Virus genome (UHGV): UHGV-0179344
DNA from: a virus
Strand: one strand, 5' to 3'
Length of the DNA stretch: 17,717 nucleotides
The notes beneath the pieces are model-generated. The model made no database searches. It was not told where the DNA came from and saw only the letters and a program-made list of their open reading frames with translations. Positions within the stretch are counted from its first letter, which is position 1; each line of letters begins with the position of its first letter. Both the position numbers and the translations under genes were made by a program. Below, piece by piece: positions 1 to 17,717 of the stretch.

Positions 1-1727
1 TCGGTGTAACGCACCAGGCCGCTCTGGAAGTTGATATTCACCTCGAAGGCGTCCAGTGTTTCGCCATCCGGGCAGGCGAGGAAAGGTCCTACCCACTCGT
101 AGTCGTCGCTGACACCCGTCACGGTGGCATCCAGCAGCGTGCGCTCGGTGAAGCCAGGCCATGACGGGTCAGGCGTCGTGATAGTCTCACCTGCCGGGCC
201 TGTGGTGACCGTTATCCGCTCAACCGTGACCGTCTGGCTGTCGATAGCCGTTATGCGGAACTGATTTCCGGCCAGCCCCAGAGAGAAACGCTGAATGCCC
301 TCCGGCAGTCCGGTGAACGGCGTGCCAGCGGCGCTATTGTAGGCCAGCGTGATGTGCGCCCTGACTTCCGCCGTGCCGCCCGCTGACTTCACGCCTGTTG
401 TATTAACCGGGGCATCCCCAAACGCAGACGCGGGTAACGGGCTGTTCGTGATGGACCCGCCAGCAAAGGGGCTGCTGGCCTCACCGATTTCGAGACGCCC
501 ACTGTTATCGCGGGCAACCAGGCCGGAACCGGAGAGCTGCGATGTGATCGACGAAGTAAGGCCCGACATGGTGACGTAGTTGGTAACCAGAGATACCGGA
601 TAGGTCGTTCCCTGCCAGCTGATGCTGAACGTCACCGGCGCGGTGCTGAAATCGTAGGTGGTCGGCGCGGCACTGGCAGTTAAGGTCGCGGCACTTCCCC
701 CTACTCCCGGCACCGCCGGAACGCCCGGGGCATAGCTGGCGATCACCAGGTCATAGTCGTTGCCGTTATAGTTCAGCGTCACCGGCATGCCGACGGACGG
801 GGCCAGTTCTTCTATTCCGCCATAAATGACGCTGTAACCGCCGGACGACACGACAGTATAGGAGTTGGGGGCCAGCACGGTGATCACCGTCCCGACTGTC
901 CAGGACGGCGGAATTTCCTCATCCCCGCCGGATGCCGATACGTCAACCAGGGTGATGGTGTTGCCGGACACGACCAGCGCATCAGCGATGATACTGACTG
1001 TTTCCGGGCCGCTTGAACCCAGATCCAGCCCGGCGGTACCGGAACCTGTATTCCCCACCTCAGGTGAGTTGAACCAGTTTTCGGTGCGCGCGTCGCCGGA
1101 TACCGTAGCGCCAGGCGGATAGATGGTGTAACGCACGTCGGTACCAAACGCGGAGATCGGCGTATTGCCTATCTTAATGTCGGACTGATTAATCACCATG
1201 TCGCCGACGCCCACGCACAGGAACATGCTGGTTTCCATACTGGTCTCGTTGACGAACCGGCTTACCGGTTGCATCACGTAATCAGGCCAGACACGATATT
1301 TCCCGAAGATTTCCCGGATGGGGTCACCCAGTTTCGCCGCGTTTGCTTTGGCAGGGTTCAGGTCAATCTGATCGCCGCTCGCCGCCTGTGCACCACTGCC
1401 GCCGGGCTGAGACATCGTACTCATCATGTAGATGCTGTAAGCCGCAGAGGCGACGGCTACGCTGACTGCAACCCAAATCGCGATTTCTGCGCCGGTACCG
1501 TATGGCACCGGGTACATTCTGACGTCAGTTTCACGTTTGATGACGCACAGTGGCCACTCTGCTGGCGGAACGGGTAGGCCGTCGATTTCAACCGCGACCG
1601 GGTGCTGCTGATCCGGCGTCCAGTCCTGCACATTCTGCGCAAACCAGGCGCTGAGGTTCATGGTTTCGTGTTGGTGCGTTTCCAGCGGCTCTCCCTGCAG
1701 TCGGGAGGGGTAGATTCGTATCGTCAC
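1..1727 (-). CDS. Large tail-tip / host-specificity protein (J-like central fibre), 5' portion only; C-terminus lies beyond the window start
   Basis: Hand translation of the minus strand from ATG 1661 to the window start gave no stop in my reading (about 553 codons); the ORF track omits it because it has no stop in the window. Predicted N-terminus MNLSAWFAQNVQDW, one hydrophobic helix (AEIAIWVAVSVAVASAAYSIY), then Gly/Thr/Ser-rich fibre-like sequence. Alternative start GTG at 1727 overlaps the upstream TGA (GTGA) with GGAG 8 nt upstream; ATG 1661 is the other candidate. Position directly after the K-like gene matches lambda-like tail-tip order. Confidence 0.55.
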   Translation of the reverse strand, partial: MTIRIYPSRLQGEPLETHQHETMNLSAWFAQNVQDWTPDQQHPVAVEIDGLPVPPAEWPLCVIKRETDVRMYPVPYGTGAEIAIWVAVSVAVASAAYSIYMMSTMSQPGGSGAQAASGDQIDLNPAKANAAKLGDPIREIFGKYRVWPDYVMQPVSRFVNETSMETSMFLCVGVGDMVINQSDIKIGNTPISAFGTDVRYTIYPPGATVSGDARTENWFNSPEVGNTGSGTAGLDLGSSGPETVSIIADALVVSGNTITLVDVSASGGDEEIPPSWTVGTVITVLAPNSYTVVSSGGYSVIYGGIEELAPSVGMPVTLNYNGNDYDLVIASYAPGVPAVPGVGGSAATLTASAAPTTYDFSTAPVTFSISWQGTTYPVSLVTNYVTMSGLTSSITSQLSGSGLVARDNSGRLEIGEASSPFAGGSITNSPLPASAFGDAPVNTTGVKSAGGTAEVRAHITLAYNSAAGTPFTGLPEGIQRFSLGLAGNQFRITAIDSQTVTVERITVTTGPAGETITTPDPSWPGFTERTLLDATVTGVSDDYEWVGPFLACPDGETLDAFEVNINFQSGLVRYT

Positions 1728-2155
1728 TGATAATACTCCACGCGGACAAAGCGGCGCGCAAATCGCGCCAGCGGCAGGAAGGTCACGTTAGTGCGGGGGT
1801 TGCATTCAGCGGCGCACATCTGGCCGTCAATCTCGACCACGATGGCAACGTGCGTCACCACTGAACCGGAATAACAGGCAATGCCCGCGCCCGGTTCAGG
1901 TTCACAACGCCGCAGATCAGCCATCAACCCGCGCGCCTCCCGATCAAGGCCGTTATCATCCTTCGTGACCCCGGCAAAATCAGGCCATGGCACCAGACCA
2001 AGGTCGCGCCTGATTTCATTAACGATGCCAAAGCAGTCGAGCGCAGGGTAAATACGCCCGCCCTTCTGCCACTCGACAGAACGGTATTTATCAGGGTTAA
2101 ACCGACCGTCTTTGCAGGATGAATTCATTATTGAGGCGCTTGATAAGCTCATCAT
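1724..2155 (-). CDS. Tail-tip NlpC/P60-family cysteine peptidase (lambda K-like, without an MPN domain)
   Basis: 143 aa with Cys in YPALDCFGIV and His in VVTHVAIVVE, the spacing expected for an NlpC/P60 catalytic pair. AAGGAG sits 5 nt upstream of ATG 2155. Position between L-like and J-like genes. Confidence 0.6.
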   Translation of the reverse strand: MMSLSSASIMNSSCKDGRFNPDKYRSVEWQKGGRIYPALDCFGIVNEIRRDLGLVPWPDFAGVTKDDNGLDREARGLMADLRRCEPEPGAGIACYSGSVVTHVAIVVEIDGQMCAAECNPRTNVTFLPLARFARRFVRVEYYQ

Positions 2156-2279
2156 TTGACTCCTTAATCATCTTCTCTGCCTCTGCTCGGGTGATGAGAT
2201 CGGGCTGGTTGTGACATTCATGGTGGATATCGCGAGGATGCGCTGACGCCAGCGGGTTGCCGGTGTTGTATTTGTTCAT
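2097..2279 (-). CDS. Hypothetical small protein (60 aa) overlapping the 5' end of the peptidase gene
   Basis: ATG at 2279 with AGGAAA 5 nt upstream, starting 10 nt after the stop of the upstream gene; His/Cys cluster HHECH. The last 59 nt overlap the RBS and start of 1724..2155, so it may be spurious. Confidence 0.25.
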   Translation of the reverse strand: MNKYNTGNPLASAHPRDIHHECHNQPDLITRAEAEKMIKESNDELIKRLNNEFILQRRSV

Positions 2280-2288
2280 AATGATTTC

Positions 2289-2771
2289 CTACTGGAGGTA
2301 ACGGAGGCCCGGGAAGTTCGGCAGCGTGTAGCGGTAGCGTGGCCATGCGGTATCGAGAATATTCATGTAGCCGGCGGTGATAAGCACCTGAGTTGCCGTC
2401 CAGTACCCTTCTTTAACTGCCATGGTAAATGGCGGAGACGCAGGACCGGAGAGGTCAGTCGAGATATACCGGCGGAATGTCAGGGATGCATCACTGAGGT
2501 TATCCAGCGCGTTGCGGATTGCGGTTGATACCACGCCATCAACATTGCTGATTGCTAATTTCAGATCCTGAGTACCGTCTGCATTACGCGCCGGTAACGC
2601 CACATCTATGGCTGAAGCAAGGAACGTTGCCTGAGCGCCATTATCCAGCGTCACGGTAATGTCATCCCAGCCGCGGGTCAGCCAGTAATTCTGTCCGCCA
2701 ACAGTGATCTGTAGCGTGTCGATGATAACTTCCCCACCGCCGCTGGTATAAAGCCTGTCCAATATTGTCAT
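2289..2771 (-). CDS. Minor tail / tail-tip assembly protein (L-like by position)
   Basis: 160-aa ORF whose ATG overlaps the upstream stop (ATGA); call is by gene order after the tape measure gene, no motif recognised. Confidence 0.5.
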   Translation of the reverse strand: MTILDRLYTSGGGEVIIDTLQITVGGQNYWLTRGWDDITVTLDNGAQATFLASAIDVALPARNADGTQDLKLAISNVDGVVSTAIRNALDNLSDASLTFRRYISTDLSGPASPPFTMAVKEGYWTATQVLITAGYMNILDTAWPRYRYTLPNFPGLRYLQ

Positions 2772-3232
2772 GCCTCAGGCCACTCCCTGTTCAATGCCAG
2801 GTCAATAATGTCCTGGTTAACCACGAAATAAGGGAATTCTGCCCAGCCAGGAGGAAGAAGCGGTCTTTCCCACAATTCCAGGGTCGCTGAGAATCGCCAG
2901 TAAATTGGCGCCACGAGAACAGGCCCATCGTAAATATCGGTGAACCGGCACTTGTAGCTCTCAACCCCGCGCGGCGTCTGAAGACGCATAAGAAACCATG
3001 CTGCACCATCAGAAATTGTTTCCCGATACCATGCTTCAAAAAGCTGAGCCTGCCCATCTGTCGTGAACATCCAGGTCACAGTGGCTTGGGTTGGTGTCGA
3101 GGTGTACTGCCTGCGCTGCCTGGCTCGCCCCGAAGTCAGTTGAGTGCGAAGTAATGGACTTACTGGTTTAAAACCATATCCGTCCTGCAATGGCAGCGGC
3201 AGATATTCATGGGGGTAACTCGCCATTGCCAT
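2768..3232 (-). CDS. Minor tail / distal tail protein (M-like by position)
   Basis: 154-aa ORF starting 2 nt after the tape measure stop; call is positional only. Confidence 0.5.
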   Translation of the reverse strand: MAMASYPHEYLPLPLQDGYGFKPVSPLLRTQLTSGRARQRRQYTSTPTQATVTWMFTTDGQAQLFEAWYRETISDGAAWFLMRLQTPRGVESYKCRFTDIYDGPVLVAPIYWRFSATLELWERPLLPPGWAEFPYFVVNQDIIDLALNREWPEA

Positions 3233-3233
3233 A

Positions 3234-6200
3234 TTAGGTCATCCTGTTTCCGCGACCCTGAGCCGCCCTGAGTGATTTACCGAACTGGCCTTTGCCTTCC
3301 AGAGTCTGATTACTAAGCTCGTTCACGAGTTGTTTGTTATTCAGCTTCAGCACTGCATCCATCTCCTGCTGAGTCATACCAGGGCTTTGCGGCATGTTGA
3401 TAATCTGGCTGATGTGGTTTGTTTGTGAACTGCCACCTGAAGAGGACTCATTCTTGCTACCCGTCCCGAAACCTGGCTTTGACAATGTGGCATCCAGCCC
3501 ACCATTGCGAATAGCCTCAAGGTTAGAGACTCCAATGCGCTTGGTTGCCGCAGCGTCAAAGACGTATTCCTGCCCATGCACAACGCCAGAGATAGACCGC
3601 GTCGCCCCATTCCCGGTGTAGCCGCCGGACTGAAACCCAACAGCCGCAGCGCTGGTAATGCTCGAGGTTATAGTGGACATAAGCCCCACAACCTGAGCAA
3701 TGGCAGCAAGGTTTGCCGGAAACGGAAGCCCGGCCAGCGCCTGCCCCATCGCCATCGGCAACTGCAGGGCTGCCTGCGCCAGCGCGAACGCTTTCTGAGT
3801 GATGAACGCCGCTTTGTACATCGCTGACTGTTCGCCAAACATCGTCCCCATAGAATCAGTGATGCTGGAGAACGAGTTTTGCGCGGACTGAGCCTGAGCA
3901 GCGTAAACAGCCATACTCATAGCCTCCTGATTCTGGTTGCCCTGCTGGCGAAGCGCGTCCAGTTGTTGCTGCTTCTTCTGCTCATTCAGGACGCTATTCA
4001 TCGTTATCGCTTTTTCCTGATCACTCAGCCATTTGGCATAATCGCCCTGAGCAGTTTTCAGCTTTTCAATAATCTCCAGTTGCGGGTCAATTTGCAGGCC
4101 GATCATGTTCATGCCCTGACCTGACAAATCATTGTTTGTTGCGCCAGATTTCAACGTCCCACCAGCGGCATTAACACCGGATATTACAGAATCAGGCAGC
4201 ACCGATTTGCTAATCAGGTCGCTCGCTTGTTGCCCTGCGGCTTCCGGCGAAAGCTGTTTAAGCGTCACCATTTTTTGTAGAATCTCCAGGCGTTTCTGGA
4301 GTGTCTCGTTTTGCCTGATCTCTTTCGGTGCGATGTCCTCCTGCATTTTCCGGTAGTCGTCGAGCGTCTTCACCTGCCCCTGCAACGCCTCCTGATTTTT
4401 ATATGCCTGCAGAATTTCTTCAGAACGGGAGAGAATAGACTTCTGGTCGGCGGTTAGTTGCGCCTTAGACTTGAGGTCTGCAATCTGCTGCTCGAACTTA
4501 ACTCTCGCCTGTGTTGCGCTGTTAAGCTTGTCACTGGCATCCAGTTGGGACTGCATGGCTGCAGTCTGCTGATTTATCTGATCAAGTAACCGGGTTGCAG
4601 CATCCTCTGTATAGGCTTTCCCCTTGGGCGCCTTGGGTGTTTTCGGGTCTTTGTAGCGGTCATTTATTTCAGAATATATTCTGTCATATTCTTCTTGAGT
4701 ATATTTCCCGCGATACTTGGATAGCTCAGCCAACTCTTTAGCACGTTGCTGCTGCCGTGTCTGATATTTCTGAGAAAAGGCATCAGCCTTCTGCTGTAGT
4801 TTTATCCCTTCCTGCTGTTTTTTAAGGTATGGGTCATAGGATTCATTAATGGCGTCCTGAGCCATTTTCTCGGACTGCAATGAAGCTAGTCGCGCTTTAG
4901 CAGCATCGACCGCCTTTTGAAGCATGGAAAGGTCGCTAGACTTCCATGCGCCATATGGCCCAGCATATTTTGATTGTCCGGCACTTAAATCAGAGAGTGA
5001 CTTTTGCGCCCTACCCAGTTCGTCCTGAGCTTCTGCTATTTTTTGATCTATAGATTTTTCACGACCTATATCTAGCATGGCATCCCAGGCACCTTTCGCG
5101 GCATCACCCAACCATTTCCATGCCTGCTCCAGTGAGCCTAGGTTACCCTGAATCTGGTCAGCACGCTGCTTCATAGTCGCAGCATACGTATCTGTCGCCA
5201 GTCTCGCAGCCTCTTGCTGATTACCCTCGTCCTGCAACGCCTTAATCTGGTTGTAGGTTGCTAGAGTCAGGAAGTGATATTTGTCGTTCAGTTCTCCGAT
5301 AGCCGCTACCGGGTTTTGTGCGATTTTCTCGAAGTCTGCCACCATGCTATCGACAGATTTATCGGTCGCATCGTTCATTGCGACAACGGCCTCCGTGACA
5401 GTCTGCATTGAACCTGTAGCGATTTTACCACCAGAAACAACACGGTTTAGTGCCTGAGCGGCGGCGGCTGTGGTATTCCCTGTGTTATCTGCGACAGATT
5501 TCGCCATGTCTGCCAATTGCCCGGTGGTTACCCCGGCAATATTCCCGGTCAGAACAAGGGACTTATTGAACTCCTGTTGCTCCTGGCTGCCTTTGTACCA
5601 GGCATATGTGAGAGTACCCACAACTGCGACAAGAGCGCCGATCCCGATAGTCATGGGATTGAGAAAGCCAGTGAGTTTTTTGGCATTCTCAGCATTTTCA
5701 GACAATGAGTTAGCGTTATCTGACAGAGAATCACTGGATTCATCGGCGGCATCTCCGGCTCCCAGTATCTGCTGTTTTATGATTTCGAAAAGATTACCCC
5801 AACCGCCAAAAGAATCGGCGATCTGCGAACCCTGCTGCATGAAGATAGTGAACAAAGGCATACCGCCAGCCAGGCCAACAGCAATATCATTCAGTTGCGC
5901 GGGGAGTAACCGCATGGCATTTTTATACTGACCTGCCGAGATAGCACCATACCGCATTTCATTGCTGACCTGATTGAGACCTTTCTCCGTCAAATCCAGC
6001 TTATTTGAAAGCTCTGCGTGGTATTCAGGAGACAGGAGTCCAGCATCCCTAGCAGCCGATAATGTCGCGCGCTGGCTTTTCAGCCTTTCCAGGGCTGCGC
6101 CAAGAGGGTCTAATTGCGAGCGTATTTGAGAGAAACTAGCCTGGAGTTTTTCATTCTCTCCAGTGAGACCACTAACCCTGTTTCTGGCATCATCAATTTT

Positions 6201-6503
6201 GGCTGCGTAATCTTCAAAACTATCAGCATCTAAGAGGCCTTTAGATTTTGCCCGAGAAAGCTCCTGCTGTTGTTTGTCTAATTTGTTGAGGGCTGCGTTG
6301 ACTGGGTCTATGCTGTCAAGCAAATCCTGAAGCGCTGACTTTTCCTCCTGAGTAGCTTTTGTCACCCTCCCTGCGCTTGCGGCTGCCTTTTGCCCCCACT
6401 CTGTTAAGCCATGAAGAGCACTGGACAAACTGCTGGCATTTTTTTCCGCGCCTGTACTGTCAATGATTATCGCAAGGCGTGATGTTTGTTCAGGCATTAC
6501 CAT
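3234..6503 (-). CDS. Tail tape measure protein
   Basis: 1089 aa, Ala/Gln/Leu/Lys-rich helical sequence with hydrophobic segments (MTIGIGALVAVVGTLTYAWY, FALAQAALQLPMAMGQALAGLPFPANLAAIAQVVGL) and a Gly-rich C-terminus; lies between the chaperone genes and the tail-tip genes. GGAGA precedes the second ATG (6497), which may be the true start. Confidence 0.85.
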   Translation of the reverse strand: MVMPEQTSRLAIIIDSTGAEKNASSLSSALHGLTEWGQKAAASAGRVTKATQEEKSALQDLLDSIDPVNAALNKLDKQQQELSRAKSKGLLDADSFEDYAAKIDDARNRVSGLTGENEKLQASFSQIRSQLDPLGAALERLKSQRATLSAARDAGLLSPEYHAELSNKLDLTEKGLNQVSNEMRYGAISAGQYKNAMRLLPAQLNDIAVGLAGGMPLFTIFMQQGSQIADSFGGWGNLFEIIKQQILGAGDAADESSDSLSDNANSLSENAENAKKLTGFLNPMTIGIGALVAVVGTLTYAWYKGSQEQQEFNKSLVLTGNIAGVTTGQLADMAKSVADNTGNTTAAAAQALNRVVSGGKIATGSMQTVTEAVVAMNDATDKSVDSMVADFEKIAQNPVAAIGELNDKYHFLTLATYNQIKALQDEGNQQEAARLATDTYAATMKQRADQIQGNLGSLEQAWKWLGDAAKGAWDAMLDIGREKSIDQKIAEAQDELGRAQKSLSDLSAGQSKYAGPYGAWKSSDLSMLQKAVDAAKARLASLQSEKMAQDAINESYDPYLKKQQEGIKLQQKADAFSQKYQTRQQQRAKELAELSKYRGKYTQEEYDRIYSEINDRYKDPKTPKAPKGKAYTEDAATRLLDQINQQTAAMQSQLDASDKLNSATQARVKFEQQIADLKSKAQLTADQKSILSRSEEILQAYKNQEALQGQVKTLDDYRKMQEDIAPKEIRQNETLQKRLEILQKMVTLKQLSPEAAGQQASDLISKSVLPDSVISGVNAAGGTLKSGATNNDLSGQGMNMIGLQIDPQLEIIEKLKTAQGDYAKWLSDQEKAITMNSVLNEQKKQQQLDALRQQGNQNQEAMSMAVYAAQAQSAQNSFSSITDSMGTMFGEQSAMYKAAFITQKAFALAQAALQLPMAMGQALAGLPFPANLAAIAQVVGLMSTITSSITSAAAVGFQSGGYTGNGATRSISGVVHGQEYVFDAAATKRIGVSNLEAIRNGGLDATLSKPGFGTGSKNESSSGGSSQTNHISQIINMPQSPGMTQQEMDAVLKLNNKQLVNELSNQTLEGKGQFGKSLRAAQGRGNRMT

Positions 6504-6514
6504 TCTCCGGACAT

Positions 6515-6543
6515 GAAAAAACCCGCCGTAGCGGGTTTTGTTT
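6515..6543 (-). terminator. Intrinsic terminator after the small secreted-protein gene (symmetric, potentially bidirectional)
   Basis: Plus strand aaaaaa-CCCGC-cgta-GCGGG-ttttgttt: a 5-bp GC stem with tetraloop flanked by A-run and T-run; on the minus strand it directly follows the TAA of 6542..6826 and precedes the tape measure RBS. Confidence 0.5.
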
Positions 6544-6826
6544 ATTGGCGAGACTTTTTATCTCTCTCGTGCTCTGAGGCTATGTAATCATAGGTGATTT
6601 TAGCATTGCGGCATTGCTTAGATGTATCCCCGTCAATAAGGCACTCTCCGTGATATCTGGAGATATTTGATGACATGCTAATAGCAGATATGAAAATAGA
6701 CTCGCACCTTTTGTCGCCATTGCACGCCTGGACCCTCATGCTATCCAGAAGTTGAACTTCCTCAATTTGTGCAAAAGAATAACCACATGAAAAAGATAGG
6801 ACCAAACCCAAAATTATTTTTTTCAC
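6542..6826 (-). CDS. Small secreted (periplasmic) cysteine-rich protein, moron gene; function unknown
   Basis: From GTG 6826: MKKIILGLVLSFSCGYSFA followed by QIEE, a classical Sec signal peptide with an AXA-like cleavage site and no lipobox; mature part about 75 aa with 4 Cys. ATG 6847 is an alternative start (gives 101 aa). Local GC is about 40% against about 55% for flanking phage genes. Confidence 0.5.
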   Translation of the reverse strand: MKKIILGLVLSFSCGYSFAQIEEVQLLDSMRVQACNGDKRCESIFISAISMSSNISRYHGECLIDGDTSKQCRNAKITYDYIASEHERDKKSRQ

Positions 6827-6856
6827 TCCACACCCCATCAGTAACATTTACCAACA

Positions 6857-6883
6857 TCGTATCAGGTGCTGATCCCGAATCAA
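6857..6883 (-). promoter_or_regulatory. Candidate sigma70 promoter for the secreted-protein gene
   Basis: On the minus strand TTGATT, 16 nt, TACGAT, ending a few nt upstream of the candidate starts. Weak match, by eye only. Confidence 0.2.
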
Positions 6884-6943
6884 CCTAACGGGGGTGAAAA
6901 TTGCGCTTAGTTGCGGGTAGACCGCCGAAGCGGGCCACGCTTG

Positions 6944-7498
6944 TTATTCAGGTAGAGCTTTGCCAAACCCGGGAAGCCTTATCTGCCCTTGCTGTTCAAT
7001 GCGCTCGATGCGAGCAAGCAGCTCGGGCTTTTTAACTCTGCCCCAGCGATTAAGCAGGCGACCTGACATGCTGGCCACGTCTTTCTCTTTCATGAACTCC
7101 AGCATGACGGCGTTTCGCTCCTCCTCAAACTGGCGCTGACCAATCTGAAGCATTGCGTACATCCAGTTGAAAGCGTTGATGTAAGCAATCTTGATCCGCA
7201 TGGCTTCTTTCTTGGTATAAGACATCACAAGAAGCATTAATCCATCCTTGCGGAGACGGTAGAACTTCTGCGGCTTACCATTCTGTAACTCATTGTTTTT
7301 ATAGCAAAGCTCAAAATTGAGCTTTGTATCAAACTCTGGAGGGCAAGCATCAATAGTCCTTTCAATATCGCGGACTACGTTTTTCGATAACTTGCCAAAT
7401 GCTTTTGCCACCATAAAAGAATCGGTAACCGGATCGTTGTTTGCTACAAAAATCAGATCGCGGAAATCGATGCCGTTAACGACTGTTGGGTAGTTCAT
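6944..7498 (-). CDS. Rha-family phage regulatory protein (N-terminal Rha domain, uncharacterised C-terminal region)
   Basis: The 287-aa track ORF has a junk Arg/Ser/Pro-rich N-terminal 103 aa that overlaps the upstream gene and terminator. From Met104 (ATG 7498, AAGG 8 nt upstream) the sequence VANNDPVTDSFMVAKAFGKLSKNVVRDIERTI ... RKDGLMLLVMSYTKKEAMRIKIAYINAFN matches my memory of the Rha-family N-terminal domain. Low GC (about 35-45%). Confidence 0.65.
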   Translation of the reverse strand: MNYPTVVNGIDFRDLIFVANNDPVTDSFMVAKAFGKLSKNVVRDIERTIDACPPEFDTKLNFELCYKNNELQNGKPQKFYRLRKDGLMLLVMSYTKKEAMRIKIAYINAFNWMYAMLQIGQRQFEEERNAVMLEFMKEKDVASMSGRLLNRWGRVKKPELLARIERIEQQGQIRLPGFGKALPE

Positions 7499-7650
7499 AG
7501 CGTGTACCTTACTTTGAGATGAACCTTTGCCGCATAGGAGATCAGCCCGTCGAGGCTCGCCAGCACTAACTGACATCCTCAAAGGCTCATTCCAAAGGGT
7601 TGGGTTCGACGTGGTTGGATGCGCTGCGGTGCGCGGTGAAATTCGGATAC

Positions 7651-7676
7651 AAAAAAGCCCCGGCGATTGCCGAGGC
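7651..7676 (-). terminator. Intrinsic terminator immediately after the GT chaperone stop
   Basis: Minus-strand RNA GCCUCGGC-AAUC-GCCGGGGC followed by UUUUUU, an 8-bp stem with one G-U pair. The pairing works only for the minus-strand transcript, matching the gene orientation. Confidence 0.5.
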
Positions 7677-8443
7677 TTATTTCTTCTTGCGGTCCTGCTC
7701 CTGCTTTTTGGCCCACTCATCGCGCCATGCGTCATCAAGTGCGAATATCGCAGCTTCAAACTCATCGCGATCGAGCTGTATGGGCCGAACAGACAGGTAT
7801 TGCTCAATGTCTCTTATGCCAAGGGGAAGCGGCGATCCCGTCATGCCTGCGTATGCCCTGGATCGGGAAATGATGGCGTATGCGCTTAGTATCTCGCCCG
7901 TTACGCCGTCTATCTCAGGCTCAGGAACGGGAGGCAACTTTAAACGCTCTCTCTTCCAGCGCTCCTTCTCTCCCTGCTCGCCGCCGTACTGGTTCAGCCA
8001 GGCTTGTGCTTCTGTGACTTTTTTACGGTTTCTTTCTTCTGCTCCGCCTTCCCTTCGGCAATCTCTGCTGCCGCTCCGAGGATTTGCCAGTAAAGCTCCG
8101 GGCGCTGCTTAAGAAGGGCCGCCCCTTTCTCTGGCGTATAGTCGATGGCTAATTCTTTACCATCTACCAGCTCGCCTACACCTTCCCAGCCTTTCAGCAG
8201 GTAATGAGCGCAGTTTTCGATAAGCAGGTCGTCAACTGAGTCGATATCGCCTACAGCAGACAGGTTGAAATCTTTCGTGCCGACCTTGTAGGTGGCATCG
8301 AGCTTTTCAATATGGCGACGTACGAGAGCGTTACGGGAGCGGTAGTGATGATTGTCCACACTGCCTACCTTCAGGCGCAGGCCTTCAATAGGCTCAATCC
8401 AGCGCTCACTGTTCAGGTCGATACGGGGTGCGATAATAATCAT
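7677..8443 (-). CDS. Tail assembly chaperone GT-like fusion made by programmed -1 frameshift (about 256 aa)
   Basis: ORF 7677..7937 is in the -1 frame relative to 7994..8443 and stays open upstream across the slippery site; the track start at 7937 is a TTG, so it has no convincing initiation codon of its own. Confidence 0.45.
7994..8443 (-). CDS. Tail assembly chaperone (lambda G-like)
   Basis: 149-aa acidic protein between the major tail and tape measure genes; the slippery heptamer lies 7 codons before its stop and a -1 frame ORF continues downstream. Confidence 0.6.
   Translation of the reverse strand: MIIIAPRIDLNSERWIEPIEGLRLKVGSVDNHHYRSRNALVRRHIEKLDATYKVGTKDFNLSAVGDIDSVDDLLIENCAHYLLKGWEGVGELVDGKELAIDYTPEKGAALLKQRPELYWQILGAAAEIAEGKAEQKKETVKKSQKHKPG
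8019..8025 (-). other. Programmed -1 ribosomal frameshift slippery heptamer A-AAA-AAG
   Basis: Minus-strand GTA AAA AAG in the G frame (plus-strand cttttttac); A AAA AAG is a well-known efficient -1 slip site in enterobacteria. Confidence 0.45.
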
Positions 8444-8458
8444 TGGATCCTCTGCATG

Positions 8459-8493
8459 AAAAAGCCCGACCCACCATGCAGCGCAGGCCGGGA
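8459..8493 (-). terminator. Possible partial terminator or stabilising stem-loop after the major tail protein gene
   Basis: Minus RNA CCCGGCC, 14-nt loop, GGUCGGG, then CUUUUU, between the major tail stop and the G start. The large loop makes it weak. Confidence 0.25.
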
Positions 8494-8501
8494 AAAGTAA
8501 G

Positions 8502-9674
8502 TTAAGGTGCGGTAACGGTGATTGCGGTTGTGGCGGTATAGGTCCGCGCTTTCGCAGTGATGATTGCTGACCCTTCAGCGACGCGGGTAACCTGCGCCGT
8601 CTTCTGGCCGGTTGAGGCGACCGTTGCCACTGCCGGATCTGATGACGACCATTGCACCGTGTCAGTAGCGCCTGTTGGCGTCAGATTTGCAGTCAGCGTT
8701 ACGGTGGAACCTTCTGCGCCAGAAGAGGTTGCCGGAGTGACTGAGATCGCCGTAGATGGCACCGTAACTGCACGAGTGATGGTTGGCGGAACGTCAGCAC
8801 CGGTAATGTTCAGCTCAACCTGTACGATGTCGGTGTTGCCGCCGTCAGGCCAGTCGCCATCAACCTGAACAGACGGCAGATTAAACGTATAGCTACCCTC
8901 ATCGTTTTCGAGGGTGAAGCTAAACGGCATCGTCTCGCCGGTCATGGTTTTACGCCAGGCGTTATAGGCCTCTTTCGACCAGGACAGCGTAATACTGCCA
9001 GACGGCGTGAACGTAGTCGGGATGTTTGCGCCTGCAAACGGGTTGCCCGTCCCGATACAGCGCTGGGTTTGCAGGTTGTTGTCAAACTGGATGTTGAAAG
9101 AATCGACACAGAAGCCGTCGCCGCCATCAATGCCATTCAGGTTGATGTTCGTCACCTGCTTGAACGAGTAACGCATCTCCCCGGCGTTATCGACAGGGTT
9201 GGTGAAGAAGCTCGTGTCTTCCGCGTTACCATCCCATCCAAGCCCAGCAAAGGTGACGGTCGCTTCAATGTCGCCGTCGTTTGGTACTTCAATCTGGAAC
9301 ACGCCAACCTGAGCGCCGCGGGCGATTGATGCGACACCGATATCGTCAGCGTATGACGCTACAGAGAAGGTGATACGCTGATTCCCCATCGTCAGGACGT
9401 TGTTGACCCACTCGGAACCAAAACACGAAGCGAGAAAGTCATCATGCTGCCCCCAACGGAACTTGGTTACCACGTCACCGCCTACATCGGTAGTGCCGGG
9501 GCTGCGGCCTTGCGCCATTCGGGTGCCGCCAATTTCGTCGTTGTCGATCATGTTTTGGGTTGGACCAAGGCCAAATGAACTGCGCTTCAGCAGATTCCAC
9601 GCGCCTGTGGTCGGCGTGATGCCGGGGGTAGTTTCACGGATATACGCCGTGACGTTCTTTGCGCCTGAGCTCAC
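8502..9674 (-). CDS. Major tail (tube) protein with C-terminal Ig-like domain
   Basis: 390 aa; AAGGAGG 6 nt upstream of GTG 9674; the C-terminal ~100 aa is Thr/Ser/Ala/Val-rich beta-type sequence (TVTLTANLTPTGATDTVQWSSSDPAVATVASTGQ) typical of Big_2-like Ig domains on tail tube proteins. Confidence 0.75.
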   Translation of the reverse strand: MSSGAKNVTAYIRETTPGITPTTGAWNLLKRSSFGLGPTQNMIDNDEIGGTRMAQGRSPGTTDVGGDVVTKFRWGQHDDFLASCFGSEWVNNVLTMGNQRITFSVASYADDIGVASIARGAQVGVFQIEVPNDGDIEATVTFAGLGWDGNAEDTSFFTNPVDNAGEMRYSFKQVTNINLNGIDGGDGFCVDSFNIQFDNNLQTQRCIGTGNPFAGANIPTTFTPSGSITLSWSKEAYNAWRKTMTGETMPFSFTLENDEGSYTFNLPSVQVDGDWPDGGNTDIVQVELNITGADVPPTITRAVTVPSTAISVTPATSSGAEGSTVTLTANLTPTGATDTVQWSSSDPAVATVASTGQKTAQVTRVAEGSAIITAKARTYTATTAITVTAP

Positions 9675-9699
9675 TTGAGCCTCCTTAAAGGTAAGCGCC

Positions 9700-10092
9700 C
9701 TATACGGCGCGGTACGGAATTTGAATATTCATTTGTGCCCACCCGTCAGCCTCTCCTGCATCAACAGCGCTTACGGCGAAATAATCTAGCCGACCGTCTG
9801 TTTTGAACTCGAAAAGTTCACGCAGCTTGTCAGCCGTTCTGGTGATGAGCAGAGAGCCCGATCCTGCTGGCACGAAGATTTGGATGATGAGCACTCCAGT
9901 ACGGTGCACTACCGGCCCGTTGCCTATCTCATTAGCTCCAGCAAGGCCGGGAATGTTAGTCAGCCGCGCCCAGATGCTTTTACCAGTAGGGTCATAGGTC
10001 TTGTCGTTGGGGTATCGCACATCACCAGAGGCAATAGCCGTCTGCGCCGTCATGCGTGTGATGACGGCGTTTCTGATTTCTTCGAGGGTCAT
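9700..10092 (-). CDS. Tail terminator / tail completion protein (U-like by position)
   Basis: 130-aa ORF immediately upstream of the major tail gene, coupled to the preceding gene by an ATGA overlap. Confidence 0.45.
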   Translation of the reverse strand: MTLEEIRNAVITRMTAQTAIASGDVRYPNDKTYDPTGKSIWARLTNIPGLAGANEIGNGPVVHRTGVLIIQIFVPAGSGSLLITRTADKLRELFEFKTDGRLDYFAVSAVDAGEADGWAQMNIQIPYRAV

Positions 10093-10472
10093 TTGTAAGC
10101 CTGCGTTACACCGTGGAATGATGTTGCGTAGACGCCAGCGGGTGCCTGTTGGGAGTGGCCGTTCTCTAGCGCTTCGGCGTATGCAAGGTTGTTCTGGATG
10201 TAGATGACTGAGTAGGGCTTACCCTGCGCTATAACAGCACTACCCTGCTGTATAGTCACCGATCCTGATTGATCAATAGTTGAGATCTGGCTGTAATCAG
10301 CGCCCCCTATGCTTACCTGATTGTTAGCGCGAAACCTTCCGGTATCGACTGGAGAGCGCAGCACAATCTCAGTAAGAAGCGCCATTGAGATAATGCGCAA
10401 CTTCTTACCCACCTCTTCCTCTACCATCCCGGCAAACAGAAGCGGGTCGTTATCCCAGGATTTAGCCATCAC
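10089..10472 (-). CDS. Head-tail joining protein, HK97 gp10-like
   Basis: 127 aa containing SPVDTGRFRANN, which resembles the conserved VDTG-R-R motif of the HK97 gp10 family as I recall it; ATGA overlap with the upstream gene. Confidence 0.55.
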   Translation of the reverse strand: MMAKSWDNDPLLFAGMVEEEVGKKLRIISMALLTEIVLRSPVDTGRFRANNQVSIGGADYSQISTIDQSGSVTIQQGSAVIAQGKPYSVIYIQNNLAYAEALENGHSQQAPAGVYATSFHGVTQAYK

Positions 10473-10852
10473 TTTCTCCGCAACTGGAGGCGGTATGTAG
10501 CCCGCGCCGGGTCGGTTGACACGTCCATCACCTGGTACTCCTGCGGCATTCCGGTAACCAGATCGGGCGCAATAATGATGTGGTCCACTGCTGGCTCATC
10601 CATCACCTCGTTAACCAGCGCGGTTAGCTTCAGGTCGCCAGCAAGAATGTTTACGTTGTCGATACGGCTGGTTTTGTATCGGGACAATACGCCGCGCCCG
10701 GTATAGTTCACCGCTGTTTCGCCACCAGTTTCGGTGACAGGATCCCATCCTGACTGGATGACGTAGCGACCGGTGAAGGCGTTAACAGCATCAGCAAGGT
10801 CGGTATCGAACGCCTCGGCAATGTCGGTCTGTAGCTCGTCACGAATGCCCAT
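10469..10852 (-). CDS. Head-tail adaptor / head closure protein
   Basis: Track ORF begins at GTG 10891; the internal ATG at 10852 overlaps the upstream TGA (TGATG) with AGGGTG upstream and is the likelier start (127 aa). Confidence 0.45.
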   Translation of the reverse strand: MGIRDELQTDIAEAFDTDLADAVNAFTGRYVIQSGWDPVTETGGETAVNYTGRGVLSRYKTSRIDNVNILAGDLKLTALVNEVMDEPAVDHIIIAPDLVTGMPQEYQVMDVSTDPARATYRLQLRRK

Positions 10853-11244
10853 CAGCGATACACCCTGAAAGCGAGAGGATTGGAGCGCCACTGCCCCAAT
10901 AGGGATAGCGCGAGTTGAACATCAGCGGGAAGAAGCGATGTCGAGGTCGCCTGTCCCGAAGCATAGGTTTTGGAGACCTTGACGCCGTCAGCATCTACCG
11001 TTTTGCTTGTCAGCGAGCCGGATTCCGTCTGCTGCTTATAGAGCGTGTCTTCAGCGGCAGATTTAGCCAGGTAAGCGCCGGCGGTAATGACATCTGCGGG
11101 GATAGCGTTGAGGTCAACGCCTTGCAGGTTCAGGTTGGTCATGTAGGCGTTAGCCTGAAGTACGGCAAAAGCCTTTTTATCCGGCGTCGTCCATTCGGTG
11201 CCAAGCACCCCGTCAACGTCTTTAACTGTCACGTAGGTTGTCAT
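10852..11244 (-). CDS. Head-tail connector protein (gp6-like)
   Basis: 130-aa ORF, first gene after the capsid/small-ORF block; call is by size and position. Confidence 0.45.
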   Translation of the reverse strand: MTTYVTVKDVDGVLGTEWTTPDKKAFAVLQANAYMTNLNLQGVDLNAIPADVITAGAYLAKSAAEDTLYKQQTESGSLTSKTVDADGVKVSKTYASGQATSTSLLPADVQLALSLLGQWRSNPLAFRVYR

Positions 11245-11258
11245 CTTGACTCCAGAAT

Positions 11259-11280
11259 TAAGGGGCCGAAGCCCCCTTCG
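11259..11280 (-). promoter_or_regulatory. GC-rich stem-loop downstream of the 70-aa ORF
   Basis: Plus-strand aaGGGGC-cgaa-GCCCCtt; on the minus transcript a GGGG/CCCC stem with a UUCG tetraloop followed only by UUAAUU. Confidence 0.3.
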
Positions 11281-11493
11281 TTACTTGGTGGACTTAGTCG
11301 CTTTCTTGGCTTCGGAGTTTTCACCGCCGCCATTGTTCACCGCGCCTTCGTCTTTCGGTTCGCTGCGGACGTGATCAACGCCGCCTGTTTCGCCGACTGT
11401 TTCTGGGCCAACGGTAATATTGCCGTCACTGCCACCGAATCCCCACCTGGCTTTCTGGTTTGGGTCGATATAGTTGTCTTTTGCTACGGCCAT
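11281..11493 (-). CDS. Small Gly-rich hypothetical protein (70 aa)
   Basis: Strong RBS GAGGAGG 5 nt before ATG 11493; Gly/Asn/Glu-rich, Lys-rich C-terminus; flanked on both sides by GC-rich hairpins. Confidence 0.45.
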   Translation of the reverse strand: MAVAKDNYIDPNQKARWGFGGSDGNITVGPETVGETGGVDHVRSEPKDEGAVNNGGGENSEAKKATKSTK

Positions 11494-11510
11494 AATGACC
11501 TCCTCATTAA

Positions 11511-11528
11511 GCCCCGGTTATCCGGGGC
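11511..11528 (-). promoter_or_regulatory. Perfect 7-bp GC stem-loop directly after the major capsid stop
   Basis: GCCCCGG-ttat-CCGGGGC, lacking a long U-tract; could attenuate or stabilise the capsid transcript. Confidence 0.3.
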
Positions 11529-11536
11529 ATGGTTGA

Positions 11537-12550
11537 TTAGGCTGCGACAGTAGAAGTCACAAACGCCAGCGGCACCTGCTTACGGTCGAACTTGCGATCC
11601 CAGTTGGTAGCCAGCGCCAGGTCAGCCCAGTTAGCAGAGACCGGACGGGTAGTGGTCGGCGTTCCGGTAATGGTGGTGCTCAGGAACGAGTAGCCCAGAG
11701 GATGAATCACAAAGTTGCGACGGGTCCACAGCGTTTCAGTGCCGCCACCGTTGCCGCGTGCAGGTTCGCGATCGTACTCAACGTCATCCTCCCCCTGCTC
11801 TTCTGCGTAACCCAGTGCGCCAGGCCCGAAGATAACAGACAGGTATTTCGCCGTTTCGCCAGTGCCGATCACCGGCATGCTGTCGTCAACCACTACGCGC
11901 ATACCCTGGAAGCGACCAAACTCAGGAATCTGGTCAGCCAGCGGGGTGAAGTCGATGAGGTTGAGGATCTGCAGCTCAGTCTGCACGGCAGAGTGCATCG
12001 CAATGACGCTCAGACCGCCAAGTTGACCGGAGTAGTCACCCATCGTAGCTTTGGCGCGGATGATTGCGGCTGCGTTGATAGTGCCACCGGCATCAATGAC
12101 CATGTCGCCGCCATCATTCGCTACGTTGTCATTGTATACGCCGATAGTGGTAGCAATGGCGCGACGCTGCGCCTGACGCTGCCAGTAACTGGTGAGGCGA
12201 GAGGCGACAAACTCCAGCGGATCCTGATTGGTGATATTTTTCACCAGGTTCATCGCGTTCCAGCCTTCGTTCAGGTATGCGGCGCGAGCCTGCATGCTGG
12301 CAGAGGTTACGGACAGCGGAACAGCGATATCGGTGTAGACGTCGTTCGAGTAGTTAGGCTCGATAGACGCGTCCAGATCAACCCACCACGGAATAGTGAA
12401 GGTGTTTGACGGCGACGCCAGCAGAGTGCTCATATCGCTGTTATTGGTCAGGATTCCTGACTCAAAAAATGCGGTGCGCTCTGCGGTATTAACGCGCATG
12501 TAGTCGCGCAGTTCGTCGCGGAATACGACGTCAGAAAGAATGGTTGGCAT
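11537..12550 (-). CDS. Major capsid protein
   Basis: 337 aa, directly after the scaffold gene and before the connector genes; size and composition fit a siphovirus coat protein; followed by a stable hairpin as often seen after highly expressed capsid genes. Confidence 0.75.
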   Translation of the reverse strand: MPTILSDVVFRDELRDYMRVNTAERTAFFESGILTNNSDMSTLLASPSNTFTIPWWVDLDASIEPNYSNDVYTDIAVPLSVTSASMQARAAYLNEGWNAMNLVKNITNQDPLEFVASRLTSYWQRQAQRRAIATTIGVYNDNVANDGGDMVIDAGGTINAAAIIRAKATMGDYSGQLGGLSVIAMHSAVQTELQILNLIDFTPLADQIPEFGRFQGMRVVVDDSMPVIGTGETAKYLSVIFGPGALGYAEEQGEDDVEYDREPARGNGGGTETLWTRRNFVIHPLGYSFLSTTITGTPTTTRPVSANWADLALATNWDRKFDRKQVPLAFVTSTVAA

Positions 12551-12561
12551 TGCTTAAATCC

Positions 12562-13269
12562 TTATTTGGATGCCTCATGCGCCCTCTTAAGGCGCTCATA
12601 TTCGGCAGGGTTATCTTTTCGGAGCTGTACTCGCTCCATACCACGTAATTCCCCGAATGATTTGGTAACCCGGTCACCACTCTTAGGCGCGGCCCCGCCG
12701 CCACCTGCCTGACTGCCGCGCACGAGGGATGCGTAACGCGGTGAGGTTTCGAACTCACGCTGGAGATCGGCTAATGCGCTGACCGTCAGATTCCCTGAAT
12801 CGTCAGTAACGCGCACCTGGCCTTCTGCCACTTTCAGTCGCTTAGCGATGAACTCTTTGAGGATGTCGGCGTTGTCGCCGTCTGCGATCGCTGTAGCAAT
12901 ACGCGTGGCTGCCAGATTGATGTCGCGCTGCTCAATGGACCGGCGAAGCTCTACCAGACTGCTACGCTCGCGTTCAAGCTCAGCCTGAGAGCTTTCGAAA
13001 AGCTGCTGATAGTTTCCTTCTGCGCGGGCACGCTCATCTGCTTCGCGTTGTGCCTGCTCTTCTGCTGCCCGGCGACGCTCCTGCTCGGCCTTCTTCTCGG
13101 CCAGCAATTCGTCACGCTGTCGTTTAAGCCCGGATACGTCTTCCTGCTGCGGCAGACCTTCGATCTGAAGCGTGTAAGTGTCACCTGCGCCGGTTAGCGC
13201 ATAGAGCTTTTGCGTGGCTTCATCGAGCTGAGCGTATTCCTCAGCAGTAAGCTGATACTTAAGTGGCAT
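12562..13269 (-). CDS. Scaffolding protein
   Basis: 235 aa, highly charged with Glu/Arg/Ala/Gln-rich coiled-coil stretches (EKKAEQERRRAAEEQAQREADERARAE); AGGAGA 5 nt upstream of the ATG; immediately precedes the capsid gene. Confidence 0.7.
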   Translation of the reverse strand: MPLKYQLTAEEYAQLDEATQKLYALTGAGDTYTLQIEGLPQQEDVSGLKRQRDELLAEKKAEQERRRAAEEQAQREADERARAEGNYQQLFESSQAELERERSSLVELRRSIEQRDINLAATRIATAIADGDNADILKEFIAKRLKVAEGQVRVTDDSGNLTVSALADLQREFETSPRYASLVRGSQAGGGGAAPKSGDRVTKSFGELRGMERVQLRKDNPAEYERLKRAHEASK

Positions 13270-13318
13270 ACATTCTCCTGAATGGATGTGTGCTGGCCCA
13301 GCCAGCGTTTAGAGATAA

Positions 13319-13495
13319 TTAAGAGCGGTTCTGATTGCTCAGCAATTTCGCTTTCAGCATTTCCAGCACGCCGATAGCTTCAGCGAGACCAATCTCTCCT
13401 TCGTATTCGAGGATGACATTGTCGATGCGCTCAAATAATTCCCCGGCCACCGGGAAGCTCTTCTCTTTGCCAAGGCTGGTTACATTTGAGGTCAT
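13319..13495 (-). CDS. Small acidic hypothetical protein (58 aa), not in the ORF track
   Basis: Hand translation: ATG 13495 to TAA 13319, MTSNVTSLGKEKSFPVAGELFERIDNVILEYEGEIGLAEAIGVLEMLKAKLLSNQNRS. GGAG 5 nt upstream; fills the otherwise empty 228-bp gap between the minor head and scaffold genes. Confidence 0.35.
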   Translation of the reverse strand: MTSNVTSLGKEKSFPVAGELFERIDNVILEYEGEIGLAEAIGVLEMLKAKLLSNQNRS

Positions 13496-13497
13496 AG

Positions 13498-14547
13498 CTA
13501 CTCCAGGCCTGCAAGCTCGAACGCGTGAGGCTCCAATTCTTTGAGTTGGTCGAGGGTGTACTGTTGGCCTGATTCGCCATCAACGAAGCGATCAATGCTC
13601 AGCTCGCCTTTGCTGAATAGTTTGTAACGCGCTGGCCCCAGCACTTCCTTCTGGAAGGATGCAGGCTGCCTTGCCAGCCAGTCACCGTAACTGGTCTTGC
13701 TGCTTACCTGCTCCACACCATCAGGGCCGACAGATGGCCTTGTGCTGCCGGGAATCTCCCGTTGGTACTCATCTTTGAGCACCGGCACTATTGACGATCG
13801 GCACCCCCAGTGAGCTGGCGGCTTAGGCCCATCCAGAGGATAGATCTTACGGTCTCGAGCGCGGCATACCGGCGTAGTACGGCTATCAAGTGTGGATATC
13901 CAGCGATGTCCTTTGAGGATGTCTTCATTCTGCTTTAGCGTCTCCGCCCGTGCAGATGAAGCGACATGGTTGGTCACAGTGCGAACCAATGAACTAACCT
14001 GTTCCTCATGGGACACTCCCAGCGAGGTTAGCCGTCGGATGATTTGCCGCTGAGTCTCGCCAAGCGATGAGCTAATAGCAATTTCACTCAGGATGTCAGC
14101 GGTTTTCTTGCTGCCAAACTGCGAGAGCGCACCGGCAATGTTAATAGCCTGCCTGCGAGAGCCTACAGCAAGCTCCAGCGGGTCAGCTAGTACAGCGGCT
14201 GCTATCATCTCTGCCGATGGCTCAGAGAGCTTTACAGATGCCTTAACGATGCGGCCGAGTAATTTGCTGTTAAAGCTGAGCTCGTACTGTGCAAACTCCC
14301 CGAGATCCAGCCATTGCTGCTCGCTCATCTCGCCATAAATCGCGCTTAGGTCTTTCCTGAGCGTTTCAATCTGGCGCTGATATCGTGCGGTAGCGTACTG
14401 GCTCAAACCATCGTTAGCGGTCTCTTTGGCTCGCTTGATGGCCTTGCGGATAAACTTTGTGGCTTTACCTACAAGGCCTGAACCAAAGCGCTGGACGTAT
14501 ACCTGATGGCGCGTGGCGGCGTCTGTGGTGTAACCGTCTGCGCTCAT
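13498..14547 (-). CDS. Minor head / head morphogenesis protein (Mu gpF, SPP1 gp7 family)
   Basis: 349 aa with GHRWISTLDSRTTPVCRARDRKIYPLDGPKPPAHWGCRSSIVPV, the Cys/His-containing core I recognise from the Phage_Mu_F domain; located right after the portal gene. Confidence 0.75.
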   Translation of the reverse strand: MSADGYTTDAATRHQVYVQRFGSGLVGKATKFIRKAIKRAKETANDGLSQYATARYQRQIETLRKDLSAIYGEMSEQQWLDLGEFAQYELSFNSKLLGRIVKASVKLSEPSAEMIAAAVLADPLELAVGSRRQAINIAGALSQFGSKKTADILSEIAISSSLGETQRQIIRRLTSLGVSHEEQVSSLVRTVTNHVASSARAETLKQNEDILKGHRWISTLDSRTTPVCRARDRKIYPLDGPKPPAHWGCRSSIVPVLKDEYQREIPGSTRPSVGPDGVEQVSSKTSYGDWLARQPASFQKEVLGPARYKLFSKGELSIDRFVDGESGQQYTLDQLKELEPHAFELAGLE

Positions 14548-14549
14548 GG

Positions 14550-16010
14550 TTATTGTTCCTCAACGACTTCGTCATCAACCACAACCTCGTCACCTTCAAC
14601 AGGCGGCTCATTCTCGCGGTCTTCGTCGATGTCATCATCGTTACGGTCAGCCTCAACCCAGCCTGTCTGGCGAAGCTTGGTGCGGACGTCTGCTTTCGCG
14701 ATGATGCCCTGCTGCCATGCCTGGATAAGCGCCAGCACATCCTGAGAGGTAAGCGTTGCGTCGAAGAACTCCTGATTCAGCCAGAATACAGTTCCGCCCT
14801 CGTTCACTGCGCCGGTCATATACAGCTCGGCATCCAGAATCGCCAGTTTCAGCGCCTCGCTCACGTTCCCGGCGATAGTGCCGAGTACGCTGTTGTCGCT
14901 GCTGTAACGAATGCGGGCGGCCTCTGCTGTCTCCTGATTTGATGCCTGCTGCACAATGCGAGCGCCAATCTTCAGCATCTGGTTTTCTTTGTCCAGCATC
15001 AGGGTGCGGGCAAGCTGCCCTTCCTGTGCCTGCAGCATCATTGCGCTGCCATTCTTGCCGAGGCTGTAACCGCGCTTTGAACCTACCTGAATGCCGTTAG
15101 GGTTCCATTTTTCGAACTCGGAATGCTCAATGTCGGTTGTGAAGAACACCGTCGGCTGGCTGCTGATGAAACCTGACTCCTCCACCGTGGCGCTGTTGCC
15201 ATAGTGCAGGATGTTTACCTCAGCCAGGTCTTCCAGTGGTGCCTTGTCGATGCGGGAATCGTTGCTCTCTGCGCCGAAGAAGTGAAACGGGATGTGGTCG
15301 AATGCCTTACCTGTGTAATCGGTAGGCCACACATCCAGAACAGGCTGCTCAGCATTCTCACCTTCACGCCATACACGATGGCGATACTTGCCATTTTCCA
15401 GCGTCAATGCCCGGTACTGATTCTTAACCTCAAACACGAACTCATCTTCGTTTTCGGTGTTATATACCTCAGCCAGCACCACCATTGTCAGCTTGCGAAC
15501 GCCATCAATCACGTCTTCGCGCCAGTTAATAATGCTCAGGGCTTCGTAGATGTGGATATGCGCTTTATCACCCGCCGTCTGCGCTCGTGTTGGACGCAGT
15601 CCTTCAGGCATTTCTTTGGTGGGGTAATCGACAAAGAAGCCGCCGCGCCCGGTGTCGAGGTCTTCACCTACAGCCTCTTTCGACAGCTGCTCCAGACTGG
15701 TGCCGTCGCCGCTGGCATTCTCAATGAGGTATTGCACAGACTCCGGCAAATCGACTTCTGCCGTCTTGCGGAACACCGCTCCAATCAACCCCTGCCGAGT
15801 TCGGCCTGTGATATTCAGGTACATTGCTCGGGCGATCAACGCGTCGTAATCAGCAAGGTTCTGTTTGCTGTCATTAGTCGGATCGGGCATTGGGAGATAG
15901 AGCGTACCCCGCTCCTTCACTGCCTTACTACCAGCCACGCAGTCTTTGACAAGCTGCCATGACTTTTTGGCGTCGGCGTACTCTTTCCTTACGTGTTTGT
16001 AGTTAGCCAT
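14550..16010 (-). CDS. Portal protein
   Basis: 486 aa between terminase and the Mu-F-like gene, with an acidic C-terminal tail (DDDIDEDRENEPPVEGDEVVVDDEVVEEQ). Confidence 0.8.
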   Translation of the reverse strand: MANYKHVRKEYADAKKSWQLVKDCVAGSKAVKERGTLYLPMPDPTNDSKQNLADYDALIARAMYLNITGRTRQGLIGAVFRKTAEVDLPESVQYLIENASGDGTSLEQLSKEAVGEDLDTGRGGFFVDYPTKEMPEGLRPTRAQTAGDKAHIHIYEALSIINWREDVIDGVRKLTMVVLAEVYNTENEDEFVFEVKNQYRALTLENGKYRHRVWREGENAEQPVLDVWPTDYTGKAFDHIPFHFFGAESNDSRIDKAPLEDLAEVNILHYGNSATVEESGFISSQPTVFFTTDIEHSEFEKWNPNGIQVGSKRGYSLGKNGSAMMLQAQEGQLARTLMLDKENQMLKIGARIVQQASNQETAEAARIRYSSDNSVLGTIAGNVSEALKLAILDAELYMTGAVNEGGTVFWLNQEFFDATLTSQDVLALIQAWQQGIIAKADVRTKLRQTGWVEADRNDDDIDEDRENEPPVEGDEVVVDDEVVEEQ

Positions 16011-16016
16011 AGTCGC

Positions 16017-17113
16017 TTATCTTCTGAATGTAACAGGTGCCGACTTCAGCACGTCCCGTTTTTTCTGCGTTACTGCAAAGTATCTGAATCCGTCAGATCC
16101 GTGCGATGTCCAGTCGTGAAGTGGCTTGTCTTTCCAGCACCCTCGCTTGTCATCCCACTCCTTGCGATAGCTCTCCAGGGCGTTAAGTCCTTCTTCGCAT
16201 TTCACGTCATCAAAGGCGCATCGCGGGAGGATTTCACGCACCTGCTCGATACCGTCGTCAACGCCAAGCTTTGGCACCACCTGGAAGGTGATCCCATATC
16301 TGGTGCCGTCAATTTCGTAGCCTTCACGCGCCAGCTCTCGCCGGGTCTTGGCATCAGAACCGAACTCGCGGTTGTCAATATCGTGCGGCCCCCAGTGAGC
16401 GGCATAGGTATAGCCTTTATCCTTCAGCACCTTCATGTAATGGCGCAGGCCCTCACCGCTGTTCTCGTAGTAGTCGATGACGTGATACTCCTCGCCAACG
16501 ATGCGAACGAACCAGATAGCGGTGGAGTCGCTGACCCCGATATCCCAGAAGGTGTGGACAGGGAGGTGAGAGTTATCAGGAAGAGCACCAATGCGCTTCT
16601 GCTCGTAGAGCTTGCGGAACTGCTTAGCGTAGTAGGCACCTTCAACCGACTGCTGGAATGCTTCCGCTGGGATTGACGGATACTCCCGCTTCATGTCATC
16701 GCCGAGCGTTTTCTCTTTGGCGTAATACCAGGCCCGCTGACGCTCGTTAAGCACAATGCCGTACTTCGCCTCAAGCTCAGCGAAATAATCGCTCAGCCGC
16801 TGCGGTAGAGCCTCTACGGGGTCAATTGCATACAGGGCATTCTTCCACCAACTGAAAAAGAAGAATTTCCAGTCTAGAGATGAGAGCAACTTGCCCTGAA
16901 GTTGTGCTTTCTCAGCCGACTGACAGTAATCGAAGAAGTAACCAGCCCGGCCTTCCGCAGTGCTTTCAATCGTCGTGAAACAGTCGCTTGATACTGCCTC
17001 AAAAGCACCAGTGACAATCTCTCGGGCCTTGTCGGGAAACTTGGCGCAGATCTTCCCGAACTCGGAAACGTGCAGGTAGCGCAGCGTACCGCCACGGAAA
17101 GATGTGCTGATAT
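16017..17113 (-). pseudogene. Terminase large subunit, 5'-truncated by IS insertion (ATPase N-terminus missing, nuclease domain present)
   Basis: Track ORF 16017..17195 contains FWDIGVSDSTAIWF and WGPHDID, terminase nuclease-type acidic motifs, but its first ~27 codons lie inside the IS terminal repeat region. There is no Walker A and no plausible start downstream of the junction. Confidence 0.6.

Positions 17114-17717
<604 letters not shown>

What the first reader, a model, noticed from the sequence alone, without database searches (positions are those of the whole stretch)
1..1727. J-like tail-tip protein begins with a membrane-type helix
The large distal tail protein has a ~21-residue strongly hydrophobic helix about 60 residues from its N-terminus before fibre-like Gly/Thr/Ser-rich sequence. 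In lambda the hydrophobic segment is in the separate I protein, so this may be a fused I-J architecture or a membrane-active tip. The start is ambiguous between GTG 1727 (GTGA overlap) and ATG 1661.
Basis: inference. Interest (0 to 1): 0.4.

Follow-up and report, generated by a model that had tools for sequence, protein, structure and literature searches.

The report
Lambda I-J fused tail-tip protein
The large tail-tip protein of this prophage carries, at its start, a built-in copy of the small lambda "I" protein (a ubiquitin-like domain plus a greasy helix). This fused arrangement was already described in 2006, so the finding is real but ordinary.

Summary
Window 3-1727 (minus strand) is an uninterrupted ORF. 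It encodes the first 575 residues of a TipJ-family tail hub/tip protein; an E. coli prophage relative that is 92% identical has 1027 residues.

A 24-residue Ala/Val/Ser-rich hydrophobic helix lies at residues 79-102. In one sequence it is not statistically unusual. Its position is conserved, though: in 72 of 80 diverse relatives it is the most hydrophobic stretch of the whole protein.

The start is GTG 1727, not ATG 1661.

Residues 1-155 are a remote homologue of the whole lambda gpI protein:
- a ThiS/MoaD-like beta-grasp domain;
- a conserved glycine;
- the hydrophobic helix;
- a Gly/Ser linker;
- a gpI-C-like strand motif.

Profile-profile comparison gives P about 1e-6, and the controls were clean. 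J-like hub domains follow from about residue 160. There is no separate I gene, and the K-like neighbour lacks a JAB domain.

Iyer et al. (2006) described exactly this arrangement: TAPI fused to TAPJ, with a JAB-less NlpC peptidase. A relative, Sf11 gp14, was solved in 2025.

By analogy with lambda gpI, the helix probably plugs the tip lumen. It may enter the outer membrane after triggering; that step is inferred, not shown.

Verdict: a new member of a known kind, of low interest.

The parts
3..1727 (-). N-terminal 575 codons of a TipJ-family tail hub/tip protein, built as a gpI-like module fused to gpJ-like hub domains. The gene continues left of the window; a 92%-identical E. coli prophage homologue has 1027 aa.
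   Evidence: Open frame. phrog_469 tail protein, E = 5e-103. Homologues are named 'host specificity factor TipJ family'. NF040662 matches the C-terminal half of full-length relatives. E. coli homologue.
1725..1727 (-). GTG start codon, in a GTGA overlap with the stop codon of the upstream hydrolase gene. A GGAG lies 8 nt upstream, at about 1736-1739.
   Evidence: Sequence. Conserved N-terminus MTIRIYPSRL. PHROG profile position 2 aligns with residue 1. PGAP start in the E. coli homologue.
1500..1727 (-). Residues 1-76: ThiS/MoaD-like ubiquitin-fold (beta-grasp) domain, the counterpart of the gpI/TAPI N-terminal domain.
1491..1499 (-). Residues 77-79 (G-T-G): conserved glycines at the end of the beta-grasp domain, as in TAPI.
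   Evidence: Position 77 is 97% and position 79 is 87% small residue (Gly/Ala/Ser) in 32 relatives. The conserved C-terminal glycine of the TAPI Ubl domain is described in PMC1779556.
1422..1493 (-). Residues 79-102: the hydrophobic Ala/Val/Ser-rich helix, which is the feature reported. It has a face of small residues at 87/91/94/98. It is the counterpart of the gpI hydrophobic helices H1/H2.
   Evidence: KD19 = 1.85 and Wimley-White sum = -5.05 kcal/mol. Helix in both AF2 models. Positional conservation in 72 of 80 relatives and the small-residue pattern. gpI H1/H2 (PMC11101478).
1368..1421 (-). Residues 103-120: Gly/Ser-rich flexible linker. It aligns with the gpI 'plug' region (about 159-175).
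   Evidence: 61% G/S/T/A/P. pLDDT below 50. HHalign alignment.
1263..1367 (-). Residues 121-155: motif NPAKAN..LGDPIRE.FG..RV.PDY, the counterpart of the gpI C-terminal strand motif (gpI 170-205).
   Evidence: A126, N129, R138, G142, P148, D149 and Y150 are invariant in 32 relatives. HHalign of this part alone: P = 0.0036. Predicted as beta-strands at pLDDT about 80 in the full-length model of the relative.
1083..1250 (-). Residues about 160-215: start of the gpJ-like hub, aligned with the gpJ N-terminus (residues about 20-80).
   Evidence: HHalign against a profile of J N-termini: window 142-245 against J 9-103, P = 5e-4. The whole model of the relative matches lambda gpJ 8k35_A at E = 3.7e-24.
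3..1082 (-). Residues 216-575: a Gly/Ser/Thr-rich, beta-rich stretch about 180 residues longer than in Sf11 gp14. From about residue 556 it is followed by the start of the gpJ FNIII-A domain.
   Evidence: Composition. AF2 of the relative. Gap in the HMM alignment to Sf11 gp14. PF24801 at 555-652 of the E. coli homologue.
1724..2155 (-). Upstream 143-aa CHAP/NlpC-like peptidase. It occupies the position of lambda K but has no JAB domain.
   Evidence: Weak Pfam CHAP hit, E = 0.001, below the gathering score. Lambda K carries NLPC_P60 plus Prok-JAB. Relatives are annotated as hydrolase or CHAP.
2289..2771 (-). DUF1833 protein of 160 aa, a minor tail protein. By gene position it is probably the 'baseplate hub 1' / gpL-HDI counterpart.
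   Evidence: PF08875, E = 2e-39; phrog_396. Same gene order and size as Sf11 gp16 (156 aa) (PMC12724387). The role is inferred; no direct PDB sequence hit.
2768..3232 (-). 154-aa tail protein in the distal-tail-protein position.
   Evidence: phrog_384, E = 5e-58. Annotated 'putative tail tip protein' in Erwinia phage Gungnir39.
3234..6503 (-). Tape measure protein, 1089 aa.
   Evidence: PF06791 E = 1e-59; PF24622; phrog_24 E = 4e-214.

Best explanation
The ORF encodes the N-terminal part of the trimeric central hub/tip protein of a lambda-like siphophage tail, of the TipJ family (its solved relative Sf11 gp14 is called 'baseplate hub 2'). In this protein the product of lambda gene I (TAPI) has become the N-terminal module of the gene J product.

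The module (residues 1-155) has five parts:
- a ThiS/MoaD-like ubiquitin-fold domain;
- a conserved Gly;
- one hydrophobic helix with a face of small residues (residues 79-102);
- a flexible Gly/Ser linker;
- a strand motif that packs onto the hub domains.

Shown here: the homology, the predicted fold, the family-wide conservation, and the gene order. That order is TMP, distal tail protein, DUF1833 protein, a JAB-less NlpC/CHAP peptidase, then the I::J fusion, with no separate I gene.

Inferred by analogy with cryo-EM of lambda gpI: three copies of the helix sit inside the tip lumen under the C-terminal coiled coil of the tape measure protein and help plug the channel. When receptor binding opens the hub, the helices drop out on their linkers. 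They may insert into the outer membrane, anchoring the open tip or lining the exit for the tape measure protein and the DNA. Because the module is covalently joined to J, it would stay tethered to the tip rather than being released.
For: - ORF and start codon.
- Family: phrog_469, TipJ names and NF040662.
- The N-terminal profile finds 539 cluster representatives. In almost all full-length ones (870-1370 aa) the module sits at residues 1 to about 165.
- The hydrophobic maximum is conserved in position in 72 of 80 relatives.
- Match to gpI: HHalign probability 89.6-92.3%, P = 1.9e-6 and 5.6e-7, collinear over window 2-153 against gpI 16-205.
- Controls: reversed score 15, best of 40 column shuffles 17.8, against 46 observed. 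The Ubl domain alone gives P = 6e-6. The hydrophobic part alone is non-significant, so composition does not drive the score.
- In an unbiased search of all PDB sequences, the second-best hit of the shallow profile was the T1 gpI homologue 9l9p_A, at a weak E = 0.17.
- J part: Foldseek gives Sf11 gp14 E = 1e-39, lambda gpJ 4e-24 and T1 4e-20. Sequence comparison with Sf11 gp14 gives E = 1e-31 and includes the N-terminal module.
- Literature: TAPI fused to TAPJ, with a JAB-less NlpC peptidase and a beta-rich 'Z' protein (PMC1779556). gpI is part of the mature tip, has hydrophobic helices H1/H2, and forms the plug (PMC11101478, PMC10721106, PMC12617516).
- Sf11 gp14 is modelled from residue 81. 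By the alignment this puts its counterpart of the helix inside the modelled range, so it appears to be ordered in the virion.
Against: - Profile-to-sequence searches are only borderline: the best gpI sequence scores E = 0.05 at PDB-size Z. Pfam PF06805 does not hit the N-terminus even at E <= 10.
- The C-terminal motif match alone is weak (P = 0.0036), and the J N-terminus match is modest (P = 5e-4).
- A Foldseek search of predicted viral structures found no stand-alone gpI, only other long J-like proteins and weak ubiquitin-like hits.
- There is one helix here against two in gpI.
- In some relatives, including Sf11 gp14, the segment is amphipathic rather than hydrophobic (minimum KD 0.77). 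This argues against an obligatory membrane-spanning role.
- Membrane insertion has not been demonstrated even for lambda gpI.
- No transmembrane predictor or multimer model could be run, and I could not inspect the 9OCC coordinates.
Confidence: 0.72

Rival explanations
1. The module is gpI-like, but the helix never enters a membrane. [quoted passage not shown] On opening it is simply displaced.
For: The small-residue face at 87/91/94/98 fits tight helix-helix packing. Many relatives, Sf11 gp14 among them, have an amphipathic rather than hydrophobic segment. By the alignment the corresponding Sf11 segment falls within the modelled range 81-827, so it appears ordered in the virion. Membrane insertion of gpI is only a hypothesis in PMC11101478.
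Against: In 56 of 80 relatives the segment reaches KD >= 1.6. In the window protein a 37-residue stretch free of charged residues begins within it (residues 82-118). Such hydrophobicity is not needed for a soluble coiled coil. The T5 plug and lambda gpI are both proposed to contact the outer membrane.
Confidence: 0.2
2. The helix is a true transmembrane anchor used in the producing cell. It would hold the nascent tip protein, or its ubiquitin-like domain, at the inner membrane during tail-tip assembly, and would be buried or removed later.
For: Lambda gpI was long regarded as an assembly factor absent from mature tails (statement in PMC1779556). The Wimley-White sum of -5 kcal/mol is compatible with membrane partitioning.
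Against: Recent cryo-EM and mass spectrometry place gpI in mature lambda tips. There is no signal-peptide-like position: the helix starts about 78 residues in. No flanking Lys/Arg cluster lies next to the helix in the window protein. Tail assembly is cytoplasmic in known siphophages (general knowledge).
Confidence: 0.05
3. The feature is an artefact: a chance hydrophobic stretch, a wrong reading frame or start, or two adjacent genes (a small I-like gene plus J) read as one.
For: 29% of composition-preserving shuffles reach the same hydrophobicity. Some public records start the tail gene downstream of the helix (Klebsiella phage 5 LV-2017).
Against: There is no stop codon in 575 codons. The helix position is conserved across hundreds of representatives. 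The N-terminus is conserved from the GTG start and has an SD sequence. PGAP and the Gungnir39 annotation call one long gene. The solved Sf11 gp14 is a single 828-residue chain that includes the module.
Confidence: 0.02

Closest known systems
TAPI-TAPJ fusion proteins of prophages (Iyer, Burroughs and Aravind 2006, Genome Biol 7:R60; PMC1779556)
   Same: The architecture and gene context are the same as described there: a ubiquitin-like TAPI module fused to TAPJ, an adjacent NlpC-type peptidase without a JAB domain, and a further small beta-rich protein in the operon (here probably the DUF1833 protein).
   Different: Nothing essential differs. [quoted passage not shown] I did not check whether its example proteins belong to this exact subfamily.
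Bacteriophage lambda gpI (tail tip assembly protein I; PF06805; PDB 8IYK, 8K35, 8XCG)
   Same: The order of parts is the same: a ThiS/MoaD-like beta-grasp, a conserved Gly, a hydrophobic helical region, a polar linker or plug, then a strand motif that packs on the J hub. The profile-profile match has P about 1e-6. Hydrophobicity is similar (KD 1.85 against 1.78).
   Different: gpI is a separate 223-aa protein with two hydrophobic helices, and it is paired with a K protein that carries a JAB peptidase. Here the module is shorter (about 155 aa), has one helix, is fused to J, and has a JAB-less neighbour. The Pfam model does not detect it.
Shigella phage Sf11 gp14, 'baseplate hub 2 protein' (PDB 9OCC chain E; PMC12724387)
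   Same: It is the closest solved relative: hmmsearch E = 1e-31, including the N-terminal module, and Foldseek E = 1e-39. The gene order is the same (TMP, DTP, 156-aa hub 1, then gp14).
   Different: It has 828 aa and lacks about 180 residues of the Gly/Ser/Thr-rich middle part. Its equivalent segment is amphipathic rather than hydrophobic. Residues 1-80 are not modelled. The paper does not mention any relation to gpI.
Lambda gpJ and T1 central fibre/hub proteins (PDB 8K35_A, 9L9P_S)
   Same: The hub-domain fold matches (Foldseek E = 4e-24 and 4e-20). FNIII-A_GpJ and Phage-tail_3 domains are present in full-length relatives. The N-terminal J motif aligns from about window residue 160.
   Different: gpJ starts directly with a short Gly/Lys-rich N-terminus and needs separate gpI chains to complete its sheets. 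Here those strands are supplied in cis.
Phage T5 pb3 baseplate hub protein (PDB 7ZHJ, 7ZQP)
   Same: It works in a similar way: one polypeptide carries both the hub domains and a plug that closes the tube and is proposed to contact the outer membrane on opening (PMC10721106).
   Different: The structural similarity is only distant (Foldseek E = 1e-8). The T5 plug is an insertion within hub domain II rather than an N-terminal gpI-like module, and pb3 also contains the gpL-equivalent domain.

Membership tests
Lambda gpI / TAPI (Pfam PF06805 Lambda_tail_I) | N-terminal ThiS/MoaD-like ubiquitin-fold (beta-grasp) domain | tested here: met
Lambda gpI / TAPI (Pfam PF06805 Lambda_tail_I) | Conserved glycine at the C-terminal end of the beta-grasp domain | tested here: met
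   G77 and G79 of the window protein; these columns are 97% and 87% small residue (Gly/Ala/Ser) in 32 relatives. The feature is defined in PMC1779556.
Lambda gpI / TAPI (Pfam PF06805 Lambda_tail_I) | Gly/Ala-rich hydrophobic region after the Ubl domain (helices H1/H2, predicted transmembrane) | tested here: met
   There is one helix, residues 79-102, with KD19 = 1.85 against 1.78 for gpI. It is a single helix rather than two, so the feature is met in kind but not in number.
Lambda gpI / TAPI (Pfam PF06805 Lambda_tail_I) | C-terminal TAPI-C strand motif (N..F....N..AQGN.vP..YGe..vG) | tested here: inconclusive
   It aligns with NPAKAN..LGDPIRE.FG..RV, but only at P = 0.0036 on its own.
Lambda gpI / TAPI (Pfam PF06805 Lambda_tail_I) | Match to the family's curated sequence model | tested here: not met
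Lambda gpI / TAPI (Pfam PF06805 Lambda_tail_I) | Stand-alone protein of about 200 aa encoded between K and J | tested here: not met
   The module is part of one ORF with the J-like protein. It is therefore a gpI-like domain, not a gpI-type protein.
Lambda gpI / TAPI (Pfam PF06805 Lambda_tail_I) | [quoted passage not shown] | not testable with these tools
   This needs the coordinates of 9OCC, or a multimer prediction or a structure.
TipJ / gpJ host-specificity hub proteins (NCBIfam NF040662; Pfam PF24801, PF13550) | Match to the TipJ-related model and gpJ domains | tested here: met
   This was tested in full-length relatives: NF040662 E = 1e-120 to 1e-131, and PF24801 plus PF13550. Most of that region lies left of the window. 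The window fragment itself gives no NCBIfam or Pfam hit, but it is 92% identical to the first 574 aa of the E. coli protein.
TipJ / gpJ host-specificity hub proteins (NCBIfam NF040662; Pfam PF24801, PF13550) | Hub-domain fold of solved gpJ-type proteins | tested here: met
   Foldseek with the AF2 model of relative P0061: Sf11 gp14 1e-39, lambda gpJ 4e-24, T1 4e-20.
TipJ / gpJ host-specificity hub proteins (NCBIfam NF040662; Pfam PF24801, PF13550) | [quoted passage not shown] | tested here: met
   Gene order in the window and in Gungnir39, Klebsiella phage 5 and E. coli PCP06021.
Integral membrane protein with a transmembrane anchor | Hydrophobic stretch of at least about 19 residues with a favourable partitioning energy | tested here: met
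   Wimley-White octanol sum of -5.05 kcal/mol, and an uncharged stretch of 37 residues.
Integral membrane protein with a transmembrane anchor | Topology signals: flanking positive charges, or a signal-anchor position near the N-terminus | tested here: not met
   The helix starts at residue 79, after a folded domain. No Lys/Arg cluster flanks it in the window protein. Dedicated predictors such as TMHMM or DeepTMHMM were not available.

The most novel reading that the evidence does not exclude
In this JAB-less fused lineage the gpI-like module may be a permanently tethered membrane-insertion device. After the hub opens, three covalently attached helices would insert into the outer membrane on their roughly 20-residue linkers. 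They would staple the open tip to the membrane and line the exit pore, whereas in lambda the gpI chains are separate polypeptides. A second open point is the N-terminal ubiquitin-like domain. It is invisible in both the lambda and Sf11 maps. It may be removed by the neighbouring papain-like (NlpC/CHAP) peptidase at the conserved Gly, which would be a ubiquitin-style maturation step without a JAB enzyme.
Probability: 0.25. Interest if true: 0.45.

Novelty: new member of a known kind. Interest (0 to 1): 0.2.

Why it matters
The practical value is for annotation. The N-terminal 155 residues of this large TipJ-family group get no Pfam or NCBIfam hit (539 cluster representatives found here). Public records call the protein 'kinase' and its neighbour 'nitrite transporter'.

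Recognising the N-terminus as a built-in gpI module links three things:
- the 2006 domain analysis;
- the 2023-2025 lambda tip structures;
- the 2025 Sf11 structure, whose authors did not comment on this region.

It also provides a natural single-chain system for testing whether the gpI hydrophobic helix enters the outer membrane, because here the helix cannot dissociate from the tip. Beyond that, the finding is expected phage biology.

Tried and rejected
- Pfam and NCBIfam scans of the N-terminus found nothing, even at E <= 10.
- BLASTP of the window protein against lambda gpI, and of relative P0061 against lambda gpJ, found nothing.
- The first HHalign runs used shallow profiles and were not significant (E = 0.025-0.11). 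Widening only the family side reached P = 0.002. The gpI side then had to be diversified by hand, using 11 phage records.
- The search for related loci with a gpI alignment returned only near-identical lambda copies, so it added no diversity.
- HMM-to-sequence searches in both directions were borderline or non-significant.
- The afdb50 fold library was not available. The BFVD search returned other long J-like proteins and weak ubiquitin-like hits, but no stand-alone gpI.
- P0380 (256 aa) looked like a possible stand-alone form. It is a chimera of a tape-measure N-terminus with the helix and motif, probably an assembly or frameshift artefact.
- PDB sequence searches with the three upstream small tail proteins gave no useful hit, so their equivalence to Sf11 gp16/gp17 and to lambda L/M/K rests on gene order and domain hits only.
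- The 'fibre-like' reading of residues 216-520 was rejected in favour of beta-rich globular domains.
- ATG 1661 as the start was rejected.
Full report
**What is there.** The minus-strand frame from nt 1727 down to nt 3 is open for 575 codons and runs off the left edge of the window. It is the last gene of a complete siphophage structural block, all on the minus strand. The block contains:
- portal, scaffold, major head protein, connector proteins, tail tube protein and tail assembly chaperone;
- a 1089-aa tape measure protein (3234-6503);
- a 154-aa tail protein (2768-3232);
- a 160-aa DUF1833 protein (2289-2771);
- a 143-aa CHAP/NlpC-like peptidase (1724-2155);
- then this gene.

The protein hits PHROG 469 'tail protein' at E = 5e-103. 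Its relatives are named 'host specificity factor TipJ family phage tail protein'. Full-length relatives of about 1000 aa match NCBIfam NF040662 and the gpJ domains PF24801 and PF13550 in their C-terminal half. A prophage gene in E. coli PCP06021 is 92% identical over all 575 residues and has 1027 aa. So the window holds a little more than half of the protein.

**Start codon.** The N-terminal sequence MTIRIYPSRLxGEPLETH is conserved in more than 100 relatives, and PHROG profile position 2 aligns with residue 1. GTG 1727 has a GGAG 8 nt upstream and overlaps the stop of the upstream gene as GTGA. PGAP and the Gungnir39 annotation use the equivalent overlapping start. ATG 1661 has no Shine-Dalgarno sequence. 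The start is GTG 1727.

**The hydrophobic segment.** Residues 79-102 (AEIAIWVAVSVAVASAAYSIYMM, nt 1422-1493) score a 19-residue Kyte-Doolittle mean of 1.85. Their Wimley-White octanol sum is -5.05 kcal/mol. Lambda gpI scores 1.78 and -3.45.

On its own this is not remarkable: 29% of shuffles of the protein's own composition reach the same value. What makes it real is conservation.
- A profile of the first 172 residues finds 539 cluster representatives in 1.84 billion proteins.
- Almost all full-length ones (870-1370 aa) carry the module at residues 1 to about 165.
- In 72 of 80 such proteins the most hydrophobic 19-mer of the entire protein lies at residues 60-105 (median KD 1.91, range 0.77-3.18).
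- In close relatives, positions 87, 91, 94 and 98 are small residues in at least 88% of sequences. That gives a helix-packing face.

Both AlphaFold2 models predict a helix here. Confidence is low in the full-length monomer model and 75-85 in the N-terminal model.

**Is it lambda I fused to J?** Pairwise BLAST and the Pfam model see nothing, and shallow profiles were not significant. I then widened both sides. The family profile used 96 diverse N-termini. The gpI profile used lambda plus 18 others, including HK022, phi80, a T1-like phage, SSU5, and Burkholderia, Ralstonia, Vibrio, Pseudomonas, Psychrobacter, Aeromonas and Edwardsiella phages.

HHalign then gave a single collinear alignment of window residues 2-153 with gpI 16-205. 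Probability was 89.6-92.3%, with P = 1.9e-6 and 5.6e-7.

Controls:
- the reversed gpI profile scored 15.1, and the best of 40 column shuffles 17.8, against 46.0 observed;
- the ubiquitin-like domain alone gave P = 6e-6;
- the post-helix motif alone gave P = 0.0036;
- the hydrophobic part alone, and the cross-pairings, were non-significant, so composition does not drive the match.

An unbiased search of all PDB sequences with the shallow profile returned Sf11 gp14 first. The T1 gpI homologue came second, at a weak E = 0.17.

From about residue 142 the sequence aligns with gpJ residues 9-103 (P = 5e-4; the well-aligned stretch starts near residue 165). The full-length model of a 51%-identical relative matches solved gpJ-type hubs: Sf11 gp14 at 1e-39, lambda gpJ at 4e-24 and T1 at 4e-20.

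No canonical gpI ORF exists anywhere in the window, and none lies between the peptidase gene and this gene in relatives. The protein is therefore an end-to-end I::J fusion. It has lost roughly the last 18 residues of I and the first 10-20 of J.

[quoted passage not shown] The window fits on all three points. Its K-like neighbour has only a weak, sub-threshold CHAP/NlpC hit, whereas lambda K has NLPC_P60 plus Prok-JAB. The DUF1833 protein is a plausible 'Z'.

A family member has also been solved. Sf11 gp14 ('baseplate hub 2', PDB 9OCC) is a sequence homologue, and the match includes the N-terminal module (E = 1e-31). Residues 81-827 of its 828 are modelled. That paper does not discuss the N-terminus, a plug, or any relation to gpI.

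**How it probably works.** In lambda, gpI is part of the mature tip.
- Its ubiquitin-like domain is not resolved.
- Two hydrophobic helices and a plug sit in the lumen under the C-terminal coiled coil of the tape measure protein.
- Its C-terminal strands extend sheets of gpJ.
- On LamB binding, the hub opens and the helices disappear from the density. They are proposed to insert into the outer membrane (PMC11101478, PMC10721106, PMC12617516).

I infer the same roles for the fused module here. One difference follows from the fusion: the helix stays tethered to the tip by its Gly/Ser linker of about 20 residues.

In the AF2 model, the strands after the linker are integrated into the hub at pLDDT about 80. 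That fits strand complementation in cis. Membrane insertion itself is not shown for any member. It is weakened by relatives in which the segment is amphipathic rather than hydrophobic.

The 'fibre-like' Gly/Thr/Ser-rich sequence is correct in composition only. G+S+T is 37% in residues 216-520. The model of the relative predicts beta-rich globular domains there. This part is about 180 residues longer than in Sf11 gp14, and the gpJ FNIII-A domain begins only at about residue 556.

**Verdict.** The membrane-active reading is plausible by analogy but untested. The architecture is a documented variant of the lambda tail tip, so this is a new member of a known kind, of low interest apart from its value for annotation.

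Noticed in passing
window 17122-17717 (-), with 16017-17195 (-): An IS3-type transposase (Pfam rve, rve_3, rve_2) runs off the right edge of the window. It abuts a 392-aa ORF (phrog_2472, no Pfam hit) just upstream of the portal gene. This may be an IS insertion at the packaging end of the prophage, which could make the prophage defective.
   Followed up: partly
window 6944-7807 (-): A Rha / ORF11CD3 anti-repressor-like gene (287 aa) sits inside the tail gene block, between the tail assembly chaperone (7994-8443) and the tape measure gene. It looks like a moron. The 101-aa ORF next to it (6542-6847) matches no family.
   Followed up: no
window 3-1727 and 1724-2155; public records: Many GenBank and RefSeq records name this tail protein 'kinase' and the neighbouring 143-aa CHAP-like protein 'nitrite transporter'. 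Neither name has any support in the domain searches here. They appear to be propagated misnomers.
   Followed up: partly
window 1-2000 versus 4000-7500: G+C is 0.59-0.62 over the tip gene but 0.46-0.50 over the tape measure / Rha region. This suggests mosaic origin of the tail module. Megablast also found only the tape measure part shared with Klebsiella phages.
   Followed up: no
window 2097-2279 (-): A 60-aa ORF spans the 133-nt gap between the DUF1833 gene and the peptidase gene and overlaps the latter's 5' end. The same small ORF is annotated as hypothetical in E. coli PCP06021. It matches no family.
   Followed up: no
window 3-1082 (-), residues 216-575: This Gly/Ser/Thr-rich middle stretch is predicted to be beta-rich, and it is about 180 residues longer than in the solved relative Sf11 gp14. 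Its fold and role were not examined; it may be extra receptor-binding or decoration domains.
   Followed up: partly
window 1434-1469 (-), residues 87-98: Positions 87, 91, 94 and 98 of the hydrophobic helix are Gly/Ala/Ser in 88-97% of 32 relatives. This i, i+4, i+7, i+11 pattern is typical of tightly packed helix bundles. Lambda gpI has a comparable G/S spacing in GILFSLGASMVLGG.
   Followed up: partly
protein P0380, not in the window: This 256-aa database protein joins a tape-measure-like N-terminus to the family's hydrophobic helix and post-helix motif. It is most likely a frameshift or assembly chimera rather than a natural stand-alone form.
   Followed up: partly

What the first reader, a model, noticed from the sequence alone, without database searches (positions are those of the whole stretch)
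6515..7676. Low-GC two-gene moron island inside the tail module, bracketed by intrinsic terminators
Between the GT chaperone and the tape measure gene, where lambda-like phages normally have nothing, sit a Rha-family gene and a small secreted Cys-rich protein gene. Hand-counted 60-bp windows give roughly 35-48% GC here against about 55% for the flanking structural genes. A terminator follows the GT stop (7651..7676) and another precedes the tape measure RBS (6515..6543), so the pair looks like an independently acquired and independently transcribed cargo cassette. Such morons often carry lysogenic-conversion, exclusion or defence functions, so this is the best candidate for an undescribed system in the window.
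Basis: partly seen in the sequence, partly recalled or inferred. Interest (0 to 1): 0.75.

Follow-up and report, generated by a model that had tools for sequence, protein, structure and literature searches.

The report
Two separate morons before tape-measure gene
Between the tail chaperone and tape-measure genes of this prophage sit two independently acquired add-on genes: a widely travelled Rha regulator cassette with its own terminator and structured RNA leader, and a rare small periplasmic protein that may block rival phages. This is the classic site for such add-ons, so the case is an instructive example, not a new kind of system.

Summary
Region 6515-7676 is the lowest-GC stretch of the window (47.1% vs 54.0%). 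It contains a Rha-family gene (6944-7498) and a small secreted four-cysteine protein gene (6542-6826), with genuine terminator hairpins at 7678-7655 and 6539-6516.

The interpretation needs correcting in four ways.
- The two genes are separate units, not a pair. One relative (L007) has the small gene alone, with a clean empty site for a 761-bp rha module (6916-7676).
- The upstream terminator belongs to the rha module. Terminator, ~135-nt structured leader and gene normally sit between the lysis and terminase genes (P22, ES18, over 80 viral contigs). The leader matches the P22 small RNA P22F and precedes interchangeable Rha, KilA-N, Bro-N, Ant or HNH genes.
- The downstream terminator also occurs in relatives whose junction is empty.
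- The chaperone/tape-measure junction is the site of the first described moron, HK97 gene 15. In relatives it is a hotspot for envelope-protein genes.

The small protein belongs to a rare family (19 clusters) of three-helix periplasmic proteins with no known homologue. In prophages it is almost always next to the tape-measure gene. Superinfection exclusion is the likeliest role, but this is untested.

The parts
7994..8443 (-). Tail assembly chaperone G (YdaY type)
   Evidence: PHROG 313, E=9e-35. PF27119 Phage_YdaY is recorded on the identical protein in L144.
8018..8024 (-). A_AAA_AAG -1 slippery heptamer that gives the G-T fusion
   Evidence: Read directly from the sequence. The -1 frame continues into the T ORF.
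7677..7937 (-). T-frame extension of the chaperone (GT)
   Evidence: PHROG 1189, E=4e-33, and a weak hit to the C-terminal part of PHROG 313.
6916..7676 (.). 761-bp rha module (terminator, leader, rha and 28 nt of 3' flank), inserted relative to the rha-less relative L007
   Evidence: In L007 the T stop codon is followed directly by CGCAACTCCGTGCAAC, which matches window 6915 downward. Nucleotide similarity to E. coli prophages covers 6944-7685 only.
7655..7678 (-). Intrinsic terminator; it is the 5' end of the rha module, not a feature of the GT gene
   Evidence: 10-bp stem, U6 tail, -18.8 kcal/mol. The homologous terminator follows Rz/Rz1 in ES18 (annotated as a terminator), in P22 and in an E. 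coli prophage.
7505..7638 (-). Conserved structured non-coding leader: short hairpin 7621-7634, long imperfect hairpin 7512-7597, and the P22F sRNA homologue 7505-7591. It ends at the Shine-Dalgarno sequence and ATG of rha.
   Evidence: Found in 86 phage records and 120 viral-contig loci. Indels break any reading frame. Of 37 predicted pairs, 98.9% of cells are paired, 6 pairs show compensatory changes, and 0 of 500 shuffles match this. There is no Rfam hit. The 89-nt RNA P22F was detected in P22 infection (PMC13397905).
6944..7498 (-). rha: Rha-family DNA-binding regulator with a C-terminal ORF11CD3 domain (184 aa)
   Evidence: Pfam PF09669 E=2e-21, PF10549 E=6e-22, PHROG 518 E=7e-80, TIGR02681 E=5e-24.
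6856..6883 (-). Weak sigma-70-like site TTGATT-N16-TACGAT (8 of 12 matches), overlapping the inverted repeat ATCAG-N3-CTGAT, upstream of the small gene
   Evidence: Read directly from the sequence. It is conserved in L007 and partly in Serratia L016. It falls below the threshold of the promoter scan.
6542..6826 (-). Gene for a 94-aa precursor of a small periplasmic four-Cys three-helix protein. The likely start is GTG at 6826; an upstream ATG at 6847 would give 101 aa.
6516..6539 (-). Intrinsic terminator (hairpins on both strands), about 10 nt before the TMP Shine-Dalgarno sequence
   Evidence: -14.6 kcal/mol, U6 tail. An equivalent hairpin is present before TMP in relatives with an empty junction, L010 and L012, and after the small gene in L007, L006, L013 and L016.
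3234..6503 (-). Tape measure protein (1089 aa)
   Evidence: Pfam TMP_2 E=1e-59, TMP_4 E=5e-24, PHROG 24 E=4e-214.

Best explanation
The interval between the GT chaperone and the tape-measure gene is a moron insertion hotspot of this Rac/YdaY-type siphovirus tail module. Here it holds two unrelated accessory units that were acquired separately.

Unit 1 (6916-7676) is a portable cassette made of terminator, structured leader and gene.
- Its usual home is the junction between the lysis and terminase genes of lambdoid phages.
- It has no promoter of its own, so it is most likely transcribed only by terminator-resistant late transcription during lytic growth.
- Its ~135-nt leader folds into a conserved long hairpin that abuts the ribosome-binding site. 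In P22 this hairpin accumulates as the 89-nt RNA P22F.
- The leader probably controls processing or translation of whichever DNA-binding gene follows it. Here that gene is Rha; elsewhere it is KilA-N, Bro-N, an Ant-like gene or an HNH-AP2 gene.

Unit 2 (about 6516-6915) has the classic moron layout: a weak promoter-like site, a low-GC gene and a terminator.
- The gene encodes a Sec-exported, disulfide-bonded three-helix periplasmic protein.
- By position it parallels HK97 gp15. By architecture it parallels small periplasmic exclusion proteins.
- In relatives the same slot is filled with other envelope-targeted proteins.
- The most likely role is therefore modification of the lysogen's envelope to exclude superinfecting phages at the DNA-entry step, possibly aimed at tape-measure-dependent passage through the periplasm.

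Shown: the anatomy, the independent acquisition of the two units, the conservation and covariation of the leader, and the export signal and fold class of the small protein.
Inferred: the timing of expression, the role of the leader, and the exclusion function.
For: Independent acquisition:
- L007 has G, T, the small gene and TMP with no rha, and shows a clean 761-bp indel.
- Only 6944-7685 has nucleotide similarity to other phages. In those phages the module lies after Rz and before the terminase gene.
- Of 121 leader instances in viral contigs, at least 81 lie just after lysis genes and none lie next to G, T or TMP homologues.

Hotspot:
- The junction is empty in L010, L011 and L012.
- It holds lipoproteins (PHROG 7441 and 890), a 117-aa secreted ORF, membrane zinc-ribbon proteins, or 2.5 kb of genes in L003, L004, L006, L008, L009 and L013.
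- HK97 gp15 lies at the same junction and is a proven exclusion protein (PMC3594210).

Leader:
- Conservation stops exactly at the ATG. Frames are broken by indels, and the downstream genes come from five different domain families.
- The structure is supported by covariation.
- The RNA P22F was detected experimentally.

Small protein:
- Signal peptide and four invariant Cys.
- Confident three-helix model.
- The gene lies adjacent to TMP in 6 of the 7 distinct contexts examined, across several tail-tip types.
- GC 40%.
Against: - There are no expression data for this prophage.
- The promoter-like site upstream of the small gene matches only 8 of 12 positions. In L004 and L013 the small gene has no promoter of its own, because it sits directly after another gene or that gene's terminator.
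- Nothing links the small protein to exclusion by homology. There is no PADLOC hit, no similarity to YebO/gp15, and T4 Spackle was not among the listed fold matches.
- One distant family member lies in a non-phage island (L014).
- The leader is so conserved that covariation rests on only 6 pairs.
- The reported P22F ends could be read-mapping boundaries rather than true processing sites.
Confidence: 0.6

Rival explanations
1. One reading: rha and the small gene form one functional two-gene cargo cassette, for example a regulator plus an effector defence system. The cassette is insulated by its own pair of terminators and is expressed in the lysogen.
For: The two genes are adjacent, both have GC below the flanks, and terminators lie on either side. 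The same arrangement is 100% identical in an independent metagenome contig, L144.
Against: The two genes occur apart everywhere else examined: the small gene without rha in L004, L006, L007, L013 and L016, and rha modules without the small gene in more than 100 loci. There is a clean indel boundary between them. The upstream terminator is part of the rha module, and the downstream one also occurs at empty junctions. There is no PADLOC hit.
Confidence: 0.07
2. The small protein is not an exclusion factor. Instead it serves the phage's own lytic cycle or virion, for example as a periplasmic factor that assists or times lysis or tape-measure/DNA passage. It would be expressed from the late operon, and its linkage to TMP would reflect a functional partnership.
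For: The gene is adjacent to TMP in 6 of 7 contexts, upstream or downstream, across different tail-tip types. In L004 and L013 it has no promoter of its own and would be co-transcribed. It sits inside the late operon, upstream of a terminator that late transcription must read through.
Against: Close relatives with the same chaperone and TMP type lack the gene entirely (L010-L012). The family is very rare, with 19 clusters. A Sec signal peptide places the protein in the producer's periplasm, away from cytoplasmic tail assembly. Its low GC marks it as foreign. One member lies outside any prophage.
Confidence: 0.15
3. The small protein is a lysogenic-conversion factor aimed at something other than phages, for example protection against host lysozyme, colicins or antimicrobial peptides, or a colonisation factor. 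Lambda Bor and Lom are examples of this kind.
For: It is a periplasmic, disulfide-stabilised small protein with the moron layout. Its hosts are Enterobacterales associated with animals and plants: Klebsiella, Pantoea, Proteus, Serratia and Salmonella. One copy lies in a non-phage island.
Against: There is no similarity to the Ivy, PliC or MliC inhibitors, to Bor, or to any Pfam family. The tight positional association with TMP genes is not explained.
Confidence: 0.15
4. The conserved sequence upstream of rha is not a functional RNA. It would be a recombination 'linker' kept similar by frequent recent exchange between phages.
For: Identity is very high (about 85-90%) across phages. Conservation covers loops as well as stems. 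Module boundaries coincide with it.
Against: Compensatory changes keep 98.9% of cells paired, against 35-47% in the slid controls. Conservation persists where both flanks differ and across six host genera, including a 72%-identical Erwinia copy that keeps the helices. A discrete 89-nt RNA with these bounds is seen in P22 infection.
Confidence: 0.15

Closest known systems
HK97 gene 15 moron (gp15, YebO-like inner-membrane superinfection exclusion protein)
   Same: It occupies the identical genomic position, between the tail assembly chaperone (G/GT) and the tape-measure gene (PMC3594210). Both are small envelope-targeted proteins. Both are present in some relatives and absent in others, and both have deviant GC.
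   Different: There is no sequence relationship: Pfam returned no family at all for the small protein, so no YebO-family match appeared. gp15 is membrane-anchored, whereas this protein has a cleavable signal peptide and a soluble three-helix four-Cys domain. The function of this protein is untested.
P22 / ES18 / phi80 rha locus (terminator after Rz, leader, rha) and the P22 small RNA P22F
   Same: The terminator and the ~135-nt leader are about 85% identical to those of P22 and ES18. The Rha domain is the same Pfam family. The window's 7505-7591 aligns with the 89-nt P22F RNA.
   Different: Here the module is in the tail operon (T|TMP) rather than between the lysis and terminase genes; none of 121 other instances examined was next to G, T or TMP homologues. 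The Rha coding sequence is of the E. coli-prophage type, with an ORF11CD3 C-terminal domain, and is unrelated at nucleotide level to ES18 gp79.
T4 Spackle (gp61.3), a small periplasmic exclusion protein (comparison from my own knowledge)
   Same: Both have a Sec signal peptide and a mature periplasmic protein of roughly 75 aa that is all-helical and disulfide-containing. Both are phage-encoded.
Cor / Llp-type prophage lipoproteins that block receptors
   Same: They are small, exported, prophage-encoded proteins. Neighbouring occupants of the same slot in L004 and L006 are lipoproteins whose signal peptides weakly match the Cor PHROG.
   Different: The protein here has no canonical lipobox. The Cys in its signal peptide is not conserved in distant family members, so signal peptidase I cleavage at SFA|Q is expected.

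Membership tests
Moron (as defined for HK97/HK022 by Juhala et al. 2000, summarised in PMC3594210) | Extra DNA that is present in one phage and absent at the same junction in relatives | tested here: met
   rha module: the window compared with L007 shows a clean 761-bp indel. Both genes are absent in L010, L011 and L012.
Moron (as defined for HK97/HK022 by Juhala et al. 2000, summarised in PMC3594210) | Base composition that differs from the surrounding genes | tested here: met
   Small gene: GC 40.4%, GC3 42.1%, against about 55% and 56-66% in the head and tail genes. rha: GC 46.1% but a normal GC3 of 54.6%, so this is weaker.
Moron (as defined for HK97/HK022 by Juhala et al. 2000, summarised in PMC3594210) | Own promoter upstream | tested here: inconclusive
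   Small gene: TTGATT-N16-TACGAT matches 8 of 12 positions. It is conserved in L007 but falls below the scan threshold. rha: no promoter-like site; the unit begins with a terminator.
Moron (as defined for HK97/HK022 by Juhala et al. 2000, summarised in PMC3594210) | Factor-independent terminator downstream of the gene | tested here: met
   Met for the small gene (6539-6516, -14.6 kcal/mol), although relatives with an empty junction also have a terminator there. Not met for rha, where only a 4-bp TTCG hairpin without a U-tract follows the stop codon.
Moron (as defined for HK97/HK022 by Juhala et al. 2000, summarised in PMC3594210) | Expression from the repressed prophage | not testable with these tools
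   This needs RNA-seq or a reporter assay in the lysogen.
Rha family (Pfam PF09669 / TIGR02681) | Rha N-terminal DNA-binding domain scoring above the curated cut-off | tested here: met
   PF09669 76.8 bits (cut-off 29.9); TIGR02681 84.4 bits (cut-off 45.95).
Rha family (Pfam PF09669 / TIGR02681) | Interference with lytic growth in IHF-deficient hosts, the phenotype that named rha | not testable with these tools
   A genetic test is needed. The ES18 record's note on gp79 cites this phenotype.
HK97 gp15 / YebO-like exclusion proteins | Sequence similarity to YebO/gp15 and a single membrane anchor | tested here: not met
   The Pfam and NCBIfam scans returned no family for the small protein. It has a cleavable signal peptide and a soluble helical domain. 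A direct comparison with gp15 was not run.
Bacterial lipoproteins (Cor/Llp-like) | Lipobox L-[AS]-[GA]-C at the end of the signal peptide, with a conserved Cys | tested here: not met
   The context is LSFSC, and this Cys is absent in P0012, P0014, P0015 and P0018.
rha-leader / P22F RNA element | Homology to the conserved leader, ending at the start codon, with both hairpins retained | tested here: met
   Window 7505-7638 aligns throughout with the P22, ES18, Stx-phage, Klebsiella, Hafnia and Erwinia copies. The hairpins are kept and the sequence matches the published P22F RNA.
Known anti-phage defence systems (PADLOC-DB 2.0) | Match to any model | tested here: not met
   No hit for either protein at E<=0.1.

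The most novel reading that the evidence does not exclude
Two undescribed things may be hiding in an ordinary-looking moron site.

(1) The rare four-Cys three-helix periplasmic protein may be a new class of superinfection-exclusion factor. It would intercept tape-measure-mediated DNA passage in the periplasm, and that is why it stays genetically linked to TMP genes across different tail types.

(2) The ~135-nt leader, of which P22F is the hairpin, may be a widespread and so far uncurated cis-regulatory RNA. It would act as a common 'socket' controlling processing or translation of interchangeable and potentially toxic DNA-binding genes (Rha, KilA-N, Bro-N, Ant-N, HNH-AP2) in the late operons of enterobacterial temperate phages.
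Probability: 0.3. Interest if true: 0.65.

Novelty: new member of a known kind. Interest (0 to 1): 0.42.

Why it matters
The case shows that the chaperone/tape-measure junction, where the first moron was found, is a general hotspot for envelope-directed cargo in Rac/YdaY-type tails. That makes it a good place to mine for exclusion factors.

The small protein is a compact orphan family with a confident predicted structure, and its effect on phage DNA entry can be tested directly.

The conserved leader gives a structural and comparative context to a P22 small RNA reported in 2026 with no known function. It also suggests a shared post-transcriptional control for the much-shuffled Rha, KilA, Bro and Ant gene families, whose roles in temperate phages remain poorly understood.

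Tried and rejected
- **Family scans.** Pfam, PHROGs, NCBIfam and PADLOC gave nothing for the small protein. tblastn against 50,697 phage records found no match. A PDB sequence profile search found nothing meaningful.
- **First structure model.** With 9 sequences and the signal peptide included, the model was poor (pLDDT 59). It was superseded by the mature-domain model built from 15 sequences (pLDDT 94.7).
- **Exhaustive HMMER search.** A profile search of 1.84 billion representatives added only a handful of relatives.
- **Rfam.** No family matched in the leader. The weak sub-threshold hits (rsmX, MarS, isrJ) sit on the terminators and were dismissed.
- **Leader as coding sequence.** The leader might have encoded an N-terminal extension of Rha: the 287-aa ORF 6944-7807 is open through it, and the annotated P22 start lies inside it. 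This was rejected because indels break the frame in the ES18 and E. coli copies, and conservation continues across unrelated downstream genes.
- **Leader as promoter.** No sigma-70-like site was found on either strand (and inspection).
- **Lipoprotein reading.** Rejected for the small protein.
- **Literature on Rha regulation.** The 1995 Henthorn and Friedman paper is not held, and other searches were uninformative.
Full report
**1. Anatomy**

All genes in the window run on the minus strand: terminase, portal, head, tail tube, G/GT, [island], TMP, then the tail tip.
- The tail tube protein (8502-9674) carries Phage_tube_2 and Big_2 domains.
- G (7994-8443) is a YdaY-type chaperone, PHROG 313.
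- The T frame (7677-7937) is PHROG 1189. It is reached by a canonical A_AAA_AAG slippery heptamer at 8024-8018.
- TMP (3234-6503) carries TMP_2 and TMP_4.

Between the T stop codon and the TMP ribosome-binding site lie, in order:
- a terminator hairpin (7678-7655);
- about 155 nt of non-coding DNA;
- a 184-aa Rha-family gene (6944-7498; Phage_pRha plus ORF11CD3);
- 117 nt of spacer;
- a 94-aa ORF (6542-6826);
- a second terminator (6539-6516).

**2.

- The interval 6515-7676 has 47.1% GC, against 54.0% for the window. The lowest-GC window of that size in the whole sequence starts at 6381.
- The signal is uneven. The small gene is clearly foreign (GC 40.4%, GC3 42.1%). rha is low mainly at codon position 2, and its GC3 of 54.6% is ordinary. 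TMP itself is only 50.5%.
- Both hairpins are good intrinsic terminators: -18.8 and -14.6 kcal/mol, each with a U6 tail, and z-scores of -4.7 and -4.2.
- A comparable hairpin follows the tail tube gene (8492-8465). This late operon therefore tolerates terminators, and it is presumably read by antiterminated polymerase (inference).

**3. The two genes are separate acquisitions**

- Only 6944-7685 has nucleotide similarity to other phages and to 233 E. coli genomes.
- In an E. coli prophage, in ES18 and in P22, this same unit of terminator, leader and rha sits after Rz/Rz1 and before the terminase genes.
- A metagenomic relative, L007, has G, T, the small gene and TMP with no rha. There the T stop codon is followed directly by the sequence found at window 6915 downward. 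This defines a clean 761-bp insertion, 6916-7676.
- The 'terminator after the GT stop' is therefore the 5' end of the mobile rha module.
- The exact window arrangement recurs 100% identically in an ENA metagenome contig, L144.

**4. The junction is a hotspot and the archetypal moron site**

Among phages with the same chaperone type:
- the T|TMP junction is empty in E. coli vB_EcoS-673R7, Salmonella SPF_0923 and Erwinia Gungnir39;
- it holds a 117-aa secreted ORF in Klebsiella phage 5 LV-2017;
- it holds a lipoprotein plus a membrane zinc-ribbon protein in ST846-OXA48phi9.2;
- it holds 2.5 kb of genes in ST405-OXA48phi1.3;
- it holds lipoproteins (PHROG 7441 and 890) followed by the small Cys gene in K. 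pneumoniae and Pantoea.

The empty relatives still carry a terminator hairpin just before the TMP ribosome-binding site. The downstream terminator is therefore at least partly a feature of the backbone. However, a terminator plus the motif 'ATGYCCGGAGA' also follows the small gene where it sits between TMP and the minor tail gene M in Serratia.

The literature confirms that the first element ever called a moron, HK97 gene 15, lies between the tail assembly chaperone and tape-measure genes. It encodes an inner-membrane superinfection-exclusion protein (PMC3594210).

**5. The small protein**

- It has no Pfam, PHROG, NCBIfam or PADLOC match.
- The family is very rare. There are 10 clusters by single-sequence search and 19 by profile search among 5.8 billion. 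An exhaustive HMMER scan of 1.84 billion representatives found 7 at E<=0.001, one of them a 2,497-aa protein judged to be a spurious low-complexity match.
- Members are 89-98 aa long. They have a signal peptide ending in a small-x-small site (SFA|Q here) and four invariant cysteines (C-x5-C ... C-x9-C). The extra Cys in the signal peptide is not conserved, so this is not a lipoprotein.
- With 15 sequences, AlphaFold2 gives a confident three-helix model for the mature domain (pLDDT 94.7).
- Genomic contexts: directly upstream of TMP in the window, L004, L006, L007 and Proteus L013; directly downstream of TMP in Serratia L016; and once in a non-phage island in Salmonella, L014.
- Upstream there is only a weak sigma-70-like site, TTGATT-N16-TACGAT (8 of 12 matches), overlapping the inverted repeat ATCAG-N3-CTGAT. 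It is conserved in L007 and partly in L016.

*Inference.* This is a Sec-exported, DsbA-oxidised periplasmic protein. Three lines point to superinfection exclusion at the DNA-entry step as its most likely role (about 35-40%): its position, which is that of HK97 gp15; its neighbours in other phages, which are lipoproteins and membrane proteins; and its persistent linkage to TMP genes. None of this has been demonstrated.

**6. The rha module and its leader**

- The ~135 nt between the terminator and the rha ATG are about 85-90% identical in 86 phage records, including P22, ES18, BTP1, Stx phages, Klebsiella RothC, Hafnia Meifeng and an Enterobacter phage. Erwinia vB_EhrS_49 has a copy at 72% identity.
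- This holds even where the downstream coding sequence is unrelated.
- Indels break any reading frame, so the leader is non-coding. The 287-aa ORF that runs through it is spurious, and the start annotated for P22 ORF201 lies inside the hairpin.
- In those loci, conservation ends exactly at the Shine-Dalgarno sequence and ATG. The gene that follows belongs to one of five families: Rha, KilA-N, Bro-N, P22_AR_N or HNH_3+AP2.
- RNAalifold predicts a short hairpin (7621-7634) and a long imperfect hairpin (7512-7597).
- On 48 non-redundant sequences, 98.9% of cells pair, 6 pairs show compensatory changes, and 0 of 500 shuffles reach the observed values. Slid controls pair at only 35-47%.
- Rfam 15 has no matching family.
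- A 2026 paper reports an 89-nt P22 small RNA, P22F, with no known function. Its sequence is exactly this long hairpin, and its 3' end lies 6 nt before the rha start codon (PMC13397905). The window homologue is 7505-7591.
- At least 81 of 121 leader instances follow lysis genes, and none is next to G, T or TMP homologues. The tail-operon location seen here is therefore an unusual relocation.

*Inference.* The module has no promoter and is expressed by late read-through. The leader is a cis-acting element that controls processing or translation of a potentially harmful DNA-binding protein.

**7. Verdict**

- It is wrong in treating the pair as one insulated cassette, in the origin it assigns to the terminators, and in calling the site unusual.
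- The kind of feature is known. The small-protein family and the leader RNA are the parts worth an experiment.

Noticed in passing
window 7505-7638 (minus strand); also L001, L002 and L018-L143: A conserved structured leader RNA lies upstream of rha. It is the homologue of the P22 small RNA P22F. It is shared by more than 100 phages and precedes interchangeable Rha, KilA-N, Bro-N, Ant-N and HNH-AP2 genes. It is not in Rfam.
   Followed up: yes
window 17118-17717: An IS3-family (IS911-like) element, with an rve transposase ORF at 17122-17625, abuts and apparently truncates the large terminase gene (ORF 16017-17195). The prophage may therefore be defective.
   Followed up: partly
window 8465-8492 (minus strand): A third strong terminator-like hairpin (-18 kcal/mol, U5 tail) lies between the tail tube gene and G. 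It is probably an attenuator that sets the tube-to-chaperone ratio.
   Followed up: partly
L008 5873-6310; L009 4308-4739; L013 4382-4993: A recurrent protein of 143-203 aa, with a zinc-ribbon domain, sits immediately upstream of TMP in Klebsiella and Proteus prophages. The L013 copy also carries DUF2545, and the L009 copy is annotated as a membrane protein. It is another family that favours this slot.
   Followed up: partly
L013 1166-4993 (Proteus terrae): Upstream of the small gene and TMP lie a cI-like HTH/S24 repressor on the opposite strand, two Bro-N proteins and other genes. Either the T|TMP slot is unusually large here or the prophage is rearranged.
   Followed up: no
L018 1276 (P22 rha, ORF201) and window ORF 6944-7807: The annotated start of P22 rha lies inside the conserved leader hairpin. 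The ATG at the end of the leader, conserved across all families, is the more likely start, so the P22 Rha N-terminus is probably over-extended in the records.
   Followed up: partly
window 1-2000: The left end of the window is markedly richer in GC (58-63%) than the rest (about 54%) and has few long minus-strand ORFs. It may be a different module or host DNA.
   Followed up: no
L144 5597-5902: In the 100%-identical metagenome contig the small gene was not called by the gene predictor. This explains why the exact protein is missing from the protein collection, and it suggests that the family is under-counted.
   Followed up: yes
window 6856-6883 (minus strand): A perfect inverted repeat, ATCAG-N3-CTGAT, overlaps the weak promoter-like site upstream of the small gene and is conserved in L007. 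It could be an operator.
   Followed up: no

What the first reader, a model, noticed from the sequence alone, without database searches (positions are those of the whole stretch)
6542..6847. Small secreted 4-cysteine protein: candidate superinfection-exclusion or lysogenic-conversion factor
The product has a canonical Sec signal peptide (MKKIILGLVLSFSCGYSFA, cleavage before QIEE) with no lipobox, and a ~75-aa mature domain with four Cys (CNGDKRC ... C ... C) that could form two periplasmic disulfides. Phages of this type often place small envelope proteins (Cor, Llp, Bor, Lom-type) next to tail genes to block receptors or alter the cell surface; this one resembles none that I can recall.
Basis: inference. 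Interest (0 to 1): 0.7.

Follow-up and report, generated by a model that had tools for sequence, protein, structure and literature searches.

The report
Exported four-cysteine prophage cargo protein
A real, strongly conserved but uncharacterised small protein, sent to the periplasm by a prophage from a cargo slot beside its tape-measure gene, is a good but untested candidate for blocking infection by rival phages.

Summary
The ORF lies on the minus strand at 6542..6847. Homologues place the true start at the GTG at 6826, giving 94 aa: a 19-aa Sec/SPase-I signal peptide with no lipobox, then a 75-aa mature domain with four invariant Cys.

It is a real gene. dN/dS is 0.03-0.11 with saturated dS. 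About 22 protein clusters exist, all "hypothetical" and all from Enterobacterales (Klebsiella, Pantoea, Serratia, Proteus, Providencia, Salmonella).

Nothing known matches: Pfam, PHROGs, NCBIfam, PADLOC, PDB sequences and 50,697 phage genomes all gave no hit.

In all 24 phage loci besides the window it lies within two genes of a TMP_2-type tape-measure gene. It occupies three different junctions, beside other lipoprotein or secreted cargo. It has low GC and is followed by an intrinsic terminator. This is the moron slot of HK97 gene 15.

My best reading is a periplasmic, post-adsorption superinfection-exclusion factor, at about 40% confidence. Function is untested and a promoter is not established. 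It is a new member of a known kind, of moderate interest.

The parts
6542..6826 (-). Gene X: 94-codon CDS plus stop, GTG start at 6826. The ATG at 6847 used by the ORF finder is probably not the start.
   Evidence: Start position from homologue alignment. Purifying selection, dN/dS 0.03-0.11.
6770..6826 (-). 19-aa Sec/SPase-I signal peptide, (M)KKIILGLVLSFSCGYSFA, with cleavage predicted before QIEE. No lipobox.
   Evidence: n/h/c regions and the -3/-1 rule are kept in 16 of 16 family members. Export itself is not tested.
6545..6769 (-). 75-aa mature domain: predicted three helices (3-16, 20-46, 51-74), four invariant Cys (16, 22, 43, 53) and the motif SRYHGEC.
   Evidence: AlphaFold2 pLDDT 94.8, pTM 0.74. 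Invariant columns. Disulfide pairing 16-22 and 43-53 is inferred from helix topology.
6512..6539 (-). Intrinsic terminator directly after the stop codon (AAAACCCGC-uac-GGCGGGUUUU plus U-run). It is followed by the GGAG ribosome-binding site and start of the TMP gene.
   Evidence: -14.6 kcal/mol, z -2.9. Equivalent hairpins with different stems occur in L003, L004, L006, L010. The same junction element precedes the TMP in relatives without X.
6856..6883 (-). Weak candidate sigma-70 promoter: TTGATT (6883..6878), 16 nt, TACGAT (6861..6856).
   Evidence: 8 of 12 matches, below the scan threshold (one search found none). The TAnGAT/TTCGAT hexamer and downstream GTTACTGAyGGGG block are conserved in six divergent loci. 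Inferred, not shown.
6833..6836 (-). GGGG Shine-Dalgarno-like run 7-10 nt upstream of the GTG start.
   Evidence: Purine-rich runs lie at the same place in L001, L003, L010.
3234..6503 (-). Tape measure protein (context: the gene immediately downstream of X).
   Evidence: Pfam TMP_2 1.2e-59, TMP_4 5.2e-24.
6944..7495 (-). Rha/ORF11CD3 regulatory-protein gene (context: a second cargo gene in the same slot, absent in the closest relative L004).
   Evidence: Pfam Phage_pRha 2e-21, ORF11CD3 6e-22..
7677..8443 (-). Tail assembly chaperone G (7994..8443) and its -1 frameshift extension T (to 7677), with slippery A_AAA_AAG at 8024..8018. This marks the upstream border of the cargo slot.
   Evidence: PF27119 Phage_YdaY was hit in homologous loci. 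The window copy itself gave no Pfam hit at E<=0.001 in my own scan.

Best explanation
**What it is.** Gene X is moron-type cargo in the tail operon of a lambdoid-style siphovirus prophage of an enterobacterium.

**Steps supported by computation (export itself is untested).**
- The 94-aa precursor carries a Sec signal peptide that signal peptidase I would cut after SFA.
- This releases a soluble 75-aa protein into the periplasm.
- The mature protein is modelled as a three-helix unit.
- The gene is kept under strong purifying selection.
- It rides next to TMP_2-type tape-measure genes, among other exported cargo.

**Inferred structural step.** Two local disulfides (Cys16-Cys22 and Cys43-Cys53), made by DsbA, staple the two inter-helix turns.

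**Proposed mechanism (inferred).**
- X is made in the lysogen from a weak promoter of its own, or by read-through.
- The terminator in front of the TMP gene keeps tail genes silent.
- In the periplasm X blocks a step after adsorption in genome delivery by incoming related siphophages.
- The target could be the ejected tape-measure or tail-tip complex, including its CHAP/NlpC-P60 wall hydrolase.
- More likely, given X's conservation against a variable TMP, the target is a conserved host periplasmic or inner-membrane factor that this complex needs.
- The result would be superinfection exclusion without loss of the outer-membrane receptor.

**Confidence.** Exported moron cargo: about 0.85. Entry-stage exclusion: about 0.4.
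For: **Real, selected gene**
- dN/dS is 0.03-0.11.
- About 22 clusters of homologues exist in Enterobacterales.

**Export**
- Signal-peptide features and the -3/-1 rule are kept in 16 of 16 members, with no lipobox.

**Fold**
- pLDDT 94.8, three helices.
- Four invariant Cys flank the two turns.

**Cargo status**
- GC is 40.8% against 54%.
- The slot content varies between relatives: lipoproteins, other secreted proteins, Rha.
- X occupies three different junctions: T|TMP, TMP|M and M|L.
- One copy lies in a non-phage island.
- A terminator follows X.

**Against receptor masking, for the entry step**
- X occurs with both DUF1833-type and lambda M/L/K-type tips, yet lies within two genes of a TMP_2-type tape-measure gene in every phage locus.

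**Precedents**
- HK97 gp15 is a moron between the chaperone and TMP genes that blocks genome injection with tail-dependent specificity (PMC3594210).
- T4 Spackle is a 75-aa periplasmic helical disulfide protein that excludes by inhibiting the tail lysozyme (PMC7677548).
- TP-J34 Ltp targets the TMP, and K139 Glo is a soluble periplasmic exclusion protein (PMC3952083).
- The window's tail tip has a weak CHAP-like protein.
Against: - No functional data exist, and there is no homology to any exclusion protein.
- X is 72-90% identical where the neighbouring TMPs are only 37-67% identical. It therefore does not co-vary with the TMP as a specific TMP binder might.
- No sigma-70 promoter reaches the scan threshold.
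- In L001 X starts 22 nt after another terminator, so expression from the repressed prophage is unproven.
- The terminator also precedes the TMP in relatives without X, so it is not X-specific.
- TMP-flanking junctions may simply be permissive insertion sites.
- A distant homologue lies outside any phage tail module.
Confidence: 0.4

Rival explanations
1. X is a lysogenic-conversion or fitness factor unrelated to phage exclusion. A periplasmic protein could change envelope physiology or protect against periplasm-acting toxins, for example as an orphan immunity protein against T6SS or bacteriocin wall hydrolases. It could also act on a host after release.
For: - X is MGE cargo that also occurs in a non-phage island in Salmonella.
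- Its neighbours in the slot are diverse exported proteins, including a VasI-like (T6SS-associated family) protein in L025.
- X is highly conserved irrespective of TMP or tip type, as expected if the target is a conserved host or competitor molecule.
Against: - No similarity to any immunity, toxin or stress-protein family.
- All 24 phage loci besides the window place it in tail operons next to the TMP, the position of a proven exclusion moron.
Confidence: 0.3
2. X is a late-expressed accessory of the lytic cycle. It would be transcribed with the tail operon under antitermination and exported during infection. There it could protect the infected cell from secondary injection or lysis from without, or keep progeny from wasting genomes on debris, as T4 Spackle and T5 Llp do. 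It would not be a prophage-expressed gene.
For: - X has the same orientation as the tail operon and lies inside it.
- No convincing promoter was found.
- In L001 X follows a terminator by 22 nt, leaving no room for a promoter.
- Spackle is a lytic-cycle precedent of the same size and compartment.
Against: - Low GC and a mobile cassette fit the moron pattern, which in HK97 is expressed from the prophage.
- The upstream TAnGAT block is conserved although synonymous sites are saturated.
- X is retained intact in a prophage whose terminase gene is cut by an IS element.
Confidence: 0.15
3. X is a receptor-masking protein of the Cor/Llp type. It would bind the outer-membrane receptor from the periplasmic side and block adsorption.
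For:
- Lipoprotein cargo genes sit beside it in some loci.
Against: - No lipobox in 16 of 16 members.
- No Pfam match.
- X is linked to the TMP, not to J or fibre genes.
- It is found with two different tip modules, which probably use different receptors.
Confidence: 0.08
4. X is not an independent functional gene: a tail assembly or structural component, or a spurious ORF.
For: - It lies between the chaperone and TMP genes.
- It was not called as a gene in an identical ENA contig.
Against: - Strong purifying selection.
- A conserved signal peptide, which is incompatible with cytoplasmic tail assembly.
- G and GT are accounted for by other ORFs.
- X is absent from related phages with complete tails, such as Klebsiella phage 5 LV-2017.
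- No PHROG hit.
Confidence: 0.02

Closest known systems
HK97 gp15 moron (YebO-like superinfection-exclusion protein)
   Same: - Same genomic slot: inside the tail operon between the tail assembly chaperone and tape-measure genes.
- Extra cargo with deviant GC and a terminator.
- A small envelope-targeted product.
- gp15 blocks genome injection with tail-dependent specificity (PMC3594210).
   Different: - No sequence relation: Pfam, including the YebO family, gave nothing at E<=10.
- gp15 is inserted in the inner membrane, whereas X is predicted to be cleaved and soluble in the periplasm.
- X also occurs downstream of the TMP.
T4 Spackle (gp61.3)
   Same: - A signal peptide and a 75-aa mature periplasmic protein.
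- A compact alpha-helical bundle stabilised by disulfide bonding.
- Acts as an exclusion factor on the incoming tail (PMC7677548).
   Different: - No sequence match to any PDB chain.
- Spackle has one disulfide and five helices, and is an early gene of a lytic myovirus.
- Its target, a T4-type tail lysozyme, is not present here. The nearest candidate is a weak CHAP-like protein.
Other non-receptor exclusion proteins outside the cytoplasm: TP-J34 Ltp, Vibrio phage K139 Glo, P1 Sim
   Same: - All are exported proteins of temperate phages that stop DNA entry after adsorption.
- Ltp targets the tape measure protein.
- Glo is described as a soluble periplasmic protein (PMC3952083).
- Sim is included from my own knowledge.
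   Different: - No homology was detected.
- Ltp is a lipoprotein of a Gram-positive phage.
- These genes lie in lysogeny modules, not in the tail operon.
Cor / Llp / Bor / Lom
   Same: They are small envelope proteins encoded near tail genes of temperate or T5-like phages.
   Different: - Cor, Llp and Bor are lipoproteins, and Lom is an outer-membrane beta-barrel.
- X has no lipobox, is predicted all-helical and matches none of their Pfam models.

Membership tests
Moron (Juhala/Hendrix sense) | Extra gene inserted between genes that are adjacent in related phages | tested here: met
   - The T|TMP slot holds X alone (L004), Rha+X (window), lipoprotein+X (L001, L003) or a different secreted ORF without X (L027). 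It is empty in Serratia L010, where X sits after the TMP instead.
- X occupies three different junctions.
Moron (Juhala/Hendrix sense) | Base composition different from neighbouring genes | tested here: met
   GC is 40.8% (GC3 42.6%) against 54% for the window, 50.5% for the TMP and 56.5% for the tube gene.
Moron (Juhala/Hendrix sense) | Own transcription terminator | tested here: met
   - A hairpin plus U-run lies right after the stop codon, and also in L003, L004, L006 and L010.
- Caveat: the same element precedes the TMP in relatives lacking X.
Moron (Juhala/Hendrix sense) | Own promoter and expression from the repressed prophage | tested here: inconclusive
   - No site of 9/12 or better was found.
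- A weak TTGATT-16-TACGAT exists, with a conserved TAnGAT block.
- L001 leaves no room for a promoter.
- Expression is not testable with these tools.
Sec/SPase-I secreted (non-lipoprotein) periplasmic protein | Positively charged n-region, hydrophobic h-region, small residues at -3/-1, no lipobox | tested here: met
   Met in 16 of 16 family members.
Sec/SPase-I secreted (non-lipoprotein) periplasmic protein | Demonstrated export and cleavage | not testable with these tools
   This needs a PhoA or BlaM fusion, or N-terminal sequencing.
HK97 gp15 / YebO family | Sequence homology to YebO/gp15 | tested here: not met
   There was no Pfam hit at E<=10. No annotated relative appeared in the protein searches.
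HK97 gp15 / YebO family | Position between chaperone and TMP genes | tested here: met
   The gp15 position is taken from PMC3594210.
T4 Spackle family | Sequence or fold similarity to Spackle (PDB 6X6O) | tested here: not met
   - The profile search against all PDB sequences gave only a chance hit at E=1.1.
Cor / Llp / Bor lipoproteins, Lom beta-barrel | Lipobox (lipoproteins) or Ail/Lom barrel; Pfam family match | tested here: not met
   No lipobox, an all-helical model and no Pfam hit.
Tail structural or assembly protein | Homology to a virion or chaperone family; cytoplasmic location | tested here: not met
   - No PHROG or Pfam hit.
- A signal peptide is present.
- G/GT are identified elsewhere.
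Known anti-phage defence systems (PADLOC) | Match to a defence-system protein model | tested here: not met
   One member in 11 had a chance-level hit at E=0.015; the rest had none.

The most novel reading that the evidence does not exclude
X founds a new family of soluble periplasmic, doubly disulfide-stapled three-helix exclusion proteins in temperate siphophages of Enterobacterales. It would disable tape-measure-dependent genome delivery. It could do so by binding a conserved host periplasmic or inner-membrane entry factor, or the ejected TMP/tail-tip hydrolase complex. The terminator-plus-RBS junction next to the TMP gene would be the recombination handle by which such cargo is swapped between phages.
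Probability: 0.3. Interest if true: 0.6.

Novelty: new member of a known kind. Interest (0 to 1): 0.4.

Why it matters
How siphophage DNA crosses the periplasm and inner membrane is poorly understood. Few exclusion proteins act at that step: HK97 gp15, Ltp, Sim, Glo and Spackle.

A small, soluble, confidently modelled periplasmic protein tied to the tape-measure region would be an easy probe of that step. It can be expressed, purified and used for pull-downs, and escape mutants can be mapped.

X also marks a cargo hot spot in Klebsiella, Pantoea, Serratia and Proteus prophages. This slot collects exported proteins, several of them unannotated, which is relevant to phage-therapy host-range failures in Klebsiella.

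If X turns out not to affect phages, it is still an uncharacterised, strongly selected exported prophage factor in clinically important genera.

Tried and rejected
**Family and sequence searches**
- Pfam, PHROGs, NCBIfam and PADLOC scans of X and 15 relatives gave no consistent hit.
- The profile search against PDB sequences gave only a chance hit.

**Structure**
- The full-length AlphaFold model was poor (pLDDT 59.8). The mature-domain model was good.
- The AFDB50 library was unavailable.

**Nucleotide and genome searches**
- Megablast of the locus against E. coli genomes and phage records found no match.
- tblastn of X against 50,697 phage records found no match.
- A degenerate DNA pattern against GTDB representative genomes returned one chance Clostridium hit.
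- The source organism of the window was not identified. An exact TMP look-up failed. The tube protein led to an identical ENA metagenome contig.
- Rfam and tRNA scans of the window found nothing.

**Ideas considered and rejected**
- A lipoprotein using the Cys in the signal peptide: rejected, because the -1 residue is F/Y/P/S and the Cys is not conserved.
- X as the T part of the chaperone: rejected.
- Heat-stable-enterotoxin-like peptide: no Pfam support.
- Co-variation of X with the TMP: not seen.
- A conserved partner gene next to X across loci: none found.
- Defence-island context for the Salmonella homologue: no PADLOC hits.

Full report
**1. The observation**

The window is the late region of a siphovirus prophage read on the minus strand.
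- It contains terminase, portal (DUF4055), Mu-F-like head protein, capsid and tail terminator genes.
- It then has the tube (Phage_tube_2+Big_2, 8502..9674), chaperone G (7994..8443) and T extension (to 7677).
- These are followed by a Rha/ORF11CD3 gene (6944..7495) and the ORF in question (6542..6847).
- Last come the tape measure protein (3234..6503; TMP_2, TMP_4), a DUF1833 protein and tip proteins.

The ORF exists as described, on the minus strand. Homologues start at exactly this aligned M/V-K-K position, and a GGGG run lies 7-10 nt upstream. The product is therefore 94 aa rather than the 101 aa from the ATG at 6847.

**2. It is a real, selected gene of a rare, unnamed family**

- Three protein searches and one exhaustive profile search found about 22 clusters at 90% identity, roughly 116 member sequences.
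- All are annotated 'hypothetical'. They come from Klebsiella, Pantoea, Serratia, Proteus, Providencia, Salmonella and metagenomes.
- Pairwise dN/dS is 0.03-0.11, with dS of 1.1 or more or saturated.
- The family is under-counted. An ENA contig identical to the window across X and the TMP (L029) has X intact but not called as a gene.
- No member matches Pfam, PHROGs, NCBIfam, PADLOC or any PDB sequence beyond chance.
- tblastn finds nothing in 50,697 deposited phage genomes.
- A degenerate DNA pattern found only a chance hit in GTDB representative genomes.

**3. Anatomy of the protein**

All 16 members examined share these features:
- a 19-aa signal peptide with 1-2 basic residues and a hydrophobic core;
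- S/A/V/I at -3 and A/S at -1;
- no lipobox;
- a 70-75-aa acidic-to-neutral mature domain with exactly four Cys at fixed spacing (C-x5-C, 20 residues, C-x9-C).

Other invariant or near-invariant residues are R38, Y39, H40 and G41 (motif SRYHGEC), plus A56, Y60 and E66.

AlphaFold2 on the mature domain with 15 sequences gives pLDDT 94.8 and pTM 0.74. The helices span residues 3-16, 20-46 and 51-74. The full-length run was poor.

Cys16 and Cys22 flank the first turn, and Cys43 and Cys53 flank the second. The only pairing compatible with that topology is 16-22 and 43-53. This is an inference, because I could not measure distances.

**4. Genomic behaviour**

I examined 24 phage loci besides the window, several of them near-duplicates.
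- X lies directly upstream of a TMP_2-type tape-measure gene in 18 of them: L001-L006 and L013-L023.
- It lies between the TMP and M genes in Serratia-type phages: L010-L012 and L024.
- It lies between M and L in L025 and L026.
- A distant homologue (27-30% identity) in Salmonella Wedding sits in a non-tail island near DnaB/ParE-like/DUF2857 genes.

The slot between the chaperone T-part and the TMP is a cargo hot spot:

| Locus | Slot content |
|---|---|
| L004 | X alone |
| Window | Rha + X |
| L001, L005 | lipoprotein + X |
| L003 | a different lipoprotein + X |
| L006 | several genes + X |
| Klebsiella phage 5 LV-2017 | an unannotated, unrelated 117-aa secreted ORF, no X |

Other points on genomic behaviour:
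- X has 40.8% GC against 54% for the window.
- It occurs with both DUF1833-type and lambda M/L/K-type tips.
- It stays 72-90% identical where the adjacent TMPs are only 37-67% identical.

**5. Signals**

An intrinsic terminator follows the stop codon (6539..6518 plus U-run; -14.6 kcal/mol). Equivalent hairpins with different stem sequences follow X in L003, L004, L006, L010 and L024.

After the hairpin comes a conserved T7-ATGYCYGGAGA stretch that supplies the ribosome-binding site of the next gene, whether that gene is TMP or M. The same hairpin-plus-RBS junction stands in front of the TMP in relatives without X there (L010, L027). The terminator is therefore a property of the junction as much as of X. 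It may be the homology patch through which cargo is exchanged.

No promoter meets the 9/12 scan threshold. A weak TTGATT-16-TACGAT exists. Its TAnGAT hexamer and a downstream GTTACTGAyGGGG block are conserved across six loci whose synonymous sites are saturated. However, L001 leaves only 22 nt between a terminator and X. Autonomous expression is therefore plausible but not shown.

**6. Interpretation**

*Supported by sequence analysis and modelling (export and fold are predictions):*
- X is an exported, non-lipoprotein, disulfide-capable three-helix protein.
- It is encoded by mobile accessory cargo in the tail operon.
- It is not a tail component. G/GT are accounted for by the A_AAA_AAG slippery site at 8024..8018 and a conserved T-part.

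*Inferred: a post-adsorption superinfection-exclusion role in the periplasm.* The argument rests on four points.
- The slot is that of HK97 gene 15, a proven injection-blocking moron whose specificity depends on the tail.
- X is linked to the TMP region and is indifferent to tip or receptor module, which argues against receptor masking.
- It is located in the compartment the ejected TMP and tip must cross.
- There are precedents for small periplasmic or exported exclusion proteins: Spackle, which is also 75 aa, helical and disulfide-bonded; and Ltp, which targets the TMP, and Glo, which is periplasmic and soluble.

*Against the inference:*
- X does not co-vary with the TMP. If it excludes, the target is more likely a conserved host factor or a conserved TMP or tip element.
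- A homologue exists outside phage tails.
- Expression in lysogens is unproven.

I put the exclusion mechanism at about 0.4. A non-phage fitness or immunity role is at about 0.3, a lytic-cycle accessory role at about 0.15, receptor masking at about 0.08, and a structural part or artefact at about 0.02.

**7. Comparison and novelty**

By position and logic X works most like HK97 gp15. By size, compartment and architecture it most resembles T4 Spackle.

It is a member of neither. Sequence and fold tests were run and not met. It also fails the defining features of Cor, Llp, Bor and Lom.

It is thus a new, sequence-orphan member of a known kind: moron-encoded envelope proteins of temperate phages. 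A specialist would not be surprised by its existence. It is nevertheless a clean, tractable candidate for probing the periplasmic stage of siphophage genome delivery. Interest is 0.4.

Noticed in passing
window 7677..8443 (-), slippery site 8024..8018: The tail assembly chaperone G (149 aa, YdaY-like) and its T extension are joined by a canonical -1 slippery heptamer, A_AAA_AAG. The T frame is open through the 3' end of G. The T-part is conserved in L001, L003, L004 and L005.
   Followed up: partly
window 6944..7495 (-): A Rha/ORF11CD3 regulatory (antirepressor-like) gene sits inside the tail operon between the chaperone and X. It is absent from the closest relative, L004, whose sequence resumes at the same CGCAACT point. 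A terminator-like hairpin at 7678..7655 follows the T-part just upstream of it.
   Followed up: partly
window 16017..17717 (-): The large terminase gene is cut at about 17110-17118 by an IS3/IS911-like element (rve transposase 17122..17625; 93-96% identical to IS copies in phages SEN22, Sf6 and SfII). The prophage is therefore probably defective, while X and the tail genes remain intact.
   Followed up: partly
window 6506..6539; L010 2466..2510 and 7300..7340; L027 7262..7300; L001 8452..8495: A recurring junction element stands in front of the TMP and M genes in several related phages, with or without cargo: GC hairpin, T6-7, AT(G/T)YCYGGAG, then a start codon. It may act as a terminator that keeps tail genes off in lysogens, and as a recombination handle for cargo exchange.
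   Followed up: partly
L027 7360..7713 (-) = Klebsiella phage 5 LV-2017 (KY271399.1), between chaperone and TMP: An unannotated 117-aa ORF with a Sec signal peptide (MKKVIIGTIFFSLFFGLAEA|RPL...), followed by its own terminator, occupies the slot that X occupies in the window. It is unrelated to X.
   Followed up: partly
L029 10935..11240 (ENA ERZ27296168 contig k141_3793): This metagenome contig is identical to the window across X and the TMP, and X is intact there. The assembly's gene caller did not call X, which explains why the exact protein is missing from the protein collection. It also means the family is under-counted.
   Followed up: yes
window 1724..2155 (-): The 143-aa tail-tip protein downstream of the DUF1833 gene has weak, sub-threshold CHAP-domain similarity (E=0.001, 20 bits against a cutoff of 26). 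It is a possible tail-associated peptidoglycan hydrolase, in the position where lambda-type relatives carry JAB+NlpC/P60 K proteins.
   Followed up: no
L001 7595..7951, L003 7491..7913, L006 5743..6276, L010 6589..6900, L025 4212..4694: Other cargo next to X in relatives is also envelope-targeted. There are three unrelated lipoproteins (LSGC/LTGC lipoboxes), a secreted 103-aa protein, and a VasI-like (T6SS-associated family, E=4e-6) protein. None matches PADLOC.
   Followed up: partly
L007-L009 (Salmonella enterica serovar Wedding and related contigs), X homologue at L007 7001..7270: The most distant homologue (27-30% identity, four Cys kept, motif ARFYHHC) is not in a phage tail module. It lies in an island between PBP/SBF/AraC genes and a DnaB, DUF2857 and ParE-like element, flanked by small membrane proteins.
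   Followed up: partly

Follow-up and report, generated by a model that had tools for sequence, protein, structure and literature searches.

A portable rha cassette among the tail genes of a prophage and its conserved, predicted double-pseudoknotted RNA leader

The rha genes of the lambdoid phages phi80 and P22 both follow the Rz spanin genes, in the stretch that separates the lysis cassette from the terminase, and the phi80 record annotates its gene with 'DNA synthesis inhibition in IHF- hosts'. The moron concept, for accessory phage genes, reportedly goes back to work by Juhala and colleagues in 2000 on the lambdoid phages HK97 and HK022. Processed structured RNAs, namely the c4 RNA of P1 and P7, the CI RNA of P4 and IsrK of Gifsy-1, form leaders of Bro-network genes and carry two short complementarity boxes. 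Passages in PMC4936722 describe the phi80 and P22 rha genes as non-essential, late-expressed accessory genes of lambdoid phages, place rha in the late operon (citing Mozola & Friedman 1985 and Henthorn & Friedman 1995), and report that either gene, when de-regulated, blocks phage DNA synthesis and growth in hosts lacking IHF. Some other Rha-domain proteins adjoin cI in Eru-type Stx phages (PMC8951638), and a shuffling 'Bro network' of phage accessory domains has been described (PMC10111431).

We analysed the virus genome UHGV-0179344, a stretch of 17,717 nt referred to here as the window, whose minus strand carries a siphovirus-type prophage late operon. All window features given below lie on this minus strand, where the genes were arranged in the order terminase large subunit (split by an IS3-family element), portal and head morphogenesis, scaffold and major capsid, connector genes, tail tube, gpG, gpT-like extension, rha, a small ORF, tape measure and distal tail genes. 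Upstream of rha, we identified the gene of a tail tube protein with an Ig-like domain (8502-9674) and, as the upstream neighbour of the insertion described below, a gpG-like tail assembly chaperone gene (7994-8443), which matched PHROG 313 'tail assembly chaperone' at E=9e-35; the gpG homologues of related contigs contain PF27119 (Phage_YdaY). Close to where the chaperone gene ends, a slippery heptamer (A AAA AAG, 8026-8020) was read directly from the sequence, and the open -1 frame runs on to 7677, forming a gpT-like extension (7677-8026, stop codon 7679-7677) that matched PHROG 1189 at E=4e-33 for 7677-7937. The heptamer would be the expected gpG/gpGT programmed frameshift site, and frameshifting is predicted here. 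The downstream neighbour is the tape measure protein gene (3234-6503), which matched Pfam TMP_2 (E=1e-59), TMP_4 and PHROG 24 (E=4e-214). A first-pass annotation, made from the letters alone, had placed a Rha-family gene between tail genes, and this placement held, with the tube and gpG/gpT genes upstream and the small ORF and tape measure gene downstream. An identical Rha protein, in an unchanged gene order, was encoded by five metagenome contigs.

The IS3-family transposase gene orfB (17122-17717) runs off the right end of the window and was inserted in the terminase large-subunit gene (16017-17195). With the intact terminase gene of a Mixta prophage (L014), homology begins only about 130 codons in. 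The prophage therefore probably cannot package its DNA, and since it is seemingly defective, its rha cassette may not be under current selection in this window.

The rha gene (6944-7498) encodes a protein of 184 aa, with an N-terminal Phage_pRha alpha/beta domain followed by a C-terminal ORF11CD3 alpha-helical hairpin. The assignment to the Rha family was confirmed by profile searches, all of them well past their thresholds: Pfam Phage_pRha (PF09669) matched residues 25-113 (E=2e-21, 76.8 bits against a cut-off of 29.9), TIGR02681 phage_pRha scored 84.4 bits against a cut-off of 45.95, and PHROG 518 'Rha-like' matched at E=7e-80. The C-terminal region, which the first-pass annotation could not assign, turned out to be Pfam ORF11CD3 (PF10549), matched at residues 125-176 over profile positions 3-54 of 54 (E=6e-22, 78 bits against a cut-off of 25). 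ANT/KilAC and P22_AR domains were absent from Rha in the Pfam search, which found only Phage_pRha and ORF11CD3. We then modelled the protein with AlphaFold2 (pLDDT 80), and the model showed an alpha/beta N-terminal domain and, as the structure of the C-terminal part, a long antiparallel alpha-helical hairpin (helices 97-142 and 146-170). Foldseek with this model returned no match in the PDB at E<=0.001, the structure searches giving only generic helical-hairpin matches, and a sequence search of the PDB gave nothing under E=0.38. PADLOC reported no defence-system match for Rha or for the small ORF.

Compared with an 87%-identical E. coli homologue, the differing codons were 57 synonymous and 12 non-synonymous, and 62 of the 80 base differences fell at third positions, a pattern that argues for a coding gene under purifying selection; pseudogene decay of rha was rejected on the same codon counts. 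Together with the profile matches, these mostly synonymous differences speak against a gene lacking a Rha domain and against a non-coding ORF. The start had been proposed at ATG 7498, with the N-terminal extension of the ORF regarded as an artefact, and both proposals agree with our data: homologues align from residue 1, and the extension crosses the terminator at 7655-7678 and the non-coding structured leader. Stop codons were present in the same frame upstream of the ATG in 20 of 25 leaders, these being the leaders with aligned sequence ending at the ATG, the window's own included. The low-GC signature ascribed to the gene was also found, at 46.1% for rha against 52-57% in the head and tail genes and 54.0% in the whole window. 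Window Rha was 49% identical to P22 Rha over 179 aa (E=3e-57, full length), with the same two-domain architecture, and only 34% identical to phi80 Rha over 158 aa (E=1e-25). This full-length homology marks the window gene, as judged from the alignments, as a genuine homologue of phi80 and P22 rha.

The window's rha resembles those of phi80 and P22 in belonging to the same Pfam/TIGRFAM family, in its upstream terminator, in a structured leader that ends at the ATG and in its late-operon setting, but theirs lie between the Rz spanin and terminase genes, whereas the window's lies between gpGT and the tape measure gene, a slot that is unusual for rha. Among 173 homologous cassettes in an IMG/VR sample, the upstream gene encoded an Rz spanin in about 70%, a myovirus-type tube protein in about 6% and a Q antiterminator in about 5%, and a gpT-like upstream gene, as in the window, was found in 0 of 173. 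Relatives at 84-93% identity were located between the lysis cassette and the terminase of E. coli prophages and P22-like phages, while relatives at 84-87% identity lay in myovirus-type prophages of Klebsiella and Raoultella, with the gene of a tube-like virion protein on one side and those of the tail chaperone and tape measure on the other. One metagenome-assembled genome carried rha before the tape measure gene of a third tail-module type. The lysis-terminase slot was also common to the siphoviruses phi80 and ES18 and to P22-like podoviruses, which have no tape measure protein. The premise that Rha genes normally occupy early or regulatory regions thus failed for this subfamily, with phi80 and P22 rha in the late operon and about 70% of the 173 cassettes after Rz, and stood for some Rha-domain proteins next to cI; the neighbourhood comparison placed most relatives in the late operon, between lysis and terminase genes, and not in the early region. 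The Rha proteins of the Eru-type Stx phages (PMC8951638) share the Phage_pRha winged-helix-type domain with window Rha and differ from it in their early-region position and their other partner domains (Ash).

Comparison with a sister contig, L032, showed that rha belongs to an inserted cassette of 760 bp (6917-7676), which comprises terminator, leader, rha and a 3' hairpin and is missing from that contig. Window 8541-7677 aligned to L032 223-1088 and window 6915-6441 to L032 1089-1563, L032 1088 and 1089 being contiguous, and the gene order of L032 was gpG, gpT, small ORF (89% identical) and tape measure, with no rha. The cassette starts right after the gpT stop codon, with the junctions TAA/GCCTCGG... 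and ...GGTCTACC/CGCAAC, and no target duplication was visible at its edges. When the stretch 3000-9700 was searched, only 7685-6944 was shared with E. coli prophages, at 87% identity. Because the sister contig lacks exactly 760 bp, the gene is a clean cassette insertion, and rha reached the gpGT/tape measure junction as a discrete unit. If L032-type genomes lost the cassette by deletion, the direction of the event is reversed and the cassette nature is unchanged.

The 5' edge of the cassette is formed by an intrinsic terminator (7655-7678) directly after the gpT stop, which was found in a terminator scan and consists of 10 pairs (7 G-C) followed by a T-run; the homologous hairpin upstream of rha is annotated as a terminator in ES18 and phi80. 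At the other end, after the rha stop, a short hairpin CCGC-UUCG-GCGG without a T-run was read from the sequence (6917-6943). In other contexts the homologous position has a GGCCCAC-UACG-GUGGGC-type hairpin, which in L001 comes with a T-run. A second terminator-like hairpin with a T-run (6513-6539, GCGGG then TTTTTT) lies in the gap between the small ORF and the tape measure gene.

We also compared the contents of the gpGT/tape measure junction in related tail modules, and found nothing, a secreted 117-aa protein, a lipoprotein with a membrane protein, or a lipoprotein with the small ORF; the junctions lie at window 6504-7676, L021 6819-7347, L022 6828-7812, L023 6759-6921 and L033 5519-6495. 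The chaperone/tape measure junction thus behaves as a cargo hot spot in this tail module. The small ORF of the window (6542-6847) has a GC content of 40.8% and encodes 94-101 aa, probably 94 aa from GTG 6826, with a Sec-type signal peptide (MKKIILGLVLSFSCGYSFAQ). It had no match in any family library searched, and a tblastn search against the phage collection also gave no match. Eleven homologues were found, those with a source name coming from Klebsiella; the ones traced to contigs L032, L033 and L034 lay directly upstream of the tape measure gene, with gpT upstream in L032 and L033. The small ORF is an older resident of the junction, separate from the rha cassette. A promoter-like sequence ahead of it, TTGATT-16-TACGAT (6883-6856), was weak (8 of 12) and was not relied on. 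The window therefore offers a base-resolved example of a portable late-operon cassette at a hot-spot junction. Taken alone, rha among tail genes is further mosaic prophage cargo and changes little, and the rha finding is real and largely ordinary, a known accessory family in an uncommon position.

From the terminator to the ATG of rha there are 156 nt, which were 84-91% identical to the regions upstream of rha in P22, ES18 and other phages, and which contain a structured RNA leader of about 140 nt (7499-7637) that scored 168 bits with a covariance model. Two diverged leader sequence types, when folded independently, gave the same shape, a hairpin H1 followed by an interrupted hairpin of about 86 nt. 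RNAalifold on a plain MAFFT alignment, in which the two types were out of register, had recovered only a minor part of the basal stem, and single-sequence folding with realignment to a covariance model built from nine sequences was used instead. In the window, H1 (7634-7621) has the loop ACCGCA (7630-7625) and is followed by a linker with the box CGUCGA (7611-7606); the long hairpin (7597-7512) carries the apical-loop box UCGACG (7553-7548) and the 3' bulge UGCGG (7534-7530), and ends just before the Shine-Dalgarno sequence AAGG (7510-7507). In an alignment of 26 leaders, 95.8% of cells were paired and double changes occurred in 31 of 40 pairs, counts that are biased towards structure for the nested helices, which had been fitted by the covariance model, the two pseudoknots described next lying outside it. 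When the partners were slid by 1-3 columns as a control, pairing fell to 33-45%.

The first pseudoknot joins the H1 loop to the bulge on the 3' side of the long hairpin (7629-7625 with 7534-7530). Contiguous runs of 4-6 Watson-Crick pairs were present in 26 of 26 sequences, while cross-pairing between sequences averaged 2.9, and none of 20000 permutations matched the observed mean; within the 26-sequence alignment this helix was 96.9% paired and all five pairs covaried. Its variants included CCGCA/UGCGG, UCGCA/UGCGA, UCUCAC/GUGAGA, UCGUAC/GUACGA, CCGAAU/AUUCGG, UGCCC/GGGCA and CGCUC/GAGCG. The second joins the linker to the apical loop, on its 3' side (7611-7606 with 7553-7548); no permutation out of 5000 reached the observed mean, and the variants included CGUCGA/UCGACG, CCACCGA/UCGGUGG, CCCGAG/CUCGGG, CGAGAG/CUCUCG, CACAGAA/UUCUGUG and CGCAGAG/CUCUGUG. 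The covarying box variants thus numbered at least eight for the loop/bulge pairing and at least seven for the linker/apical-loop pairing. Matching the H1 loop against the linker, which served as a negative control, showed no signal (mean run 2.7 against 2.7, p=0.31). Since G-U pairs are present, the fold is a feature of the RNA of this strand and not of the DNA. Taken together, these results describe the leader as a hairpin system with two pseudoknots, supported by covariation, and with a conserved fold. A search with the leader alone (166-176 nt) found no Rfam family even at E<=10, the C4 and isrK models included, so that membership of those families was not found; weak Rfam hits at 7637-7770 were rejected as terminator noise.

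We further studied the distribution of the leader. With the covariance model, it ended at the start codon at every rha homologue locus examined, including the relatives at 47-60% protein identity and phi80, and copies ending at the ATG scored 168 bits in the window, 163 in ES18, 159 in P22 and 69 in phi80. The same leader was found upstream of unrelated genes, namely KilA-N in the Stx2 phage 1717 and, immediately downstream of Q, an HNH/homing endonuclease gene in RothC and CharmingMan. In IMG/VR, two pattern scans gave at least 120 matches each, and when 100 IMG/VR loci were checked with the covariance model, 96 matches were obtained, several loci carrying two copies. Among the IMG/VR matches listed, the distance from bulge to ATG was 30-32 nt in 190 of 241, and the downstream genes were mostly Rha (in three architectures), the remainder, again among the matches listed, being KilA-N, P22_AR_N+ORF11CD3, HNH_3, T5orf172/MUG113 and NUMOD1. 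Judged by these neighbours, the leader appears to serve 'Bro network' genes plus homing-endonuclease-type genes, and it is widespread, with hundreds of phages carrying it.

Second leader copies before another gene were observed at L031 45238-45354, L026 4616-4741 and L030 3801-3933, and also in L061, L077, L078, L052, L059, L069 and L155; examples are the copies before PHI80_66 of phi80 and before a TerB-like gene in CharmingMan. The boxes of the two copies differed in at least one pairing in five of the six genomes compared: in the loop/bulge box in RothC, CharmingMan, L077 and L078, additionally in the linker/apical-loop box in L077, and in the latter only in L155. In L061 the two copies had the same boxes. 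Shorter leaders (L059 3119-3238, L069 7809-7925 and L155 8512-8625) were without the small apical hairpin and kept both box pairings, which suggests a minimal core of the motif.

The deposited starts of P22 rha (L028 1588-2193) and phi80 rha (L031 43739-44293) fall inside the conserved leader. Both the covariance model and the alignments of the proteins put the true start codons at L028 1657 (P22) and L031 43775 (phi80), and would in this way correct the annotation of both genes.

A fragment of the leader had been reported before. P22F is an 89-nt small RNA that was detected in P22 infection and listed with 'no known function' (PMC13397905, 2026). We found that its sequence is the long hairpin of the P22 leader copy, and that its 3' end falls 6 nt short of the rha start codon; its sequence identity to the window copy is about 86%. 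P22F accumulates in lytic P22 infection and its ends look processed. The account in PMC13397905 is one of detection only, from which structure, conservation and pseudoknots are absent. What is new here is the conserved double-pseudoknotted leader, of which only the P22F fragment was previously reported, without structure or function.

We favour, with somewhat better than even confidence, the reading that the window carries an accessory rha of the phi80/P22 type, inserted as a 760-bp cassette, made late, controlled by its leader and encoding a probable DNA-binding regulator that is not part of the tail. A sigma-70-consensus promoter scan of the minus strand from 6300 to 8100 returned no promoter-like site, a weak or factor-dependent promoter being beyond the reach of the scan. 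Because no sigma-70 promoter was found, the cassette opens with a terminator and the relatives are late genes, rha is most likely transcribed only within the antiterminated late transcript; two terminators ahead of the tape measure gene would be tolerable only with processive antitermination. The leader, whose compact fold ends a few bases before the Shine-Dalgarno sequence, probably sets the translation, processing or stability of rha. The protein would be a two-domain member of the 'Bro network', in which the N-terminal Rha domain is predicted to be winged-helix-like and DNA-binding and the C-terminal helical hairpin may mediate self-association or partner binding, and its probable role, late in infection, is that of a regulator that binds DNA.

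The cassette could also be a classical moron with its own promoter, expressed from the repressed prophage, whose Rha works on behalf of the lysogen; it might, for instance, be an antirepressor or a regulator by which other phages are sensed or blocked, or co-resident prophages triggered. Like morons, it is extra DNA between two late genes that are adjacent in L032, with terminators on both sides and a deviant, lower GC content. Many databases label the homologues 'anti-repressor', ORF11CD3 is also found fused to the N-domain of the P22 antirepressor, and crosstalk between prophages through trans-acting antirepressors is well established (PMC3121763). We nevertheless consider this reading unlikely, as the sigma-70 scan found nothing promoter-like from the terminator to the ATG, what is conserved in the leader is an RNA structure and not promoter boxes, the founding rha genes belong to the late operon, and Rha has neither an ANT/KilAC domain nor a PADLOC match. 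Unlike morons, the cassette showed no promoter of its own in that scan, has late-expressed relatives and seems to behave as a portable late-operon slot, not as a lysogen-expressed unit.

The box sequences raise a further possibility, in which the RNA and not the protein is the key product: a processed hairpin of the P22F type would act in trans on the boxes of other leader copies, giving type-specific control of, or immunity over, Bro-network and homing-endonuclease genes. Two short boxes complementary to the internal loop and the apical loop, with their at least eight and at least seven covarying variants, would suit such an RNA, as would the stable 89-nt hairpin species seen in P22 infection and the difference in box sequences between copies in five of six genomes; P4 is a known case of immunity RNAs that lie within Bro-network genes (PMC10111431). 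The leader architecture, with a processed RNA and two boxes, also recalls c4, CI and IsrK (see also PMC10111431), but it has no Rfam match, C4 and isrK included, its setting is the late operon and not an immunity region, and its fold is larger, with two pseudoknots. The target boxes, moreover, lie upstream of the hairpin in the same molecule and not at the ribosome-binding site, near which a second pair of target boxes in the style of P1 c4 was sought by eye and none was found. Folding in cis accounts equally well for all the covariation, which cannot separate it from intermolecular pairing, and the detection of P22F rests on one small-RNA sequencing study. On balance, a trans-acting RNA as the key product seems quite improbable.

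A role in tail assembly, such as tuning the gpG/gpGT ratio or tape measure expression, might be expected from the position, since in three or more unrelated tail modules the cassette has a chaperone or tape measure gene next to it, and since it puts two terminators before the tape measure gene, yet we regard it as very improbable, given that L032 has the same tail genes without the cassette, most homologues lie between lysis and terminase genes, including in podoviruses without a tape measure protein, and Rha carries domains of a DNA-binding type. Because the sister phage lacks rha and most homologues lie outside tail modules, Rha is not expected to be a tail component.

Returning to the reading of rha as a late, leader-controlled accessory gene, the leader may have a wider meaning than the position of the gene. 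The chances are about even, in our view, that it represents a class of structured phage RNA not described before and works as a portable control element, be it as a switch of translation or processing or, after the fashion of c4/CI, as a type-specific RNA acting in trans. The genes it controls would be the late-operon accessory genes Rha, KilA-N, P22_AR_N, HNH, T5orf172 and NUMOD1 of lambdoid phages, P22, phi80, ES18 and Stx phages among them. Its presence in the model phages P22, phi80 and ES18 makes its role directly testable with existing genetics. If this is true, the leader could be the missing piece behind the need to hold rha expression down, as seen in the IHF phenotype.

Follow-up and report, generated by a model that had tools for sequence, protein, structure and literature searches.

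The tail operon described here raises a simple question: does translation of the gene lying between the tail tube and tape measure genes end at its own stop codon, or do some ribosomes move into the overlapping -1 frame to make a longer protein? The window (the whole stretch of DNA that was analysed, 17,717 nt) carries on its minus strand, in this order, the genes for the tail terminator and the tail tube, gene G, the T frame and the tape measure gene (Table 1). An earlier note had seen in this locus the conserved frameshift arrangement of tail chaperones, and the position of the gene, its family, the slip site, the switch of frame and the absence of an independent start all agree with that view. 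We conclude that the locus very probably belongs to a siphovirus-type phage or prophage of Enterobacterales whose tail-assembly-chaperone gene uses a programmed -1 ribosomal frameshift of the lambda G/GT type. Judged by sequence, it possesses all of the defining features of the lambda G/GT arrangement that can be tested in this way.

Table 1. Features of the tail operon, with their positions in the window and the evidence for each.
Feature	Position	Strand	Evidence or description
Tail terminator	10092..9700	-	Pfam Phage_tail_terminator_5, PHROG 179
Tail tube (major tail) protein, C-terminal Big_2, immediately upstream of G	8502..9674	-	Phage_tube_2 (E = 1e-30), Big_2 (E = 1.5e-8), PHROG 290
Terminator-like hairpin between tube gene and G	8465..8492
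Gene G, tail assembly chaperone, 149 aa, frame 0 product	8443..7994	-	ORF, PHROG 313, PF27119, AlphaFold/Foldseek
Slippery heptamer A AAA AAG	8024..8018	-	X XXY YYZ register of G, 7 codons before G stop
T extension, 113 codons in -1 frame plus stop TAA (7679..7677)	7677..8018	-	Open frame, PHROG 1189, codon-position variability
Terminator-like hairpin overlapping T stop	7655..7678	-	10-bp stem with 7 GC pairs, then T run TTTTGTAT
Rha-family regulator, 184 aa, ATG 7498	7498..6944	-	Pfam Phage_pRha and ORF11CD3, PHROG 518
101-aa ORF with N-terminal signal peptide (...LSFSCGYSFA/QIEE) and several Cys	6847..6542	-
Terminator-like hairpin just upstream of tape-measure ribosome-binding site/start	6539..6518	-
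Tape measure protein, 1089 aa, downstream of GT	3234..6503	-	TMP_2 (E = 1e-59), TMP_4, PHROG 24 (E = 4e-214)

Family searches place G among the tail assembly chaperones. The G protein matches PHROG 313, annotated 'Tail assembly chaperone', over profile positions 24-154 of 258 (E = 9.4e-35), and the predicted fusion with T extends this match to positions 24-256 of 258 (E = 1.6e-39). Frameshift-extended proteins must therefore be among those from which the family model was built. For the T part, the match is to PHROG 1189 (E = 1e-32), which has 86 positions and no assigned function, and the precomputed Pfam family PF27119 (Phage_YdaY) holds the exact G protein and all of its homologues. Searches of the local Pfam-A copy and of NCBIfam gave no match for G, T or the fusion, and a PDB sequence search with the fusion returned only noise (Pirin, E = 0.4). 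Megablast against phages and E. coli left both G and T unmatched, the neighbouring Rha gene alone giving matches, and we found nothing relevant on YdaY in the literature. The window does not come from E. coli, and the exact G protein was located on an ENA metagenome contig. An AlphaFold model of G, built with 43 homologues, had a mean pLDDT of 77; its best Foldseek matches in BFVD, a set of predicted viral structures, were mostly proteins named as tail assembly or tape-measure chaperones, including long forms of 230-270 aa. The modelled fold of G is shared with known phage tail and tape-measure chaperones.

Gene G starts with an ATG at 8443 and stops with a TGA at 7996..7994 on the minus strand. 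Its 3′ end reads GAA ACC GTA AAA AAG TCA CAG AAG CAC AAG CCT GGC TGA; in the G frame the site is thus GT[A AAA AAG], followed by exactly 7 sense codons (SQKHKPG) and then the TGA. Reading the minus-strand sequence confirmed both the coordinates given in the earlier note and the distance of 7 codons between the heptamer and the chaperone stop. The G and -1 frames overlap by 115 nt, and A AAA AAG is the single in-register heptamer inside the overlap. It should be noted that the bare string AAAAAAG occurs at chance frequency in the window, with 2 copies on both strands taken together vs. 2.27 expected from shuffles. The second copy (7651..7657), on the plus strand, is complementary to the T run that belongs to a terminator-like hairpin, which leaves the site in G as the one AAAAAAG of the coding strand. 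Since the heptamer alone is at chance level, its significance comes from its register, its position and its conservation in relatives. As to register, only 6 X XXY YYZ heptamers are in phase in the 4713 codons of 17 long minus-strand ORFs. The site in G is the only one of the six to end in A AAG, and it is followed by a -1 ORF of 113 codons, vs. 13-40 codons at the other five. The ORF at 2289..2771, a 160-aa gene downstream of the tape measure, has a C CCG GGC in register at 2307..2313 (minus strand), 5 codons before its stop; there, the open -1 frame spans only 29 codons, and this heptamer is probably incidental.

On the minus strand, the -1 frame opens at 8108 and runs to the TAA at 7679..7677, and no stop codon interrupts it between the heptamer and position 7937. 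It does extend to 7677, as had been claimed, with a length of 113 sense codons in place of the ~115 first estimated. The first T codon after the slip is GTC (8018..8016), which starts with the G of AAG. The predicted GT fusion is thus join(8443..8018, 8018..7677), or 142 + 113 = 255 aa, which corrects the earlier figure of ~256 aa. The predicted junction is ...ETVKK/VTEAQAWLNQ...; the peptide previously proposed, ETVKK/KVTEAQ, contained one K too many, the codon read after the slip being GTC.

To see how far the site is conserved, we compared 37 related loci with 60-96% protein identity (4 from GenBank phages, 6 from GTDB genomes and 27 from IMG/VR), which comprise 27 distinct sequences for the heptamer tally; the distant Acinetobacter phage TRS1 was collected in addition. 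The two-frame arrangement, with an identical frame relation, was present in all 37 loci, from isolates, prophages and metagenomes alike, and the alignment around the slip site is gap-free. The heptamer is A AAA AAG, as in the window, in 20 of the 27 distinct sequences and G GGA AAG, phage lambda's own shift site, in 5 more; one or the other thus stands at the homologous position in 25/27. The final AAG of the site is invariant, even in the two exceptions, which account for the 3 loci lacking a canonical heptamer. Erwinia phage Gungnir39 (L004, 3480..3492) has GCA AAG with the frame-0 stop TAA directly after it (1/27), and a Pectobacterium odoriferum prophage has G GGG AAG (1/27; L007 and L029, about 3417..3426, which are one Pectobacterium contig). 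It is possible that these two sites are single-tRNA (P-site) slip variants. The wobble base of the preceding codon varies together with the site, being A (GTA or ATA) before A AAA AAG and G (GTG) before G GGA AAG, and this co-variation is the constraint expected for re-pairing of the P-site tRNA. After the site, the frame-0 tail is 1, 7 or 25 codons long and variable in sequence; the motif EAQxWL is found in the -1 frame of all loci.

The pattern of variability around the site points in the same direction. In the 120 nt upstream, mean column entropy across 30 distinct sequences was 1.17 bits at position 3 of frame 0, vs. 0.40 and 0.35 bits at the other two positions. In the 72 nt downstream, the highest value in the same 30 sequences was found at position 3 of frame -1 (1.06, vs. 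0.45 and 0.49). The entropy peak moves from frame 0 to frame -1, and purifying selection therefore switches frame at the heptamer. Selection on the -1 frame already covers the stretch in which the G frame is still open.

A different reading would be that T is a separate small gene, translated from an independent start (the TTG at 7937 or an ATG 58 codons past the slip), and that the heptamer is incidental. Consistent with this, an 86-aa ORF can be drawn from the TTG, a metagenome gene caller started a 55-aa ORF at the internal ATG, GenBank entries for close relatives annotate G and T as two hypothetical proteins, and PHROG 1189 models the T part as a family of 86 positions. However, the TTG is the first ATG, GTG or TTG in the -1 frame, 27 codons past the slip, and these 27 start-less codons are conserved as protein in that frame (EAQxWL, GGExGEKxxW, REKL), with third-position variability; VTEAQAWLNQYGGEQGEK is an example of the -1 frame peptide encoded upstream of the TTG. 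The TTG itself is missing in two relatives of 95-96% nucleotide identity (L013 and L017), and in the window it is preceded by GAGAGAGCGTTTAAAG, where there is only a weak and distant GA-rich stretch and no good Shine-Dalgarno match. Among the relatives, no T-frame start codon is conserved before codon 58 of 113, and several have no start codon of any kind before that point. The sole widely conserved start is the Met at codon 58, in the middle of the conserved domain. The earlier note was thus right that the -1 frame has no credible start, and we find no downstream ORF with a ribosome-binding site of its own, there being neither a good Shine-Dalgarno sequence nor a conserved start. A separate T gene is highly improbable in the light of these data.

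Two further explanations turn on the run of six A at the site. RNA polymerase might add or drop an A in the A6 run, and transcriptional slippage on runs of A or T is a known route to fusions of this type (PMC5009743). Against this, 5 distinct relatives have G GGA AAG, a classic ribosomal tandem-slip site with no homopolymer, and both the strict X XXY YYZ register and the wobble co-variation fit tRNA re-pairing rather than a polymerase effect. In addition, runs of about 8-9 or more identical bases are usually required before transcriptional slippage becomes productive, and the A6 run is shorter than this; we consider this route extremely unlikely. Homopolymer runs are also prone to indel errors, and one could imagine that an inactivating frameshift or a sequencing error has split a former single ORF of 255 aa, leaving a pseudogene or an artefact. 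One E. coli protein of 240 aa (P0001, NB16F79_39920) does have G and T fused in a single frame. This protein is the exception, however, its single frame being the result of a deletion just upstream of the slip site, whereas the two-frame arrangement is found in every one of the related loci and purifying selection acts in both frames. The probability that the locus is a pseudogene or an artefact is close to negligible. It should be noted that the arrangement in P0001 would yield a GT-like product only, with no free G.

Our preferred interpretation thus remains programmed ribosomal frameshifting at A AAA AAG, and we looked for an RNA element that might stimulate it. The 88 nt downstream of the site folded no better than shuffles (z = 0.66), and a consensus fold of 22 relatives gave -2.2 kcal/mol with zero covarying pairs. 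Upstream, the GGAG closest to the slip site is 17 nt away, which does not fit the spacing effective in dnaX. No stimulatory element having been found, the site would therefore work like that of lambda G/GT rather than that of dnaX; for the same reason, the frequency of frameshifting is probably a few percent.

We propose that most ribosomes would read G to its TGA and produce the 149-aa chaperone. A minority would slip with two tRNA-Lys on AAA AAG (8023..8018), the tRNAs re-pairing one base back on AAA AAA, and would then translate the 113 codons of the -1 frame up to the TAA. The product of slippage, predicted from the arrangement of the two frames, would be the 255-aa GT fusion. If G and GT act as their lambda counterparts do, the tape measure protein would be bound by the G part common to both products, the T part would bring in tail tube protein, and a G:GT ratio fixed by slippage would support tail assembly. 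BLASTP of G and T against lambda G and T showed no similarity, as is usual for this class of proteins, which leaves gene position, family annotation and fold as the basis of the functional analogy.

The region downstream of T differs markedly between relatives. In the window, 1174 nt separate the T stop from the tape measure start (6504..7676, minus strand); the corresponding gap is 34-46 nt in four relatives (L004, L009, L022 and L023) and about 2.1 kb in two others (L006 and L011). The cargo found here across relatives comprises differing Rha/KilA-N-like regulators, lipobox (LxGC) proteins and small membrane proteins, and this junction is a slot within the tail operon whose cargo varies. In the window it holds the Rha-family gene, the only part of the region to match E. 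coli genomes and known phages at ~90% nucleotide identity, and the 101-aa ORF. The latter has no Pfam, PHROG or NCBIfam match and may encode a secreted moron product; a homologue, 78% identical, occupies the same slot in L025. The inserted cargo is set off from GT by the terminator-like hairpin that overlaps the T stop. Together, the three hairpins of Table 1 may bracket the cargo and modulate the relative expression of the tail genes.

These results are of value mainly for the annotation of this enterobacterial lineage (Phage_YdaY, PHROG 313, PHROG 1189). In deposited sequences of the lineage, G and T appear as unrelated 'hypothetical proteins', or T as a truncated ORF of 55-86 aa, and they should be annotated as one joined CDS in which ribosomes slip at A AAA AAG or G GGA AAG. 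Although the closer enterobacterial relatives lack any annotation of the frameshift, the biology is not new. The mechanism is already textbook, and understanding of it is unchanged by one more case; the locus adds one lineage to the established rule, according to which long-tailed phages produce a tail assembly chaperone extended by frameshifting. The alternation of A AAA AAG and G GGA AAG, the two non-canonical sites and the frame-0 tails of 1, 7 or 25 codons could be taken to mean that the YdaY-type chaperone lineage shows how the G:GT ratio is tuned in nature, a reading we think rather unlikely. If it were correct, and the variants differed in frameshift rate yet all supported assembly, the G:GT ratio would be looser than the lambda work suggests; alternatively, single-tRNA slippage beside a stop codon would be a natural alternative route to GT.

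The closest model for this locus is the -1 frameshift of lambda G/GT, reportedly described by Levin, Hendrix and Casjens in 1993 and by Xu, Hendrix and Duda in 2004, 2013 and 2014 (reviewed in PMC5009743). In both cases, the major tail (tube) gene and the gene for the tape measure protein flank two overlapping ORFs, and the stop of G is preceded, by 5 codons in lambda and by 7 in the window, by an X XXY YYZ heptamer that ends in A AAG; the -1 ORF lacks an independent start, and no stimulatory RNA structure has been detected. The heptamers differ, A AAA AAG here vs. G GGA AAG in lambda, although some relatives of the window have G GGA AAG at the homologous position. The two systems also differ downstream, T overlapping H in lambda, whereas a hairpin and 1.17 kb of cargo precede the tape measure gene here. 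The frameshift sets a G:GT ratio of about 30:1 in lambda, where G binds the tape measure protein and T the major tail protein, and low-level frameshifting between G and T is widely conserved in long-tailed dsDNA phages (PMC5009743).

A homologous case is already annotated in a distant relative from a different host family, Acinetobacter phage vB_AbaS_TRS1 (tail assembly chaperone pair TRS1_18 / TRS1_19, NC_031098). Its T is homologous to that of the window (36% identity, tblastn E = 1e-6), the gene order is the same and cargo genes again lie between GT and the tape measure gene. The sole in-register heptamer of the overlap is G GGA AAG, giving VGK/VT where the window would give VKK/VT, and RefSeq has a joined CDS across this homologous site, in contrast to the closer enterobacterial relatives.

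The heptamer of the window is identical to that of the E. coli dnaX gene (tau/gamma), where A AAA AAG is decoded by the single E. coli-type tRNA-Lys, which pairs better with AAA than with AAG (PMC5009743). Shifting in dnaX reaches about 50% with the help of two stimulators, a Shine-Dalgarno-like sequence some 10 nt 5′ of the site and a stem-loop downstream of it; neither has a counterpart here, given the spacing of the GGAG and the lack of a conserved downstream structure. The outcome of the shift is also opposite in the two genes: the shifted product of dnaX is the shorter one, whereas the one predicted here would be the longer.

What the first reader, a model, noticed from the sequence alone, without database searches (positions are those of the whole stretch)
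11259..11528. Strong-RBS Gly-rich 70-aa ORF flanked by two GC hairpins between capsid and connector genes
The ORF has the best Shine-Dalgarno in the window (GAGGAGG) and is bracketed by a perfect 7-bp GC stem after the capsid stop and a GGGG/CCCC UUCG-loop hairpin after its own stop. This looks like a discrete, highly translated unit, possibly a decoration or head-completion protein, or an RNA-level device setting capsid to connector stoichiometry.
Basis: seen in the sequence. Interest (0 to 1): 0.45.

Follow-up and report, generated by a model that had tools for sequence, protein, structure and literature searches.

The report
Small conserved phage head-module gene with hairpins
This is a real, conserved 70-residue phage gene between the capsid and head-tail adaptor genes, bracketed by conserved RNA hairpins; the layout is already known from phage SPP1, and what the protein does is still unknown.

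Summary
On the minus strand, a 70-aa ORF (11281-11493) sits between an SPP1-gp13-type capsid gene and an Ad1 adaptor gene. It has the strongest Shine-Dalgarno of 19 gene starts in the window. A 7-bp all-GC hairpin (11511-11528) precedes it and a GGGGC-UUCG-GCCCC hairpin (11260-11277) follows it.

The ORF is a real gene. Its median dN/dS is about 0.2. It is present in 78 of 78 assessable loci carrying a capsid gene at least 80% identical, in Enterobacteriaceae, Mixta, Pantoea and Pseudomonas prophages.

It matches no Pfam, PHROG, NCBIfam or PDB family, and AlphaFold gives no fold. The family has a conserved N-terminal module of about 57 aa (KARWGFGG…TVGETGGV…NNGGG). This is followed either by a short Lys-rich tail, as here, or by a coiled coil plus HeH/LEM domain.

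Hairpin 1 is conserved as structure rather than sequence: 80 of 82 unique spacers, 44 distinct stems. Every one of 104 standard-layout loci has at least one of the two hairpins.

SPP1 has the same layout: capsid gene, stem-loop, strong RBS, a dispensable 58-aa Lys-rich ORF14, then the adaptor. Lambda's FI packaging chaperone occupies the same slot.

My best reading is an abundant accessory protein acting at the capsid/DNA interface, plus hairpins that partition the mRNA. A decoration role is less likely. Function remains unproven and interest is modest.

The parts
11537..12550 (-). Major capsid protein gene (337 aa), SPP1 gp13 type
   Evidence: phrog_247 at E 1.7e-95. Matches PDB 4an5/6r3a, the SPP1 capsid protein, at E 9e-42.
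11511..11528 (-). Hairpin 1: GCCCCGG-AUAA-CCGGGGC, 7 G-C pairs, 8 nt after the capsid stop codon, no U tract
   Evidence: A hairpin sits at this position in 80 of 82 unique spacers, with 44 different stems. The consensus helix is recovered de novo in the Pseudomonas subclass: 93% of cells paired, and 0 of 500 shuffles reach that value.
11499..11505 (-). Shine-Dalgarno GAGGAGG, 5-nt spacer to the ATG
   Evidence: Strongest anti-SD duplex of 19 gene starts, -13.0 kcal/mol. Relatives keep GGAG, AGGAG or GAGGAGG.
11281..11493 (-). 70-aa ORF: conserved N-terminal module (residues 1-57, ending NNGGG) plus a Lys/Thr-rich tail of 13 residues
   Evidence: 63 homologues. 20 invariant columns. Median dN/dS 0.2. 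Present in 78 of 78 assessable loci. No family hit in Pfam, PHROG or NCBIfam. AF2 pLDDT 57.
11260..11277 (-). Hairpin 2: (AG)GGGGC-UUCG-GCCCC(UU), a C(UUCG)G tetraloop hairpin, followed by UUAAUUCU
   Evidence: Its sequence is conserved wherever the downstream gene is the phrog_493-type adaptor. Two loci have a different hairpin at the same site. It is absent when the other adaptor type abuts the ORF stop.
10852..11244 (-). Head-tail adaptor Ad1 gene (130 aa), weak SD GGAG
   Evidence: phrog_493 at E 4e-37 and PF20557. SD duplex -5.9 kcal/mol.

Best explanation
SHOWN
- The stretch is a genuine small gene of the late (head) operon of an SPP1-type, lambdoid prophage.
- It lies in the slot immediately upstream of the head-tail adaptor gene.
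- It has a very strong ribosome-binding site.
- It is bracketed by two RNA hairpins that are conserved among relatives on the coding strand.
- The protein has no autonomous fold.
- Its first ~57 residues (DNYIDPNxKARWGFGG…ITVGPxTVGETGGV…AxNNGGG) are conserved and always travel with this capsid-protein lineage.
- Its C-terminus is modular: a 9-16-residue Lys-rich tail (here) or a coiled coil plus HeH/LEM domain.

INFERRED, RNA level
- The hairpins lack U tracts, and intact relatives carry Q antiterminator genes.
- They therefore most likely act after transcription. They would serve as 3'-exonuclease barriers or processing boundaries that make the capsid(+ORF) part of the polycistronic mRNA outlast the connector part.
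- Together with the strong SD, this would make the ORF product abundant, while connector proteins, needed at about 12 copies, are made sparingly.

INFERRED, protein level
- The product is an abundant, probably non-essential assembly accessory.
- It would bind the capsid shell through the N-terminal linear motifs and nucleic acid through the basic tail (or the HeH domain in longer forms).
- It would act at DNA packaging or head completion, as a functional analogue, not a homologue, of lambda gpFI, which occupies the same slot. A decoration role is less likely.
For: Gene is real:
- 63 homologues with 20 invariant residues.
- Median dN/dS 0.2 over 4823 pairs.
- Synteny capsid -> ORF -> adaptor in Enterobacteriaceae and Pseudomonas.
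- Present in 78 of 78 assessable loci found through the capsid protein alone.

High expression:
- Best SD in the window and strong SDs in all relatives.

Hairpins:
- Hairpin 1 occurs in 80 of 82 unique spacers with 44 distinct stems, median z -2.6.
- G.U pairs make the sense strand more stable in 51 spacers against 23.
- RNAalifold recovers the helix, and the pair-count test beats 500 of 500 shuffles and all slid registers.
- Hairpin 2 is conserved or replaced in place.
- All 104 unique standard-layout loci have at least one hairpin.
- A post-capsid-gene hairpin is also present in fPoEco01, PW916, JWT and SPP1.
- Q antiterminator genes lie upstream in intact relatives.

Protein architecture:
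- Short and HeH-bearing forms.
- AF2 gives a disordered N-terminal module and a confident HeH domain.
- Distant homologue in lytic phage PMBT14, whose capsid protein is 48% identical.

Slot analogues with basic or HeH character:
- SPP1 ORF14, 58 aa, Lys-rich, dispensable.
- Listeria phage 52-aa HeH protein.
- Kagunavirus 59-aa protein ending NNGGG-KRRRRK.
- An unannotated 100-aa Lys-rich ORF in PW916.
- gpFI bridges the capsid and the terminase-DNA complex (PMC13595911; PMC4493119).

Separate decoration or fibre genes coexist with the ORF in relatives.
Against: - There is no experimental datum on expression, virion content, or DNA or capsid binding for any family member (literature searches found none).
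- There is no sequence similarity to gpFI or to any solved structure.
- The distance-matrix correlation only weakly favours the capsid protein over the adaptor as partner: partial r 0.47 versus 0.35.
- A 13-residue Lys-rich tail is weak evidence for nucleic-acid binding.
- Hairpin function as a stability barrier is inferred, not measured. Some relatives have U tracts after the hairpin, so partial termination remains possible.
- In this window the prophage is cut off from its promoter by an IS element, so the unit may be silent here.
Confidence: 0.45

Rival explanations
1. Decoration or cement protein. The N-terminal module lies on the outer capsid surface in an extended conformation, at about one copy per capsid subunit. 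The tail, or the coiled coil plus HeH domain in longer forms, projects outward.
For: - Strong SD and placement on the capsid-gene side of hairpin 2 imply capsid-like abundance.
- Strict co-occurrence with one capsid lineage.
- Disorder until bound is typical of cement proteins.
- The long forms, an anchor plus coiled coil, resemble head fibres; there is a weak phrog_4366 'head fiber' hit at E 0.047.
Against: - Relatives already carry Ig-like, collagen-like or tail-repeat proteins in the capsid-proximal slot in addition to this ORF.
- The variable C-terminal module is HeH or a basic tail, not an adhesin-type domain.
- No match to any known decoration fold.
Confidence: 0.2
2. Minor internal or portal-proximal virion protein. 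It would be packaged with, or bound to, the DNA and released at ejection, serving as a DNA-end or charge-neutralising protein or as a head-completion cofactor for the adaptor.
For: - It is always the gene immediately upstream of the adaptor, whatever lies between it and the capsid gene.
- The C-terminus is basic or HeH.
- Some GenBank records label the Kagunavirus slot-mate 'head-tail joining protein', though by position only.
Against: - The N-terminal module stays the same with two different adaptor types.
- The very strong SD argues for more than a few copies.
- Those GenBank annotations carry no experimental support.
Confidence: 0.15
3. A dispensable filler gene with no role in assembly, as has been assumed for SPP1 ORF14. 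The hairpins would simply be ordinary leaky terminators or stabilisers of the capsid gene that happen to flank it.
For: - SPP1 ORF14 in the same slot is non-essential and an orphan.
- The slot holds unrelated small ORFs in different phages.
- Hairpin 2 travels with the adaptor gene type rather than with the ORF.
Against: - 20 invariant residues and dN/dS of 0.2 hold across Enterobacteriaceae and Pseudomonas.
- Retention is 78 of 78 with this capsid lineage.
- A recognisable homologue survives at 48% capsid identity in a lytic phage.
- All three point to a selected, capsid-linked function.
Confidence: 0.15
4. The ORF is not translated, and the region is only a structured intergenic RNA.
For: Low-complexity, Gly-rich composition. 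No family annotation.
Against: - Protein-level conservation persists alongside saturated synonymous change (median dS 1.4, dN/dS 0.2).
- Start codon and SD are conserved.
- In-frame fusions to an HeH domain recognised by Pfam.
- No Rfam family reaches its gathering threshold; the single sub-threshold match is on the opposite strand (E 0.22, 19.9 bits against a cutoff of 59).
Confidence: 0.02

Closest known systems
Bacillus phage SPP1: gene 13 (capsid), stem-loop, ORF 14, gene 15 (adaptor)
   Same: - The capsid protein is homologous (E 9e-42).
- The order is identical: capsid stop, a stem-loop within the next ~40 nt, a strong RBS (AAAGGAG), a small ORF (58 aa, Lys-rich C-terminus), then the adaptor gene.
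- ORF14 is dispensable and of unknown function.
   Different: - No sequence similarity between ORF14 and this family (hhalign probability 0.2%).
- The SPP1 stem-loop has a U tract and is called a Rho-independent terminator; the window's hairpins have none.
- SPP1 has no second hairpin after ORF14.
Lambda gpFI, DNA-packaging chaperone
   Same: - The gene lies between the major capsid gene and the first head-completion gene.
- gpFI bridges the capsid and the terminase-DNA complex and can be bypassed (PMC13595911; PMC4493119).
- A bipartite protein with a capsid-lineage-specific part and a nucleic-acid-type part would fit that job.
   Different: - No detectable sequence similarity (Pfam; PDB profile search including 2LSM).
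- gpFI is larger and has a folded head-binding C-terminal domain (from memory of Popovic et al. 2012, which could not be read here).
- Here the conserved part is N-terminal and has no predicted fold.
Small HeH/LEM-domain proteins in the capsid-adaptor slot of Firmicute siphoviruses (e.g. Listeria phage vB_LmoS_293 gp07, 52 aa)
   Same: Same slot. Same HeH module as the long forms of this family.
   Different: They lack the KARWGFGG…NNGGG module. The window's own ORF lacks the HeH domain.
Guernseyvirinae (Kagunavirus/Jerseyvirus) 59-aa protein, phrog_4451
   Same: - The capsid protein is about 50% identical.
- The gene lies immediately upstream of the connector gene and after a UUCG hairpin.
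- It shares the C-terminal 'EEAHNNGGG + basic tail'.
- It is conserved in 459 phage records.
   Different: Only 22 columns align (hhalign probability 79%). The N-terminal half is unrelated. Function is equally unknown.
Post-capsid-gene terminator/stabiliser hairpins and C(UUCG)G intercistronic hairpins of phages
   Same: A GC-rich, often UUCG-looped hairpin directly after the most abundant structural gene occurs in SPP1, fPoEco01, PW916 and JWT. From memory, T7 T-phi after gene 10 and the CUUCGG hairpins of T4 intercistronic regions (Tuerk et al. 1988) are further examples.
   Different: There is no U tract here, and two hairpins bracket a gene. Whether they terminate, stabilise or mark processing sites has not been measured.

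Membership tests
Lambda gpFI / Packaging_FI family | Sequence or profile similarity to gpFI (Pfam model; PDB 2LSM C-terminal domain) | tested here: not met
   No Pfam hit at E <= 0.01. The family profile searched against all PDB sequences at E <= 10 returns only bactofilin (E 0.24) and a cell-surface protein.
Lambda gpFI / Packaging_FI family | Gene located between the major capsid gene and the first head-completion gene | tested here: met
   The ORF is always the gene directly upstream of the adaptor.
Lambda gpFI / Packaging_FI family | Binds the major capsid protein, stimulates packaging, and is absent from virions | not testable with these tools
   Needs biochemistry or proteomics. The only indirect support is strict co-occurrence with one capsid lineage.
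Phage head decoration proteins (gpD-like, Ig-like Hoc/pb10, collagen-like SPP1 gp12) | A recognisable decoration fold or domain | tested here: not met
   No Pfam, PHROG or NCBIfam hit. AF2 mean pLDDT 57 with no fold.
Phage head decoration proteins (gpD-like, Ig-like Hoc/pb10, collagen-like SPP1 gp12) | Is the decoration function of its head module (no other decoration gene present) | tested here: inconclusive
   The window has no other candidate. Relatives, however, carry Ig-like, collagen-like or tail-repeat genes in addition to this ORF.
HeH/LEM domain proteins (PF12949) | HeH helix-extension-helix domain present | tested here: not met
   The window ORF has no Pfam hit and ends 13 residues after NNGGG. 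Long family members do have the domain: P0064 scores 30.9 bits against a cutoff of 28.9, and the AF2 helices have pLDDT 84-86.
Rho-independent (intrinsic) terminators | GC-rich stem-loop | tested here: met
   Hairpin 1 has 7 G-C pairs. Hairpin 2 has 5 G-C pairs, plus one G.U and one A-U pair.
Rho-independent (intrinsic) terminators | U tract (at least 5 U in 8 nt) directly after the stem | tested here: not met
   Neither hairpin is listed by the terminator scan. The tails are UUAAUGAG and UUAAUUCU. Most relatives also lack a U tract; a minority have UUUU.
Rho-independent (intrinsic) terminators | Transcript 3' ends at the site | not testable with these tools
   Needs Term-seq, Northern blots or 3' RACE in an induced intact relative.
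SPP1 ORF14 | Homology to SPP1 gp14 | tested here: not met
   hhalign probability 0.2%. Only position, size and Lys-rich composition are shared.
Programmed frameshift/readthrough extension of the capsid protein (as in some Listeria/Lactococcus phages) | An open frame from the capsid gene's 3' end into the downstream ORF, plus a slippery site | tested here: not met
   Read. The zero frame meets TAA 10 codons after the capsid stop. The ORF's own frame has a TAA inside the hairpin-1 loop. There is no slippery heptamer before the stop.
Any Rfam RNA family | Covariance-model match | tested here: not met
   Only a sub-threshold match on the opposite strand: RF02884, 19.9 bits against a gathering score of 59, E 0.22.

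The most novel reading that the evidence does not exclude
The KARWGFGG…NNGGG family, together with unrelated Lys-rich or HeH mini-proteins in the same slot (SPP1 ORF14, the Listeria HeH proteins, Guernseyvirinae phrog_4451), may form one functional class. These would be abundant, intrinsically disordered capsid-to-DNA tethers in SPP1-type head modules. They would do for pac-type siphoviruses what gpFI does for lambda, using short linear motifs rather than a folded head-binding domain. The bracketing hairpins would set their dosage together with that of the capsid protein.
Probability: 0.25. Interest if true: 0.5.

Novelty: new member of a known kind. Interest (0 to 1): 0.3.

Why it matters
If the functional reading is right, it assigns a role to a slot, between the capsid gene and the adaptor gene, that is filled by 'hypothetical' mini-proteins in very many siphoviruses. 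In SPP1, the best-studied relative, that slot is still listed as unknown and dispensable.

It also gives a clean comparative example of differential expression inside a long antiterminated late operon being encoded by short, stable hairpins rather than by promoters or canonical terminators.

Practically, the family could be added to PHROG or Pfam, and its two conserved linear motifs are easy targets for mutagenesis. As it stands, this is a well-supported but ordinary piece of phage head-module anatomy.

Tried and rejected
- **Family libraries.** Pfam, PHROG and NCBIfam give nothing for the ORF.
- **Solved structures.** The family profile against PDB sequences gives only a chance-level bactofilin match, E 0.24.
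- **Structure prediction.** AF2 on the short form shows no fold. AF2 on a long form shows only the HeH domain with confidence. I therefore ran no fold search, because a low-confidence model would give meaningless matches.
- **Cultured phages.** tblastn of the ORF against 50,697 phage records finds no match. Megablast of the region against E. coli genomes finds none. Only remote relatives turn up through distant family members, PMBT14 and Almagne.
- **Rfam.** Nothing reaches threshold.
- **Simple terminator scan.** Neither hairpin qualifies.
- **RNAalifold on all spacer classes together.** It gave no structure, because MAFFT misregisters the different stems. Restricting to one alignable class recovered the helix.
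- **Frameshift or readthrough fusion to the capsid protein.** Rejected from the reading frames.
- **Mirror-tree comparison.** Intended to choose between capsid protein and adaptor as partner; inconclusive.
- **Literature.** Searches on HeH proteins, Jerseyvirus virion proteomes and PMBT14 gave no functional data. Popovic et al. 2012 on gpFI is not held.
- **Within-window statistics.** Counts of hairpins do not exceed shuffles, so the case rests on comparative data.

Full report
**1. What is there.**

All genes of the window's phage region run on the minus strand. In transcription order they are:
- an IS-type transposase fragment (17122-17625, rve domains);
- a large-terminase gene lacking its first ~130 codons (16017-17195);
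- the portal gene (DUF4055);
- a Mu-F/SPP1-gp7-like gene;
- the scaffold gene;
- the major capsid gene (11537-12550; phrog_247, E 1.7e-95);
- the 70-aa ORF (11281-11493);
- the Ad1 head-tail adaptor (10852-11244; phrog_493);
- Hc1, the tail terminator, the tail tube and the tape measure.

The capsid protein is a homologue of SPP1 gp13 (PDB 4an5/6r3a, E 9e-42).

- Hairpin 1 is GCCCCGG-AUAA-CCGGGGC at 11511-11528, 8 nt after the capsid stop codon.
- The SD is GAGGAGG at 11499-11505, 5 nt before the ATG.
- Hairpin 2 is GGGGC-UUCG-GCCCC at 11262-11275, or 7 pairs at 11260-11277, just after the ORF stop.
- Both hairpins appear in the MFE and the centroid fold of the region.
- The SD is the strongest of 19 gene starts: -13.0 kcal/mol, against -12.1 for the tube gene, -6.0 for the capsid gene and -5.9 for the adaptor.

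Taken alone, the hairpins are not more than chance would give in 17.7 kb. Their reality rests on comparison with relatives.

**2. The ORF is a real, conserved gene.**

A search of 5.8 billion proteins found 63 relatives. They come from Enterobacteriaceae, E. coli, Mixta and Pseudomonas and are almost all 64-73 aa long. Twenty columns are invariant: D6, P11, K14, R16-W17-G18, V28-G29, T32-V39, R43, A51, N54-G55.

The identical protein lies in intact lambdoid prophages with Q antiterminator, lysis, terminase, portal, Mu-F, scaffold, capsid, ORF, adaptor and tail genes. The same order holds in Pseudomonas and in metagenomic phages.

Across 108 distinct nucleotide versions, the N-terminal module has median dS 1.4 and dN/dS 0.2.

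Of 80 viral contigs retrieved through the capsid protein alone (80-100% identity), 78 encode the ORF family. The other two contigs end 78 and 344 nt after the capsid gene.

A profile search of 1.84 billion representatives found only 23 hits, so the family is narrow. Recognisable distant members keep two motifs, Y-I/L-x-P-x-x-K-A-R/K-W-G-F and NGGG.

No Pfam, PHROG or NCBIfam model, and no PDB sequence, matches.

**3. Architecture of the protein family.**

Seventy-nine distinct sequences from the loci fall into two forms.
- Short forms (66-73 aa) end, after NNGGG, in a 9-16-residue Lys/Thr/Ser-rich tail, as in the window.
- Long forms (103-181 aa) continue into a coiled-coil-like linker and a C-terminal HeH/LEM domain. 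P0064 scores above the PF12949 gathering threshold, and the C-terminal region matches phrog_2101.

AF2 gives no fold for the short form (mean pLDDT 57). For a long form it gives only a tentative hairpin in the N-terminal module but confident HeH helices (pLDDT 84-86).

So the conserved N-terminal 57 residues behave like linear interaction motifs, and the C-terminus is a swappable module of the nucleic-acid-binding type.

The lytic Pseudomonas phage PMBT14 has a 110-aa homologue covering both parts (hhalign 95%, E 4e-8). Its capsid protein is 48% identical to the window's.

Kagunavirus and Jerseyvirus phages have capsid proteins about 50% identical. They carry a 59-aa protein (phrog_4451) just upstream of their connector gene that shares only 'EEAHNNGGG + RRRRK'.

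**4. The slot.**

The ORF is always the gene immediately upstream of the adaptor. It keeps the same N-terminal module with two different adaptor types: the phrog_493 type, and a 167-aa DnaT_2 type starting MALIIEDG.

When something is inserted, it goes between the capsid gene and the ORF.
- In about 8 loci it is a ~1-kb gene for a collagen-repeat or phage-tail-repeat protein.
- In Kagunavirus it is an Ig-like 'capsid decoration protein'.

These look like the true decoration or fibre proteins, comparable to SPP1's collagen-like gp12. That lowers the likelihood that the ORF itself is the decoration protein.

Other phages put unrelated but compositionally similar mini-proteins in the same slot.
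- SPP1 ORF14: 58 aa, Lys-rich, dispensable, 'orphan' (PMC6316719).
- Listeria phage vB_LmoS_293 gp07: 52 aa, HeH only.
- PW916: an unannotated 100-aa Lys-rich ORF.

In lambda the slot between the capsid gene E and the head-completion gene FII holds FI. Its product is a packaging chaperone that bridges the capsid and the terminase-DNA complex and can be bypassed by suppressors (PMC13595911; PMC4493119).

A protein with a capsid-lineage-specific module, a DNA-binding-type module and high expression fits that job. There is, however, no homology to gpFI and no experiment.

Distance-matrix correlation favours the capsid protein over the adaptor only slightly (partial r 0.47 against 0.35).

**5. The hairpins.**

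Hairpin 1:
- Of 82 unique capsid-to-ORF spacers (24-81 nt), 80 have a stable hairpin starting 4-10 nt after the capsid stop.
- There are 44 different stem sequences, for example GCCCCGG/CCGGGGC, GCUGGCCCC/GGGGCUGGC, GCGCGGCGGGU/GCCCGCCGCGC and CACGGCAGGGCCC/GGGCCUUGCUGUG.
- The median z-score against shuffles is -2.6.
- Many stems contain G.U pairs that would be A-C mismatches on the other strand. The sense strand is the more stable in 51 of 80 spacers, against 23 for the antisense.
- In the alignable Pseudomonas class, RNAalifold finds the helix unaided.
- The pair count gives 93.4% of cells paired, and 0 of 500 shuffles reach either that figure or the covariation score. Slid registers give at most 68%.

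Hairpin 2:
- It is sequence-conserved (GGGGC-UUCG-GCCCC; loop variants UUAG, CUCG, UCCG, UUUG) in enterobacterial and Pseudomonas loci whose flanks have diverged completely.
- One variant has a U.G closing pair.
- Two loci have a different 9-10-bp hairpin at the same place.
- It is missing exactly where the other adaptor type abuts the ORF stop.

Of 104 unique standard-layout loci, 62 have both hairpins, 33 only hairpin 1 and 9 only hairpin 2. None lacks both.

Relatives outside the family (fPoEco01, PW916, JWT, SPP1) also have a GC-rich, usually UUCG-looped hairpin right after the capsid gene, some with a U tract.

The window's hairpins have no U tract, and intact relatives encode Q antiterminators. 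From this I infer that they act post-transcriptionally, as exonuclease barriers or processing boundaries that keep the capsid(+ORF) mRNA segment more abundant than the connector segment. That step is inference. Leaky termination is not excluded.

**6. What was excluded.**

- Frameshift or readthrough fusion to the capsid protein is excluded by stop codons in both relevant frames.
- No Rfam family matches.
- The 'untranslated' reading is excluded by the codon-level conservation and by the in-frame HeH fusions.

**7. Status in this window.**

The prophage is truncated in the terminase gene by an IS element. The late operon has therefore lost its promoter region, and the unit may be silent here, although its sequence is 100% identical to that in intact prophages.

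**8. Verdict.**

This is a previously unannotated but narrow small-protein family in a known slot, in the same capsid/stem-loop/strong-RBS/mini-ORF/adaptor arrangement documented for SPP1.

The mechanism I think most likely is an abundant disordered capsid-DNA accessory, gpFI-like in role, whose dosage is set together with the capsid protein by bracketing RNA hairpins. My confidence in that reading is about 0.45.

Novelty: new member of a known kind. Interest: about 0.3.

Noticed in passing
window 16017-17625 (-): The large-terminase gene aligns only from residue 131 of the intact 494-aa homologue. An rve-type IS transposase C-terminus lies directly upstream, so the prophage is truncated and defective.
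   Followed up: yes
window 8465-8492 (-): A terminator-like hairpin with a U tract lies directly after the tail tube gene. That gene also has the second-strongest SD in the window, so the second abundant structural gene shows the same arrangement.
   Followed up: partly
window 6518-6539: A perfect 9-bp hairpin, AAAACCCGC-CGTA-GCGGGTTTT, flanked by A and T runs and so bidirectional-terminator-like. It sits in the short spacer between the 101-aa ORF (6542-6847) and the tape-measure gene (3234-6503).
   Followed up: no
window 6944-7807 (-): A Rha/ORF11CD3-domain gene, a regulatory 'moron', is embedded in the tail module between the tube/YdaY-like genes and the tape measure. Relatives carry different cargo there (KilA-N/P63C, Arc, Bro-N, Imm_superinfect).
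   Followed up: partly
L049:2073-2990 and L099:1828-2991: In about 8 related phages a ~1-kb gene is inserted between the capsid gene and the small ORF. It encodes a collagen-repeat (PF01391) or phage-tail-repeat (PF12789) protein, and the two versions share N- and C-terminal ends. This is probably a head fibre or decoration protein with exchangeable shafts.
   Followed up: partly
L010:4087-4389 (Pseudoxanthomonas phage PW916): An unannotated 100-aa Lys-rich ORF lies in the 387-nt 'gap' between the annotated capsid and adaptor genes. It contains an 'SRARWGG' string reminiscent of the family's KARWGFGG motif.
   Followed up: no
window 11488-11514 (-): The SD GGAGG sits in the loop of a weak A/U-rich stem (UUAAUGA / UCAUUA) that includes the start codon. 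Relatives can form a similar stem in a shifted register. Its significance is unclear.
   Followed up: no
window 11260-11277 and 11506-11510 (-): Both hairpins in the window are followed immediately by the same A/U-rich pentamer, UUAAU. This could be an RNase E-type cleavage context, but it is not conserved in Pseudomonas relatives.
   Followed up: no
L012 (Siccibacter colletis strain 1383, NZ_JMSQ01000039.1): This genome carries a 100% identical copy of the ORF and a 99.4% identical capsid protein, so the window probably comes from Siccibacter or a close enterobacterial relative. There was no match in 5,426 complete E. coli genomes.
   Followed up: partly
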